A DNA stretch of 63,951 nt, counting the filler, from Lenisia limosa (lineage: Eukaryota > Protista > Breviatea), in NCBI GenBank assembly GCA_001655205.1. It is 10 parts of 10 records of this genome, joined end to end, with 100 filler letters (N's around TTAATTAATTAA, not from the genome) between each part and the next. Parts side by side here need not be neighbours in the genome. Positions count along the whole stretch, not along the records: positions 43,476 to 53,490 come from LPNZ01010777.1; 9 more parts are not named here. One strand, written 5' to 3'. This document shows positions 1 to 63,951 of this stretch, piece after piece. The stretch's first letter is position 1. Each line of letters starts with the position of its first letter. The notes below the pieces were generated by a model. It was not told the DNA's origin. It did no database searches and worked only from the letters and a program-made list of their open reading frames with translations. A program made the position numbers and the translations under genes.

Positions 1-1689
1 TTGACCCTTGAAGGAATCATGCCGTTTGATCGACTGTGTTACTGTGAAGGGGTCTTCCCAGCCCATCAGGTGTGCGGGTGTGCTGTTAGTTATTATGGCA
101 CTGGGTATTTTTCTTCTTCACCCCACAGCATCTACACGCCAGATATAGAAGAACTTCCTGAAGACGTTGACAACCGCATTCAAGTGGCGCGCAATTATAA
201 CCATGCCGTAGCCGAAGGAAGCTATGTTAACTTGCCAACAGAGTTCGATGTTACTGGTGAGTGATAGTTTAGGATATTGTATATTGTATCACTGAGACTT
301 TGTGTTTTATTTCTTAATTACGATTGATTAATGATGCTCAAACTTGGGATACTGGTGTTTCTATTATCTTCAGATATACTCCCAAAATTCTTATCATCCC
401 CCTCTAGAGCTTGGAGAGATTCGGAGAGGCCTCAGACCAGAAACCCCCTCCAAAGCCGAGAGGACCAAATTCATATCACCCTGCTCGTGCACGTCGTCTT
501 GCTCATGTGACTACCACAGACGAAGCCTGAAATTAGTGGGCTGCTCTTGTTAATACCTGCTGTATTGTGGTCTCCAATCAGCCTGATTGGACGTTTTCTC
601 TTATTTCCACATATTTGGCTTTTCGCCAAAATGACTTTTCTGACGTACAGTTGGACCCCAATGAAGAGGGAACCATCACATCCATCCTTCCGGGACCGCA
701 CAATATGAGACCCCTTCCGCGGCTCAACTCAGGGACTTTGTAAGCGGTGCCACTGATTATAGAGAGTGGTTGTTTCCTTGAAGAATAACCCGACTCTCAG
801 AGGTCAACTGATATTTTCGGGCGTTTCAGTTTTTTTGACATCAATGTTGTTACTTTGGCTCAGAACACCGCCCACATTAGACATAGGACCCGATTCCCTT
901 CCATCAATCGAAGACTCGAGGGCCACTAAGGACTCTCTGGCCTACTCCGAGGCCCCATACCTTCGTTTCAAGGACTCTTTCAACGCGGGTGTCATGGCAT
1001 ATCTTGAGGTGGGATGCCGTGACTTCTAAATTAATTCTTGAAAGATCGATATGTTATGTCTAGACCGATTACAAGCAAATCAGTCGAGACATATCCTGGT
1101 CACTGAATATCATATGTATTGGACCGTACAGTGACCCTACCCGTTTTGGGTCGAATGTGCCCACTCTTTTCGCACTTTTGACAACTTCAGGGAAATTGGC
1201 CCACTGCCCAACATCATCTTCAACTGGCTGAAAGAGAAAAGTAGGCAGACCTCTTCCATCTTTTTAGCAATCTTATTGCCCAGTTTTGTGTTTTTGTTGC
1301 CACATTGTTTCCAACGTTGAATTAAGTCTGTTAAATTGTGATTTTTTGGATTTGTGTTTACTCACGCTCTTCTTGTTAGTTTCCCACATAGTATATTACA
1401 TTTACAAAAAAAATGTTGGGTTCTTCAATACCCTGTCTAAAAATATGTATCTCCAATTCACTTTAATCCAAATTGCCTCACAATACCCTGAATTGACTAT
1501 GCATACCTCCATGCCTTGTTTACTAATACATTATATGATATAATATACCCCCAATGTCTTAACATGACAATTGACCATAATCAGCCCCGCGGACGGCCCA
1601 ACCCTGCTGCTTTTGTCTGTGATTGGTGACAAGGAAGCTCCCTCTGACTGGCCAGGCTACCGCCAACTCCATCGAAAGGGCAACGAGTA
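1..1689 (+). CDS. 3' part of a multi-exon hypothetical protein gene (5' end outside window)
   Basis: Open frame 1-257 ends at a GTGAGT donor. Further GT/AG-bounded coding-like exons lie at about 408-537, 651-740, 860-1010 and 1190-1240, and a last exon ends ...YRQLHRKGNE-TAG near 1689. No family recognised; exon chain is tentative. Confidence 0.4.
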
Positions 1690-1868
1690 GTGTTCAGGTC
1701 TTAGTATTCCCTTGTGTGAAAGGTGACATGGCTCTTGTATTTATTTGTATTTTTTTCAACCGGTTTGATGACCGTCATTCACATGGTTAACTCATTAGCA
1801 TCGCACCAATAACGGATCGTTTTGTAGTAGACACAGCCCGTTCTTGGCTTCCTCTAAACACATTAGTA

Positions 1869-1946
1869 AGGCTTCACTTTGGTTCGGTAAAATATCGATA
1901 GTTTTCGAGGATTTATCGAAAATTCATTCGAACTGAAGTGAAGCCC
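1869..1946. mobile_element. MITE-A (internally shortened)
   Basis: TA|AGGCTTCACTTTGGTTCG...CGAACTGAAGTGAAGCCC|TA. Confidence 0.75.
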
Positions 1947-1989
1947 TACATATTTGGCAATATGACTTGTGACACTGTTAAGATACAAT

Positions 1990-4900
1990 GAACCTTGTTA
2001 CCCCTCCCCCCCTGCCAACCTTGTATGGTAGTTTTAACAGCCCTTCTCCTTCCTCTTCCCAGACGCTTTGATGGACCCTCGGTGGGGGCTTGGCCAATAT
2101 CCAGTACTTCCTCCATTACTCTCTAAAACCCATTAATAATGATCATTCTTAAGACAGTATTTTTGTACAGGGTGTTTAGTGAAGGCATGCCCACTTACCA
2201 CCATGTTCTTAACCTCGTCATCTGGTCCGTCATGTCCACCATGGCTACTTTGATAATCATATGTAAGATGACGCTGAAGCGACAGCAAACAATTGGTTGG
2301 ACAGAGATTTTTTTCAACGGTAGTGATATGCTCCGACTTACTTGTGAAACGGCATTATCGCGATGTTTCTTCCGAGTAAAGAGTCTTCGAAGATGAAAAT
2401 GGCCATAGCACAGTCTGAGCGTCGCACTGTTTCCCTCAGCATAAACCTGGCTCATTAACTTTCAAGATTGCCTCGAGTTATCTGTATTCTCCTGTAATAT
2501 ATGATCATGTTTCAAAGTTTCACACCCCCAACCGTGCATGGCAAATGGCAAGTCTGGCCAGGGTGGTAATGACATTGGGTGTGATACTGCCTTGTTTTGA
2601 GGCCTTCTGAGAGGTTAGTAAGCTACAATTGCCCCAACCTTGGATATTTTGACAAAGTACTTCGAGAGAAGGTCTTTGCTGTCATCCGTCATTACGGGTC
2701 TTGAATGGTGAAATTTCATGCTGAATTTTACAAATTCATTCTTCAACAAGAAGTCCATTCATATTCTCGCCAAAAAACCTAACAGTACATGTAGTATGTA
2801 TAATACTATCATATAGTATACATATGATACCCAGTCACCAACAGACCTCAGTGCTCCTGAATGCTGCAGAAACCGTTGGCATTGTTGTGCACTCCACTCA
2901 ATCTCGACCATGCCTTGGTTGTGAATTGTGACACAATTATTTAAGTAGTTATGAGGTTTTCCGTCACCCATACTCCGCTTCGTTGAAAGGTATTGTGTGA
3001 ATGCATAAACCCCTTCACGACTCATGAGAAACTTCTCCCATTTACTTGCCATTTCATGATCATGACTGGAGGAATTGGCATCAAGTATCACTTGGAGGTG
3101 AGATTAGACTTACCAAGTCACTTCAGACTTAGCAAAAACAATATACATTGTGCATTATACCAAAATGAACAGTAAGAAATAAAGATCTGGCCAAAGTCAT
3201 CCCGTCATCTTCAAGTTGCCCTTTCCAACCGTCAAAAGAATTGATGATGAAAGGATCCAGTTTCAAGCTGGCAGCAATTTGACTCTCAGAAAGCCAGTCC
3301 ATTCGGCGTGCCATACTGGCAATCAAGGCACATGCTGGTTCCATATAAGAATGTATTGCAAATGACTGTCAGGAGGAGTGTGTTTGAGTATACGTAATGT
3401 GATTGTGTGACAAAATGAAAGGGCCTCCAGATATCTCACATGTGTTGAGCTTTGTGGATCGTCCAGCTGACAATGGTGGTTGAGCCATCCCGATGGAACA
3501 GTCTTCCAGAACCGTACGCTGGGCAGCGGGGCTGTGAGGTAATCGAGATGCATCAACCAAGATTCCAATGATATTTTACTCTGTAGAATATCAGGTTATA
3601 CAAGGTATTACTTAAAGGTAACAAGACAAAGCAGCATTTACACATGGCAATACATTTAGTTCTTTACCTAAGTTTCTCAAAATGGTCTATAATGCACATC
3701 CCTGTTGATCCAACTACTAGAGGGCCCTGATTCGGTTACTAAATTACAACAACAGATACACAATCATATGCTAGATAAAGCCAGTATTTTTTTCTGAGTT
3801 ACGATTGATATTTCCAGTTGAGCTTCAAGATACCTACAGCAGATAGGCCCGTTCGGGACAAGGCTGATGTTTCAATAAGGGACGACGAAGCCATGTTTGT
3901 TGAGGATGAACAGTCAATAAAGGAACTTCTAAAAGAAATTTTATCAAGGCCTTGGGAGAAAGCAGACATAAAATATATATAAAAATCGGGTCAAGACAAT
4001 TAATTCAGTTCCTATACCTGGTTGAATTATGGAGGGCCTGTCTGGCTAATCTTGAAGACTCCACTGATGAACTAATTAAGAGAATCTTTGGGGGTCCTAA
4101 GGCCGTTACACATTATGCTGTGCATATATTAATGATATTTCATTTATCATATTGTGTTCCAAAACTAATATGATATGTTATTCCAGAGAGCTCACCAGAA
4201 ACGTTGTTGAGTCCACGACTGCCGCTCCTCCAACTCATTGCAAGAACTGTCGCGAGTCGCACAGATTTTCGACCTTCATTATTACGACTTTCACAGCACA
4301 ATAAGCAGATGGTTACTGTTAACTAGTTGAGAAACTATTATTTAAATCTAAGTGGTCCCACTGTAAAACACTTACATGGAGCAGGAAGAAGCTTGGCAGC
4401 AACCATATCCCGGTTGGCAAATTTAGAGGGAGTGGAAAAGAACTGGTTAAAGAATGAACGCGAACTTAACCGGCCTGGGTCAATACTAAAGCGTCAAAAG
4501 CTTTATTGGTTTTTGCAAAAATGGTACATAAATTGCTTCTAATGCGTAGAGCTGTCAGACTTCCATAGTTACCCAAGCCCTACCTTTGTCTATGTGTTTC
4601 AATACCAAGCTCATGCCACATCAGACTACCTGTAATCAATCTATATAATAAGCAATTTCAAAAACTGTTGCCTCAATGACTCCAAGCGTGACTGATAATA
4701 CTGTTATGATATGATAATAGTGAAATAAAAATCAATTGATTAGATCTTCCTGAAATCAATATTATAAATGCTTACCGCTCCTTTTCATCTTTTTTACCAG
4801 CCATTGGAATATACTTTGAGACGTATCCTTAAAAATAAATTAAAAAAAGTGGATTTTCTATTATCATAGTACTATTATTGGGTTTGATGAGACCACAGTT

Positions 4901-6613
4901 ATTTAAACTATGTAAATATTAGCCTGATGTGTGTGTAGGTTACAAGAAGTATCTTAACATTTGGCTAACCAGTCAAGGTGACATCATCTCCTGGAAGCAC
5001 CAAATCAGTACTTGTCAAGAGACAGGGGAGCGTTCTGAATGAAATAACCTACAAATAAAAGCTCACTTGCTATCTGACAAGTCACATCCTCGTGTAGTAA
5101 TTTCAGCATACTGCGTAGTCACGGAGGACTGTTTGATCGTGTCTTTCGCAAAACAAACTCCAGTGCAATTAACGTCTAAAGGTTATGGGTTGCAGGAACA
5201 AACCATGTGGACACGACGTTGGGATGTTAGCGGTTCCATTTAAATAGGGTGGGGGAACAATTACCCTAAGAATAAGTGGTAGTATACCTTTCTTACTCCT
5301 TTTTGCATACACAACATGAAAAGTATTGGTCATAGTAGATAGTCTCGGGTTTATCTGAAAGCATCACTCGAAAGGCTTAACTCACATATTTTGAGAACTG
5401 TGGCTTTGATAGAAAATAATTTTCCTAGAGTAGTCAAAGGGTTTCTAATTCAAGAAAGTTATAATGAAACAATAAGAACCGGTACCAAACTTCTCTGACT
5501 TACCCAGATGTTCGTGTCGAGGAAGGATGGTAAGAGTCATGGAAGATGGGCAGTCCACAATATTGAGGGTGTTGTTGCTCTTTTCTGTCAGACCCAACTC
5601 TTTCTCCACACATCTTCAAAAGTCAGATATGAAATAGCAAAAGAATGTAAAACCAAAATTGTGTTGTGTTTAGAGAGTAGTGACACTCTTGATATTAGAT
5701 TTTGGGACTTGGTATCGGGTCATAATGAACACTTTTGCCCTCACCTAAGAATGGCATATTTTGAAAGAAACAACTCATCAGGATGGGAAATGAGATAAGT
5801 TGCAAGGTCGGCATTGTGGATAAAGACAGAAAGGAGACTAAAAGTTTGACATTCTGATTGAAGTTGACAGAAATGTTGGCAATTTCATGATTTGACGCAA
5901 ATCGCAGACTTTCATCCACATACCTCAAAGGAATTGATGCAGGCTCCGATTCACAAATAAGCTCTTTAAGATCGTCTCCTCCATCACTGAGAACCATCTT
6001 GGCCAATGTCTTGATAATGAGCTCTATAAGGTAAGAAAGAACAGAGAACTCCTCAAAAATGCTAACTGGGGTTCCATTGTTGCTTCCTCTGATTCATGTT
6101 GCTATTCAGGTAACCGTGATTCTCTTTGTCCATCACCCGTGTCTCTTAATTCAGGAGGCGGTGTTAAAATAAACAATAGCTGAATAGCTTGATGAAGTTG
6201 ATGAGGGAGAAGCAAGGCGGGGGAGAAGCTAGATCACTTTACTGGGGCTAGCAGAACAAGGAGCGGCAGCTTGTTTTTCTTCTATTATTCGTCCTTCTTT
6301 TTGTAAGAAGTAGTGTATTATTAGTGGAGGCAGAGGGAGGGAGAGGGAGAGTGGACACGAAACAAGAGTGACAGAAAAGTCCGGCCGCATAGACGGCCCG
6401 ATTCAAAACCAAAGCATCCAGAAACGAAAAAGAATCCTTCGGATCTTTGGTTTCTCCCAAAATCACCTCAGCCCCTCTCCTGCCTCTCCTCCTCCTCCTC
6501 GGTGCTTAATTTGATGAAAATGTACAAATAGAAAGAATGGAGGTAATATAAGCCGTTCCCAACTGGTTCGAGGAACTCGGTGCTTATTCCCCCTCCGCCC
6601 CCTACCGTGTCAT
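1990..6613 (-). CDS. Multi-exon hypothetical protein, helical and Leu-rich
   Basis: Spliceable minus-strand exons give ELIIKTLAKMVLSDGGDDLKELICESEPASIPL / LLSVFIHNADLATYLISHPDELFLSKYAIL / CVEKELGLTEKSNNTLNIVDCPSSMTLTILPRHEHL with canonical splice sites. More exons at about 3130-3570, 2760-3090 and 2040-2460. Start (ATG 6613) and stop are uncertain. Confidence 0.45.
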
Positions 6614-6668
6614 CCTTTCGTACTGTGTTTCAACCAAGCTCCACAACTAGTATCAATAGAATAACAGA

Positions 6669-8980
6669 ATGAACCGACAAAGAACTGAAATTAAAGTACC
6701 ACCGCCCGTTCGCCGAATTAAAATCATCAGTAAGCACATTGTTCTTTCTCTTATCTGCTGGGAACCATAGTAAAAGGTAAATTTTTCGGATGGGCAAAAA
6801 ATAGTGATAAGATCCATGTAAAAATAATTTCCATGAGACAGAAGTGGTAACACCAGGAGCACTTAACTCTATTTTGCTCATTTTGTACTCTGTAAAGTAC
6901 TTTAGCTTATATGAAACATCTTTTTATTAGTGCTCTGCTTTTTATTTACACATTGTTTTGCACAATCGTGAAAGGCAATCGACTGGGTTAATTAGTATTA
7001 AACAATATCTCTTGTAAGAGTGATGGTTTGGGTAGCTTTGGCAAAGACTGCTTTGTTTTATTACTCATTTCTCTATGGGCTTCACTTTGATTCGAAAAAG
7101 ACCTATAAATATCGATAATTTTCGAAGATTTCTCGAAAAATTCAGTCTTTTTTCGAATTTCTAACTATTTAGGTATGGGAGCGGCAGGTGTTGGCAAGAC
7201 ATGCCTCATCAAACGATATTGTGAGGGAAAGGTTGGGTTGGTTGGAGGAAATACGAAATTCTGTGTTTCTCCTAGGGCTTCCCTGCTGTCTTGATTGTGG
7301 GAGGATAGTGCATAACACTTGATACCGCTCAAAAAAAGGGATATTCATAAAAAATTCCTTCCACCTTTGCCAAACAAAAAGGTTTTCATCCCCCCCCCCC
7401 CCTTCCTCCACGATCCTTCTTTCACATATTTGAAGATAGTTATTTCTGTTATTACGATTCTGAAGCATGTAATTTTAGATTGAGCAATCCATTTCCTTCA
7501 ACAGTTCTAATAGCGTTAATCTCCATGATCACCACATCCCCTCTCACCCTCCCCCGTCCAGTTTATCTCAAAGTACATGGCAACTATCGGCGTGGATTAT
7601 GGTGTCAAACCCGTCGTTATCGGCTCAGAAAATGTCAAGGTCGGGGAGGGTTGTCTTTAAATAGTTGATCTTTGTTCCTAGTTTCAATAGAGACTTTACT
7701 GCAACATCTTTTAAAATATCTTCCTCATATATATGATCCTTCTATGTTTATTGCACAGGTCAACTTTTGGGACTTGAGCGGTGATGAGAACTTCTTTGAA
7801 GTCCGCAACGAGTTCTACAAGGACGCCCAGGGAGTGGGGGAGGGAGTGTAGTGTAACAGACAGGCGGCGTGNNNNNNNNNNNNNNNNNNNNNNNNNNNNN
7901 NNNNNNNNNNNNNNNNNNNNNNNNNNNNNNNNNNNNNNNNNNNNNNNNNNNNNNNNNNNNAGTCCTGTTTAATACATCTCAACACACAGGGGTAGAGGGA
8001 TGCTTGAGAAATGCTGGGGACAGAGTGTTTCACCTTTCATCTAAGTGAATCCCTCATAACTAAGGCTTCACTCTGGTTCCAAAAAGACCGGTAAAATATC
8101 GATATTTATCGAAGATTTATCGAGAATTCAGTCTTTTTTGGAACCGAAAGTGAATCCGTACTCATAACAAAGGGAAACCCTTCCCACACGCCGCATCAGT
8201 TCCTTACGAATTAGGCCCTATTGGTGTTTGACGTATCATCGCGTGAGTCGTTTGCTGACCTTCAAAATTGGCTCAATGAAGCTAATGAGGTGCGAACAGT
8301 GTTAGGGAAGTTTGTTGAATGTAATCACGAGACTCTTTTTCTTATAACTTTCAAATAAAACACTATATTCCAGTACTATTTTACAACCCAATAACAATCT
8401 CAGAATGGAGCATCCAAGAACCTGCAGGTTGTTGTTGTGGGCTGCAAGGTGAGTGGGTTGGATCGCGAAGAGGCGGCTTATAGAAGATACCAATTCAAAT
8501 AGATGTGCTCCTAATTGTGCTCTTCTAATTTAGATCACCTGGATTTGTTTGTGTTTTGTTTTATTACAAGCTTTACGGGATGCGGTGCTCCAGAAGCGAC
8601 TGGCCTGGGCTTTGTTTATGTTATCAACCAACCAGTTGATTCATAATTTTCCCAATTTTACTCTCGCCCCCCCCNNNNNNNNNNNNNNNNNNNNNNNNNN
8701 NNNNNNNNNNNNNNNNNNNNNNNNNNNNNNNNNNNNNNNNNNNNNNNNNNNNNNNTGTAACTTGGGCTGCTCAGCATCAGTATATGTGAGGGGGGTGCAG
8801 GTTTTTGAGGAACAAAGGATGGGAGGGGACTGAAGTGTTTTTTTTTGGGGACTAAAGTGTCACGAATTTAAGCAGGATTCATTATTCAGGTATATGGAAG
8901 CCAGCTCGCAAACAGGGGTGGGGGTGTCAGAATGCTTCGAGTCGTTGTTTAAAAGGGTTATAATGAGGGGCCCAACTTAG
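6669..8980 (+). CDS. RJL: RJL-family (RBJ/DNAJC27-like) small GTPase without J domain
   Basis: Exons 6669-6729, 7173-7231, 7562-7639, 7759-7833, 8215-8289, 8404-8448, one partly in the gap ending near 8790, and 8890-8980. Spliced: MNRQRTEIKVPPPVRRIKIISMGAAGVGKTCLIKRYCEGKFISKYMATIGVDYGVKP..VNFWDLSGDENFFEVRNEFYKDAQGALLVFDVSSRESF..YMEASSQTG..RGPT*. RYCE, EVRNEFYKD and the missing switch-II Gln are RJL hallmarks. Confidence 0.88.
7077..7157. mobile_element. MITE-A, right TIR truncated, abutting an RJL acceptor
   Basis: GGGCTTCACTTTGATTCGAAAAAGAC..ATCGAT..CAGTCTTTTTTCGAA. Confidence 0.7.
8063..8158. mobile_element. MITE-A
   Basis: TA flanks, about 25-bp TIRs, ATCGAT core. Confidence 0.8.
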
Positions 8981-9209
8981 TATTTAATTAGATGGTATGT
9001 TTTCTAACTTCTTTGATGTATGTATACTTTGAAGTGCTTTTCAAAAATCCTGTGTCATCTCAGATTATTGTGAAGACAACAGTTGTATCAGGCCGATCAA
9101 CATAATGACATTAGTGTACATTTCTCTATTCTACAATCCTGGATTACCATAAAAAAAGAAACTAAAAACCAAACCGCTGAAGACAGCCTTCAGGGCTCAA
9201 CACAACCAT

Positions 9210-12200
9210 TCAAACCATGACCTTATGGAACGAAATGCCCGACCCAGACGCGGCGGTGACTATGCTGCTTCCTTGGAAGGGGTACATTGCAAGAGACTCG
9301 GACTTGAAATGAGAAAGAGAACACGAAATATTTTATTTTTATCGATATCGATTCAGTGGAGTATGGAATTGAGACAAGGTGAGAAAATGGTATGGTATGT
9401 GTTTCATCATTTCTGGACCTAAAGACCTTGTACCCCCACTATAATGTACAAAGCTCACCCCATTTCTATGACAATATGACAGGGGCAACTGAGGCGCAAT
9501 GTGCTTCGAAGAGAACAGCTGGGACCGTTCCTGCTTTGTCAATTCGGGAAACGAAACAGTATTTTTAAACTTCAGTTGTGTCAACATAAACATGTCAAAT
9601 ATCAATTGTAATGGTTGAGATTATCATCATCCGATAAACGAAATCGTGGTAAATGCGAAAGTCTTTACTAAAATCTTACTGCCCCTCTTATCCGCCTCTT
9701 ACGCAGCTATATAGACAGGCATTTTGCTGATACGTTGCAGCTCCCACGATCTTAGTACCCTGGGACTTGTTAAAGAATGGAGGAAACAAAAAATAACATC
9801 AAAAACACACCAAAAAAGCAGCTTATTTAAAGCATGTCAAGAAAGGCGATATTTAGCTTACAATAGCAAGAGCAGCTGATGAAACGAGTGGAGTGGGATG
9901 TGTGCTACCTGAGAGATTAGAAACATCCATGAAGATTCTGAATACCAAGGATAAGACCTTTCTCAACAGTACTTGTATATTAGGGTGAAATAGGACTATA
10001 GTACAACAACATTGAAAAAAAAGAAGATAAAACGATGAAATGGAGGGTGATCCACACCCACTTCTGAGGTTGGTTGTTTGTGTGAGGTCAGACTCTTCGA
10101 AAATCTAAAATCCGTCAGATTTGATTAATATACCCAAGGTTGTTGAATCAAAATCAAGAGGGTTTGACACCATAATCCACGCCGATAGTTGCCATGTACT
10201 TTGAGATAAACTGGACGGGNNNNNNNNNNNNNNNNNNNNNNNNNNNNNNNNNNNNNNNNNNNNNNNNNNNNNNNNNNNNNNNNNNNNNNNNNNNNNNNNN
10301 NNNNNNNNNNNNNNNNNNNNNNNNNNNNNNNNNNNNNNNNNNNNNNNNNNNNNNNNNTGTTGGAAACGCGTTGTGCAAATAAAGCCATCTGAATCGTCAA
10401 AAAGGCCCGAATATCCAAAACTTCAAACATGTTCACTAAACAAGGAATGAAACCGGATAGTATCCCAGAAAACTGCAAAGCCCATTTAAACCCACCATCA
10501 ATTCCAGAGACCCGTGAGACCTTCAGTGTGCACTTATCAGTGGCACTGGTGGGTGCATGACCCTGTGTTGTTCCGTTCTGAAACGTTTAAAGATGGTTTA
10601 ACTTGGTGTTCACTGCGTTGGAAGGTATTAGCCCCATGAAATGTTGAAATTGAAAATGAAGGCTCATTTGAAGCTAACGGGGTGGTATGTCATTTATCTG
10701 TATCTTCTCACTATGGTTTCACTTCGGTTCGAAAAAAAGACTGACTTTCTTGATAAAACCTCGAAAACTATCGATATTTTTACCGGTCTTTTTTGAACCG
10801 AAGTGAAGCTCTACTTCTCACTTTCAGCTTACACAAACAACTCAATCATTCTTTTACTATCACTTTTACATATGATAATAATAATATATAAGAGTACTCT
10901 ACTCACCTTTATAGGAACAGAAGACAGACCTTGACTTGATCCAATCAAAATCCCTTGAGGGTCAAAATATGACTTATCAATGATTTGTTAAATAATAAAA
11001 AATGGCGTAATAAGGAGATTGACTGCTTTATTAGTTCTATTTCTCCCCTTCATACAAGTCCATACTGAGAAGAAAGAAAGAAGAGCATACTTGAACTGGT
11101 TGCAGCCATGCTGAGAATAGGAACACTATACGATCGCCTTGAATATAGTGACCCGGAGAGGTTTCTGTCATCCNNNNNNNNNNNNNNNNNNNNNNNNNNN
11201 NNNNNNNNNNNNNNNNNNNNNNNNNNNNNNNNNNNNNNNNNNNNNNNNNNNNNNNNNNNNNNNNNNNNNNNNNNNNNNNNNNNNNNNNNNAGTAAAAAAA
11301 ACTCTTTCATATGATTCACATTAAGGGGAGGGGTCGAGAAAAATGCACAGAAAAGCCACAGTCATATACTATGTCAGAAAAACCATAATGTATGTCAGAA
11401 AAACCACAGCAATGTCAGAACAGTAATATAGCGGTACAGAAAAGCTAAAAAAGTCAAAGAAATATGGCTGCATAGAAAAGTTAAAGTACACAGAAAAGTC
11501 GCAGAAATATGGATGTAGCTACAGTCAAGATGGATGCACAGAAAAGTCAAAGAAATGTGGGTTTAGAGAAAAGCTAGGAAAGTGAACCCTTGGTTAGATG
11601 GAATATCCTCCCGTACGTTGTGAGAGTCAGGAATAAAGGTCACTGAAGTGATTGGGCTCCTATTGTCACATTTGAGAACAACATTGCCGCTCCGGTCGTC
11701 AATTAAACTTGCGGATTTATCCTGGAAAAATGAACGGGGTTGAAATGGTAACATAGGGGGTTTCTCATAACATAGGGGATTGGTTATACTAAGTTGGATT
11801 AGCTTGATAAGGGGCAAGGTGAGTTGAACATTTGTAGAGATAAGATTCAGAAAGAATGCGCCTCCATAGCCTACCCAAGATCCCGTAAGGATAAGCCGGT
11901 TGCTTTCTGAGAAATCCAGCGATGAGACAGGGGCCTGGTGGATGAACATTGAAAACCAATGGATTTCTCCTCTTGAACAAAAGAACTGGAAGATTGTCGG
12001 TTTCATGTTCTTTGTGAGCTTTTCAAGACATAAATCCTCGATAAATATCAATTATTAACAAATATATATCATATATTATAGAAGTGAAAAATAAAACAAT
12101 GAAGATCTACAAATAACACAAACCAAAACCCCCACTTGGTGCACATTTGGGACCCTCAGGTTGACACAGGAATCCGGGGTATATCGACAAACCCCCCAGT

Positions 12201-15200
12201 CCCGGTCCGAGCCTGCGGCAAGTACCACTGAGGTGCCTACCACCGTAATTGGTCGCGGCGGCTCGGAATCTGGTTGGAAGCCTGTTGTGCGTGAATGATG
12301 AAGGAGTTGTCGCTTGCAAAATGATGATAACGTTGTTATGAAGGTAGTATCTGACCGAAGCTGTGCATTTATTAAAAAAATAATAATAATAGGATAGGTG
12401 ATGTACCCTATTGAAAAAATACAAGCGATAAATGCGATGCAGCTCACCATCAGGACGTATCTTGGTGCTGCCACAATGTGATCTTGGGATCTCAATAAAA
12501 TTAACCATGGCTGTTCGGACCGGAGACTGCCACCATCGTGTGCCCCCTGGGTTGTTAAGCTATTGTGTGTTACTTGTATTGAGAAGTATTCGTCACCATA
12601 TTGAAACAGAGAATAGAATTCTACCTCCATTTTGAAAAAAAAAACACAATTTGGTATTTTTCAATTCGATTACATTGCCTACCCTTGAGAAACGGCATGT
12701 GAAACCGGGGTGCCAGAGGCCCGGTACCCCCTTTAAATGGCTGGAGGTTCAACTTGTTTGGCGCTCTTGGTAAGATCAATAAAAGTAGAAGACAAAATGT
12801 GGAAGAGTTGAAGAGGAAGGGGTATCAACATTCGTATATTGCTTTTTGCAGTAAAATGCTATACCAAAGTAGTCCCCTCCAACCGAATCTGTTGCGGGGC
12901 TTGGCTTGAAGGATTCTGGGAGGATGGGAGTGGAGCCTGGCTGTTCTGTGGCAACTGTGTTTGTTGGGTATTGGAGGCCCATGCTGGCTGCGAACTAAGG
13001 TCGTGAGAATGGTGGTATGCTATTACTATTGGAATAGCTGAATGAAAAAAAAAATTAATTTATTTCGCTGAAGCCACACACATCACATGTATATTATGTT
13101 AGTGTATTCAGTTGTGATTAAGCACATCATGCAACTCTCCCACCTGAACTCATTCGACACCAGGCTCGGAGCTGAGAATTGCCGAGAAGGCTCGGACGGC
13201 GCGGATATTGACTGGCTCGGATAAGTTTGTGATCGGGACAAAGAGACGGGATTGGGGTTGAATTGGCGCTGGGGTGAGCGGGGCGGGATGGGTATTGAAG
13301 GCCACCCGGGTCCCTGATTATGACTTCGGGGTGCTAGCGACCGACTTGGGGAAAACGGTGATTGTGAAGGGGGTCGCAGGGACTGGTGATACGGCGAAGA
13401 GGGAACATGNNNNNNNNNNNNNNNNNNNNNNNNNNNNNNNNNNNNNNNNNNNNNNNNNNNNNNNNNNNNNNNNNNNNNNNNNNNNNNNNNNNNNNNNNNN
13501 NNNNNNNNNNNNNNNNNNNNNNNNNNNNNNNNGGATTTCGATTTTTGACTGGAGTTTGAGAATTGTTTCTTGCAGCTCATCGTTTTTCTTCTTCTCCATC
13601 CTGGAACAAATATGAGACAGAAAGATCCAAAAAAAAAAGAATGACAATACAATAATAACATCCCAATAAATTGGACAATTAGAATCTTTATCTACTATAT
13701 AATATATTATATAAGTAGTAGATATACTATATTAGTATATGAATAATTTATGGTCAGTTCGGTAGCATAACTCTCATTTTTGTTCTCCCAACACTTAAAC
13801 GAGATAGTTCACTAGTTTTGTGTATGTATATGATGTTATTTATACATAATCATCGTCCTTCTTCTTCACCCCCCCCCCCCANNNNNNNNNNNNNNNNNNN
13901 NNNNNNNNNNNNNNNNNNNNNNNNNNNNNNNNNNNNNNNNNNNNNNNNNNNNNNNNNNNNNNNNNNNNNNNNNNNNNNNGTGAGTGTTTTGTTTGTTTAC
14001 AGGTTTTAATGCACTAATTATTGAGAGTTGGATAAATGCAACAATAAAATAGCATATCAAAACGACTAGGTTTTTCTTCTTCACAGGAGATAGTCAGAAG
14101 TGATTAGAAGCCCACCGATCGAGGCCGGGTACATGAGACGGATGTCACCTTTTCGAGCGTGCTTCCGACAAATTGGGCACTAAAATGTTAATCACTCTTA
14201 GGAAGGAAACTCATGGCTTCGCTTAGTACCACCAATGCTCAAGGGCATAATTTGGCAGTACCACCAATGCTCAAAGATGAGAGAGATGTTCAACGAGACA
14301 GCTGTAATTATAGAAAGGTTACCTTTTTATCCCTCTTTGTGATTGTTGTAGCGCAACTATGACTGAACTGTCAAGCAAAGAAGAAGGAATAATGAATAAT
14401 AAATATCAGAAATTCTCACGGAAGCTTCTGTTACCCCCCCCCCCCNNNNNNNNNNNNNNNNNNNNNNNNNNNNNNNNNNNNNNNNNNNNNNNNNNNNNNN
14501 NNNNNNNNNNNNNNNNNNNNNNNNNNNNNNNNNNNNNNNNNNNNNNATATGACTCACAGCAAATGGCACAAGAAGTTGCGTCGTCAATCTGGGGTAGTTA
14601 AAAGACAATAGTTAAGGTTAAAAAACCTGCAGGTTAACAGAATTGTGTTATAAAAAGACTGACGTGAACATCACCTTCTGTAAAGTCAACAAAACAGATG
14701 TGACACTACGCAACTTAATATTTGGGCATGATTATATAACATCACAAGATTATATACTATAGTGTTTTTTATGTATATGTTTGAGCAATAATAACACACG
14801 TTTTCCAGCAGCGCATTTGAGTCGAGTTGTGCGGCAGGCGGACTGAGTCATGAGAATTCGAGGAATTGGAAACGCTTGTGTTATTGCTTTATCTCACCAC
14901 AGCTCTGCTTTTTTGCATTGATATGATAAAAATTTGGTTATTTATAAATAAGATACACGATAATAAGCGGGGAAACTGTAATAGACTCGAAAATATGTAC
15001 GCCATTTCTGAACTATTTGAGGCTGGTTATAGAGACTGTGGAGTTCAGTCCTCTTCTACAACCGCCATTCAGATAGCCAGAAACTCCAGGAGCATACCTG
15101 GGGGCAGAAGGAACTGGCTCAGAAGGCACCGTTGAGGTTTGCTCTTGCTCCGAAGGAACTGTAATTCTGGACTTCTTCTTTTTCTTCTTTTTCTTCTTTT

Positions 15201-16200
15201 CTTCAGACTTAATTTTCCTTTTGGTACTCCTCCAAAAGTTAATAATTATTGCGATGTTGAAAGGAGAAGAATGGTTGAATTGAAAATTTATCGCGTCTGG
15301 ACTATCCTTATGCAGACCAGGGGGGTGGAGCCAGCATTGATGAGAGGGGTTATTGTGAAATATAAGTAAAAAAAATGTAGTGTTAGTACACTGTTGCAAA
15401 TGGAGTTTTCTGGACGAACCTTTTTTCACTCTCATCACCCTCCTGAGCCTCTGCCTCATCAGTCCAGCGTGGAGAGAAATCTAATCAAATAATGACGACA
15501 GTTTAAGAAAGGATTGTGTTAAAGGTGCGCATGATACATGCATGATAAAATCTAACAGCAAGAAATGCATGGATAAGAGAAAACTTCAACAGAAGCATAC
15601 TTTCTGCCGGAGCTGGAACAATCTCATAACCCGGCATGGGCTGTAAGGCCGCAACAATGGCATTGAAATCCTCATCAGAGATTTCAGGGTGGTCCTCACG
15701 CCTGAGGCTGAACCCCTCCATCTCCTGTAGTCAGACCTGACAGTTGTGTTGGAGGAGCCTGAGGTGTTCTGAAATGGTAATAAAGAAAACTTGTTTAACA
15801 GGCGTGAAATATATGTTTCAAAGTGCCATTGTTAGATAAGAGAAGGTTGGGTGGGTGAGGATAATCATTGGAAGATAGTTACAGGGAATGAGGTACCGCT
15901 TCTTTTCTTTTCATACTAATGTTATATTAATCCAATAACATACACATTGCACGGTAGAGAGGCGAAGGAGGCTGTGTTGATCGGTTCACAAAAAAAAAAC
16001 TGTGTTAGTCATTCGCTTTCTTCCTTTCTCTTTCACTTTCTAGTACGTGTTTACGTGTTTTTACTTACACCACACCATCTTCTGTCAAGCTTTTTTTTCT
16101 TTCTTATTTCTTATATATTTGATGAAGGGGGCAAGACGGAGAGTTGTCCCTCTTACTTAACATGGTATCTGAACCAGGCTGTGATTCCACTGGTGTTCTC
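9210..16200 (-). CDS. RFWD3: RFWD3-like RING / coiled-coil / WD40 E3 ubiquitin ligase
   Basis: Low-complexity N-terminus (exons about 14800-15760) splices in phase to IDDATSCAIC (about 14560) ..FSHSCATTITKRDKK|CPICRKHARKGDIRLMYPASI (about 14130-14370). Then a coiled coil (EKKKNDELQETILKLQSKIEI, about 13550-13600) and WD40 HQAPVSSLDFSESNRLILTGSW|DKSASLIDD (about 11650-11950). Stop at 9210-9212. 5' end uncertain; some exons lie in gaps. Confidence 0.68.
10714..10811. mobile_element. MITE-A (opposite orientation)
   Basis: TA flanks; TTCACTTCGGTTCGAAAAAAAGAC / GTCTTTTTTGAACCGAAGTGAAG. Confidence 0.8.
11341..11560. repeat. Degenerate CAGAAAA-based minisatellite in an RFWD3 intron
   Basis: Recurrent (T/C)ACAGAAAAG / GTCAGAAAAACC / AAAGTCAAAGAAAT units. 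Confidence 0.6.
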
Positions 16201-16369
16201 TGGGTGTTCTCAATTGTAAATATGTGACTATACCAAGACTATGCAGTGAATATGCGACAATGCGATAGAAGTGCAATGATCTAACATCACAACTCATGAA
16301 AAAATAATGAAAACACTAGTTGTAAAACAAAAACAATAAATACGAAGAAAGAAAAACTGCTGTGAAGAC

Positions 16370-18761
16370 CTAGAAAGTTTTCTCTTCTGGGAACAGCCGG
16401 TCAAAGAGACACATTGCCGAGAGAGCTTTGCTATCCCTAAACCGTCAGCTGAAGCTTGTTTGATAAACTAGGAACGTAAATGGAAACTAATGGAAATGTT
16501 CAAAGGGAAAATGACTGTTTTCAAAGAAGTTTAATCAAGTCCCCCCATCTCACGAAGTAACTTTCCAGAGGTCTTGGAGAGGAAGCACGTCAACAGTGAT
16601 ACGCTCGCCCTCCTCAATAACGCCAGTGCACTTCAGATATTAAAATGTGCAATTCAGAGGTTAAAATAGAAAAATAACTTGCTTGGATTGAACATTATAA
16701 TATATATGTTGCCCCCATTTTTATATCCTCTCTAAATACAAAGAGTGAAATTTTGACTTATTCGTGGTATCCCTTAAGGCTTACCTTTCCTTTCAGTTCA
16801 TCAAGTTTGGCCTTGGTTACTGACGTTTTGTAGGCGAAAAGGCGGATAATTTCATCGCAGCCACCAGGGGACGGGTACATACCTGGGTACTTCAACTGTT
16901 AAAAAAATAGAGTTTGAAATGGTACGAAAAACACTGTCACTAATTATTCATAATAATTTTCAGGAATTTACGGTCTTTATCCCACTTTGTTGCCGTAAGC
17001 CATTTTTGTGAGGTCAATCAGCTCAGAAGCGTCAATCTTGATTCCTGTTTCTTCTTCGAGCTAAAAAAATAATGAAAAGAAAATAAATACCAGGTGCCAT
17101 CAGTGAAAAAGGGGCCCAGGTGAACAAAAAGGGGCCCAGTTTTTTGAAAAATGTCTTGTTTTTGAGGATAGTCTTCTTTTTGTTCCGTCTTAGTGTACGT
17201 TTCGTCTCGGAAATGACGACTAGTGTAGCGAAATAACCAGGTTCATTGGATTCAAACGAATCAGTTTTTAACTTCACCTCAGTTGCGATTTGTACTAATA
17301 CAAGGCTTAACTTTGTAAAAGGCTAAAAATACAATAAAAATCTCACAAAAGGGGAGTGAACTGGACGAACTGGACTTTTCAAAAATGACACTCTAAAAAA
17401 AATATGAAATATATATTTTTTTTGCATTTTTAATACAGAGAAAATTTGAATAATGATCAGAAAAACTGGGCCCCTTTTTATGCACTGGTCCCCTTTTTAT
17501 TCACTGACCATTATAATAATTTTTTTTTTTAGTTTTTTTTTTAAAATAATCAATCGCACCTGATACACATGCACATACCTCCTTTGCGGCCACTCCGGTG
17601 AAGTGTCCTGAACCGTCCAACATGCCGGCGGGGATTTCAATCATGTCAAAAGACCCAATTGGGATTCGCGGCTGACGAGTGACCACCTATATTGATTAAA
17701 TTAAAACGAACCATAAATAGATAGATAAACCCTTTTAGTGACAATTAATCTGGTCTGGTCCGAACCAACCCAAAACTCATTTGAAATGGTACGTTTGAGC
17801 TTACAGTGAACTTCTGGCCGTCACATTCGAGAATCACCAAAATAGCCACTGATCCTCCTCTCATGAACACAATACCCTGAAGGCGTCATGGTTTGCTTTT
17901 CTTCATATAATGAAGAACCAATAAGCCGTTTTTTAGTTCACAAGATAAGACAAACTTCAAAAACAGATCCGATGAGACTATCCCAATCTACCCACAGGAA
18001 TCGGTGCGGACTTGAGAGACGCTGATTCGAGAACCCGGGTTGTGAACTTGACAAACCCTGGACGCGGACCAAACATATCCACACTTTGGATCTGGACACT
18101 CTCCAAATGGAGTCGTTGCTCCTATAGGAGTAAAGGAATGTCTGGAGTACGGGAGCTTAGAAATGCTGAGGTATACTTCCCTGCTGTTCCATCCACCAAA
18201 CCTTTTCCATGTTTCTGACCCAATTGAGAAAGTTGGCAGAGTCCACAATCGTTGCCAAGTCACAAGGCATCCCTGTAGTGTAAAACTGAAAAACTGACCT
18301 GTTGTATAAGAGTGTTTTAACAATTTTGAAATGTGTTGTTTTAAAAACTAAAACCATCTATCGTATTAATATATCCCCTCCTACATTCCTATTAAAAATT
18401 AAGCAATTTACAAAACATTACATAGAGTATAAATTGGGCATTTCCCAAATGTACTCAATTCAAATTCAAAAAGAAGAAAAATACTACTGAACCAGGCCCA
18501 ATGAAAAAATTCAATCGGGGAAATTATCCTCGATCAGAACGATAGTGGGGAGATTTGACCGGAGCCTTAATATTTTTGATACAAATGAAATTTTCTGTTT
18601 GGCTCACCTTCATATCCAAATACAGGGATTCCTCTTCCTTTAATGCTGATAGTTGTTGGGCGTTGTGGAGGAGTCATCGTTATGAAGCGCTTAAAGAGAA
18701 AGCTTCCTGGAATTAGTGCTTTAGACAATAGTTGATGCTGAAAAGAGGCAACGGAAGCCAA
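16370..18761 (-). CDS. NUDT14: Plant-type NUDT14 ADP-sugar pyrophosphatase-like Nudix hydrolase with N-terminal presequence
   Basis: Spliced: MASVASFQHQLLSKALIPGSFLFKRFITM..IVDSANFLNWVRNMEK..IQSVDMFGPRPGFVKF..GIVFMRGGSVAILVILEC..QPRIPIGSFDMIEIPAGMLDGSGHFTGVAAKE|LEEETGI..MYPSPGGCDEIIRLF..GERITVDVLPLQDLWK..DSKALSAMCLFDRLF..*. Nudix box plus PSPGGCDE motif. Confidence 0.85.
17101..17506. mobile_element. About 406-bp element with about 47-bp imperfect TIRs in a NUDT14 intron
   Basis: CAGTGAAAAAGGGGCCCAGGTGAACAAAAAGGGGCCCAGTTTTT (17101-17147) is mirrored by AAAAACTGGGCCCCTTTTT..GGTCCCCTTTTTATTCACTG (17457-17506). Confidence 0.65.
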
Positions 18762-18967
18762 GACAACAGCTCTTTGATAGAATGAAAAGAGATGTATTCT
18801 TCAAAAACAAATAATACCCAATATATTGTAATCTAATAATCTCTGCAGTTTCAATACACAACAAATTTGACAACTTGGGTGAGATTTAGTATCTTTATTA
18901 GTTTTCTGGGGAGTGTATAATAGGGTATTTAAGTAGAAAAAAAAAATCCATTTTCAGAAAATAGAGA

Positions 18968-21078
18968 ATGTTCCGTAAGTTAACTCAATCAATTGCGGAA
19001 ATTGCCAGTCTCCAGCTGAAGAGCGCAGGCGGAGCGGCTGTTGCTGCCGCTGAGGGACCTATTGCCACTCAGGTTCCAAAGGCTGCCGCTGCTGCTGCAT
19101 CTAAGATGAGAGAAACAACCGAGCAACCGATCAAAAAGGACCCAGAAAGCTTCAGGGCCGAGAAGAAAACCGCTGCTCCCAAAAAGAGTGTAAGTCATCC
19201 TCTCTTTCATCCCTTCTGTCTAATATTTAAATTTAGTTTGATCAAAAAATTAATGAAATGAAGTACAACTTCTCAAAGAAGTCTTCTGAGGCTCTCCATG
19301 GCAAACAGCAGAAAGCAAGTGTTGCATTCATGGTTTGTCTTGATTCTCTCATCTTTATCTTTCTTACTGAGTAGATTACTAGTGATATGCGTGAACAGTT
19401 ATATGATCTTGGGTACTTCAAGGCTGATGTCTCTCGTGAGTTGGCTCTGTTGAACTTCCCACCACCTTCTTCCTCCTCTCTTTATTGCGTAGGTCTTACC
19501 CCTGAAGAGGCTCATCGATTAATCAAAGACCAAGTTGTTGCTAACAGAGCTAAACCAGTTGTTGTTGAAGTATGAGTGTTCATGGATCCCACTACCAGCC
19601 AACCTTTTGTATTTATTCTATTCTCTCTCTTCTCTTCATATGTATATTCCATATGCATATCATATAATGTATGTATGCAAGAATATGAGAAAATCTTCGG
19701 ATAAACTAAGTGCTCACAAAACACTCTTTGACATTTGAAGTTATTTCCCTAACCCCATGTTCTTACCTCTTCGTTATGCTGTAGGTGGACTCCCCTGATG
19801 TTATTGTCATGGGCACCCCCCCAGCTGAACCTGCCGCTCCTTCTCTGGAAGAACAGCTCAAAAGTGGGATCACTATCATTTCAATTGAAGATATATTGTG
19901 AATTAGGGGGGTTTTATCGAAATATATTAGATTGGCTAAATAGAACATTCCAGAACACCAGAAGCAATCCTTTTCTGAGGAATGACTGATGTTTTTGTTT
20001 TGTTTCGATCCGTTAGTTAAAATCCATCCTTAAAAAGTGAATTGGTTGCGAAAAGAATAATCATATAACCACATATCCGTTCTTGTTTCTAATATTACCA
20101 CATCTTCCTGATACATTTGCCATTTGACTTCTTAGACATTTCCCCCGAAGAATTGGCTGCTGCTGTTGAAATGATTCGAAACCTTGGTGTTGTTAACGAC
20201 GATAGTGAACATATCAACCCCTCTCAAGCTATTGGATCAAACGCTGCTGCTATGCAGAACGAATTTGATACTGAAAACATGGATGCTGTTAAGATTGTTA
20301 CTGATCTTGGACGTGTTGCTGATGATGATGCNNNNNNNNNNNNNNNNNNNNNNNNNNNNNNNNNNNNNNNNNNNNNNNNNNNNNNNNNNNNNNNNNNNNN
20401 NNNNNNNNNNNNNNNNNNNNNNNNNNNNNNNNNNNNNNNNNNNNNNNNNNNNNNNNNNNNNNNNNNNNNNNNNNNNNNNNNNNNNNNNNNNNNNNNNNNN
20501 NNNNNNNNNNNNNNNNNNNNNNNNNNNNNNGATCTTGGACGTGTTACTGATGATGACGCCCACCTTAACCCCTCTCAAGCTATTGGATCAAATGCTGCTG
20601 CTATGCAGAACGAATTTGATACTGAAAACATGGACGCTATTAAGATTGTTACTGACCTTGGACGTGTTGCTGATGATGATGCCCACCTTAACCCCTCTCA
20701 AGCTATTGGATCAAATGCTGCTGCTATGCAGAACGAATTTGATACTGCAAACATGGATGCTGTTAAGATTGTCACTGACCTTGGACGTGTTGCTGATGAT
20801 GACGCCCACCTTAACCCCTCTCAAGCTATTGGATCAAATGCTGCTGCTATGCNNNNNNNNNNNNNNNNNNNNNNNNNNNNNNNNNNNNNNNNNNNNNNNN
20901 NNNNNNNNNNNNNNNNNNNNNNNNNNNNNNNNNNNNNNNNNNNNNNNTCTCAAATAACCGTAATGCTGTTAAGATTGTCACTGATCTTGGACGTGTTGCT
21001 GATGATGATGCCCACCTTAACCCCTCTCAAGCAATTGGATCAAATGCTGCTGCTATGCAGGCCGATAAGTCAGACTAA
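18968..21078 (+). CDS. Uncharacterised protein with mitochondrial-type presequence and C-terminal 41-aa tandem repeats
   Basis: Exon 1 18968-19189 (MFRKLTQSIAEIASLQLKSA..). Internal exons give ITSDMREQLYDLGYFKADVS-R-LTPEEAHRLI. Last exon from about 20136 carries 123-bp repeats; stop TAA at 21076-21078. Confidence 0.7.
20185..21060 (+). repeat. Coding tandem repeat, 123-bp unit, about 7 copies (two gaps inside)
   Basis: Unit starts at 20531, 20654 and 20777 (123-bp period). Encodes DLGRVADDDAHLNPSQAIGSNAAAMQNEFDTENMDAVKIVT. Confidence 0.92.
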
Positions 21079-21948
21079 TTCGTATCTCTGTCATGGTTCC
21101 CGTTTGTTCATTTGTTTGTTTGTTTTTTTTCTGGTTTTCTTTTTGTTTCCCTTTCTTCAATACAATTAGCATTGTATGTTCGTGAGTATATGATGATTTG
21201 GGCTTCTTCCATTCTAGTCCTATTGGACAAATGATGACCATCTAAAATTACATGTGACCTGTGATGATGAGCATTACCGGAGCGGGACCGAGCCGTTTTC
21301 TTTTTGTTGTTGTGTTTTTGTGGGGGAGGGGGGGGGATTGTATATAAAAAAAAGGGGGGGAGAGAAGAAGGATAAAAGGAAANNNNNNNNNNNNNNNNNN
21401 NNNNNNNNNNNNNNNNNNNNNNNNNNNNNNNNNNNNNNNNNNNNNNNNNNNNNNNNNNNNNNNNNNNNNNNNNNNNNNNNNNNNNNNNNNNNGGGCGAAG
21501 AGGGAGTATACAAACTTGAAGGACCTCCAACCATCACAACCCCCTCCTCCCATCCCATCATATAATAATCCATCCCGATTCAAACAAGTTCCCCTCTTCT
21601 CGTATGAAGAGTCAAGGTGAGCTGAATTCCATATGATTAAGTGTAACATAGTTGCTATCCCAAAGAGGCGTATTCCCAGGTCGATATCATAGACATATCA
21701 GAGTTGTAATGGCAAATGATTGGGTGAATTAATATACTATAATTCAATATCTCTTATAATGATGGTGGACGGCTTTGGCCAGATAAAACCTTATTTTTTT
21801 GTTATTATTTCTCATTGCTGTGTTTCTACATACCTCCTCATATTCTCTGTTCTGATTTGTTTTTGAATAATAGAATGTTCATCATTTCAATAATATCTCA
21901 CACTCGGCTGGCCCATTCCATTAACACGGTGTAGTTCTGAAGCCAAAG

Positions 21949-23778
21949 ATGAGGAAACCAAATCAGACGTTCTGGTCAAAGGCCTATGACTACCCCTTCC
22001 TACCCATGTTTGCCGCAATCAGTATGAGGGATATTGAATTTTGCTATCAACCTGGCCAATCATTGCCCCCCCCCCCTTCGCTTCTTCTTTTGCCTATATT
22101 TTCAGCATTACAGAGCAGACTATCGCCCTTTTTATTTTGGGTCATACAGAGAACGATTTGTCCTTTTTCAGAGTTAATATCCTCTCTAATTTCACACAGC
22201 CGGGGTGTTGACAATGGTTGTTTGCTACTACATCGCAGCGTCTAATGACGATTTGGAACGAAGGGACGAGCTACCATTTATCTCAGAAACAGGTGCTTAT
22301 GGCCCTGAGAGGTTTGAAAGCGGACTTCAACTTGTTTTTTTCCCTGTATGGACTCTAAACTGAACCAGGTACCTTTACTCCTTTGGATTTGTGTCATGTG
22401 GAGTAATGGTGGTTACAAGTATCTTCAAGATGTTCAATGACGTGTATCCCAGACAAAATATTACTGGTGGGGGGGAGGGGGTATCACTGGTTGGGAAGGG
22501 TGCAGGATATATCACATGCGTTATTATTCAGGTAAAAAAGCAATTTTTCTTCTTTGCTCAGCACTTGTTGCCTCTTTTGGTGCTATGGTGCAGGCAGTGA
22601 TACCTCTCCAGGTTGGTGTATATTCTCATATTCATGCATTTGCTCCCATAACCATGGAATAAAAGCAACGGATCATGTTGTTGTTTTTATTGTTTTTTTC
22701 TTGTTTGTACTTCCCATCACCTTTCTTCCTCACAGTTTCTCATAATTTAGCCCCATGATATGACAAGCCTGTCATCTATTGTTCATATGGTGTGAGGGGA
22801 AAAAAGAACGACTCTATATGCGACCATTTCACAACTTTTTTTGTCATGAGGCTTCAGCCAAATAATATCACTCCCTTCCACTTTTGTTCCAGAATTAATT
22901 ATAATCCAATATTTTTAAGCGTGATGGTGGACGGCTTCGGCCAGATACAGTCCTACATTATATCATACATATTATATAATATATATATTCAACAGTCTTA
23001 GTAGAAATCAATCAAAGCCAACCAAGTTTTTCTGGTCATTTCATTCCCTCCCAGAGCTCAGCAGGTATTTTCTTTCTGGTGTGCAACATTCACTTGTCCA
23101 CCATGTTTGTTCTCCTCTTCCGGAGACGAAAAGACTTGCCTTGGCTCTCAAAAGTAAGCAAAGGTGAATGAGTTGGTAGAGTAATACATAGTATAATACA
23201 ATACAAAATATATCTAGTAGTACCTTTGTTGATATGAATATATGCTGCTAATAATGAAACCATATTGTAGATGAGGTTGAAGCTCAATGTTCAAAATCCA
23301 AGTAGCTAACTTACCCAGGGAGCAATTTACATGAAGGCTTTTGGTATCCTTGGAGCGGTAGTGGTTTGGTTGTCTGCTTTCACTGAGGATGATGACAGTG
23401 AAACTAATGAAGGTTTGTTGGATACAATCAGTGAAGTTCTCTAAAAAACAAATATTGTAGTTTTTTAACCAAAAGTGCCATTGGGTTGCGCGTTTGCTCC
23501 ATGGAAAGAATATTAGTTAAGTACTTTAGATATAGGTTAATTGCTCTTTAGGTGACGAAGTTGGCCAGGGTGCAGCAATTCAATGGTTTTACTGCTGGTG
23601 CCTATTGGTGAGTGTGAATCGTTTTGAAGATTGTAGAGTTCAAATTTCACAACTATGAGAGTGATAGTGCCATGATCATCCTTCCTTTATGACCGCTTAG
23701 GCTGGAATCGCGTCCTACTCTGTGGACTTAGTGTGTTTCGAAGACGAATGTGGGATGGGGAGGGGTATGCAATCTTAA
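21949..23778 (+). CDS. DRAM/TMEM150 (Frag1/Sfk1) family multi-pass membrane protein
   Basis: Spliced: ..YDYPFLPMFAAITGVLTMVVCYYIAASNDDLERRDELPFISETGAYGPERYLYSFGF.., matching the family LP(Y/F)ISxTGxxxPE motif after TM1. Several further hydrophobic exons; ends ..GMGRGMQS* at 23776-23778. Confidence 0.72.
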
Positions 23779-23989
23779 ATCTATAAAAAGTGACAAATTA
23801 AATCATGAGTGTAGACATTTTATTTCAATTTGCAAGATATGTATCAAAAAACACAGTAATTGAGATGGTTTACTGTTTTGAGATACAGATAATTTTCGTA
23901 TATGATATACCATCCGGCCCCGTGTTTCAATATTAAAATACTTTGGACATTTTTTTTTGAATTTCATTTCTCTTTTTGAATACCGTTTT

Positions 23990-26900
23990 TCTACTAAGCG
24001 AGCTGATTTGACTTCCTCCTATCAGTCGATACTGAGACCAGGCCGTGTCCGTCTGGCCTTTGACTGCTTTTTGTTTTATTATTTATGGCTTCTTCAAATG
24101 TATCATATTTTCTTCGCCTTGGCTTTCTTCTTCACCCTACATGTATAATACATGGTACTTGCATCTTCTTGCGAAGCGTTATGAAACAGCCTCATTTNNN
24201 NNNNNNNNNNNNNNNNNNNNNNNNNNNNNNNNNNNNNNNNNTTAATTAATTAANNNNNNNNNNNNNNNNNNNNNNNNNNNNNNNNNNNNNNNNNNNNTAA
24301 TTTTGTTCATAAAAATACCACTTTTATCACTTTTTATTTTTTAACTACAGACACCGCCACCCCCTTTTAGATGAGCCATAAAATTGGAAAATTTTTGAAA
24401 CAAAAAAAAAGAGTCCAAAATCAACCGTATTGGCTGATAACACACGAGGGTTGATAATAAAATAAAGCCCAGGCCACTGTTCTGCATCCCGTAAACTTGG
24501 GGCGCAAAACTATAAAAACAACTACAAGAAAACAGGAGTTAAAACCCTCAATATGCAAAGGACCCCCTCGAACTGAAAACTTGAAGGGTCTCCTCCATTC
24601 GCGAGTCGATATCAGCTTCAGTAAAGATCTGTGTGATCGTCATGTTCTCCTAAAAGGTCGTCAAGGAGGTGTTGAGAATCGACAATAATTTGGATCCGTG
24701 CAAATTGTAATGGGAGCTCCATTCCAGACACTTTTAAATTTAAATTTGAGAATTGAGCAGGTTATATTATACCGAAATCTATCTATCTGTGATACTACTA
24801 CATTCACCCCATCCCCCTACATCAAAGCCCAGGGAAGGGAAGAGTTTGATTGCCTCCAGCTCAGCAATGTTCTTCTCGGTTTGGTTTAGAACCTGCATGT
24901 TCTTACGCCGCTCGTCTGTTGGGTAAAGTTGGAAAATTTGAAACCAAAAAAAGCCAAAAAACAATACAGTTAATTAGTTGGGGGGGGGGGGGGNNNNNNN
25001 NNNNNNNNNNNNNNNNNNNNNNNNNNNNNNNNNNNNNNNNNNNNNNNNNNNNNNNNCGTATCCGTTTAAAAAGTTGAACAGCAGAAATTATGAGTTATGG
25101 GTAATGAATATGTTAACCCAGATTAACGAATATTATTTCTGATGGGGGGTACAGAGTCTTGCACAAATAAGATTCATATTTAGTTATTTCAAAACAAAGA
25201 ACATCCCGATTTGCTTGTAGAAAAATGCCCACTCTCACCAGCATGCATTTTTGACACTTGGATAGAAAGCGCAGATACCTCACTGAATATTAAAAGAAAA
25301 ACGAAACATGGCTACTTTGTACTATTCACATAAAGACTGATTAGATTATATTCGACTTCATGGCATAAAGCGAGAAAGAGGATCAATGTTTCTAAATCAG
25401 CACAATAACCAACTCTGATTGCATTTTGAAGTACTTGAAGGACTCTACGTTTCCGTCAACTGTTTAGTTAGAAAAATCTATCAAGATTTGCATAATTGGT
25501 GTAGACTCATCACGGTCAGTGAGTTCGGTATGAAGCACTGAAAGCCCCCCACGAATAATTGAGATTTGATCCATGTTTTTCTCCACGTGTGAGTGCCGCG
25601 TTTGGATTGCATCGAAAAAGGCCTGAGTGTCAGTGGGAGGGGCAAAGCTGAGCTTTAGCTGGCAATATAGAGCTGCAATATTGTCCAATATTCGAGAAAT
25701 TAAGTCTTGATATAGGCAAATGGTTGGCCGAATCATTTTACACTATAATCCAATATCTTGTATACGTGTGATGGTAATTTCTCATTTCTACATATTCCGC
25801 CAACCTTGGCTTGGATTGCGTGGAACATGAAAACCTGGTCGAAGTTAACCAGGGCGTGAAGTAGGGGGGATGCCGCTTCATTACGCAGAGCTGGGTGGGG
25901 GGGTAAACTGAAGAAATTTTGATGAAGAATATTGGNNNNNNNNNNNNNNNNNNNNNNNNNNNNNNNNNNNNNNNNNNNNNNNNNNNNNNNNNNNNNNNNN
26001 NNNNNNNNNNNNNNNNNNNNNCAGATTGGCAAAATTGTTGATGGCATCCCAGGTATATATTTGTATCCTGAGTTTTTATTGTGGATTTGCACAGAGCTCA
26101 TATTGTAAGATTATGTCAATACCCAATAAAAAAGAACAGAGCAATAATAGCGCGGAGAGAAAAACGTAAACAACAACAACAACGACAACAACAACAACTA
26201 AAAAAATAGTTTCCAAAATCGCACCTTTTGAGGATAGGAGGGACTCGTGGAGGGGAGGCATTTCCGCAGGAACTATGGCATGAATGAATACGGTGAAGAG
26301 GAAGCAAGGGGCAAGATAAGGAATGTAGTTGACACAAGATATTCGTATTATCACGTTAATAACACCGGATTTCTCTGTTTCCTTTGTAACCAACCTTCAG
26401 CTAATGGCAAAACGGAGTTTGGGGCAATTTCAACTTCACTACCCTAAAAATTGCGTTATAAGACAACTACTTTGAAAAGAGTGGAGAAAAGTAACTCATA
26501 GCACCCCCCCCCCNNNNNNNNNNNNNNNNNNNNNNNNNNNNNNNNNNNNNNNNNNNNNNNNNNNNNNNNNNNNNNNNNNNNNNNNNNNNNNNNNNNNNAG
26601 AGAACGTGATTGTCATAGAGGAAGAACCTATGGGTGGTCTGGAGTGTCAATGAACATATAACAATATAATTATCAAACCACTTCTACAAACCACTGTCCA
26701 TGATGTAACGATTTACAAGGTTATTGACTTAAAGAAAAACAACAACACCAAACAAACAACAAATAATAACAACAATAATAACACAAAAACAAGTAGTTGG
26801 ATTGAAAACTACCCTAACGCAGGTTTGATGAAAGCCCCCTCTCACATCGCACAAATCCTCTACGGAAAGCGTCAGACGGGGATCCACGATTTTGCCATTA

Positions 26901-27453
26901 CGGACAAGAACGAATTCGGAGGGACCAAGGTTCACAAATTCGGCAAGGGAGTTGTAAAGATCACTCATTCTGCGAGGTGAGGAAAACAAAAGCAAAATGG
27001 AAAGTCTCTCTGAAAGCCCTGTTGACACATTTTGAGAAGTAATGTGATATTTTCGGAATGAATTTTAATATTAACAGGTTTATACTATTGCTGGCGAAGA
27101 AAATATCAGAGTTGACTTTGGATTGAGTGAATGATGGATAAGGAGGAAGATAGCTTTTGGCTAATTGAATTGCCCTTAATATGGTTAGAATATCAGATAA
27201 ATCACCAAGGGGAACCTGGAAAGCTCAATAGAACCACTCACAAAACTGCATTATTGACTGTGAAGTCATGGTAGTCCCCAGTTTGCGCAAAATATATGTG
27301 TAGCTGTGACTTCTTCTCCACATCGGCGACAGGAGCGGGTTGATTGTTTTGGGGGAAGCTTGGAACGGCTTCCCAGCTTTCAGCACTGTCATCAGTGAGG
27401 TTTGTCCCCTGTGCTTTCCGCAATAGGGCGGAGACCGTGGGGTCTTGGTTCAT
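23990..27453 (-). CDS. ATG11/FIP200-like protein, N-terminal part (C-terminus probably lost at the 24198-24297 linker)
   Basis: ATG 27453. Ubiquitin-like segment QLHIYFAQTGDYHDFTVNNAVLMSDLYNSLAEFVNLGPSEFVLVRNGKIVDPRLTL, then helical exons and NIAELEAIKLFPSL / ITQIFTEADIDSRMEE, resembling the ATG11/ATG17 scaffold segment. Similarity judged by eye. Confidence 0.5.
24198..24297. other. Artificial scaffold linker N44-TTAATTAATTAA-N44 (first of nine)
   Basis: Identical 12-mer with stops in all six frames at 24242, 28970, 34718, 36781, 41286, 43420, 53535, 61064 and 62294, each centred in a 100-base gap. Confidence 0.95.
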
Positions 27454-27755
27454 CAAATAATTCAGTGAATAAATGAACTCAGCAGACTACGTTCATCCTG
27501 TGTTTTCTTCTAAACTTGGAAACTTACGTGCTTAACGTGCAACGTATACACACTTTTTCTTTTGCTAATATAGTTGTCTTTATTTTTCACCAAATTACCA
27601 ATTGTTATCAAAAGTAATCAGTTTTCAACAGAATTTTTGTTTGCCAATTTGCTTTCAAAAATCCATTGTTTATATAGATTTGTCAAAATAATCTAAATTT
27701 TGTGTAAACTGGAGTTTTAAGGTAGTTCACGATTCTGTCGCCGCGCATTTCTACG

Positions 27756-28680
27756 ATGGAAACTAACCTCCAGAGGCATCCTGTCAACGAATAAGTGCAC
27801 TATTGTAAACAAAAGCTCTATTTCCACGTTACCAGCTTAACTCGTCTTCAATTGCTATATTGCAATGGTAACGGTTACTTCCCCCACCTTGATCTCGTCC
27901 CCCTTGTCCCCAGTCTCTTTGGTTTCCCCGGATTCGCCATCTTTAAGAGCGCCGAAGAGCACTTTATCATCAGCTTACTTCTCGCCAAACCCCAAGAAGG
28001 CGAAGTCTGCCACCCCAAGGTTGGCAGGTTGTCATTGTTTTCTTTTGTCAACTAAAGTGTGGTGATGGAAGAGGTTAGGGATGGGGAAATAGAGAAATGT
28101 GTAAGATAGAGAAGTATATTATGAAATTCTTATCAATTATTCATGCACTATTACCCCCCACCTTATCGCCCCCTTTCACGAGACCGCAACGGTTTTAGTT
28201 TGGGTTTACTCCCCAAAAGACCAGTAAAATATCGATATTTAAGGATTCAGTCATTTTTGTAAACTAAGTGAATCCATTGTTGTTGTCCGTTCATATGTTG
28301 GGGTGAGAGATTAAACAACAGCTAGTATAGGCACCGTCATGCTTTTAGTGATAGGATTATTGTATTGTGATGTCACCGCCCTCCTCTCTGCTCCCCCAAT
28401 ACTCATTTCAACATAGTAATGATTGGAACCTTATTGTGATTTTTTTGATTAACATGATGGTAGTTTCTCTCTTCTTCGTAGTTGTTTTCAACCCTTGTGT
28501 TTTGCTAGCCAACAGTTTTGATTTTGTGCTCTGTTCCATAAATTTTCCATTTTACTCCCCAGCACCCCCCACACCCCGCGCGCCCCTGCCCGTAGCACAC
28601 CACTATCGCCAATGGAGTCTCAGCTACCTGCGGCTCCCACTCCCGCACAAAAGTTTGGGGCTATATTGCATTCGAATTGG
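27756..28680 (+). CDS. Ser/Pro-rich exons of a hypothetical gene (link to downstream kinase unproven)
   Basis: Exon-like blocks at about 27836-28020 (SPTLISSPLSPVSLVSPDSPSLR..) and from 28563, with splice signals. Confidence 0.3.
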
Positions 28681-29047
28681 TACTAAAACAGTAATCAATT
28701 AGCTGATGGTGTGGGCGGCTTTGGCCTGACATCATATATTAACTGAGTCTTTTTGGGACCATCATGAAGCCCTATTAATCTATTTCAATCCACATTTCTT
28801 TAAGAAAATGAAGCTTCTGGGTTACAAAGTGTGCAGAGTACTTTCAACTGGTCAACGGGTTGATTTTCCCACTTCTTACTGCATAAGCCCCCATCACCAA
28901 TATATTGATACACTACCCCTCTCCCNNNNNNNNNNNNNNNNNNNNNNNNNNNNNNNNNNNNNNNNNNNNTTAATTAATTAANNNNNNNNNNNNNNNNNNN
29001 NNNNNNNNNNNNNNNNNNNNNNNNNTACCCTTTTTACCACCCCCCAG

Positions 29048-29610
29048 GATGGCACTTTCACATGCGCCATGATGGAGGATATTAAGTTTCCCAGTTCCCC
29101 CTTTTCCACCCAGGTACTCCAGCTGATCTCAAGCTGCATTAAAGTAGGGTACCTGGTTTGTCGAAGTTTTCTTTCTTTCTACTTGGGCAGGAGGGTTCTT
29201 CCATTGAAAATTCGTATTCCGTGTAATCAATAATTTGAAGAAATTAAATGACAAAGTTTGAAATTAATGTGTCTGAAATGGAGTTTCCATGACTAGATAT
29301 TCGTCTTTTTAAGATAGAATTGAAATTACTGCCTACTTCTACTATTACTCTCAGCATTCATCTGATATCTGGGGGGGGGGATATTCTATTGCTATTCGAA
29401 ATAATTATCAAAAATCACATTTAGATATGAAGCCTCACCCCCACCCCCAGGATTTATTTTATTCTTTTCAACCCTTGTGTGTTGAGTTCATTTTTTCCTT
29501 TTTTGTTTCTTAAATTGTCCAATTTTACTCCTCACTAGGTGAATCCCGAGGAGCGCCCCACTCTCACAAGTCTCATAGCAACAACAGCATTTTTGATAGA
29601 CGCTGCATAG
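29048..29610 (+). CDS. Protein kinase C-terminal exons (subdomains X-XI, STK16/NAK-like)
   Basis: Exons 29048-29143 and 29539-29610: DGTFTCAMMEDIKFPSSPFSTQVLQLISSCIK|VNPEERPTLTSLI..*. Catalytic exons are absent (linker at 28926-29025). Confidence 0.6.
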
Positions 29611-30350
29611 AACAAAGCGGGGCTTTTGTTGGATTTTTCAAGGACGTTTTCGTAGTTAGGATGGAAACATCATTGAACAAAGTTTTCGTAGTATCTCATA
29701 TAGTCGAACAAATATTTGCCCACCTTTTATTATGAAAAAGATGCCTTGCTCCTCATACAAAATACATAGCGATAGTGTAGACGGCTTCTACTGCCAAATA
29801 CCATTTTGTTTCATTGGAAATGCACCACACACAACTCTGACACAAATTCATCTTCTGTCGGTCAGTCTGCGGTCGTTTTTTGGTAGTATCTTAAAAAATT
29901 GGCTGGTGTGATGGTGTGTGGTGGTGTAACATTTACTGGGAGTGACCCTCTTGCGATAAGATGAGAAAATGCCCATTTTCACTTTTTATGTCTGTTTTTC
30001 CAATTAGGCAAGTATCCAACTTTCTTTAACATTTGGGTTCCAAATAGCAAAATAGTAATAAAAAAATCAAAACAGCAAATTTATTCCAATTCTAAGAATA
30101 TTGCAAAATCACACCAATAACAAGAGCAAGATTTTGAACCATACTTTACACCGACCTTTTTTGAAAATGGCCCCGGGCGAATGGTTTAGAGTGAAGTTGA
30201 ATGTGGAGTGAAAACTGGGCTAAAATTGGTTTCTCCGGCTTTAAAACTCAAAATAACAATTAATAATGACCTGATACATCCATGTACAAGGATATCCTCT
30301 GGATAATACAAAGAAAAGTTATTTGAAAATCTGGATAATACAAAGAAATG

Positions 30351-33000
30351 CTATTTGAAAATGAGTTCAGCCGTGGCAACAAAGTGATGGCCGTCGTAGC
30401 CCCTCATCCCAAAGTGGATATAACCCCAAGAGGGGGTAATAGTCTGAGTGGTAGTTAGGTAATCTGAAAGACCACACTTATTGAATGGCTACAATACCTT
30501 CTCAAAGGAAGCCACGTTGACGTCATAGTTATTGCCAAAAAGCGTGTTACATCCGGCTGAGCAACTGACAATTTGGTCCTATTAGGGTCAGATAATAACA
30601 ACAGCTCAAATTTGGTTGAAAAATCTAGTATTTACCCAAGGCCAATACCCGCCCTACATCATAGTGGTAGTTAACGGAAGAGTTTTCATTCGGGTTAGAA
30701 CTGAATTGGAAAGCAACACCAGGAGTTGAAGTGGATACTGGATGGATAAGAGCAAAATAGCTGGAACCACAGATTTGAGCGAAACAATATGTCTTTTAAA
30801 TAGTGAAATATTTTGTACAATTTAGTTCACAGCGTCATTTCTTAGGTTCTGAGAGACTAAGAAATATAAAAAAAGAACTTTTTGACCAAAGCAGTCCACT
30901 AATTGTAAGAGGGAAATGACTTTTTCTCTCTTGGTGTGTATTGACGTGATGTTAAAGTTTAAAGCGAGATGTGTACCGTTTGGTGACAATGCTACTAACA
31001 TCTCTACCCCCTTAAAAAACCCTTCAATTGAATAAACCTTGCAGAACCGGCAAGGAAGACTAGAGAGAATAAGACTTGCAGAACCGGAAAGGAAGACAAG
31101 AGAGAGCACAAAGACCCTTTCTTCCTCTGTTTCAGAGAAAGCCATGATTTGGATATCGTCTTCCTTTGAGGGCAAATTCATGATTTCTTGAGGTTCAATG
31201 CATCTCTTTCTCTTTTCTCTTTTCAAATAATTGTATCTTTCAATAAAAATCAATTCGAGAGCAAATGAAAGAAACCAGTAAATCACCCAAAAGAAAAAAA
31301 TGAGACATACTAAGGAGTTTTTCTTTTTCTCTGAAAAAAATAACTGCAATACTCGAACCCTTTTCAGAGACCCATTTTAATATCACCGGAGAGAAGCCCT
31401 TGCAACACCCCTCTCATATTTATAGCAATCAGAAATAAAAAATAAAGATGTATCTGGCCGAAGCCGTTCACACCATCACGCTTAGAAGAGATATTGGATT
31501 AAAGTGTCATATTAATTCACCCAATCAATTGACCCTCATACCAAGGTCATTAGGCGCAACAATTAGGTTGACCGCTATAAGGGGTGAATTCATGATTAAT
31601 AAGATGGTATTACTGTTGGTCCAACTTGTCAAGTTAATTTTGTTAAAAAAGCGCCTGTTGCCATTGTGGACTCACTTGTGATATGAACTCGGGTGTTAAA
31701 ATCAAGGCCACAGCCACAATGTGATGTAGGGGTTGAGTCAGCAAGGTCACAGTTGTAAGAAAGTATATCTGATGTGTTAGTAGACCTTCTCAGAGTTTGA
31801 ATATCAACAGTATATTGTAATTAGAGCTTCACTTTCGGTTCCAAAAGACGGATAAAATATCGATATTTATCGAGATTTTTCCTAGAATTTATCGAGAATA
31901 TATCGAGAATTTATCGAGAATTTATTGACGAGAATCAGTCTTTTTTTGGAACCAAAAGTGAAGCTCTAATTGTAATATAGTATAATATAAAAACTATTCT
32001 CATCAGAAAGCCACTCACGATTTACATAGGATATGTCTCTGCAAGTTGATGAAACAAATCGATCCACTGTTCCTTGAGATAGTCTACTCCAGTTGTCTGT
32101 AGGGTGAGAATACAGCAATTCACAATATCCATAAGATTGACTTGCGTTCAAATTGCAAATTCCAGCCATATTATTTGTGTAAGCAAACCCTCCAACCTCC
32201 AAATGTGGCATGGCTAAAGCATTCCAACTCATACATATCAGCTACATGGTGAAAAACTATTTATTCGTATGTAATGAATCGCGTCTCAAACATCAGAAAC
32301 GGAAGCACCCCTACAGTCAGGATTGCCGAAATTGAAGAGTCCAACTGTTCCGGCTGGAAGGTCTGCACAGCTTTTTGCTGCTTAGATAAGATCTTCATAT
32401 CAAAAGGATACTCAAGGGGCAAGACCCAACCTTGGTACACTGACGGAAGTTTCCAGTTCGCAATAGGGGTACCTGTGCATTCCACAGAAACCTGGTGGTA
32501 AGATGCTCAAGTTATGATTACATGTTGAGACAAATTCCACCAAAAACTACCCATCTTACCGTTGAGTTGGCGGCAAAGCCATTTAGAACGCGCGCAGCAC
32601 AATTTTGATATCCCAACACGTTATCATAGGGGTCACAAGTAATGTCCAGGCCTGTATGGGAGGGCGGCAAGGTGTGGCAAAGAATGTTGGAATTCTAAAT
32701 CGTCATTGTAAGGCTTAAAAAAGTCCTATCGAGACCGTGTAGTATTTTTGCTAACCAAATCCACTTGAGTGCTCAAAGAATTGAAAGCTGACTACAACTG
32801 TCAAAATAGAGCTATAGAAGAATCGCAGATCATTCATTTGCATATTCATATTACATGTATATAATCAAACTTTTTAGAGTTGTTGTTTTGCAACCAAATT
32901 GATTAGATTTTCAACTTTCAGCTTGGATTGTCAATCCTTTCTTCGGATCAAAATAAACCCGAATGTGTTTAGTGAAGTATGCCAGTCATTCAAGTAAAAT
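30351..33000 (-). CDS. Multi-exon Cys/aromatic-rich hypothetical protein (one or two genes)
   Basis: Exons such as ITCDPYDNVLGYQNCAARVLNGF, GGFAYTNNMAGICNLNASQSYGYCELLY, SHCGCGLDFNTRVHIT, DQIVSCSAGCNTLFG, and last exon WGYIHFGMRGYDGHHFVATAELIFK* (stop 30351-30353). Start not resolved. Confidence 0.45.
31824..31966. mobile_element. MITE-A with internal expansion of an ATTTATCGAGA unit
   Basis: TA flanks, TIRs, about 5 tandem 10-11-bp units in the core. Confidence 0.8.
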
Positions 33001-33574
33001 CCAAAAAAAAAAAAATTGGTTAAGATTCAGTCTTCACAATCATGATATTAGTTGACATAATTTCATAAAAATCCAAAATTATCTTAGAGGGCGTAGCGAT
33101 TAAGTCACACAATAAAAAGACCCAAAATTTGTTATCCCTGAAGGAAAGACTTTTTGGAGACTTAGTCACTGTACATTATACTATATGATACATCAATAAA
33201 TTGATATAATAACATGATACCGTATTACGTAATCACACTAATATTATGACTATCCCCTAAGAAAACGAAATAATGAAAAGCAAACTAAACAGCACAATTC
33301 TACAATAAGTTGACTGCAGTAATAATAAACCTCAAAGGTGAGTTCCCTTCGGAGGAAGTATCAAACACTCCCTCCAAACGTAAGTGACTGGACTGCTTGG
33401 CACAGAAGGCCGGTCCACAATAGAGACCTCGAAAAGCATCTCCCCTGTAGGTCCGGTGTTTGTGGTGGCTTTGAAGGCCGAGACACTTTGAGGTTAAGAG
33501 GGGGGAAAGGTGAATACAGGCTTGCGACGTGAAAGATATGGGATATTTTAAAGAAATGTGCGGGGTTTTGATGA

Positions 33575-33660
33575 CATCCTTAGAATTCTCAGAGATAACA
33601 AAGCTCAAGTTAGACCCATCCTTAGAATTCTCAGAGATAACAAAGCTCAAGTTAGACCCA
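33575..33660. repeat. 42-bp perfect tandem duplication
   Basis: CATCCTTAGAATTCTCAGAGATAACAAAGCTCAAGTTAGACC x2. Confidence 0.9.
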
Positions 33661-35189
33661 TACTATCCTGCAAATGTAAAGGTATATTTTGTTGTAATAT
33701 GTAGATATATTTTTCTTGATGTATGTGAATATTTAAGCTGACAACAGAATACTAAGTTTTGTGAAATTCGATATCTGAGTTAGAGGAATAAGTATCATCA
33801 AGAAATCTAAGAAAGGGGGCAAAAAAGATATTTGAAGAGAAATCTGGAATCTGGAAACCTGGACAGTTAAACCAGATTGAATATCATTTTCCCAGATTCA
33901 AAAAGATTCCAGATTTCCACTTCACTCACCTAATAACAAGTAACACAAGCAATCCAATAATCATGGTGAAGAGAGAGGGCTTGTGGGCTTGTACTCCGGT
34001 CACTCTGCACAAATTTCTCGGCTTTAGCGTGAACCTCAGGTTCTGGGTAGGTGAGGTGGGTGGTTCGTGGTTACCAATTTTACAAGATTGTTTTTCACTT
34101 TCGGTTTACAAACAGGTAATTATAAACCTTCGGAACTTGTTTATTACAACATGGTGGTGGTGGTTTGGGAGGTTGAGGGGAGGAAGGCAGGAGGGTGGTG
34201 TGTGATTCGATTGGTTTCGGAGTCGGAAGGACCTAAATTATCCGCCTTCCAGGGTCCGGTTGAGAAAGCCAGGCCCGGTGCGGCGCACCAACGTTCCCCG
34301 AGAAACATGGATAATAACATGTTTATCGGTTCCATATTATAGGGTACTTGTTACTTGTGAGGGTTTATGTGTTTATCTCACGTTTATCATTTCAATAAAT
34401 CATAGTTTTCTTTTTTTCAAATTTTAAGTATTTAACAAAACCTTGCAGCCGTTCTTCTTATTGCCAAGTTTGTGCCAAGTTGGGTAAATGGGAGTATGGG
34501 AGTTGAATGCGGGAGGAGGAGAGGAGTTAAAAAAAAAAAGGGGGGGGGGAGAGTCAGACCTAGGAGAAATATAGATAAATACAAACATATATTAGATATA
34601 GTATATATATATATATATTATATATTACTATATGATATATGATATAGCTATTATACATATGATATCATATATGNNNNNNNNNNNNNNNNNNNNNNNNNNN
34701 NNNNNNNNNNNNNNNNNTTAATTAATTAANNNNNNNNNNNNNNNNNNNNNNNNNNNNNNNNNNNNNNNNNNNNGGGGGGGGGGGGGAGTAAAACGACGGA
34801 AATTTCAATGAAGAATATTGGCGTAAAGGTACATACAAATCATAATATGCATAATAATAGAGAACTGTGAGAAAAGAGTAAAAAAAGAAGATTGCTTCAG
34901 CCAGATAAATAATCCAATATCTCTTATAAGCGTGATAGACGGCTTCGGTTAGATACATACAACCTTGCTTTTTTATTCTCATCTACTTATTTATTCCAAG
35001 AAATTTTAGTCCCAACAATTTTTTTGGAGACAATACTTGGTAAAATTTGACATTAATGTGCCTGATATCAGATGATGTTCTTGTTACAGTTTTCACTTCA
35101 AATTTCACAGTTAATTTCTCAATTTCTTAATTTTGGGTCAGATTATTTCTTACTTTTTGCAGAGTAGCGGACTCAGCAAGCTCGGGATT

Positions 35190-38100
35190 TCTACAAGTAG
35201 AATCGGGGTGGCAACGGGTGACGTTGCAGCCGGTATACTAGGTTGGTTTGTTGGAGCGAAAATGGGTGGTTTGTTGGCCAACTTTTAAAAAAAACTTTTT
35301 TNNNNNNNNNNNNNNNNNNNNNNNNNNNNNNNNNNNNNNNNNNNNNNNNNNNNNNNNNNNNNNNNNNNNNNNNNNNNNNNNNNNNNNNNNNNNNNNNNNN
35401 NNNNNNNNNNNNNNNNNNNNNNNNNNNNNNNNNNNNNNNNNNNNNNNNNNNNNNNNNNNNNNNNNNNNNNNNNNNNNNNNNNNNNNNNNNNNNNNNNNNN
35501 NNNNNNNNNNNACCATTAACACATCGGCGCGTCTTGCGTCGCACTGCCAACCAGGCCAGGTCCTGATCTGTTCCAGGTCTCAGGTTGGGGGGATGGGAGT
35601 AAAACGAAGGAAATTTCGACCCAGAGTTGATATTGGGCTTTTTTTGTTTCATCAATTTTCCAATTTTACATTAGTACCTTAACACAAATATTGTTCATCG
35701 AAATTTCCTTCGTTTTATACCCCCCCCNNNNNNNNNNNNNNNNNNNNNNNNNNNNNNNNNNNNNNNNNNNNNNNNNNNNNNNNNNNNNNNNNNNNNNNNN
35801 NNNNNNNNNNNNNNNNNNNNNNNNNNNNNNNNNNNNNNNNNNNNTTCTCAAAGCAGTCAAAATCTCGTAGGGAAGGGGGTAAAAAGTGATTTATGAACCG
35901 TATGGGTCTTAAATGGGTTTCATATCCCGCACGAAGATAGAAGGTAAGGAGAGTAGATAAGAGATTAGAATTATTGTCAAGATTAAAAGGGGGAACTTAG
36001 GGCTTTGTGCAGATATTTTTTGAAGAAAATAAATGCTAAAATTGAAACTAAAGTGACTGAAATGGTATTCTAGGTACAATCCACTTGAAATTTTGAAAGT
36101 AATTTTCCAATTTAATGCACGGAGTTCGAGTATTTATGAATCTAGAAGTGGGATGTAGTTATTTTTTTGGACAAAGAAAAAGGTGCTTACATTTACACAT
36201 TTCCCCATCCTTGGGATCCTCACGTTTGCTATTTTGCAAAAGTCCGGCCGCATGGACTACCCGATTCTGAAATTCGCGCTGTTTTTTTCTTTCCTTATTA
36301 ATAGTAGTAGTTTGTAGTTAGGAGCAACACACTTTTGTGAGTGATTCACAATCGGGCAGTCCATGCGGTCGGACTTGCAGAATATTATAAATAGAGGATC
36401 TTAAGGGTGACTAAATGTGAAAGTGTGTGGCCATTTGCAATTTCAATTTTTAAAAATCCGGCCGCATGGACTTCCCGCAACTTTATGCGTATTGAACATG
36501 CATGCATGCCCGCATCTTCAAGCTGGGTGCGGATTTATAAGTGAATCCATGTGGCCGGAAGATGAACAACGCAATTGTAAATGACTCTTTATTTTCGCAT
36601 TTACTCACCCATGAGATCCTCCAATATTTAATAGGTAGTAAAAAGTCCGGCCGCATAGGCTGCCCGATTCTGCAATTTACGAGTCTACTTACTACTTACT
36701 ATAATACCCCCCCCCCACACACACACACACATTTACNNNNNNNNNNNNNNNNNNNNNNNNNNNNNNNNNNNNNNNNNNNNTTAATTAATTAANNNNNNNN
36801 NNNNNNNNNNNNNNNNNNNNNNNNNNNNNNNNNNNNTTATTAGTCTCAGCAAGGTTGTAAAGCACCTGTTTGCTTTGCATGAGCGCTTCTTCCACACGTC
36901 CTTCCACCAAAGCCTGTTCAGCGACAAGGTGGCCAAGGGTGTTCTGCAATGTTAATACGTTACTAGGAAGAGACCAAGTCCCCCGGTTATGATATTATAG
37001 GAATTAGTGCTCCCCTCTGTTGCAAAATATTTATTTGAAACACACAATTTAAAAGAGTATCATTTCGATTACCATATTTTCGAACCGAAGTGAAGCTCTG
37101 AGGAAGAACCCCAGACCTGTCCTAATCACATCCAGATAGTACCCATACAAACCGCTTGGACATTTCTAATTTTGAGGGAGTTATAGATGTCAGCTGCCGC
37201 CTCAAAGGAGCAGAGCATGTTGTAGATATAGACAAGAAGAACCTGGGGGGGGGGGNNNNNNNNNNNNNNNNNNNNNNNNNNNNNNNNNNNNNNNNNNNNN
37301 NNNNNNNNNNNNNNNNNNNNNNNNNNNNNNNNNNNNNNNNNNNNNNNNNNNNNNTAGCAGCAACAAGTGAAAGTGGCAAAAAGATAAAAAAAAAAAATTA
37401 AAAGGTAGCACACTCTTCAATTGGAGGGAGTGCTCTGCATCAAACAAGAAAAAGAAGTATTTTTTTACTTTCCTTGATTTTACCCCCCTCCCCCCACAAA
37501 AATTTCCGTTTACACTGCCCCTTTTAGTCTTAATTAGGGCTCCGTACAATTAATTGAAAAAAAATAGTTACAAAATTTGAAGTGAGACATATATTGTCAT
37601 GGGAACTCCATTTCAGACACCTTTTTCAAATGTTGTCAATTAATTTCTTCAAAATATTAATTGCACGGAGTTCTAGTCAAAAACTAAAGAAAGTATGCTT
37701 AACCTAGGACTTCACAACGTCAAGAAAAAAGATCAATAAACTCTCGAAATATTTCAATGATTGTTCAACAAATTCAGTCATTTTCTGGACAGGGTTGAAG
37801 CCCCAGCTGTAACCTGGTTAGCAAAACCCCATTTAGCCTAAAATTAAAGAAAACGTGCTGCATTAAAGTAGACAAAGCTCTCTGGCCTACTTTGTATCCG
37901 AAATGAAACTGACTTGAGCGAACACCCTCTGAAAGTACGGCTGCGGCATTGAAAAGATAATCCTGGTTATCTAGAGGGGGGGGGGAGGTAAATTTATGAA
38001 ACAAATATTCTTAAATCAACTCAGAAATTCCTGATTATATCCCCAATATACACTACATAATTAATATTATACGTACTCTACCATACCCTCGTTCAGAGCC

Positions 38101-41100
38101 TTATTCAGTAAAACACCAGCCGAAAGCATGACCAACGCGTCACCATAGCCTCTTTCCTAAAGTGTGAGAATGTGGGGCGGAGATGGATATAAGAGAGATA
38201 TTGGAATATTAAATTGATATTAAACATACTACATATACATGTAGTATATCATCATATTGGGGAGGCACGCAGAAAGCTGTGTGCACAGAGTTGTAAGGCA
38301 AATGATTGGGTGAATTCNNNNNNNNNNNNNNNNNNNNNNNNNNNNNNNNNNNNNNNNNNNNNNNNNNNNNNNNNNNNNNNNNNNNNNNNNNNNNNNNNNN
38401 NNNNNNNNNNNNNNNNNNNNNNNNNNNNNNNNNNNNNNNNNNNNNNNNNNNNNNNNNNNNNNNNNNNNNNNNNNNNNNNNNNNGAATATTGTATAATATC
38501 AGATGTATGAATATTAACATAATAAATGACATACGACTAGCGGTTCGAAAAATACTGGTAAAATATCGATAGTTTTCGAGGTTTTATCGATAAATCCAGT
38601 CTGTTTTCGAACAGAAGTGAAGCCCTGCATATGACACATATTAAATATTGTCAAAGCTCCGAAATATCGACATAGTATACATGATATACTGTACATATAG
38701 TATAATATATGTAGCATTTGATGGTGACCCTCACCTTGGTAGCGTCATCTTGGGGTAAATTCGCCCATTGAAGATCACGGAAGGGCTTCATCAATTCCGA
38801 GCTAAAATGTAAGGAATACACATGCTCTAAAAATTAACGAGGATTATATTTAGGTGGTTCTCCAGGATATCGAGGATTTATTGAAGATTTTTATGAAAAA
38901 TTATCGAGGTTTTAGTGAGGATTGATTGAGGACTCAAGGACTCGGATTTAAAATTAAGAGTTTATCAACCCTCTTTACGGCGTAAAGAGTGTTTATCCTT
39001 TCTTTGCTTAATAGTAAGTACAATTAGGTCTTCACTTCGGTCTGAAAAATACCTGTAAAAAATCGATAGTTTTCGATAATATCTAGAAATTAAGCCTATT
39101 TTTGAACCGAAGTAAGCCCTTATGACAATCATTTCCAATACTCACATTGAAGGAAGGGGAACAGCCATCATTGCCAGAACCTAAAGCGTGATTCTTTTTT
39201 CAGTAAAGTCTCTATGAGGCTGAATTGTAAAAAAAGAAAAAAACCCACAGAACAGCAACGACAAACAACAAGCATAATGTAAAGGGTTTGTTCTTGGGTG
39301 GGAGTGGATGGTCATTTCAACCAGAGAAAAAAGTTGGGATTCCCATTATTTACATGGAAATCCTAGGAGTTTTGTGGTACTTCCTGAGATTCCCAAACCC
39401 TACTTGGGAATTGCTGGTTGATGTACCGTAGGCATTCCATAAATGGAAGGTTTTCACTCAAACTCGAGACCAAAAAGCGTTGATTTGGTTATTTCCATTT
39501 CACCCCCTGACATATGACTTCATACAGATACAAACAACTCCTACCCCCCACCCCACATAACTATATACAACTGTAAATAATATACTATGATATACCTTGA
39601 TAATAATTACGACCCCATGTAATTAATATTTTGAAGAAAATAATTGATAAGATTTGAAATTAAAGTGATTCAAATTTAGTTTACATTTCAATTTGTCGTG
39701 CTTCAAATTTTGCAATTATTTTTTCAATTAATTGCATGGAGCCTTAATGATAATAAGATATTTCCCATTCCACCCCCCCCCCCNNNNNNNNNNNNNNNNN
39801 NNNNNNNNNNNNNNNNNNNNNNNNNNNNNNNNNNNNNNNNNNNNNNNNNNNNNNNGCGTCATTTTAGAGAATCATTTATTTTAGAAAAGTGAAACAGTCA
39901 AAACTGGCTCTTTTTTTGGCGCCTCCACTCATTATCGAAATTTCCTTCGATTACCCCACCCTACTCACCTGCTTCTTTTGAACTTTGTCGTCGGTTTTAG
40001 CGATCATAAGATCATCATTGGGGATTGTGTCACGGATAGTCCTCGTAATTCTTGGGGGTAGGTAATACAATATACTTAGATATAATTATGTATGTATATA
40101 TATCTTATATCGATATAAAATAATATGATATATTTTAGGGGTTGGTTATATCGTAATCCAAGGAGGAGGGGTATATGATGATTAAAGTTTCCATATCACT
40201 ATGACAAAAAGTACAAAAAAGCATACTTTTGTCTTTCAACAAAACAAAAAATGTCACTAATAATAACCAAATAACAAACCAAAGCCCACTTTTCCTTGCT
40301 CTCTGATGAAAGACCCTCAAGGTACTTCTGAACATCAGCGGCAATGGGATTCTGTGATAGTCTGGCTTGAAGATAGGTGCACACTAAAAAATAAGGGTTG
40401 TAGAAAAAAAAAAAAGTTGTATCTGGCTGAAGCCGTCCACACCATCAAGCTTATAAGAGATATTGGATTATAACATATAATACTTGGCTGCCGTGCAATA
40501 AATAACTCTACAATTAATTGAAATTGTTTTTATTTTGGAAAAAATAATTGCGGCAATTAGTTGCAATTAATTGCTTTTAATTACCAACTAATGGCCACCA
40601 ATTAAATTGCACTCTCTTTCTGCAACCAATCAATTGGCATTTTCAACAGTTTTAAAAAATAATGACAATAGATTGAAAATTGTGGGTTGTTTGACAATAT
40701 ATAAAACAACGGTTGTGCCCAACGAAAAATACGGATTTATTTTAAAATTAATTGCAGCTGTCAGTCAATTAATTGCACGGCACCCTGAATATTGAGGTAG
40801 GAATACTCTGCGAGTTNNNNNNNNNNNNNNNNNNNNNNNNNNNNNNNNNNNNNNNNNNNNNNNNNNNNNNNTCCTCGATAAATTCGATATTTAACTGGTC
40901 TTTTTCGGATCGTAGGAAACAAAAAAATGAAGATGTATCAGCTCACATGAATCGTCGTAGTTTTGGTTGAGTCTCCATTTCAGTTCGATTTCGGCAAGGT
41001 ATGGGGCACGACTATGTTGGATTAGTTGGTTGGGGAAAGAGGGAATTGATGAGAAAAAAGAAGCCACAGTCTACACCCCCTAACGGAGGTTTCACGGAGC

Positions 41101-41178
41101 TTCCCTCCTGCTGCTTCATAGCCTGGTCATTTTGGACGGATTCTATGAAGACGGCCACATCCTCAACAGTTGTGCCAC
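35190..41178 (-). CDS. NAA25: NatB auxiliary subunit NAA25/MDM20 (partial; ends unresolved, crosses a linker)
   Basis: Spliced: ERGYGDALVMLSAGVLL..LFNAAAVLSEGVRSSQFHFGYK|VLLVYIYNMLCSFEAAADIYNSLKIRNVQA|NTLGHLVAEQ and DQDLAWLAVRRK, matching the NAA25 'LLLVRIYCMLGAFEPVVDLYSSLDAKHIQHDTIGYL' region. Confidence 0.72.
36000..36127. mobile_element. MITE-B
   Basis: TA|GGGCTTTGTGCA..TGCACGGAGTTC. Confidence 0.6.
36235..36675. repeat. Cluster of five direct and inverted copies of AAGTCCGGCCGCATGGAC(T)RCCCGATT
   Basis: Copies at about 36235, 36347 (inverted), 36453, 36546 (inverted) and 36640; a solo copy at 6374-6410. Confidence 0.7.
37537..37673. mobile_element. MITE-B (type copy)
   Basis: TA|GGGCTCCGTACAATTAATTG..ATTAATTGCACGGAGTTC|TA. 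Confidence 0.75.
38541..38625. mobile_element. MITE-A, left end clipped
   Basis: CGGTTCGAAAAATACTGG..TTTTCGAACAGAAGTGAAGCCC. Confidence 0.7.
39027..39119. mobile_element. MITE-A
   Basis: TA|GGTCTTCACTTCGG..TTGAACCGAAGTAAGCCC. Confidence 0.75.
39611..39744. mobile_element. MITE-B
   Basis: CCCCATGTAATTAAT..CAATTAATTGCATGGAGCC. Confidence 0.6.
40486..40785. mobile_element. Long MITE-B-related element with multiple AATTAATTG units
   Basis: GGCTGCCGTGCAAT..AATTAATTGCACGGCACCC. Confidence 0.55.
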
Positions 41179-41369
41179 CTAGTGGTTTGGGGAGGGGTGA
41201 AAATGGAAATTAAACAAAAAAAAAACCAAATCAACTCTGTTNNNNNNNNNNNNNNNNNNNNNNNNNNNNNNNNNNNNNNNNNNNNTTAATTAATTAANNN
41301 NNNNNNNNNNNNNNNNNNNNNNNNNNNNNNNNNNNNNNNNNTATATTGTTTTTGATTGTTTTCGAGCGC

Positions 41370-43226
41370 TCTCAGCCCCACCCTTGTTTCGCAATATCCT
41401 CAAACATTCAGCCCGTGTCTCTGCTGCTCTATGTGGTAATGTGTGCACCCACCCTTCTGACCCAGTCTTCGAGCATCCCCGCTTCCCTGATACAGATACA
41501 GAAATCGTGGGGGGGGGGGGGTACAGACATTTAATAAAATGTTATACCATCGCGATTGAGCGTCTTAAATATGATTATTTGAAGACTAACATTATCAGGT
41601 CTCTCAAGCTCCTGTTTGCACATTTGCAGCGCAAGCAGCCAAGTGTCTTCCTTCTCGACACCCTGCTTACCTTGATCACACACCCGGAAATGGTGTTGAC
41701 GTTCGGTTCCAAAGCATTGCGACAAGAGGCGGTCGGGGAATGCATCAAGAGGCTCATTGAAGGCGGGCTCATTGACGTCATTACGGAGGTAAGGCGGTCT
41801 TGTTGAGAACGGTTTTGGTATCCGGAATCGGAACCGGATCTTTGCTTTTTGTTGATGAGTCGGATCCGGGTACCCGGTAACATAGCCCTCCCTATTCCCC
41901 TCCTTACACTCAAGATAATTATCCCCCTGTCTTACACTCAAGATCATCGCGACGTTTCCGCTGGATTCGCCCCACGTCAAGTCTGTGATGAACGTCAGCC
42001 TGCGCATTCTCAGCGTCCTCACAACAGTGGCCAGCAAGCCCAATATCAACACTGTTGTCAACAAGCTTGCTGTGGCCCCCGCATCCTTGCCTTATTTGGA
42101 TCCTGAGGTGGGGGTTGTGGGTTGGGCTAACAATTATGATAAAGGATGTGATATGCCAATAACAAACATATTTACCGTTCCCATTGTTTTTGTTGTTATC
42201 AATCCTNNNNNNNNNNNNNNNNNNNNNNNNNNNNNNNNNNNNNNNNNNNNNNNNNNNNNNNNNNNNNNNNNNNNNNNNNNNNNNNNNNNNNNNNNNNNNN
42301 NNNNNNNNNNNNNNNNNNNNNNNNNNNNNNNNNNNNNNNNNNCAGTATGCGTATCGATATACTGCTACTATTATTGTGGTCATTTAAAGTTAAACTCCTC
42401 AGCTTCCAACACTTGATTGTTTTTGTGTTTTTTTTTAAAAGATTTGCCAATAACCTCCCCAGGACCCTCATCACGCCTGTCCAAAGCAAAGCGCCTCGAG
42501 TGTGTCCCGAAGTCCTCCGTCCCCCTTCCACACCCGGGTCGTCAAGCAGAATCCAGGCAGCTGTGGCCCCAGGCCTCCCGTCAATTGCTCAGGTATTTGG
42601 GAGTTTTCGTATTGCTCATTTATTTGGTAGTTTTCCTGTTGTTTAGGTTTGGAGGAGATGAATCCGTCCACACCATAACGTTTGTATTTTATAAGTGTTC
42701 ACAACCAGAGCTTCTTCACACCATAGTTGCCGCCACCCTTTCACACCAGTCTATCCATAAACAGTCCATCCATAAACAGTCCCTCTATCAATAACCCAAC
42801 CCCCCTCACACCCCGTAACACTGCAGTCCCTCACCCTGCCGCTGGAGCCCGAGAGCGCCTGGGACACCCGTCCGTTCGCTACCATCAACACCGCCAATAG
42901 CAGCGAGGTGGGAGGCGTGGTAACTCTTGGGATAAGAGGTTCACTTGAAACAAGGATTTTCAGTAGATATATCAGTGGAAAGCAGTAACCTCTTTTTCTT
43001 CTCACTTGCTTCTTCAAACATTATTTGTGTTTTATATTCCAGGCTTTCCAAGAAGAGAACAACAGCGATTATGACATGAACGTGGGAGGTGTAAAAGGCT
43101 TTATTTGTTCATTCCTTTCCATAACCGGAAATAACGCGACCACTTTTCACCTCGTTTCATCCCCTCTTTTTATCCCCGCAGGATTCCGATCGTCCAATCG
43201 ATGCGGAGGGCCAATTGGCTGAAAAC
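41370..43226 (+). CDS. HUWE1/Tom1/UPL1-like E3 ligase internal fragment (between two linkers)
   Basis: KRLIEGGLIDVITE|IIATFPLDSPHVKSVMNVSLRILSVLT resembles the conserved 'MIDGG..LTSILQVIDLDHPDAPK..ILKSLETLT' block, followed by acidic low-complexity exons. No HECT domain in the window. Confidence 0.58.
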
Positions 43227-43475
43227 GTGGGGGGGGGGGCATCATGAGCTTATTATATTCAGCAAATGAAAGCAAGAGTTATTATTAACACTGATACGGA
43301 TCATTGAAAGCAAGGGTTTGGTTAAATGCTTCAGCAATTGAGTTGATATTTGTTTTTTTTTTCTATTATTATTATNNNNNNNNNNNNNNNNNNNNNNNNN
43401 NNNNNNNNNNNNNNNNNNNTTAATTAATTAANNNNNNNNNNNNNNNNNNNNNNNNNNNNNNNNNNNNNNNNNNNN

Positions 43476-43582
43476 AAATGATAGGGTGGGAGCAGTATTG
43501 CACTAAATGATGGGGTGGGAGCAGTAATACACTAAATGATGGGGTGGGAGCAGCAATACACTAAATGATGAGGTGGGAGTAT
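43476..43582. repeat. 29-bp tandem repeat, about 3.7 copies
   Basis: AAATGATGGGGTGGGAGCAGTAATACACT units. Confidence 0.85.
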
Positions 43583-43653
43583 TAAGAAGTGGGAAAGGTG
43601 TCAGTAACAAGGTTAGGCAACAGACAGTGATGTTTCATAATAGCAGCATACAC

Positions 43654-43735
43654 AAGAGGACAGTCGGACATTGCCTTTGGAGTACTCTTGGTAAATAGAT
43701 GTCGCAGGGAGTCCGCATTCAATACAAATCACCAT
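43654..43735 (-). CDS. ARV1: ARV1-like protein, exon 1 (rest lost at linker)
   Basis: MVICIECGLPATSIYQEYSKGNVRLSS(C) followed by a GT donor; matches the ARV1 N-terminal CIECxxxxxxLYxxY zinc motif. Confidence 0.7.
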
Positions 43736-44354
43736 TACGAACAGTCCTGTTTAGCCTAGATTGTGATGGGAGCTAGAAATTTGAGCACATAGAGAATTCC
43801 AAGCCCACAGAAGCAATTCTCTTGTGTAGGAAACAAGGTCAAGGTTCAGCTGCCGGAATTATGTCTTCTTGTAGCCTGACCCTGGCTTGACACATTAATT
43901 GCAACGTTTTGGTTACACGGCCAGAGAGGTGTAGTATTATGCAATTCGATTCTGCACTATGTGTCTTCGGCCGCTGTTACTGCTTGGGGAGGTTGGCAGA
44001 GAATGAAGAGTTTTGGGACTGGGGAGGTTCGAGATAAGCAGACGCTATCTGAAAAAAATCAACGCAATATCTATCTCCTTTGTTCCCTCTGCTTTGTTTG
44101 TTGTATATATCAGTAAATATAATTAAATATGCTTTGTGGCTAAAGAAGGAAGACAAAATCTAAAAATTTCCTGAAACTAAAGTGAGTTACGGTAACCGCA
44201 CCCCCCCTAACTGCCCAACCAACAACACACAAACAAACACAACAGCGCAACACACGCACACAACCTCGCAGCAAGAAATTACGCCACAAGGCACCACGAA
44301 TAGTTCTTTTCTGTTCTTCAAATATCATCATATCATATTGTAACATTTTGGCGC

Positions 44355-44910
44355 TGCAGGAGGGCTATTCATCTCCGTGATTTGTTTGAGCCATGAAGGC
44401 GGAGCCAGGGGAGACACACGGAAAGTGGGCCATGTTGTGGTATTTTCAAATGACACAATCTTCACCTGTCTATCATGCCACGAATTAATTGCTCTCTACC
44501 TTCACCTATGTTTCATTATCTTCCACATATCATGAAATAGTGATCCACCACCTCTTCTACATCTCCTCACTCAATAGCGCTATATCTCACGGACTCTTCG
44601 AGGAGCAATACAACCAGGAGAGACAAGCTCGTAATGAGCTGATCATTCGTGACTTCTACGATGCCCTCTTTGCTGAAAGCTTCGACCAGTCTGCGATTAA
44701 CAGGCTAAAGAAACTTGAGAAATCTATTGTTGGTCAGGATTACTCAACATTTCTCAATATGAAAATACAACTTCTATATTGCAGTTTTTTGATTCAAGAA
44801 TGAAGGATATTTCTGTCATCTGCCAGGCTGTGTTGACTGTTCAGATTTTGCCGAAGACCAGGGGTTGCCTTTGTCAAGGCGATCGAGACCTTCGCCCGGA
44901 GCCACTAAAC
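44355..44910 (+). CDS. Hypothetical protein exons
   Basis: Coding-like exon about 44577-44735 (LFEEQYNQERQARNELIIRDFYDALFAESFDQ..) flanked by smaller spliceable exons. Confidence 0.35.
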
Positions 44911-45085
44911 TCTTTTTTATCTGACTCTGATGACGATGTAAGCTGAGATTAGTATAAGCTGTGTTTTTGATGATGCTGATGTAAGCGTTATGATACCGTG
45001 TGAGTTTTAAATTGGATTTTGGTAAATTTAAGTAAATTGAGGAACCTTTGATGTAAACCGGCTTTTTATTTTCTCCAGACTAACT

Positions 45086-47918
45086 ATGCACAATGGGAAG
45101 CCCCCCCTGAAGCCTCAAGTGATGTGCCATGTCAAGGAGGTATGTTGGACTGTGTATATTCAAGTACCATCGCCTTAAGGCCTTCCCCGTTTTCCAATAA
45201 TCCAAGGAATTTCCTCAGGAACATGATCCAAATTGGGACTTTTAGTACTTTTTTTCTCATTTTGTGCTGCATTATTTTCTTTTACAACTAATTGACTAGG
45301 TTCAATGCTGGAGCATCTTATTTTGGAATGGAGGGACCGCGAACCTCAAATTGGGTATGTTGGCCATCATCCAGTGTTCATGGAGTTGTAGACAGATTAT
45401 TGGTTTATGTAATTGGATAGTACATGTCATGTATAATTTAATACATCACATGTAGTTATAGATGATATGTTTTGTACCCTTTTCAGTATTCTTTTTACAA
45501 GGGTGGAAGGAACCAAAACATGTATTATAATACATTACATGAAGTCTAATATCATAAGCTTTGTAGATAATCTTATCATATTTATTGTATCTAACAATGC
45601 TTTCGTTCACATTGTAGAATCCAGGGGCACCGAGTGGAATCCTATGTGAATATAGACACCCCAGCAGTGGCGCCACCCCAGGCTGGGCATGAGGAAGTCT
45701 TTGCTGAACATCACAGTGACCCTTCTCATTCTTCAGCCCAGGGTATGTTGGTGTCACTCTTTCTGGAATGTTGACCCATAAGTGGTTTTTGGTTTCAGTG
45801 CCAGACAATATGATGGCTTTGCTTATGCGTCTCTCAGTATCTTCTTCTTATTGGCACCTTGACCGCCTAGCTCCTCAATGTGTCTCCGGAATTGTATCGA
45901 TCAAGTCCGATGCCAACGATATTCAGTACCTGACCAGGCTTCTGACCTCAAGGCTTCTGACCGACCTTCGGCCGAAACTCGCAACTGCCCTCTCACTAGC
46001 CTCGAAAATCCACGAGCCTTCCGGTACGTTATCACAGCAAGTACTAGGACACAATCAATGAAAGAACTCCTTCAAACACAATTGTCGAATGTTTTCTCGT
46101 GTCTTTTTGTTCACCATGTCATGATCTCTTCGTTTGTTTTTCTAAACGTTTTTTTACAAACTCACCTCCTGTAGCCCTTTGTATGACCCCGCAATCGTTG
46201 TCCTTCCACTCATCTCCCGTCTCAACAAATCGCTCCGGCAAACGAAAAAGCAAGAACCTTCAAGACTCGCCAAGGGTTTGCCTGTCCCTGGATTTAGATA
46301 TTATATTCTGAGGAGCAGATTGAAAGCTGGAGCGGCGGTATTTTCCATCATCTTTTATCAACTTTCTCGTTATTTCTTGACCATATCTGGACCTTTTCTC
46401 CGCAAAGTTAGATTGTTTTGATAGAACTTTTGGAATTAATTGCAGATGAATAAGGTGATTCGGTCAAAACTTCATGATTTTAATAACGAGCAGGCTTCGC
46501 AAACCCCACCCCACTCACCACATAGTTTGCCGACCTTCCGCCCCCAGGTTTTAATAATTCGCTGGGCTCAATGATCTCCGTTCGTGGTATCCCGTCGAAA
46601 CCTTCAAGAAAGATTGCCTCGTCAAAAAGCGTTGTTTTTGATGTCAGTTGGGCTGGTCAATTGTTTCGATTCTGTCAACTCATGAAGCGTTATATTTAGA
46701 ATCTTTCCCTTTTGGATTTAAAAACGAATAATAAATAATACTATTCTACAATTGTTTTGAGACAATTATAGGTGGACGGCCTCCATATACTATCATGTGA
46801 TTAATGTAGAAGAGATGAGAAATTTAACAAGGCTGTTCATATTATACGATATGTTATGTTTGTCTCTGATGACCTCCCAGAGTCGACCTGTTTGGCGTAC
46901 ACCTCTGCCGAATATTATGGGGTTGCATATCAGTGGCGATGGAGTCGGTGCTATACAAGAGGTCTGTCTGATGGGGATTTATTGAAGTTATATTTTGCTT
47001 TTGGAATTTTTTATTATTCACTTCGTTCAATGTTTATTATTGAAATACCGCCGCCCCCCTCTATTCTCACTCAATAGAATCCCCCAAAAGAGCCAACTCT
47101 ATCCCTTCGGCCAAAAGTGTTGCCCCAAATCCAGCCTAAGCCAAATAAAGAACTTCTACTGCAGATATCGTCCAAAGGCCGAGTGGGTTTCTCCAACGTG
47201 TTCTTTTTTATCTTCGCTTAGGTTTTACTGTTTTTCTGTTTTTAACCGGAACAACAAATTAGAATTTTCAAGTTAATTATTTGTGATTTGATCAGCTGTT
47301 TTGTTCAAACATTTTCCTTCTTTTATTTCCTTTGAACCCCTCCATATTCTGTTGAACCCCTCCATATTCTGTTGAACTGCCCCATATTCTGTTGAACCCC
47401 TCCATATTCTGTTAAACCCCTCCATATTCTGTTGAACCCCTCCATATTCTGTTGAACNNNNNNNNNNNNNNNNNNNNNNNNNNNNNNNNNNNNNNNNNNN
47501 NNNNNNNNNNNNNNNNNNNNNNNNNNNNNNNNNNNNNNNNNNNNNNNNNNNNNNNNNNNNNNNNNNNNNNCTGTTGAACTGCCCAATATTTTTAGGGCTC
47601 TGTGCAATTAATTTTTTAAAAAAATGACAAAATTTGGAATTAAAGTGCCTGAAATTGAGATTACATTATACAATGTGGTACTTCAAATTTACAATTATTT
47701 TTTCAATTAATTGCACGGGGCTCTGGTTATTTTGTTCTGTTGAAGTCGCGGGTGCTAATGTTCAGACTGGAGCCCTGGAGCCCCGACCCTACACCGCCAG
47801 GGACACCCGAAATCCTCGCAGCCGTAATCAGATCCGATCCGGGAGCTCGCTAAAGGCAAAAAAGACCCTTGATTTCCAGCCGAATTTCTTGGGGCTGCAA
47901 GGGAGGGGGTACAGCTAA
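45086..47918 (+). CDS. Multi-exon hypothetical protein
   Basis: GT/AG-bounded exons, e.g. about 45799-46023 (VPDNMMALLMRLSVSSSYWHLDRL..), about 46548-46690, and a last exon ending ..QGRGYS* at 47918. No family recognised. Confidence 0.45.
47332..47590. repeat. 20-bp minisatellite TTGAACCCCTCCATATTCTG (gap inside)
   Basis: At least 6 visible contiguous units before the gap and one after. Confidence 0.9.
47595..47723. mobile_element. MITE-B
   Basis: TA|GGGCTCTGTGCAATTAATT..AATTAATTGCACGGGGCTC. Confidence 0.75.
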
Positions 47919-48028
47919 GTAGGTCGGCTTCCTCTTTGATTTATTTAATGTTATGATTTAATATAGGAACTGTATTTGTACTTGGCTGGTGGAAGAAACA
48001 AAGGAGGTATGCATAAGGAAACCATTTA

Positions 48029-48533
48029 TCACTGGACAAAGTTCAGGAGCCTGTGAGTTTGGGGGAGGCGGGTGTCAAGATAGGCGGTCAACGCGTCGTC
48101 TACGGCGGCGTAGTGGCTGCTGGCAGTGTGCTGGTCATATGCGGCGGCGGACTTGAACTGCTCCAGAATAGTGAAGTGGGTGGGGTCCTCTGTTGGCGGT
48201 TAGAGAGGACAGCAACATACACACATGACACAACAAGGCAAAAGCTAAGTGTTTTTACCCCTCCAAGGCAACCCCCAAGGACCGACCTCACACACATAGT
48301 CATATTTATAGAGATGAAATAAAACAAGGTTGCATCTGGCCGAGTCCGTCCACACCATCACGCATTTTAATACAGCAATGAGAAATAAAAGGTTGTATCT
48401 GGCCGAAGCCAATAGAGCTATACGTCCCCTCACCCGAGTCCTGGAGTAGGTCAAAACGGATATTTCCGGGTTCCTGCCGGGCATATTGGGCGAGTTGCTT
48501 CAGAACGTGTTCGGCATCAGCAACTTTGTCGGG
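48029..48533 (-). CDS. Antibiotic biosynthesis monooxygenase (ABM; LsrG/YgiN-like) domain protein, last two exons
   Basis: Exons 48533-48434 and 48189-48029: PDKVADAEHVLKQLAQYARQEPGNIRFDLLQDSEDPTHFTILEQFKSAAAYDQHTASSHYAAV..*. Shows the typical EPG..FDL.QD.EDP..F...E.F...A...H...HY pattern. First exon probably in the gap 48550-48710. Confidence 0.8.
48311..48411 (-). repeat. Repeat family D (two tandem partial copies in the ABM intron)
   Basis: Consensus TATAATCCAATATCTCTTATAAGCGTGATGGTGTGGACGGCTTCGGCCAGATACAACCTTGTTTTATTTCTCAT. Other copies at 21738-21800, 22899-22949, 28701-28730, 31428-31503, 34886-34985, 40400-40480, 42658-42685, 56917-57000. Confidence 0.75.
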
Positions 48534-49591
48534 CTGGGGGGGGGGGGGGNNNNNNNNNNNNNNNNNNNNNNNNNNNNNNNNNNNNNNNNNNNNNNNNNNN
48601 NNNNNNNNNNNNNNNNNNNNNNNNNNNNNNNNNNNNNNNNNNNNNNNNNNNNNNNNNNNNNNNNNNNNNNNNNNNNNNNNNNNNNNNNNNNNNNNNNNNN
48701 NNNNNNNNNNNAAAACAGAAATAACAAACACGGGGAGAGAGGGTTAAAAACATCAAAACAAACAAAGCCCAGGCCAATGGCCTCTGCAGCACCGCATTCC
48801 AGGGGGGATATTCTATGGGGTTATTAACAAAAACAGCTGAGAGGCAAAACCTCCAAAAAACGGTGTTTCACTCTTGGATTTAATATACAATGTCAAAAAA
48901 AGCGCAAACAATCAACTTGGATAGCAAAGCAATTATCAAAGAACGTTGAGGCTAGTTAAGATTACAACTGTCGGAAACTTCAAAGCAAATTATCCAGCAA
49001 ATAAATTCTCCAAACGGTGGGGGTTATCGTGGGGATAAAATTGAAACAAAAAAAAAGCACAGGGTTTACAACAACAAAATAAACAAAGCCNNNNNNNNNN
49101 NNNNNNNNNNNNNNNNNNNNNNNNNNNNNNNNNNNNNNNNNNNNNNNNNNNNNNNNNNNNNNNNNNNNNNNNNNNNNNNNNNNNNNNNNNNNNNNNNNNN
49201 NNNNNNNNNNNNNNNNNNNNCTTTACTATTCTCAAAGGTCAATAACCAACCGTCGGAGCAACCACAATAACAAAATAAATCAGAATTGAGCGACATTGGA
49301 GGAAAGCCTGAAAAAAGGGCATATGATGATACTAAGACTGTTTCTAGTGCGGGGCTAACACCAAAAACAGATAGACTTGAAATGACTAGGAAGTACCAGG
49401 ATGACAGGAAGCTAAATTGTCCAACGTAATCCTTTGGTTCTCATCGTGCCCCTTCTTGTACTTTTGCCAAGACCCCCCCCCCCCCNNNNNNNNNNNNNNN
49501 NNNNNNNNNNNNNNNNNNNNNNNNNNNNNNNNNNNNNNNNNNNNNNNNNNNNNNNNNNNNNNNNNNNNNNNNNNNNNNNNNNNNNNNNNNN

Positions 49592-50170
49592 GGGATTACT
49601 CCGGGAGCTGAGACCACTGTATCAAGCTTATGCTCCTTCAGAATCTCGGAAATCTGGTCACAGTCGCTTTGCGTTTCTAATTCGTGAAATAAAGCTTGAA
49701 TATGTACACGAGAAAAAAATAATCACAATAATCCCCATGAATTTAATCTTGAATATACACATGCACTATTCCATGAATGTGTACGCACAGGTAATAAAGA
49801 ATATGAATATGCTCATGCATCTAGCTGGTACACATAGAGGTGTTTCAATAATTAATACATAATATATTCAGCTGAGAAACACTGCATCGCATCTTTGCAC
49901 CTCCAACCACAGTACTCAAGAGGGGCTTGGCCATCAGTTCCTGCAATATTCACCAGAGCCTCAGCAGCAGTTCTGCTGAATCTGAGGGAATAAGAGGAGA
50001 GTCAAATTGATCGACACCTACCCTGTGGCGTGCTCAACTCCGCTTATTACCTCATCATAAGTGTGAACGTCGTCGTTAAAGAGGTACACGGTGAAGTGCG
50101 AGGCTGGAGAGGGGTTTCCAAGGCTAACTCCAAGGAAAACAAAAAAACAAAGTAGTCCAATTAGCTTCAT
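49592..50170 (-). CDS. Signal peptide plus ClpS-like domain protein (3' end unresolved)
   Basis: Exons 50170-50022, 49981-49908, 49676-gap: MKLIGLLCFFVFLGVSLG-NPSPASHFTVYLFNDDVHTYDEVISGVEHATGFSRTAAEALVNIAGTDGQAPLEYCETQSDCDQISEILKEHKLDTVVS. Splice phases (2, then 1) are consistent. Confidence 0.68.
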
Positions 50171-50463
50171 TTCTTAATAGTGTTTATACACAATAATGCT
50201 AATCTACGACTCTTCAACGCCTCTTATCCCCGTTTTTCCTATTTTCATTTAACACTATTATATCTGGGATTGCAAATAACCCTAATTTTCTTATGCTATA
50301 AAAAGGCCACTGTCCAATGGTCATACCTCTACGTATTGTCACACTAACAAGTGCAACACGTGTGTGCTGTGTGTGTGGATCGTCGGAAGGAGAAAAAAGG
50401 AAAGAAGCCGAGCCCTTCTCTTCCCACTTTTCTTATCCCCAGTCATCCACTATCATCCAGGAA

Positions 50464-53400
50464 ATGATGAGGATGAAGTCTTTTGTTGGAGTACCGCCGA
50501 TTCCGATCCTCGTATTCCTCTTAGCTTGTCTTGGTCATCTCCACGTCATTTGTGCCGCACCTCTCAATGGGGATGACTTCTCCTCAGCTGTCCTCTTCAA
50601 CCTGCCGTGGCTTCAAGCGGCAAAAAGCTCATGTAGGCTCTTTAAAGTGTTTTTCTGTGAGAATGGCTGTGTTCGGATTGCTGGCGGCATTTGTTCTTGG
50701 AGGAGAAATGTATCCACTTCCCTTCAGGTGATTGGTTGTTCTGTACACAGTGATATGGAACCAATCGCGTGTATATCTCTGTAAATAACATTATTTAAGA
50801 AAAAAAACGTAATACTACTCTCATGTATACATTCATTAGGAAACCTTCTCAAGCTAAACCCCTGTTTTCAAGCTCACCATTTTAGATTTGGATCAGAGGT
50901 TCTTGATCAGAATTCCTGCAGTTTCTGGTTTCCCACAAGCATCACAGTTTGAGGGGGGTGCATGGGGTTATGAAACTCAACGTTAGTATGAGTATCGTAT
51001 GTATTTTGTGTTTAAAAAGATGGGGGGGTAGATTAGATTTAAAAAGATGGAAGTGATTTCTTTTTAGAGATGAACAAGGGTGCTTCTTGAGACAGCTTTG
51101 GATAGAAAGCAAAGCCACTCAGGTATGCTCCTTTCAAGGGGGTTAGTTTGAATGACTTGAAATCTGTCACAACGGATTTAATCATTTTGGAAGTTTTGGA
51201 ACCACTTGCAGCATTTCTGTCGAATCTAATTCTATACAGTGCTTCCCGGACAGTATTTCCATCGTCCTGCTGAATCAAACTACCTACGAGCAAACTTTGG
51301 CTACGTATGAATGGTTATGTGAGGGTTACATTGGTGTTGAAATTGGGGTGGTTTTGTGTCCATATTGATTTCATGCGGTTCATTCAATGCAGCAGTTTTT
51401 AAATTTCAATTGTATTTATTACTATTTACCATTCTTTGCTCACATTAAAGGAGTCAGTTGGAGAAAGACGCCATGAAACCTGATAAAACCCCAGTGGTGG
51501 GTGGGGTATCTTGTTTTAATCAAGGTCAGGGGTTTCGTGGTGGTTGATAGAGGCCGAGCTTCACTTCCGCAAATGTTGATATTACAACTGTTCTTTTTTG
51601 ACCGAAATGAACCCTTTTGAGTTTCTGGTTTTATTGTTTTAGCCTCGAGTGTTGTTCGAAACCTGTTACCCATTTGTACATGACGCTGACCTTTTGGCCT
51701 TCGTATACTGCTCTAAAGCGACACAATACGCCTCATCTGTGGGGTTGAGACATGTTCTGATTAGGGCTTCACTTCGGTTCGAAAAAAAGACTGAATTTAT
51801 CGATGAATCATCGAAAATTATCGATATTATACTGGTATTATTCGAACCGAAGTGAAGACCTAGTTCTAACGCACCAATAGAATTAATCGAGATACGTTTT
51901 CTTTGATGGGGAATTGTCATTTATGGTATTTAGCTCTCCTATGGCCTCGGGCAAATTTCAGTGGAGTTGGAAGACCGCAGCACAAACGGGCGGTACACAA
52001 GCTTTAATGTTTCGTATGGGGGNNNNNNNNNNNNNNNNNNNNNNNNNNNNNNNNNNNNNNNNNNNNNNNNNNNNNNNNNNNNNNNNNNNNNNNNNNNNNN
52101 NNNNNNNNNNNNNNTCACTTCAATCCATTCAAGATTCATGTATTATTTGGGTGGCTGGATGCAGTAAAGTTTACGATACGCAGCTACTATCGAACCGAGT
52201 ACCGGTCCTCCCTGGACTCTGGCTACAAACCAACGATTTCGGGTAATAACTTCTTCCACAATCGCCAATCGTATTCCTCAGGATTCAGCATGTCCCTTTC
52301 TGTCAAACATCAAGGTTGAGGGCTGCTCAAAGAAAAAGCAAGAGTTTGTTTGAGAGAGTAAAATACAGTAACCAGTTGAGATTATTTTTGACAATTTTCA
52401 CAGATTAAAAGTAACTTCCTTCAGTGTACTTTACCATCCTTACCTGAATAGTATTTGATTCATTTACCCCTCAGAATCAGGCAATATGACCACAATTGCT
52501 TTGAATTCCCTTCCGGCTTACAACTACCGTCTCAAGGACAGGGGTGAGAGGGGTGGGGTCTTTTGATGAAAATGAAAATATACTCAATACAATCCAGGGA
52601 TGAAGGGATTCCATAAACAAAAGCAATTCTACTACTCATCTCACTTGTGTCAATAATTAGGAATTCGTTTCCGCAAATGAATTAATTTCTCAATAAAAGC
52701 AAATTTGAAGTTGAAACACTTCTTTTCTCCCGATGGGTTGACGTTTTAGGTAATAGAGACTGTACTGCAGACGGTGGTGTTGCTGTTGGTGGAGGCTGCA
52801 GGTTGGGGAGGGGGGGTCCTAGATGGTTATGTTAGCTGTAGATTGGGGGAAGGGTCTCGAATGGTGAGGTCAACTAGGAGGTGTATAGAGGTCACACCCT
52901 CTGAGTCCTAATATTGCAGGTAATTTGTCAAAGTATCAGGAAAACAACGGGAGGATGCTCTAACACCATTATTATTATTCTAATTTACTAATTAGGCTTG
53001 AGCGGCGTTACCGAGGATTCGTTGATTTGGAGTACGAACAAGACTTATGCGTAAGTTAAGATTTGATTAATTGCTCCTACTATCTCCTTTTATTTCTCCA
53101 TTTGTACTATTCACATAAATTGTTACCATTCGTGAATGTGGAAGTGGAACTGGCATAATGATATCTCAGGAAGTATTTTCCGTCCCAGCGGCTCGGGTGG
53201 TGACAACTTTTCGCATGTATGCATCCCGAGTTACCATGGTCGATTGGACCTTTGAGGTACCCGGGGTTTTTTTGGGGGGAGTTTTTTTTTTCACAATTGA
53301 AATATATTAACCGTATTTTTGATCATAATAGTATATGATATACATATCATATTTATACATATTACGTTTGGAAACATATCGATATAGTTAATCGGCATTG
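50464..53400 (+). CDS. Multi-exon putative secreted or membrane protein (truncated at linker)
   Basis: MMRMKSFVGVPPIPILVFLLACLGHLHVICA-APLNG.. is signal-peptide-like; more than 10 short GT/AG-bounded exons follow to about 53250. No family recognised. Confidence 0.45.
51764..51860. mobile_element. MITE-A (near consensus)
   Basis: TA|GGGCTTCACTTCGGTTCGAA..TTCGAACCGAAGTGAAGACC|TA. Confidence 0.85.
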
Positions 53401-54139
53401 CTTTCATTGTTGCTGAACATCTCTGACGGGGTTTAGATTTTTGGTCTTGAAGGATATGAACTCACCGGCAGTAAGTACTCGTCAAGGTTTNNNNNNNNNN
53501 NNNNNNNNNNNNNNNNNNNNNNNNNNNNNNNNNNTTAATTAATTAANNNNNNNNNNNNNNNNNNNNNNNNNNNNNNNNNNNNNNNNNNNNTAGAAATTGG
53601 TCAATGATAGTTACATATGAATAAGGTGAATGAGGAGTGAATGGACATCATATAGTGTACTGTAGAGAGATGAGAAATGAATGAGCTGAACGTTAAAACT
53701 GGAGTAATATGTATAGTATATCATATCGACAGCAATTTCCCATTACAGTATTTCCTCTGAGCATGATAAGAATTGCTCTTTCCCGCAAGATCCCTTGGGT
53801 AAAGTGGGCATAATGGGCATAACAGCAATTTCCCTTTCCACTCAGCTTACGTCAGAGTATTGCCTAAAGTGTGAGAATCTTCAGAATCGCCTTCAATACA
53901 ACATAATACCATGAGCCCCCCAGAAATGCACCTGGTAACCCATCTGGTTACACCAACTGTTTTGGGTGTACTTACCCCAACTGAAATAACTATCCCAAGG
54001 GCCTTTTCATAAATAGCAGCTTAGATGTTCTTAAAACTCTTCCTACTTGTATATCATATAACAAAAGACTAATCAAAAGTCCACTCTTTGTGAAGCAATT
54101 TTCCATGTTGGGGTAACCAGGTGCTCACCCCCCCCCCCT

Positions 54140-57100
54140 CCAAGAGTTCCACCCCACTTTTTGCACGATGGTTCATAGTACACCCCCTCAGAGTAGTAGA
54201 GAAACGATGCAGTGACGTCACTACGTTGTAAGCTGTACTGGCTACAAATTGCAAAAACACGGGAGTTGAAAACATCAAAACAAATGTATGTGTTTTCTTG
54301 CTCTTTAGTAAGACCTGCCTACATTCCTATACTCAGAGGCCCGTGTAAATAGAGGGCTTCCTTCATGGCATCTTCGTCCCCTGCAGTGGTTAGCTTAAGT
54401 GGGTCCCCAAAAAGACGGGTTTTTCGAAAAAGCTTCTTATAATATTGATGTCATGGTCGTGTTCGGGCCGAACGGATGATTAAGATATTGTTTGATAGAA
54501 AGTGATTTCGTTAGATCTGACGGAGAGGGATACAATAAAATCACCAAAAACAACAGAATCAAATATGTTGGCTACATACAAGGGTTAAAAACAACAGAAC
54601 AAACAAGGCCCCGGTCAGTCACTTCTGCAGCACCGCATCTCATCACTCGTCAAAATGGAAAATGTGTCAGGGGTGATGGATTATCAGGTTAAAGTCAACA
54701 GAGAAATACTCTGTGTGGGGGAAAACCATCAATATTCCATGTTAAGGGAAATCATATAGCAATATTCCATTATCGCTTCAAGAGATGCAACCAACCTTCA
54801 GTGATATTCACATAAGTCAGCTGGAGAGGTATGGATGCCTACAATCGTTATGAGAGTTGGAGGCAGGGCTCACTTCAGTTAGAAAAAGACTAGTAAAATA
54901 TAGATAGTTTTCGAGGATTTACCGAGACATTCAGTCTTTTTTCGAACCGAAGTGAATCCCTAGTTGGAGGGAGGTTATATATCCAGATATCTATGAAGAA
55001 TTCTGGAACTTTGTGTAGTAATTTAACTTTTTAAGAGTACCCCCCCCCCCCCNNNNNNNNNNNNNNNNNNNNNNNNNNNNNNNNNNNNNNNNNNNNNNNN
55101 NNNNNNNNNNNNNNNNNNNNNNNNNNNNNNNNNNNNNNNNNNNNNNNNNNNNNNNNNNNNNNNNNNNNNNNNNNNNNNNNNNNNGAAAATCTAAAGTTTA
55201 CACCTTTGGAAAACGCACCTTTTTCTCATGACAGTAGTCGCTGAAGCCTTTGTAAGCCTCGTCAGTATCCAGGGCAATCTGGTGTGAATTGAACAGATCT
55301 TAATTTCATTTGCAATATGTAGAAAAAGAAGATATATACTATATGTATATAGTATACCATTATATAATATATAGTTTTTATACTATAAAGTGAATTAAAA
55401 GTAATAAAAGAGGCAACCTCAATTGAAAAAAAAGATGCGCCACATAGCAACTGAAGCTAAAATGGACATTCCTTCGACTTCGTGCAATTAATTGACAAAA
55501 ATTTGAAATTGAAGGGCTGACATTGGGTTTATGTTATACGGCTCAATCCACAATTTAAAATTTATTTTTTAATTAATTGCACGGGCCTGAGATTCCTCTG
55601 AAGTCCCACCTTTCCAGTCTTTTGGATGTATTCTGCCATTTGCCAAGGCTGCCCTCCTGAATTCGTCAGAAATGGCATGGGGCAGAATGGAGTATTCCCT
55701 TGCTTCTGAGGAAAGGGGTAGTTTAAAATGAAATCATAAGCGAGATGAGAAATATAATAAGTTGATGTCATTGTCAGAAATACTAATCATAACACCAACC
55801 ATCACAACCAGCAGAGTCATGTAGTTCATCAAAACCGCCAGTCCATCCACAGTTCACCAAATGCTGCTCAGCTAAGGGGTGAGATAATCAATATTGTTCA
55901 ACTGGGGTGGGTAGCTATGGATAATAATAAAAAAATTCAGGGATCCTTGCAATTAATTGAAAAATTCACTGCAAAATTTGAAGTGAGACCTATTGTCTTG
56001 GAAATTTCATTTCAAATTGATTACACAAGGTCTTAAAAAAATCACACCAAACTCACAGAAAACAGAGCGTTGCTTGTTCTTCAAGTTATACGCCCCTTCA
56101 ATTGCAGCAATGGTGGAAAAGGTGTAGCAAGACCCGCCTGTAATGGTGAAAACTGCTCTATTTTCAATCTTTGACTTGGAGAAGGCCTAATTATCTGAAA
56201 AGACTATCATATGAAGCATTGAGTGCTATATACGAGTACAAGAACCCACAAACACTGGAGCTGGTTTTTGACTGGACCAATAATGCCATGTTCAAGCCAG
56301 TTAAACGCGTCTGGCACCTAGGGCATTATTGGCAGTGACAGCAAATAAGGTCGATACAAATAAGGCAATTATGATTTTCAAATCAGTTGAGAAATAAGGT
56401 AATATTGTGTGTTTAAGGGAGAGAATAGGCCTACAGCAATGCCGGTCTTCTGGTATGTTTCCGCAGCAAGAGTGTTGGTTGGTCTGTAAACATGAATAAG
56501 GACCAACGAATCAAGAGAAGATGAGGAGAAGGGGAATAAATGACAAGGAGAATGAAGAAGGGACTGAGTGATGGTGGTTTAATCCCCTCCTCCTACTTGA
56601 TCCTTGATTTGAGGCCCAGAAGATGTCTGGAGATTTGCGAAGCGGATGATGGTACAACACTAAAATGTGAAAACATCAGTAGTGATGGTACAATACTAAA
56701 ATGTAAAAACAAGAAAACAACAGTTACATCTACATCCCCCTCCCTCCCCTATTTTGAATTTATCGGTGCCTCCCCTCCCCCACCTTGATTTGCTGAGTGT
56801 GAAGGAAGGATTTGGGATTTGACTATAGTCACGGAGAGCCCTTTGATACAATTCCGAAGATTGCTTCAAATCATTTGGTGTTGGTGCAGGCTTATCTCTG
56901 AGCAGTAAAATATACTAGATGAGAAATAAAACAAGATTGTATCTGGCCAAAGCTGTCCACATCATCACGAATATAAGAGATAATGGATTATGGTATAATA
57001 TTATTGCACCAATACTTTAAATGGGCTGAAAATAAGGGGGAATAATTGGTGATAAAAGCGGTATTTATATGAAAAGACAATTTTTGCAACTAGAAGGGTT

Positions 57101-58986
57101 TTCTAGAAATAACACCCCATTTTTGGACAAGCCAGACAATGACTTTATTGTGCTTCCAGAAAGCTAGGTACAATAGTGGTATCAATCTTTCGTATTCCCA
57201 CACCAACGTATCAATGGGGTTATCACAACTTTCAGGCATCTTAGGAATCTGGATGGTAAAGTGTGAAGCTTATATCCTTCAAAATATGAATAAATTTAAT
57301 AATTAGGGATTCCCAACAGTTCGAAAGAGCCCGGTGAAATATCGATATTTATCAAGAATTTATCGAGAATTTCAGTCTTTTGGGGACCGTAGGGAACATC
57401 TAATAATACTAACTGCATAATTACTACTGGTAGAGCTGAGGAATCAAACGCGGTCTTATTTGGACCTGAGTGAAGCCCTATTCCACCATACCACAACATC
57501 ACCAATAATGAAGTTACTGTACGTTAACGTTGTGCTCCGCATTTCACTTCAGAAAAGTTAGTGAAAATGAAAGAGGCATGTGCACTTTCGTTGGTAGAAA
57601 TCACATAGTTAACAGCTAAATGCGCTTTAATTATATAGCTATATATATGTACATGTATCCATATAGATCATATATTACATGATATGGCTTTCTCCGAGAC
57701 AGGTAAATCAATATTTCTCACGGTTCTATTGAAAGATTCATTCCTTTTCTCTTCGGGAAAGCCATACGAGATAAAAATGAATTTTATTATCAGATTTTGG
57801 CAAATAGGCAAATCCTCTGACATACTTTGTGATGAGATTCTTCTCGAGTTTTTCATAGGTCAAAGGAACAAATCGCCTAAACACATTATACATTTACAGA
57901 TCACATTATACTGTATTGTATATTTGCTTCTATACCACATTATATTATAATGCATCAATCAAACCACAACATCTTCCTCTCAACTGAGAAGTTGTGTTTG
58001 TTAAATCAGGCAATATTATGCATTACTCTCTGTCTTGTCTACTTCAGTGATTGTATTCATATGAGTATTACCTTAATTAAACTACCAGCTGTCTTCAAGA
58101 AAAGCTTACTTATAATTAAATACTAAACCAGACCCACTCAATTGAGAAGAAAAAGTTGTGGTTTTCTGATGCCGTGCTGGTAACGACAATCTTTTGGTAG
58201 AGATAGCACATTTCCTCATTTTTCTAATAGAATTAAAGAAGGTAACATGGAATGTATAACCAAATGCGAACATAAAATCATCCTAATAACCTGTAATGTT
58301 GATAAACCTAAGTCGCCCATTTTAAGTATGCCATTGAAGCCCGGGCCACCCATCATACTGTGAGGGTACCCAGGAACTTCCATCCTTCGCTTAGATAGTT
58401 CGGAATGAATTCGGGGAATTGGTCGGGAGCCACCCCACTGGACCGTCGGCATTCTTGGTGGTCCTTCATGACGAAGCTCTGGGAGTAAAACTATGAAACA
58501 AAAAAGCCCAAATCAACTTTGTTGGCTGACAACATGAGGGTTGATAACAACAAACACAAAGCCCAGGCCAGCCACTTCTAACCATATTTTAAGAAAAGAT
58601 TCAAATGATCACTGACCAACATGATAGGAATGTTCGGGCGCATAAAGCGTCTCATCCAAGCCGTTAAAATAGGACACAAACATCTTCTACGGGAGTTAGG
58701 AGGGAGGAAACTAAGAAGATTAGAAGGAATGCTGACGTGTTCTGTTTTGTTGTGGGCAACGTTGAATCGCTGTCTGATTTGGTCGCTGCTGCCATATATC
58801 GTTTTGATGGCACTAAATGAGTACGAATTATCCTGAGAGCGTGATTGGGAAAAGAGATCAACTAACTTCGGCAAGAAATGCATCGTCTAAAATGGGCTTG
58901 CTAGATTCCAAGGAAGTACAAAAAGTAATTCCAAGGATGGAAAGCGTGATCCAGAGGAAGAGAGGGTAGAATACTACCAGAAACAT
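54140..58986 (-). CDS. Papain-family (C1A) cysteine protease with long N-terminal extension, CfaD / 26-29 kDa proteinase type
   Basis: Signal peptide from ATG 58986; extension with MFVSYFNGLDETLY and FPEFIPNYLSEGWKFLG. Mature domain: VPDAFNWLEHGIIGPVKNQLQ|CGSCYTFSTIAAIEGAY..EQHLVNC..GCD|GGQPW..YVNITE|GDEDAMKEALYLHGPLSIG|IDVTASFLYYSEGVYYEPSC. Exons with the catalytic His and Asn were not found. Confidence 0.85.
54866..54960. mobile_element. MITE-A
   Basis: GGGCTCACTTCAGTT..TTCGAACCGAAGTGAATCCC|TA. Confidence 0.78.
55476..56033. mobile_element. Two MITE-B copies (55476-55587, 55940-56033) in protease introns
   Basis: CGTGCAATTAATTG..AATTAATTGCACG termini; shared AAAATTTGAAGTGAGAC core. Confidence 0.65.
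58479..58581 (-). repeat. Repeat family C (intron-terminal element), ends exactly at an acceptor
   Basis: Sense: GAAGTGGCTGGCCTGGGCTTTGTG..TCAACCCTC..AGCCAACAAAGTTGATTTGGGCTTTTTTGTTTCATAGTTTTACTCCCAG|exon. Related copies at 8568-8674, 24379-24498, 28481-28562, 29462-29538, 35617-35670, 41179-41241, 48711-48812, 49030-49090, 54575-54655, 60207-60279, 62181-62249. Confidence 0.75.
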
Positions 58987-59246
58987 TGTATTTTTCGCTT
59001 CACCTAGTTATTTTTAATGTATTATTGTTTACTATATCTATATCAAAAGAGATATTGAGAAAATCTTGCCAAAAATCGGAGACGGTTATAATATGTCCGT
59101 TTTCGAAATACCTCGGTGACAATTCGCTAACTTCTAGAAAATTATTTCACCGATTTCGGCCTGTTTGTGGCCTATAAAACTAGAAATTTTCACCACTTTT
59201 TTTTATTAGATCTTGCAAGGCATAGTTTAAAGGGTAGTTATTTTTT

Positions 59247-60050
59247 TTGGGCAAAACGACGTCGTCTATTGAGCGGCTCAAGTCTTCACCGACCCCTTCT
59301 GAGCTTTCTGACATACCTCCACTTGTGTCAAACCAAAACTCCCTGGCCTCTCTCCCTGAGTCAACAACAATGGGAATGGAAGACGTTCCACTCAAGGAAA
59401 TCGTTCCTGGTGCAGCGGTACGTTGTGACTTGCAACGTATTAGTAAAGTATTTTTCTCACTTCCCTTTAGGATGATGACAGTGCCCCCCTTAGACAGCTT
59501 TCTCCTAGCGGTGGGTATTCTCTCCCGCTTTGACAGCCTTAAACTGGTTTCATCTTGCTCTTACCGGAATTTCGCCGTGGTTTCCTCTTCCCCTTCTTCA
59601 CCACTTTTTAAAATATCCTAGTCTGGCCGCTCTATTTGCCCAACCCCTGCCAAACGTTTTGATTTCATTACAGCTTTCTATCATTATCTGAAAAAACCTT
59701 TCCAGTTCGTGTCTCAGGAATTCGCCGCAGCTCTTCCGCTTCTAACTTGTCTAGATCGTAGAGCTCCGCGTTCTCTCGGTGTAGATGCGGATCCCGATGA
59801 AGCCCCAGGTAGGCTCTTGCCTTCAATGATGCCGTTAGGCGTTGTGGGGACTTATTCAACCGTCTTTGCTTACGTCCCTCATCTTACTGGGCAGGTCATA
59901 TTCCAGCCTTTCGACATTCCCTTTATGACTTATCGGCTTCGGCCAGATATATGCTGACTGTGGTAAATCTTGACCGACTATTCTAAAGAACTCTGATTCA
60001 TGTCGGTCAAGTCTTACCACGACACTCTCTACATGTACTATCATATTTTC
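59247..60050 (+). CDS. Ser-rich exons, possibly the N-terminal extension of the PMCA gene
   Basis: Spliceable exons (..MEDVPLKEIVPGAA, GHIPAFRHSLYDLSASARYMLTV, NSDSCRSSLTTTLST) directly upstream and on the same strand as the PMCA exons. Confidence 0.35.
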
Positions 60051-60279
60051 CGTTTGCTAAGTTGAATTCAAATTCGCTTTTTTTTTTTTTTTTTTTTCAT
60101 CCCCCCCCCCCCNNNNNNNNNNNNNNNNNNNNNNNNNNNNNNNNNNNNNNNNNNNNNNNNNNNNNNNNNNNNNNNNNNNNNNNNNNNNNNNNNNNNNNNN
60201 NNNNNNCTCCTGGTTGAATTCACATGTTGATTTTGGGTTTTTTTTTTGATTCAAAATATTTCCAATTTTACCCCCCCAG

Positions 60280-61019
60280 TTTTCGGTTTGGACTGGACCG
60301 GCCCGGGTTTCGCCTACTCCATCCCCCAACTCCAGAAGCTTGTTGACCCCAAAGACCTCTCGTGGGGGGGTTGCAAAATTGACTGAGTTGGTTTTCATAT
60401 CCTTGACCATATTTTCAAAAATACTATGCGTTTAAATATTGGGGAAACAAATAAACACATAGGGGATGCAATAAAACAAACTGTTATTGACTTGCTTTTG
60501 TTGTTTTCACGACTTCCGTTCGACCATGTTAAAAACATAGTTTCCTCAAATAATTAATTGACTGGAATTGCATTTGTGTTTTTTTACTAATGTCCTTAAA
60601 CCCTAGGCACCTCCAAGAAATGGGTGGCGTCGAAGGCCTCGGCCGCGGACTTGACACCAGCCTTACCGCCGGTATGAACGCCCTCCAAATCGAGGATGAG
60701 GCTCGTAAGGTTGGCCGGGTCGGGGTGAAGGATGAGGCTCGTAAGGTGGCCGGGTTAGGGCTTCACTTCGGTTCGACCCTTTAAAATATCGATAGTTTTC
60801 GAGGATTGATCGAGAAATTCAGTCTTTTTTTGAACCGAAGTGAAACACTAGTTGGGGTGTTTGTTTTATTGGAGATCTTCATTTTTATTTTGTCTTCGTA
60901 TATTCACCATTTTGATTTCTCCTGCTCCTCCTCCTCCCAACTTACCCCAAAGGTCTACGGTGTGAACCGTCTCCCCCCCAAGAAGATCCGCGGCTTCTTC
61001 GCTCTTTGCTGGGAAGCCC
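60280..61019 (+). CDS. P2B-type (PMCA/Pmc1/ACA) Ca2+-ATPase N-terminal exons (truncated at linker)
   Basis: GFAYSIPQLQKLVDPKDL|..HLQEMGGVEGLGRGLDTSLTAGM..EDEARK|VYGVNRLPPKKIRGFFALCWEA matches the cation-ATPase N-terminal domain of P2B pumps. Confidence 0.82.
60758..60848. mobile_element. MITE-A in PMCA intron
   Basis: TA|GGGCTTCACTTCGGTTCGA..TGAACCGAAGTGAAACAC|TA. Confidence 0.82.
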
Positions 61020-61424
61020 NNNNNNNNNNNNNNNNNNNNNNNNNNNNNNNNNNNNNNNNNNNNTTAATTAATTAANNNNNNNNNNNNNNNNNNNNNNNNN
61101 NNNNNNNNNNNNNNNNNNNTCCGTAAATTTCAAAAAATCACAGATAAAGGAAAATTCACAGATATATGGACGGTGTGATATAGTGTGTGTGTTTGAGTGT
61201 AAATACTCTTGGCCATTTGCTCTATCAAGTCAGACATATCATTCCATGTGTTTTACTTTGCATTTCTTGGGGTTTTATTCCTTTGTTGATTTCAGCCTAG
61301 TTCTCTTCAATCCTGAGTTTATCTGTTTTCTGGTCCAATTTCAAAAATTCCTCTCCTCCTCATTGTATTACCTACATCTCAGCCGGCATTTTAGTTATTT
61401 GTTTCATAAATACCAGTAATGCCC

Positions 61425-61915
61425 CAGGGTTCCTGCCCCGTGGGATATGAAATGTCGTATACGGCCAAATCCGGCGTGGACTGTTCGTTTGAGTCGGGCT
61501 GGGTGTCAACACCTTCTTGCATACCCGGTGCGTGGAATGAATCAGAACTTCTCTATTGTTTCAAAATAATTACTGAATCCTGATGAATCTTCAATAAATA
61601 TCGAATTTTGAGGAACCAAAATGAAGCTCTGTATTACATCATAACACTAGTTGTACTATCATCTAATATATGCATACGATGTATATAATTAAATGGTTTT
61701 ATGATATGGGTAAGTTCTTTCCGTTTTCCGAATCACATACCTCACTACTCCAAGCAATTATTATATGCGTACATGATATTGCAAGTTAACTTGTGTTTTC
61801 ATGATATTTTAAGTTAATTTGCGTTTTTCATTTTGCATGATGGTTTAGTTCAGTGTCCGGCCCTATTTGTGAGCACTTCAGATTCTTCAAACTGCACCCA
61901 AGGTTGTGAGGGGAT
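61425..61915 (+). CDS. Cys-rich, sushi/CCP-like exons
   Basis: GSCPVGYEMSYTAKSGVDCSFESGWVSTPSCIP followed by a donor. C-x-x-GY..C....W....P.C is the CCP C-terminal pattern. Isolated between linkers. Confidence 0.35.
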
Positions 61916-62140
61916 GCTGATATTGTGTTGCGGACAGCGCTTCATTTTGTTTCAAAAAAGACAGAATAATCATTGATAATATCGATAGGTTACTCATCTT
62001 TTGAGACTGGAATGAAGCTCAGGTTATGATTTAATAAGGATACTATTTGAACTTCACTTTAATCCGAAAAGACAGTTAAGTATCAAAAAAAAGAGGATTT
62101 ATCGAGAAATTTAGATTGTTTTCTGACAAAAGTGAAGCCT
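61560..62140. mobile_element. Cluster of three degenerate MITE-A copies (about 61560-61629, 61938-62020, 62051-62140)
   Basis: CTTCA..AAAAGAC..ATCGA..TGAAGC remnants. Further remnants at about 28195-28276, 37078-37098, 40872-40912 and 57318-57390. Confidence 0.6.
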
Positions 62141-62702
62141 TAGGTGTTATACATATGTGGCCAGATATATTTTATTTAACCTCTGCAGGTACGCTGGAGT
62201 GATGGGATGCGGTGCTACAGAAGCGACTGGCCTGGTCTTTGTTTGTTTTNNNNNNNNNNNNNNNNNNNNNNNNNNNNNNNNNNNNNNNNNNNNTTAATTA
62301 ATTAANNNNNNNNNNNNNNNNNNNNNNNNNNNNNNNNNNNNNNNNNNNNAATCATAAATGACACGGTTTCTCATAAATGACACGGTTTCCGTGCAGCAGC
62401 ATATATATAATATATGATTGTATGTATTATGTATATTATATTTATATCAACAAAAAACGGTGCTTTTTGGGTAAATCGGTGCTTTTTTTTTGGGTTTTTA
62501 CGAGTAAAAATAAAGATAATTGGTTTAAATAATAAAATGCTCAAAATTCTTAAATCAATAAAACGTTCAAAAATGANNNNNNNNNNNNNNNNNNNNNNNN
62601 NNNNNNNNNNNNNNNNNNNNNNNNNNNNNNNNNNNNNNNNNNNNNNNNNNNNNNNNNNNNNNNNNNNNNNNNNNNNNNNNNNNNNNNNNNNNNNNNNNNN
62701 NN

Positions 62703-62923
62703 GTCAGGAAGGTAGTGTTTTTCATTATTTTTCCTTTCTCTTCGCTTTAAACACCAAAAATTTCAAAACAACTTATATTTAAACTTAGAAATACCAAAAA
62801 CAATAGAAACAGTTATACAGTAACACGACGGCCACGTCCGCGTCCACGCCCACGTCCGCGTCCACGTCCACGCCCACGTCCGCGTCCACGCCCACGTCCT
62901 CTTCCAACAGGATGGTTGGCTTC
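62703..62923 (-). repeat. Second copy of the transposon 3' segment
   Basis: Near-identical to 63226-63423 but with 13 rather than 9 GR units. Confidence 0.85.
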
Positions 62924-63191
62924 TNNNNNNNNNNCCCGAGCCGCAAAATGAGGTAGGAGGATATATTCCTTTTGAGTGTGTAACTTTAACAACAAACATA
63001 GATTTGGGGTCTGGTTTAGAGACCCTTAACCCCTGCTAGTTTTCCCAGCATCCGCCGGAAATGCTCTCCGAGCAAAAGATCCCCCGTACCCCTCCCCAGC
63101 AAGATCTTGACGAGGTTGGTTGGGGTCCTTTATCACTTGCTTCTGTTCTCCATTTTGTTCAATTTTTATTATATCTGTATATATATAAGTA

Positions 63192-63951
63192 CCCCGGTCT
63201 GAATGCGATCACCAGTATGAATGCGATCAGGAAGGTAGTGTTTTTCATTATTTTTCCTTTCTCTTCGCTTTAAACACCAAAAAATTCAAAACAACTTATA
63301 TTTAAACTTAGAAATACCAAAAACAATAGAAACAGTTATACAGTAACACGACGGCCACGTCCGCGTCCACGCCCACGTCCGCGTCCACGCCCACGTCCTC
63401 TTCCAACAGGATGGTTGGCTTCTCTCTCTACTACCTCGTTTTCCTTACGGGCCTTTTCTTGTTGGCGCTCCTTTGCTATCTCGGCGGCAACTTGGAGACG
63501 GCGCTTGTCGTACTCTTCAGCGGTCTCAACAATTTCGATGTTGGTGCGATAAGCTGTTGTTGGAGGGGGAGAGTGTGGGATGGCAGAAATATCTTCGGTA
63601 ACAAATGGGCTTCTATACCAAGGCAGCAAAGAATGTGACTTACGGAGAAGATGATCCGACATTTCAGCATCTGATAAGTTCTTCGCATGTTCGAGAAGAA
63701 CAGCAGATTTGGTCACGTCGTTCTGGGCTGTGCCTTCCTTATAGGTACGGACAACTTTGCGAGTGGGAGAGTCATTGAGGACCGTGCTTTCCAAAGACTT
63801 GCGTTTCAATGGAGAGACGGGTTCGTCAAAGTTGCCTCCAATGACACCAGGACAGCGACGGAGTAGGACAGAAGGACGGATCTCAATCTTAGGTTCGTCT
63901 GAAGTGAGTGCATTCCCAAAGATACCAGCACGTTCAAAAGCGCTTTGAACG
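63192..63951 (-). mobile_element. 3' end of a probable Tc1/mariner-superfamily (pogo-like) DNA transposon
   Basis: Intronless frame open from the window end to 63336: VQSAFERAGIF.. (resembles the post-DDE 'IxSAFxxxGI' motif of pogo/DDE_1 transposases), a charged coil and (GR)9. Terminus TA|CCCCGGTCTGAATGCGATC with an 18-bp-spaced repeat of TGAATGCGATCA at 63192-63230. The DDE triad lies outside the window. Confidence 0.5.

Follow-up and report, generated by a model that had tools for sequence, protein, structure and literature searches.

A UBR-type ClpS-like domain fused to an LsrG/YgiN-type ABM domain behind a signal-peptide-like N-terminus in the breviate Lenisia limosa

The window analysed here is a stretch of 63,951 nucleotides of DNA from Lenisia limosa, a protist placed in Breviatea. 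On its minus strand lies a five-exon gene running from 50170 to 48029, whose exon lengths (149+74+128+100+161) add up to 612 nt, exactly 203 codons and a stop. GT..AG dinucleotides are present at every visible intron boundary. The order of parts in the encoded 203-aa precursor is a signal-peptide-like N-terminus, a ClpS-like domain of the UBR type and an ABM domain of the LsrG/YgiN type. The features of the gene are as follows:

50022 to 50170, minus strand: exon 1, 149 nt, residues 1-50, with the predicted signal peptide, strand beta1 (FTVYLF), the NDDVH motif and helix 1; 100% identity in tblastn
50117 to 50170, minus strand: predicted cleavable signal peptide MKLIGLLCFFVFLGVSLG, codons 1-18, from hydropathy and hand inspection
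49603 to 50095, minus strand: span of the ClpS-like fold, residues 26-99, beta-alpha-alpha-beta-alpha-beta, split by introns 1 and 2; from Pfam, the UBR2 match, AF2 and Foldseek
49982 to 50021, minus strand: intron 1, 40 nt, GT..AG (CT..AC on the plus strand), skipped in the RNA contig
49908 to 49981, minus strand: exon 2, 74 nt, residues 50-75, with helix 2, Gly64 (at the position of E. coli His66) and strand 2; RNA contig and tblastn
49677 to 49907, minus strand: intron 2, 231 nt, GT..AG; RNA contig
49592 to 49676, minus strand: exon 3 as far as it is visible, coding for residues 75-103 with helix 3 and strand 3 of the ClpS-like fold; tblastn
48434 to 48533, minus strand: exon 4, 100 nt, coding for residues 118-151, with which the ABM domain begins its first half, EPGNIRFDLLQD among them; AG acceptor and GT donor present; tblastn
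48029 to 48189, minus strand: exon 5, 161 nt, residues 151-203, which make up the second half of the ABM domain, and the TGA stop (48031-48029); tblastn
47940 to 47945, minus strand: AATAAA, about 85 nt past the stop codon, a possible polyadenylation signal read from the sequence

The gene is real, spliced and expressed, and it consists of five exons. This stretch is contained in two runs of a 2016 study, one of DNA and the other of polyA 'metatranscriptomic' RNA. A 559-nt contig of the polyA RNA carries both splice junctions that had been predicted from the genomic sequence, 50022/49981 and 49908/49676. It begins at 50073, downstream of the signal-peptide codons (50170-50117), and overruns the gap edge at 49592 by 348 nt, which equals the 304 nt of remaining coding sequence plus 44 nt of 3' UTR. 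Mean word depth is about 128 for this contig and about 3.8 for the contig of the neighbouring gene, a hint of high expression from a contig depth that cannot rank genes. In addition, an exhaustive phmmer search with exon 1 as query found P0001, a 203-aa Trinity/TransDecoder ORF of 'type: complete' from L. limosa (EukProt EP01086), identical to the query over residues 1-50. The three in-phase minus-strand exons of the initial annotation hold up, being 100% identical to this transcript-derived protein in tblastn; two further exons (48533-48434 and 48189-48029), equally identical to P0001 and coding for the C-terminal ABM domain, had been missed. Exon 3 runs into an N gap at 49591, and by arithmetic about 43 nt more of it, up to residue 117, lie inside the gap at 49486-49591. 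Since a contig of the DNA run spans this gap, the 14 missing codons exist in public data.

The start of the gene is documented from several sides. P0001 begins with MKLIGLL, at the same ATG as genomic exon 1 (50170), so the 5' end is supported indirectly by an independent 'complete' ORF, and an in-frame TAA stands two codons upstream of that ATG. Furthermore, M1 is the sole Met in P0001; hence no downstream start could yield a form without the hydrophobic N-terminus.

Upstream, the gene faces a divergent neighbour across a short spacer, and the remainder of the piece is interrupted by assembly gaps and bounded by short repeats:

50171 to 50463, between the two genes: shared intergenic region, 293 bp, presumed bidirectional promoter
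50464 to 51305, continuing near 51453, plus strand: divergent neighbour gene, ATG at 50464; a loose end of its RNA contig matches the next exon near 51453
47458 to 47570, 48550 to 48711, 49091 to 49220, 49486 to 49591 and 52023 to 52114: five N gaps within the piece
47332 to 47457: tandem repeat, 20-nt unit in 6.3 copies, abutting the gap at 47458, downstream of the gene's 3' end
43476 to 43579: tandem repeat, 29-nt unit in 3.6 copies, at the edge of the piece

A second RNA contig contains GT..AG-spliced exons of the neighbour at 50595-50632, 50886-50946, 51068-51119 and 51237-51305. With its ATG 293 bp off, as against the roughly 300 bp first estimated, the neighbour leaves no room for a UBR box ahead of the ClpS-like domain, and the earlier argument against a UBR N-terminus thus stands. 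The neighbour also opens with a hydrophobic, signal-peptide-like segment, MMRMKSFVGVPPIPILVFLLACLGHLHVICAAP; given that both N-termini look like signal peptides, two putative secretory proteins would share the 293-bp bidirectional spacer. Pfam gave no match in exon 1 of the neighbour or in the other ORFs of the piece, an Rfam scan returned no match, and a promoter and terminator scan, built for bacteria and irrelevant to a eukaryote, was empty. Two of the gaps are flanked on their low-coordinate side by homopolymers (G14 at 48536-48549 and C13 at 49473-49485), which looks like an assembly or masking artefact.

Targeting of the protein was judged by hand from the charge of the n-region, a hydrophobic core of 7-15 residues and small residues at -3 and -1, and all three features are seen by hand inspection and hydropathy. 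The segment MKLIGLLCFFVFLGVSLG has Lys2, a hydrophobic core of 13-15 residues, and Ser at -3 and Gly at -1 ahead of Asn19; over residues 3-11 the Kyte-Doolittle hydropathy averages about 3.0. A signal-peptide-like hydrophobic N-terminus does directly precede the ClpS-family domain, as had been proposed. The mature chain (residues 19-203; about 185 aa, about 20.4 kDa, pI 4.7) has no KDEL-type end, no second hydrophobic segment and no N-glycosylation sequon. Judged on these sequence features, the protein is likely to be truly targeted to the secretory pathway.

Assignment of the first domain to the ClpS family, which had been suggested by inspection, is borne out by profile search. PF02617 (ClpS) matches residues 23-86 of P0001 with 30.9 bits, above its gathering cut-off of 23 (E 2.4e-7); exon 1 by itself scores 20.8 bits, below that cut-off. 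When all PDB chains were searched by sequence with phmmer, human UBR2 (9wbv, residues 228-287) was found at E 0.007 with a single one-residue gap, UBR1 was the other ClpS-type chain matched (E 1.5), and no bacterial ClpS appeared at E<=10. The UBR-like flavour noted at the outset is thus seen in the best match among solved structures, and it is seen again in the N-D-x-x-H pair D33/H36, which is kept and aligns with LFNDEVHTY of UBR2 and LFNDEHHSY of UBR1. The spacing of D33 and H36 equals that of D251 and H254 in Schizosaccharomyces pombe Ubr11, of which a D251N, H254Y allele cannot recognise type-2 N-terminal residues (PMC4447728).

The state of the binding pocket was read from MAFFT alignments with E. 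coli ClpS and with 35 non-redundant ClpS ORFs from viral contigs. Herein, N34-D35-D36 of E. coli aligned with N32-D33-D34, Thr38 with His36, the gatekeeper Met40 with Tyr38, and His66 with Gly64. The N-D-D triplet, whose retention had been claimed, is invariant in the alignment with the 35 ClpS sequences, and the His66 column is 100% His in those 35. The bacterial-type pocket (N34, D35, D36, H66) is consequently incomplete, with N-D-D kept and Gly64 in place of the His. This replacement, first assigned by eye, was reproduced by MAFFT and by BLASTP against E. coli K-12 ClpS (NC_000913), which gave 27% identity over 49 residues. The altered specificity once read into it has to be softened: human UBR1 and UBR2 carry Asp at this position, so the UBR type normally lacks the His, and its Asp/His pair is kept here. 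Gly64 is nonetheless unlike both His and Asp, and of 26 columns that are strongly conserved among bacterial and phage ClpS only 10 are retained, in an alignment that needs a deletion of 4-5 residues. Together, Gly64 and this low retention suggest that ligand binding may be altered or lost.

An AF2 model of the domain, computed with the ClpS alignment as input, reached a pLDDT of 86.4 with beta-alpha-alpha-beta-alpha-beta topology, and the top 34 Foldseek matches were all ClpS, the best being Arabidopsis ClpS1 (7d34, TM 0.80/0.90); E. coli, Caulobacter and M. smegmatis ClpS and yeast Ubr1 (TMq 0.69) were matched as well. The predicted fold does match ClpS structures; since the model was built from a ClpS alignment, the match is partly circular and the modelling is a compatibility check with the ClpS fold. 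A single-sequence AF2 run of the whole protein gave a pLDDT of 39.6, too low for the model to be used. From the predicted cleavage site to strand 1 there are only 7 residues, as against about 25 in E. coli ClpS. The mature chain has exactly two Cys, C74 and C80, where strand 2 meets helix 3, and a C74-C80 disulfide is a conjecture.

The ClpS-like domain was previously described as stand-alone. This does not hold: it is fused, almost without a linker, to an LsrG/YgiN-like ABM domain, which matches PF03992 over residues 110-179 with 63.5 bits (cut-off 23.1, E 2.1e-17) and which escaped notice because it lies beyond the assembly gap. By profile score, both domains are members of their Pfam families, and the architecture of signal peptide, ClpS-like domain and ABM domain is very likely correct. 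The best solved relatives of the C-terminal 100 residues are 2omo, 4hl9, 4dpo and LsrG itself (3qmq), with E values from 1e-8 to 1e-6. ABM relatives are encoded at 137 loci of the bacterial and archaeal genomes scanned, mostly as stand-alone ORFs of about 100 aa and at best 45% identical; in a collection that comprises bacteria and archaea, without eukaryotes, this suggests that the ABM domain may be of bacterial origin. A few of these bacterial relatives (L016, L020, L055 and L069) sit in ORFs of 194-221 aa, not about 100 aa, and may have two domains or mis-chosen starts. Word search with the ABM part returned one metagenomic ABM protein of 114 aa (P0005).

Outside the seed motifs of the scan, D152, F156, E160, H171, H176-Y177 and R191 are kept in the ABM domain. 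An Asn that is 98% conserved in the bacterial ABM relatives is Leu131 here, by column statistics from a joint MAFFT alignment (A4, of P0001, ClpS and ABM sequences) in which the ClpS rows fell on the ABM half. Loss of this near-invariant residue makes ABM catalysis doubtful. ABM proteins of the LsrG type form homodimers and have a pocket for a small ligand (PMC12274486), and the homodimer prediction for the ABM domain scored 0.68, the same value as one control. Identity with LsrG was rejected, the score against NF007791, the equivalog model for LsrG, the (4S)-4-hydroxy-5-phosphonooxypentane-2,3-dione isomerase, being 43.1 bits, far under its cut-off of 135. The substrate of LsrG is made intracellularly; for this reason, and on account of the sub-cut-off equivalog score, a role in processing the AI-2 quorum signal is left as speculation only.

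Relatives of the protein were sought by several routes. A word search of 5.8 billion proteins with the whole protein returned only P0001 itself, and one with the ClpS part among proteins of 50-157 aa gave no match; such searches need shared 5-mers and a length window, so breviate orthologs below about 50% identity may escape them. The exhaustive phmmer search, with its query of just 50 residues, gave only three repeat-protein false positives (P0002 to P0004) besides P0001. Neither the ClpS part nor the whole protein had a relative in bacterial and archaeal genomes, JGI metagenomes or viral contigs, the 99 ESM-Atlas models nearest to the ClpS-like domain all belong to ClpS-only families, and a literature search yielded nothing relevant on ClpS with ABM or on a ClpS-like domain with a signal peptide. 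With no ortholog found, evolutionary conservation lends the function no support.

The biology of the host bears on where such a protein could act. Breviates inhabit anoxic environments as small heterotrophic amoeboflagellates and possess mitochondrion-related organelles (bioRxiv 10.64898/2026.01.29.702055), and L. limosa lives with Arcobacter partners (PMC12453579). The ClpS of a complex plastid is ruled out by taxonomy, breviates being anaerobic, plastid-less heterotrophs, and its dismissal in the initial annotation was justified.

Altogether, these results favour, with a probability of roughly 0.6, a soluble protein of the secretory pathway that combines a signal peptide, a UBR-type ClpS-like domain and an ABM domain, with a putative binding site for N-terminal residues or amino acids. 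According to this reading, the protein would enter the ER and would end up either secreted or in an endolysosomal or phagosomal lumen. The pocket of the ClpS-like domain would bind a free alpha-amino group together with a bulky side chain, candidate ligands being the N-terminal residue of a peptide or protein, a dipeptide or a free amino acid. The ABM domain would let the protein homodimerise and would offer a pocket for small ligands, whether or not it also acts as a catalyst. Taken by itself, the binding of N-terminal residues or amino acids by the ClpS-like domain is a tentative proposal, drawn from the residues of the pocket and somewhat less probable than its absence. The protein cannot work as either a ClpS adaptor or a UBR ligase, because it is without the N-terminal extension of ClpS and without the UBR box and RING region of the ligases, and because neither a Clp unfoldase (ClpA/ClpC) nor the ubiquitin system is expected in that compartment.

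Three other explanations of the data have to be weighed, two of which concern the N-terminus. The 'signal peptide' could be a gene-model artefact, namely the translation of a pyrimidine-rich tract (TTTGTTTTTTTGTTTTCCTTGGAGTTAG / CCCCTCTCCAG) belonging to a 5' intron or UTR, with the true start elsewhere. Two AGs that follow pyrimidine-rich tracts inside the segment (50124 and 50104) and the end of the RNA contig at 50073 would suit this idea; however, that end matches neither candidate acceptor (50123/50103), the 'complete' Trinity ORF starts at the same ATG and follows the genome collinearly from there, two codons before this ATG there is an in-frame stop, no second Met occurs anywhere in the protein and the ATG of the neighbour on the opposite strand is just 293 bp away, so that an artefact is very unlikely. 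Alternatively, the N-terminus could be an uncleaved signal anchor or another targeting signal, for example to the mitochondrion-related organelle, leaving the ClpS-like domain tethered to a membrane or beside an organellar Clp-type machine. In favour of this, E72 and E75 are kept equivalents of the acidic residues E79 and E82 in the helix 3 motif of ClpS, which play a role in ClpA binding. The hydrophobic core is, however, only about 15 residues long, contains two interrupting Gly and leads into a good cleavage motif at -3/-1, the N-terminus has neither Arg nor the amphipathic character of a mitochondrial presequence, and the N-terminal extension of ClpS is missing, only 7 residues preceding strand 1. 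The word Clp is also absent from the preprint on the breviate organelle proteome (bioRxiv 10.64898/2026.01.29.702055), and an anchored or organellar protein is accordingly judged very unlikely.

A more serious competitor accepts secretion and disputes the reading of N-termini. In that case the ClpS-like domain would be a degenerate scaffold, a mere accessory at the N-terminus of what would in function be a secreted enzyme or small-molecule binder of the ABM type. Gly at the His66/Asp position, the retention of 10 of 26 ClpS-conserved columns, and a ClpS Pfam score (30.9 bits) much weaker than that of the ABM domain (63.5 bits) all point this way, as do the many bacterial relatives of the ABM part (at most 45% identity) and the precedent of a secreted ABM protein in Magnaporthe oryzae (PMC5472320). 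Against it, N-D-D and the UBR-type Asp/His pair that is genetically required for type-2 recognition are all kept, and the ABM domain has itself lost a near-invariant Asn. This degenerate-scaffold reading is given a chance of around one in four.

The preferred reading, a soluble secretory-pathway protein that would bind N-terminal residues or amino acids, can be extended to a bolder form, which is a distinctly speculative long shot. The protein would then work as a dimer, either secreted or phagolysosomal. Its UBR-type pocket would sense or capture hydrophobic residues at the N-termini of peptides, or else free amino acids or dipeptides, derived for instance from prey or Arcobacter epibionts, and the fused ABM pocket would link this step to the chemistry or the binding of small molecules. 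Such a protein would be the first N-recognin-type reader outside the cytosol and the organelle stroma. In bacteria, in plastids and in the cytosol of eukaryotes, N-degron recognition is defined by ClpS and the UBR N-domains. To our knowledge, a ClpS-like module that reads N-terminal residues is known only from the cytosol and plastids, and the ClpS and UBR N-domains known to us always pass their substrates to a protease or a ubiquitin ligase. Here an N-recognin module is found in a new fusion and, with its apparent place in the secretory pathway, in a new compartment. If this is true, a module that binds N-terminal residues lends itself to reuse, in extracytosolic space, as a free ligand-binding domain, and a natural protein that is small (about 20 kDa) and easy to express would be at hand for probing pocket binding. 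As a binder of N-terminal amino acids, the ClpS-family scaffold has practical interest too. The case so far is a single orphan gene of one poorly studied protist, with its function inferred from sequence.

With bacterial ABM proteins of the LsrG/YgiN type, the Lenisia domain has the EPGNIRFD, H171 and H176-Y177 motifs in common; unlike them, it has Leu131 in place of the near-invariant Asn, is fused and behind a predicted signal peptide, and is encoded by a gene with spliceosomal introns. The Abm enzyme of M. oryzae, which is without a ClpS-like domain, is a eukaryotic ABM protein that is secreted, as is predicted for the Lenisia protein, and Abm acts on a small-molecule signal of the partner organism (PMC5472320), a likeness offered as an analogy only. 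Bacterial, phage and plastid ClpS, the adaptor of ClpAP/ClpCP, shares the PF02617 match, N-D-D and the beta-alpha-alpha-beta-alpha-beta topology with the Lenisia domain, and differs from it in sequence (about 20-25% identity), in His66 (Gly here), Thr38 (His) and Met40 (Tyr), and in possessing the flexible N-terminal extension used for hand-over to ClpA/ClpC. Unlike the N-domains of UBR1, UBR2 and Ubr11, which form part of ligases of about 1,700-2,000 aa, the Lenisia domain comes without a UBR box or RING, the whole ORF being 203 aa long and starting 25 residues before the domain; it lies behind a predicted signal peptide and would not be cytosolic, has Gly where UBR1/2 have Asp, and is fused to an ABM domain. 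Helix 3 is short in both, and by sequence the best match among solved structures is to the type-2 site of these N-domains, with which it shares the motif LFND[DE]VHTY[DE]xVI, including the Asp and His needed in Ubr11 (PMC4447728).
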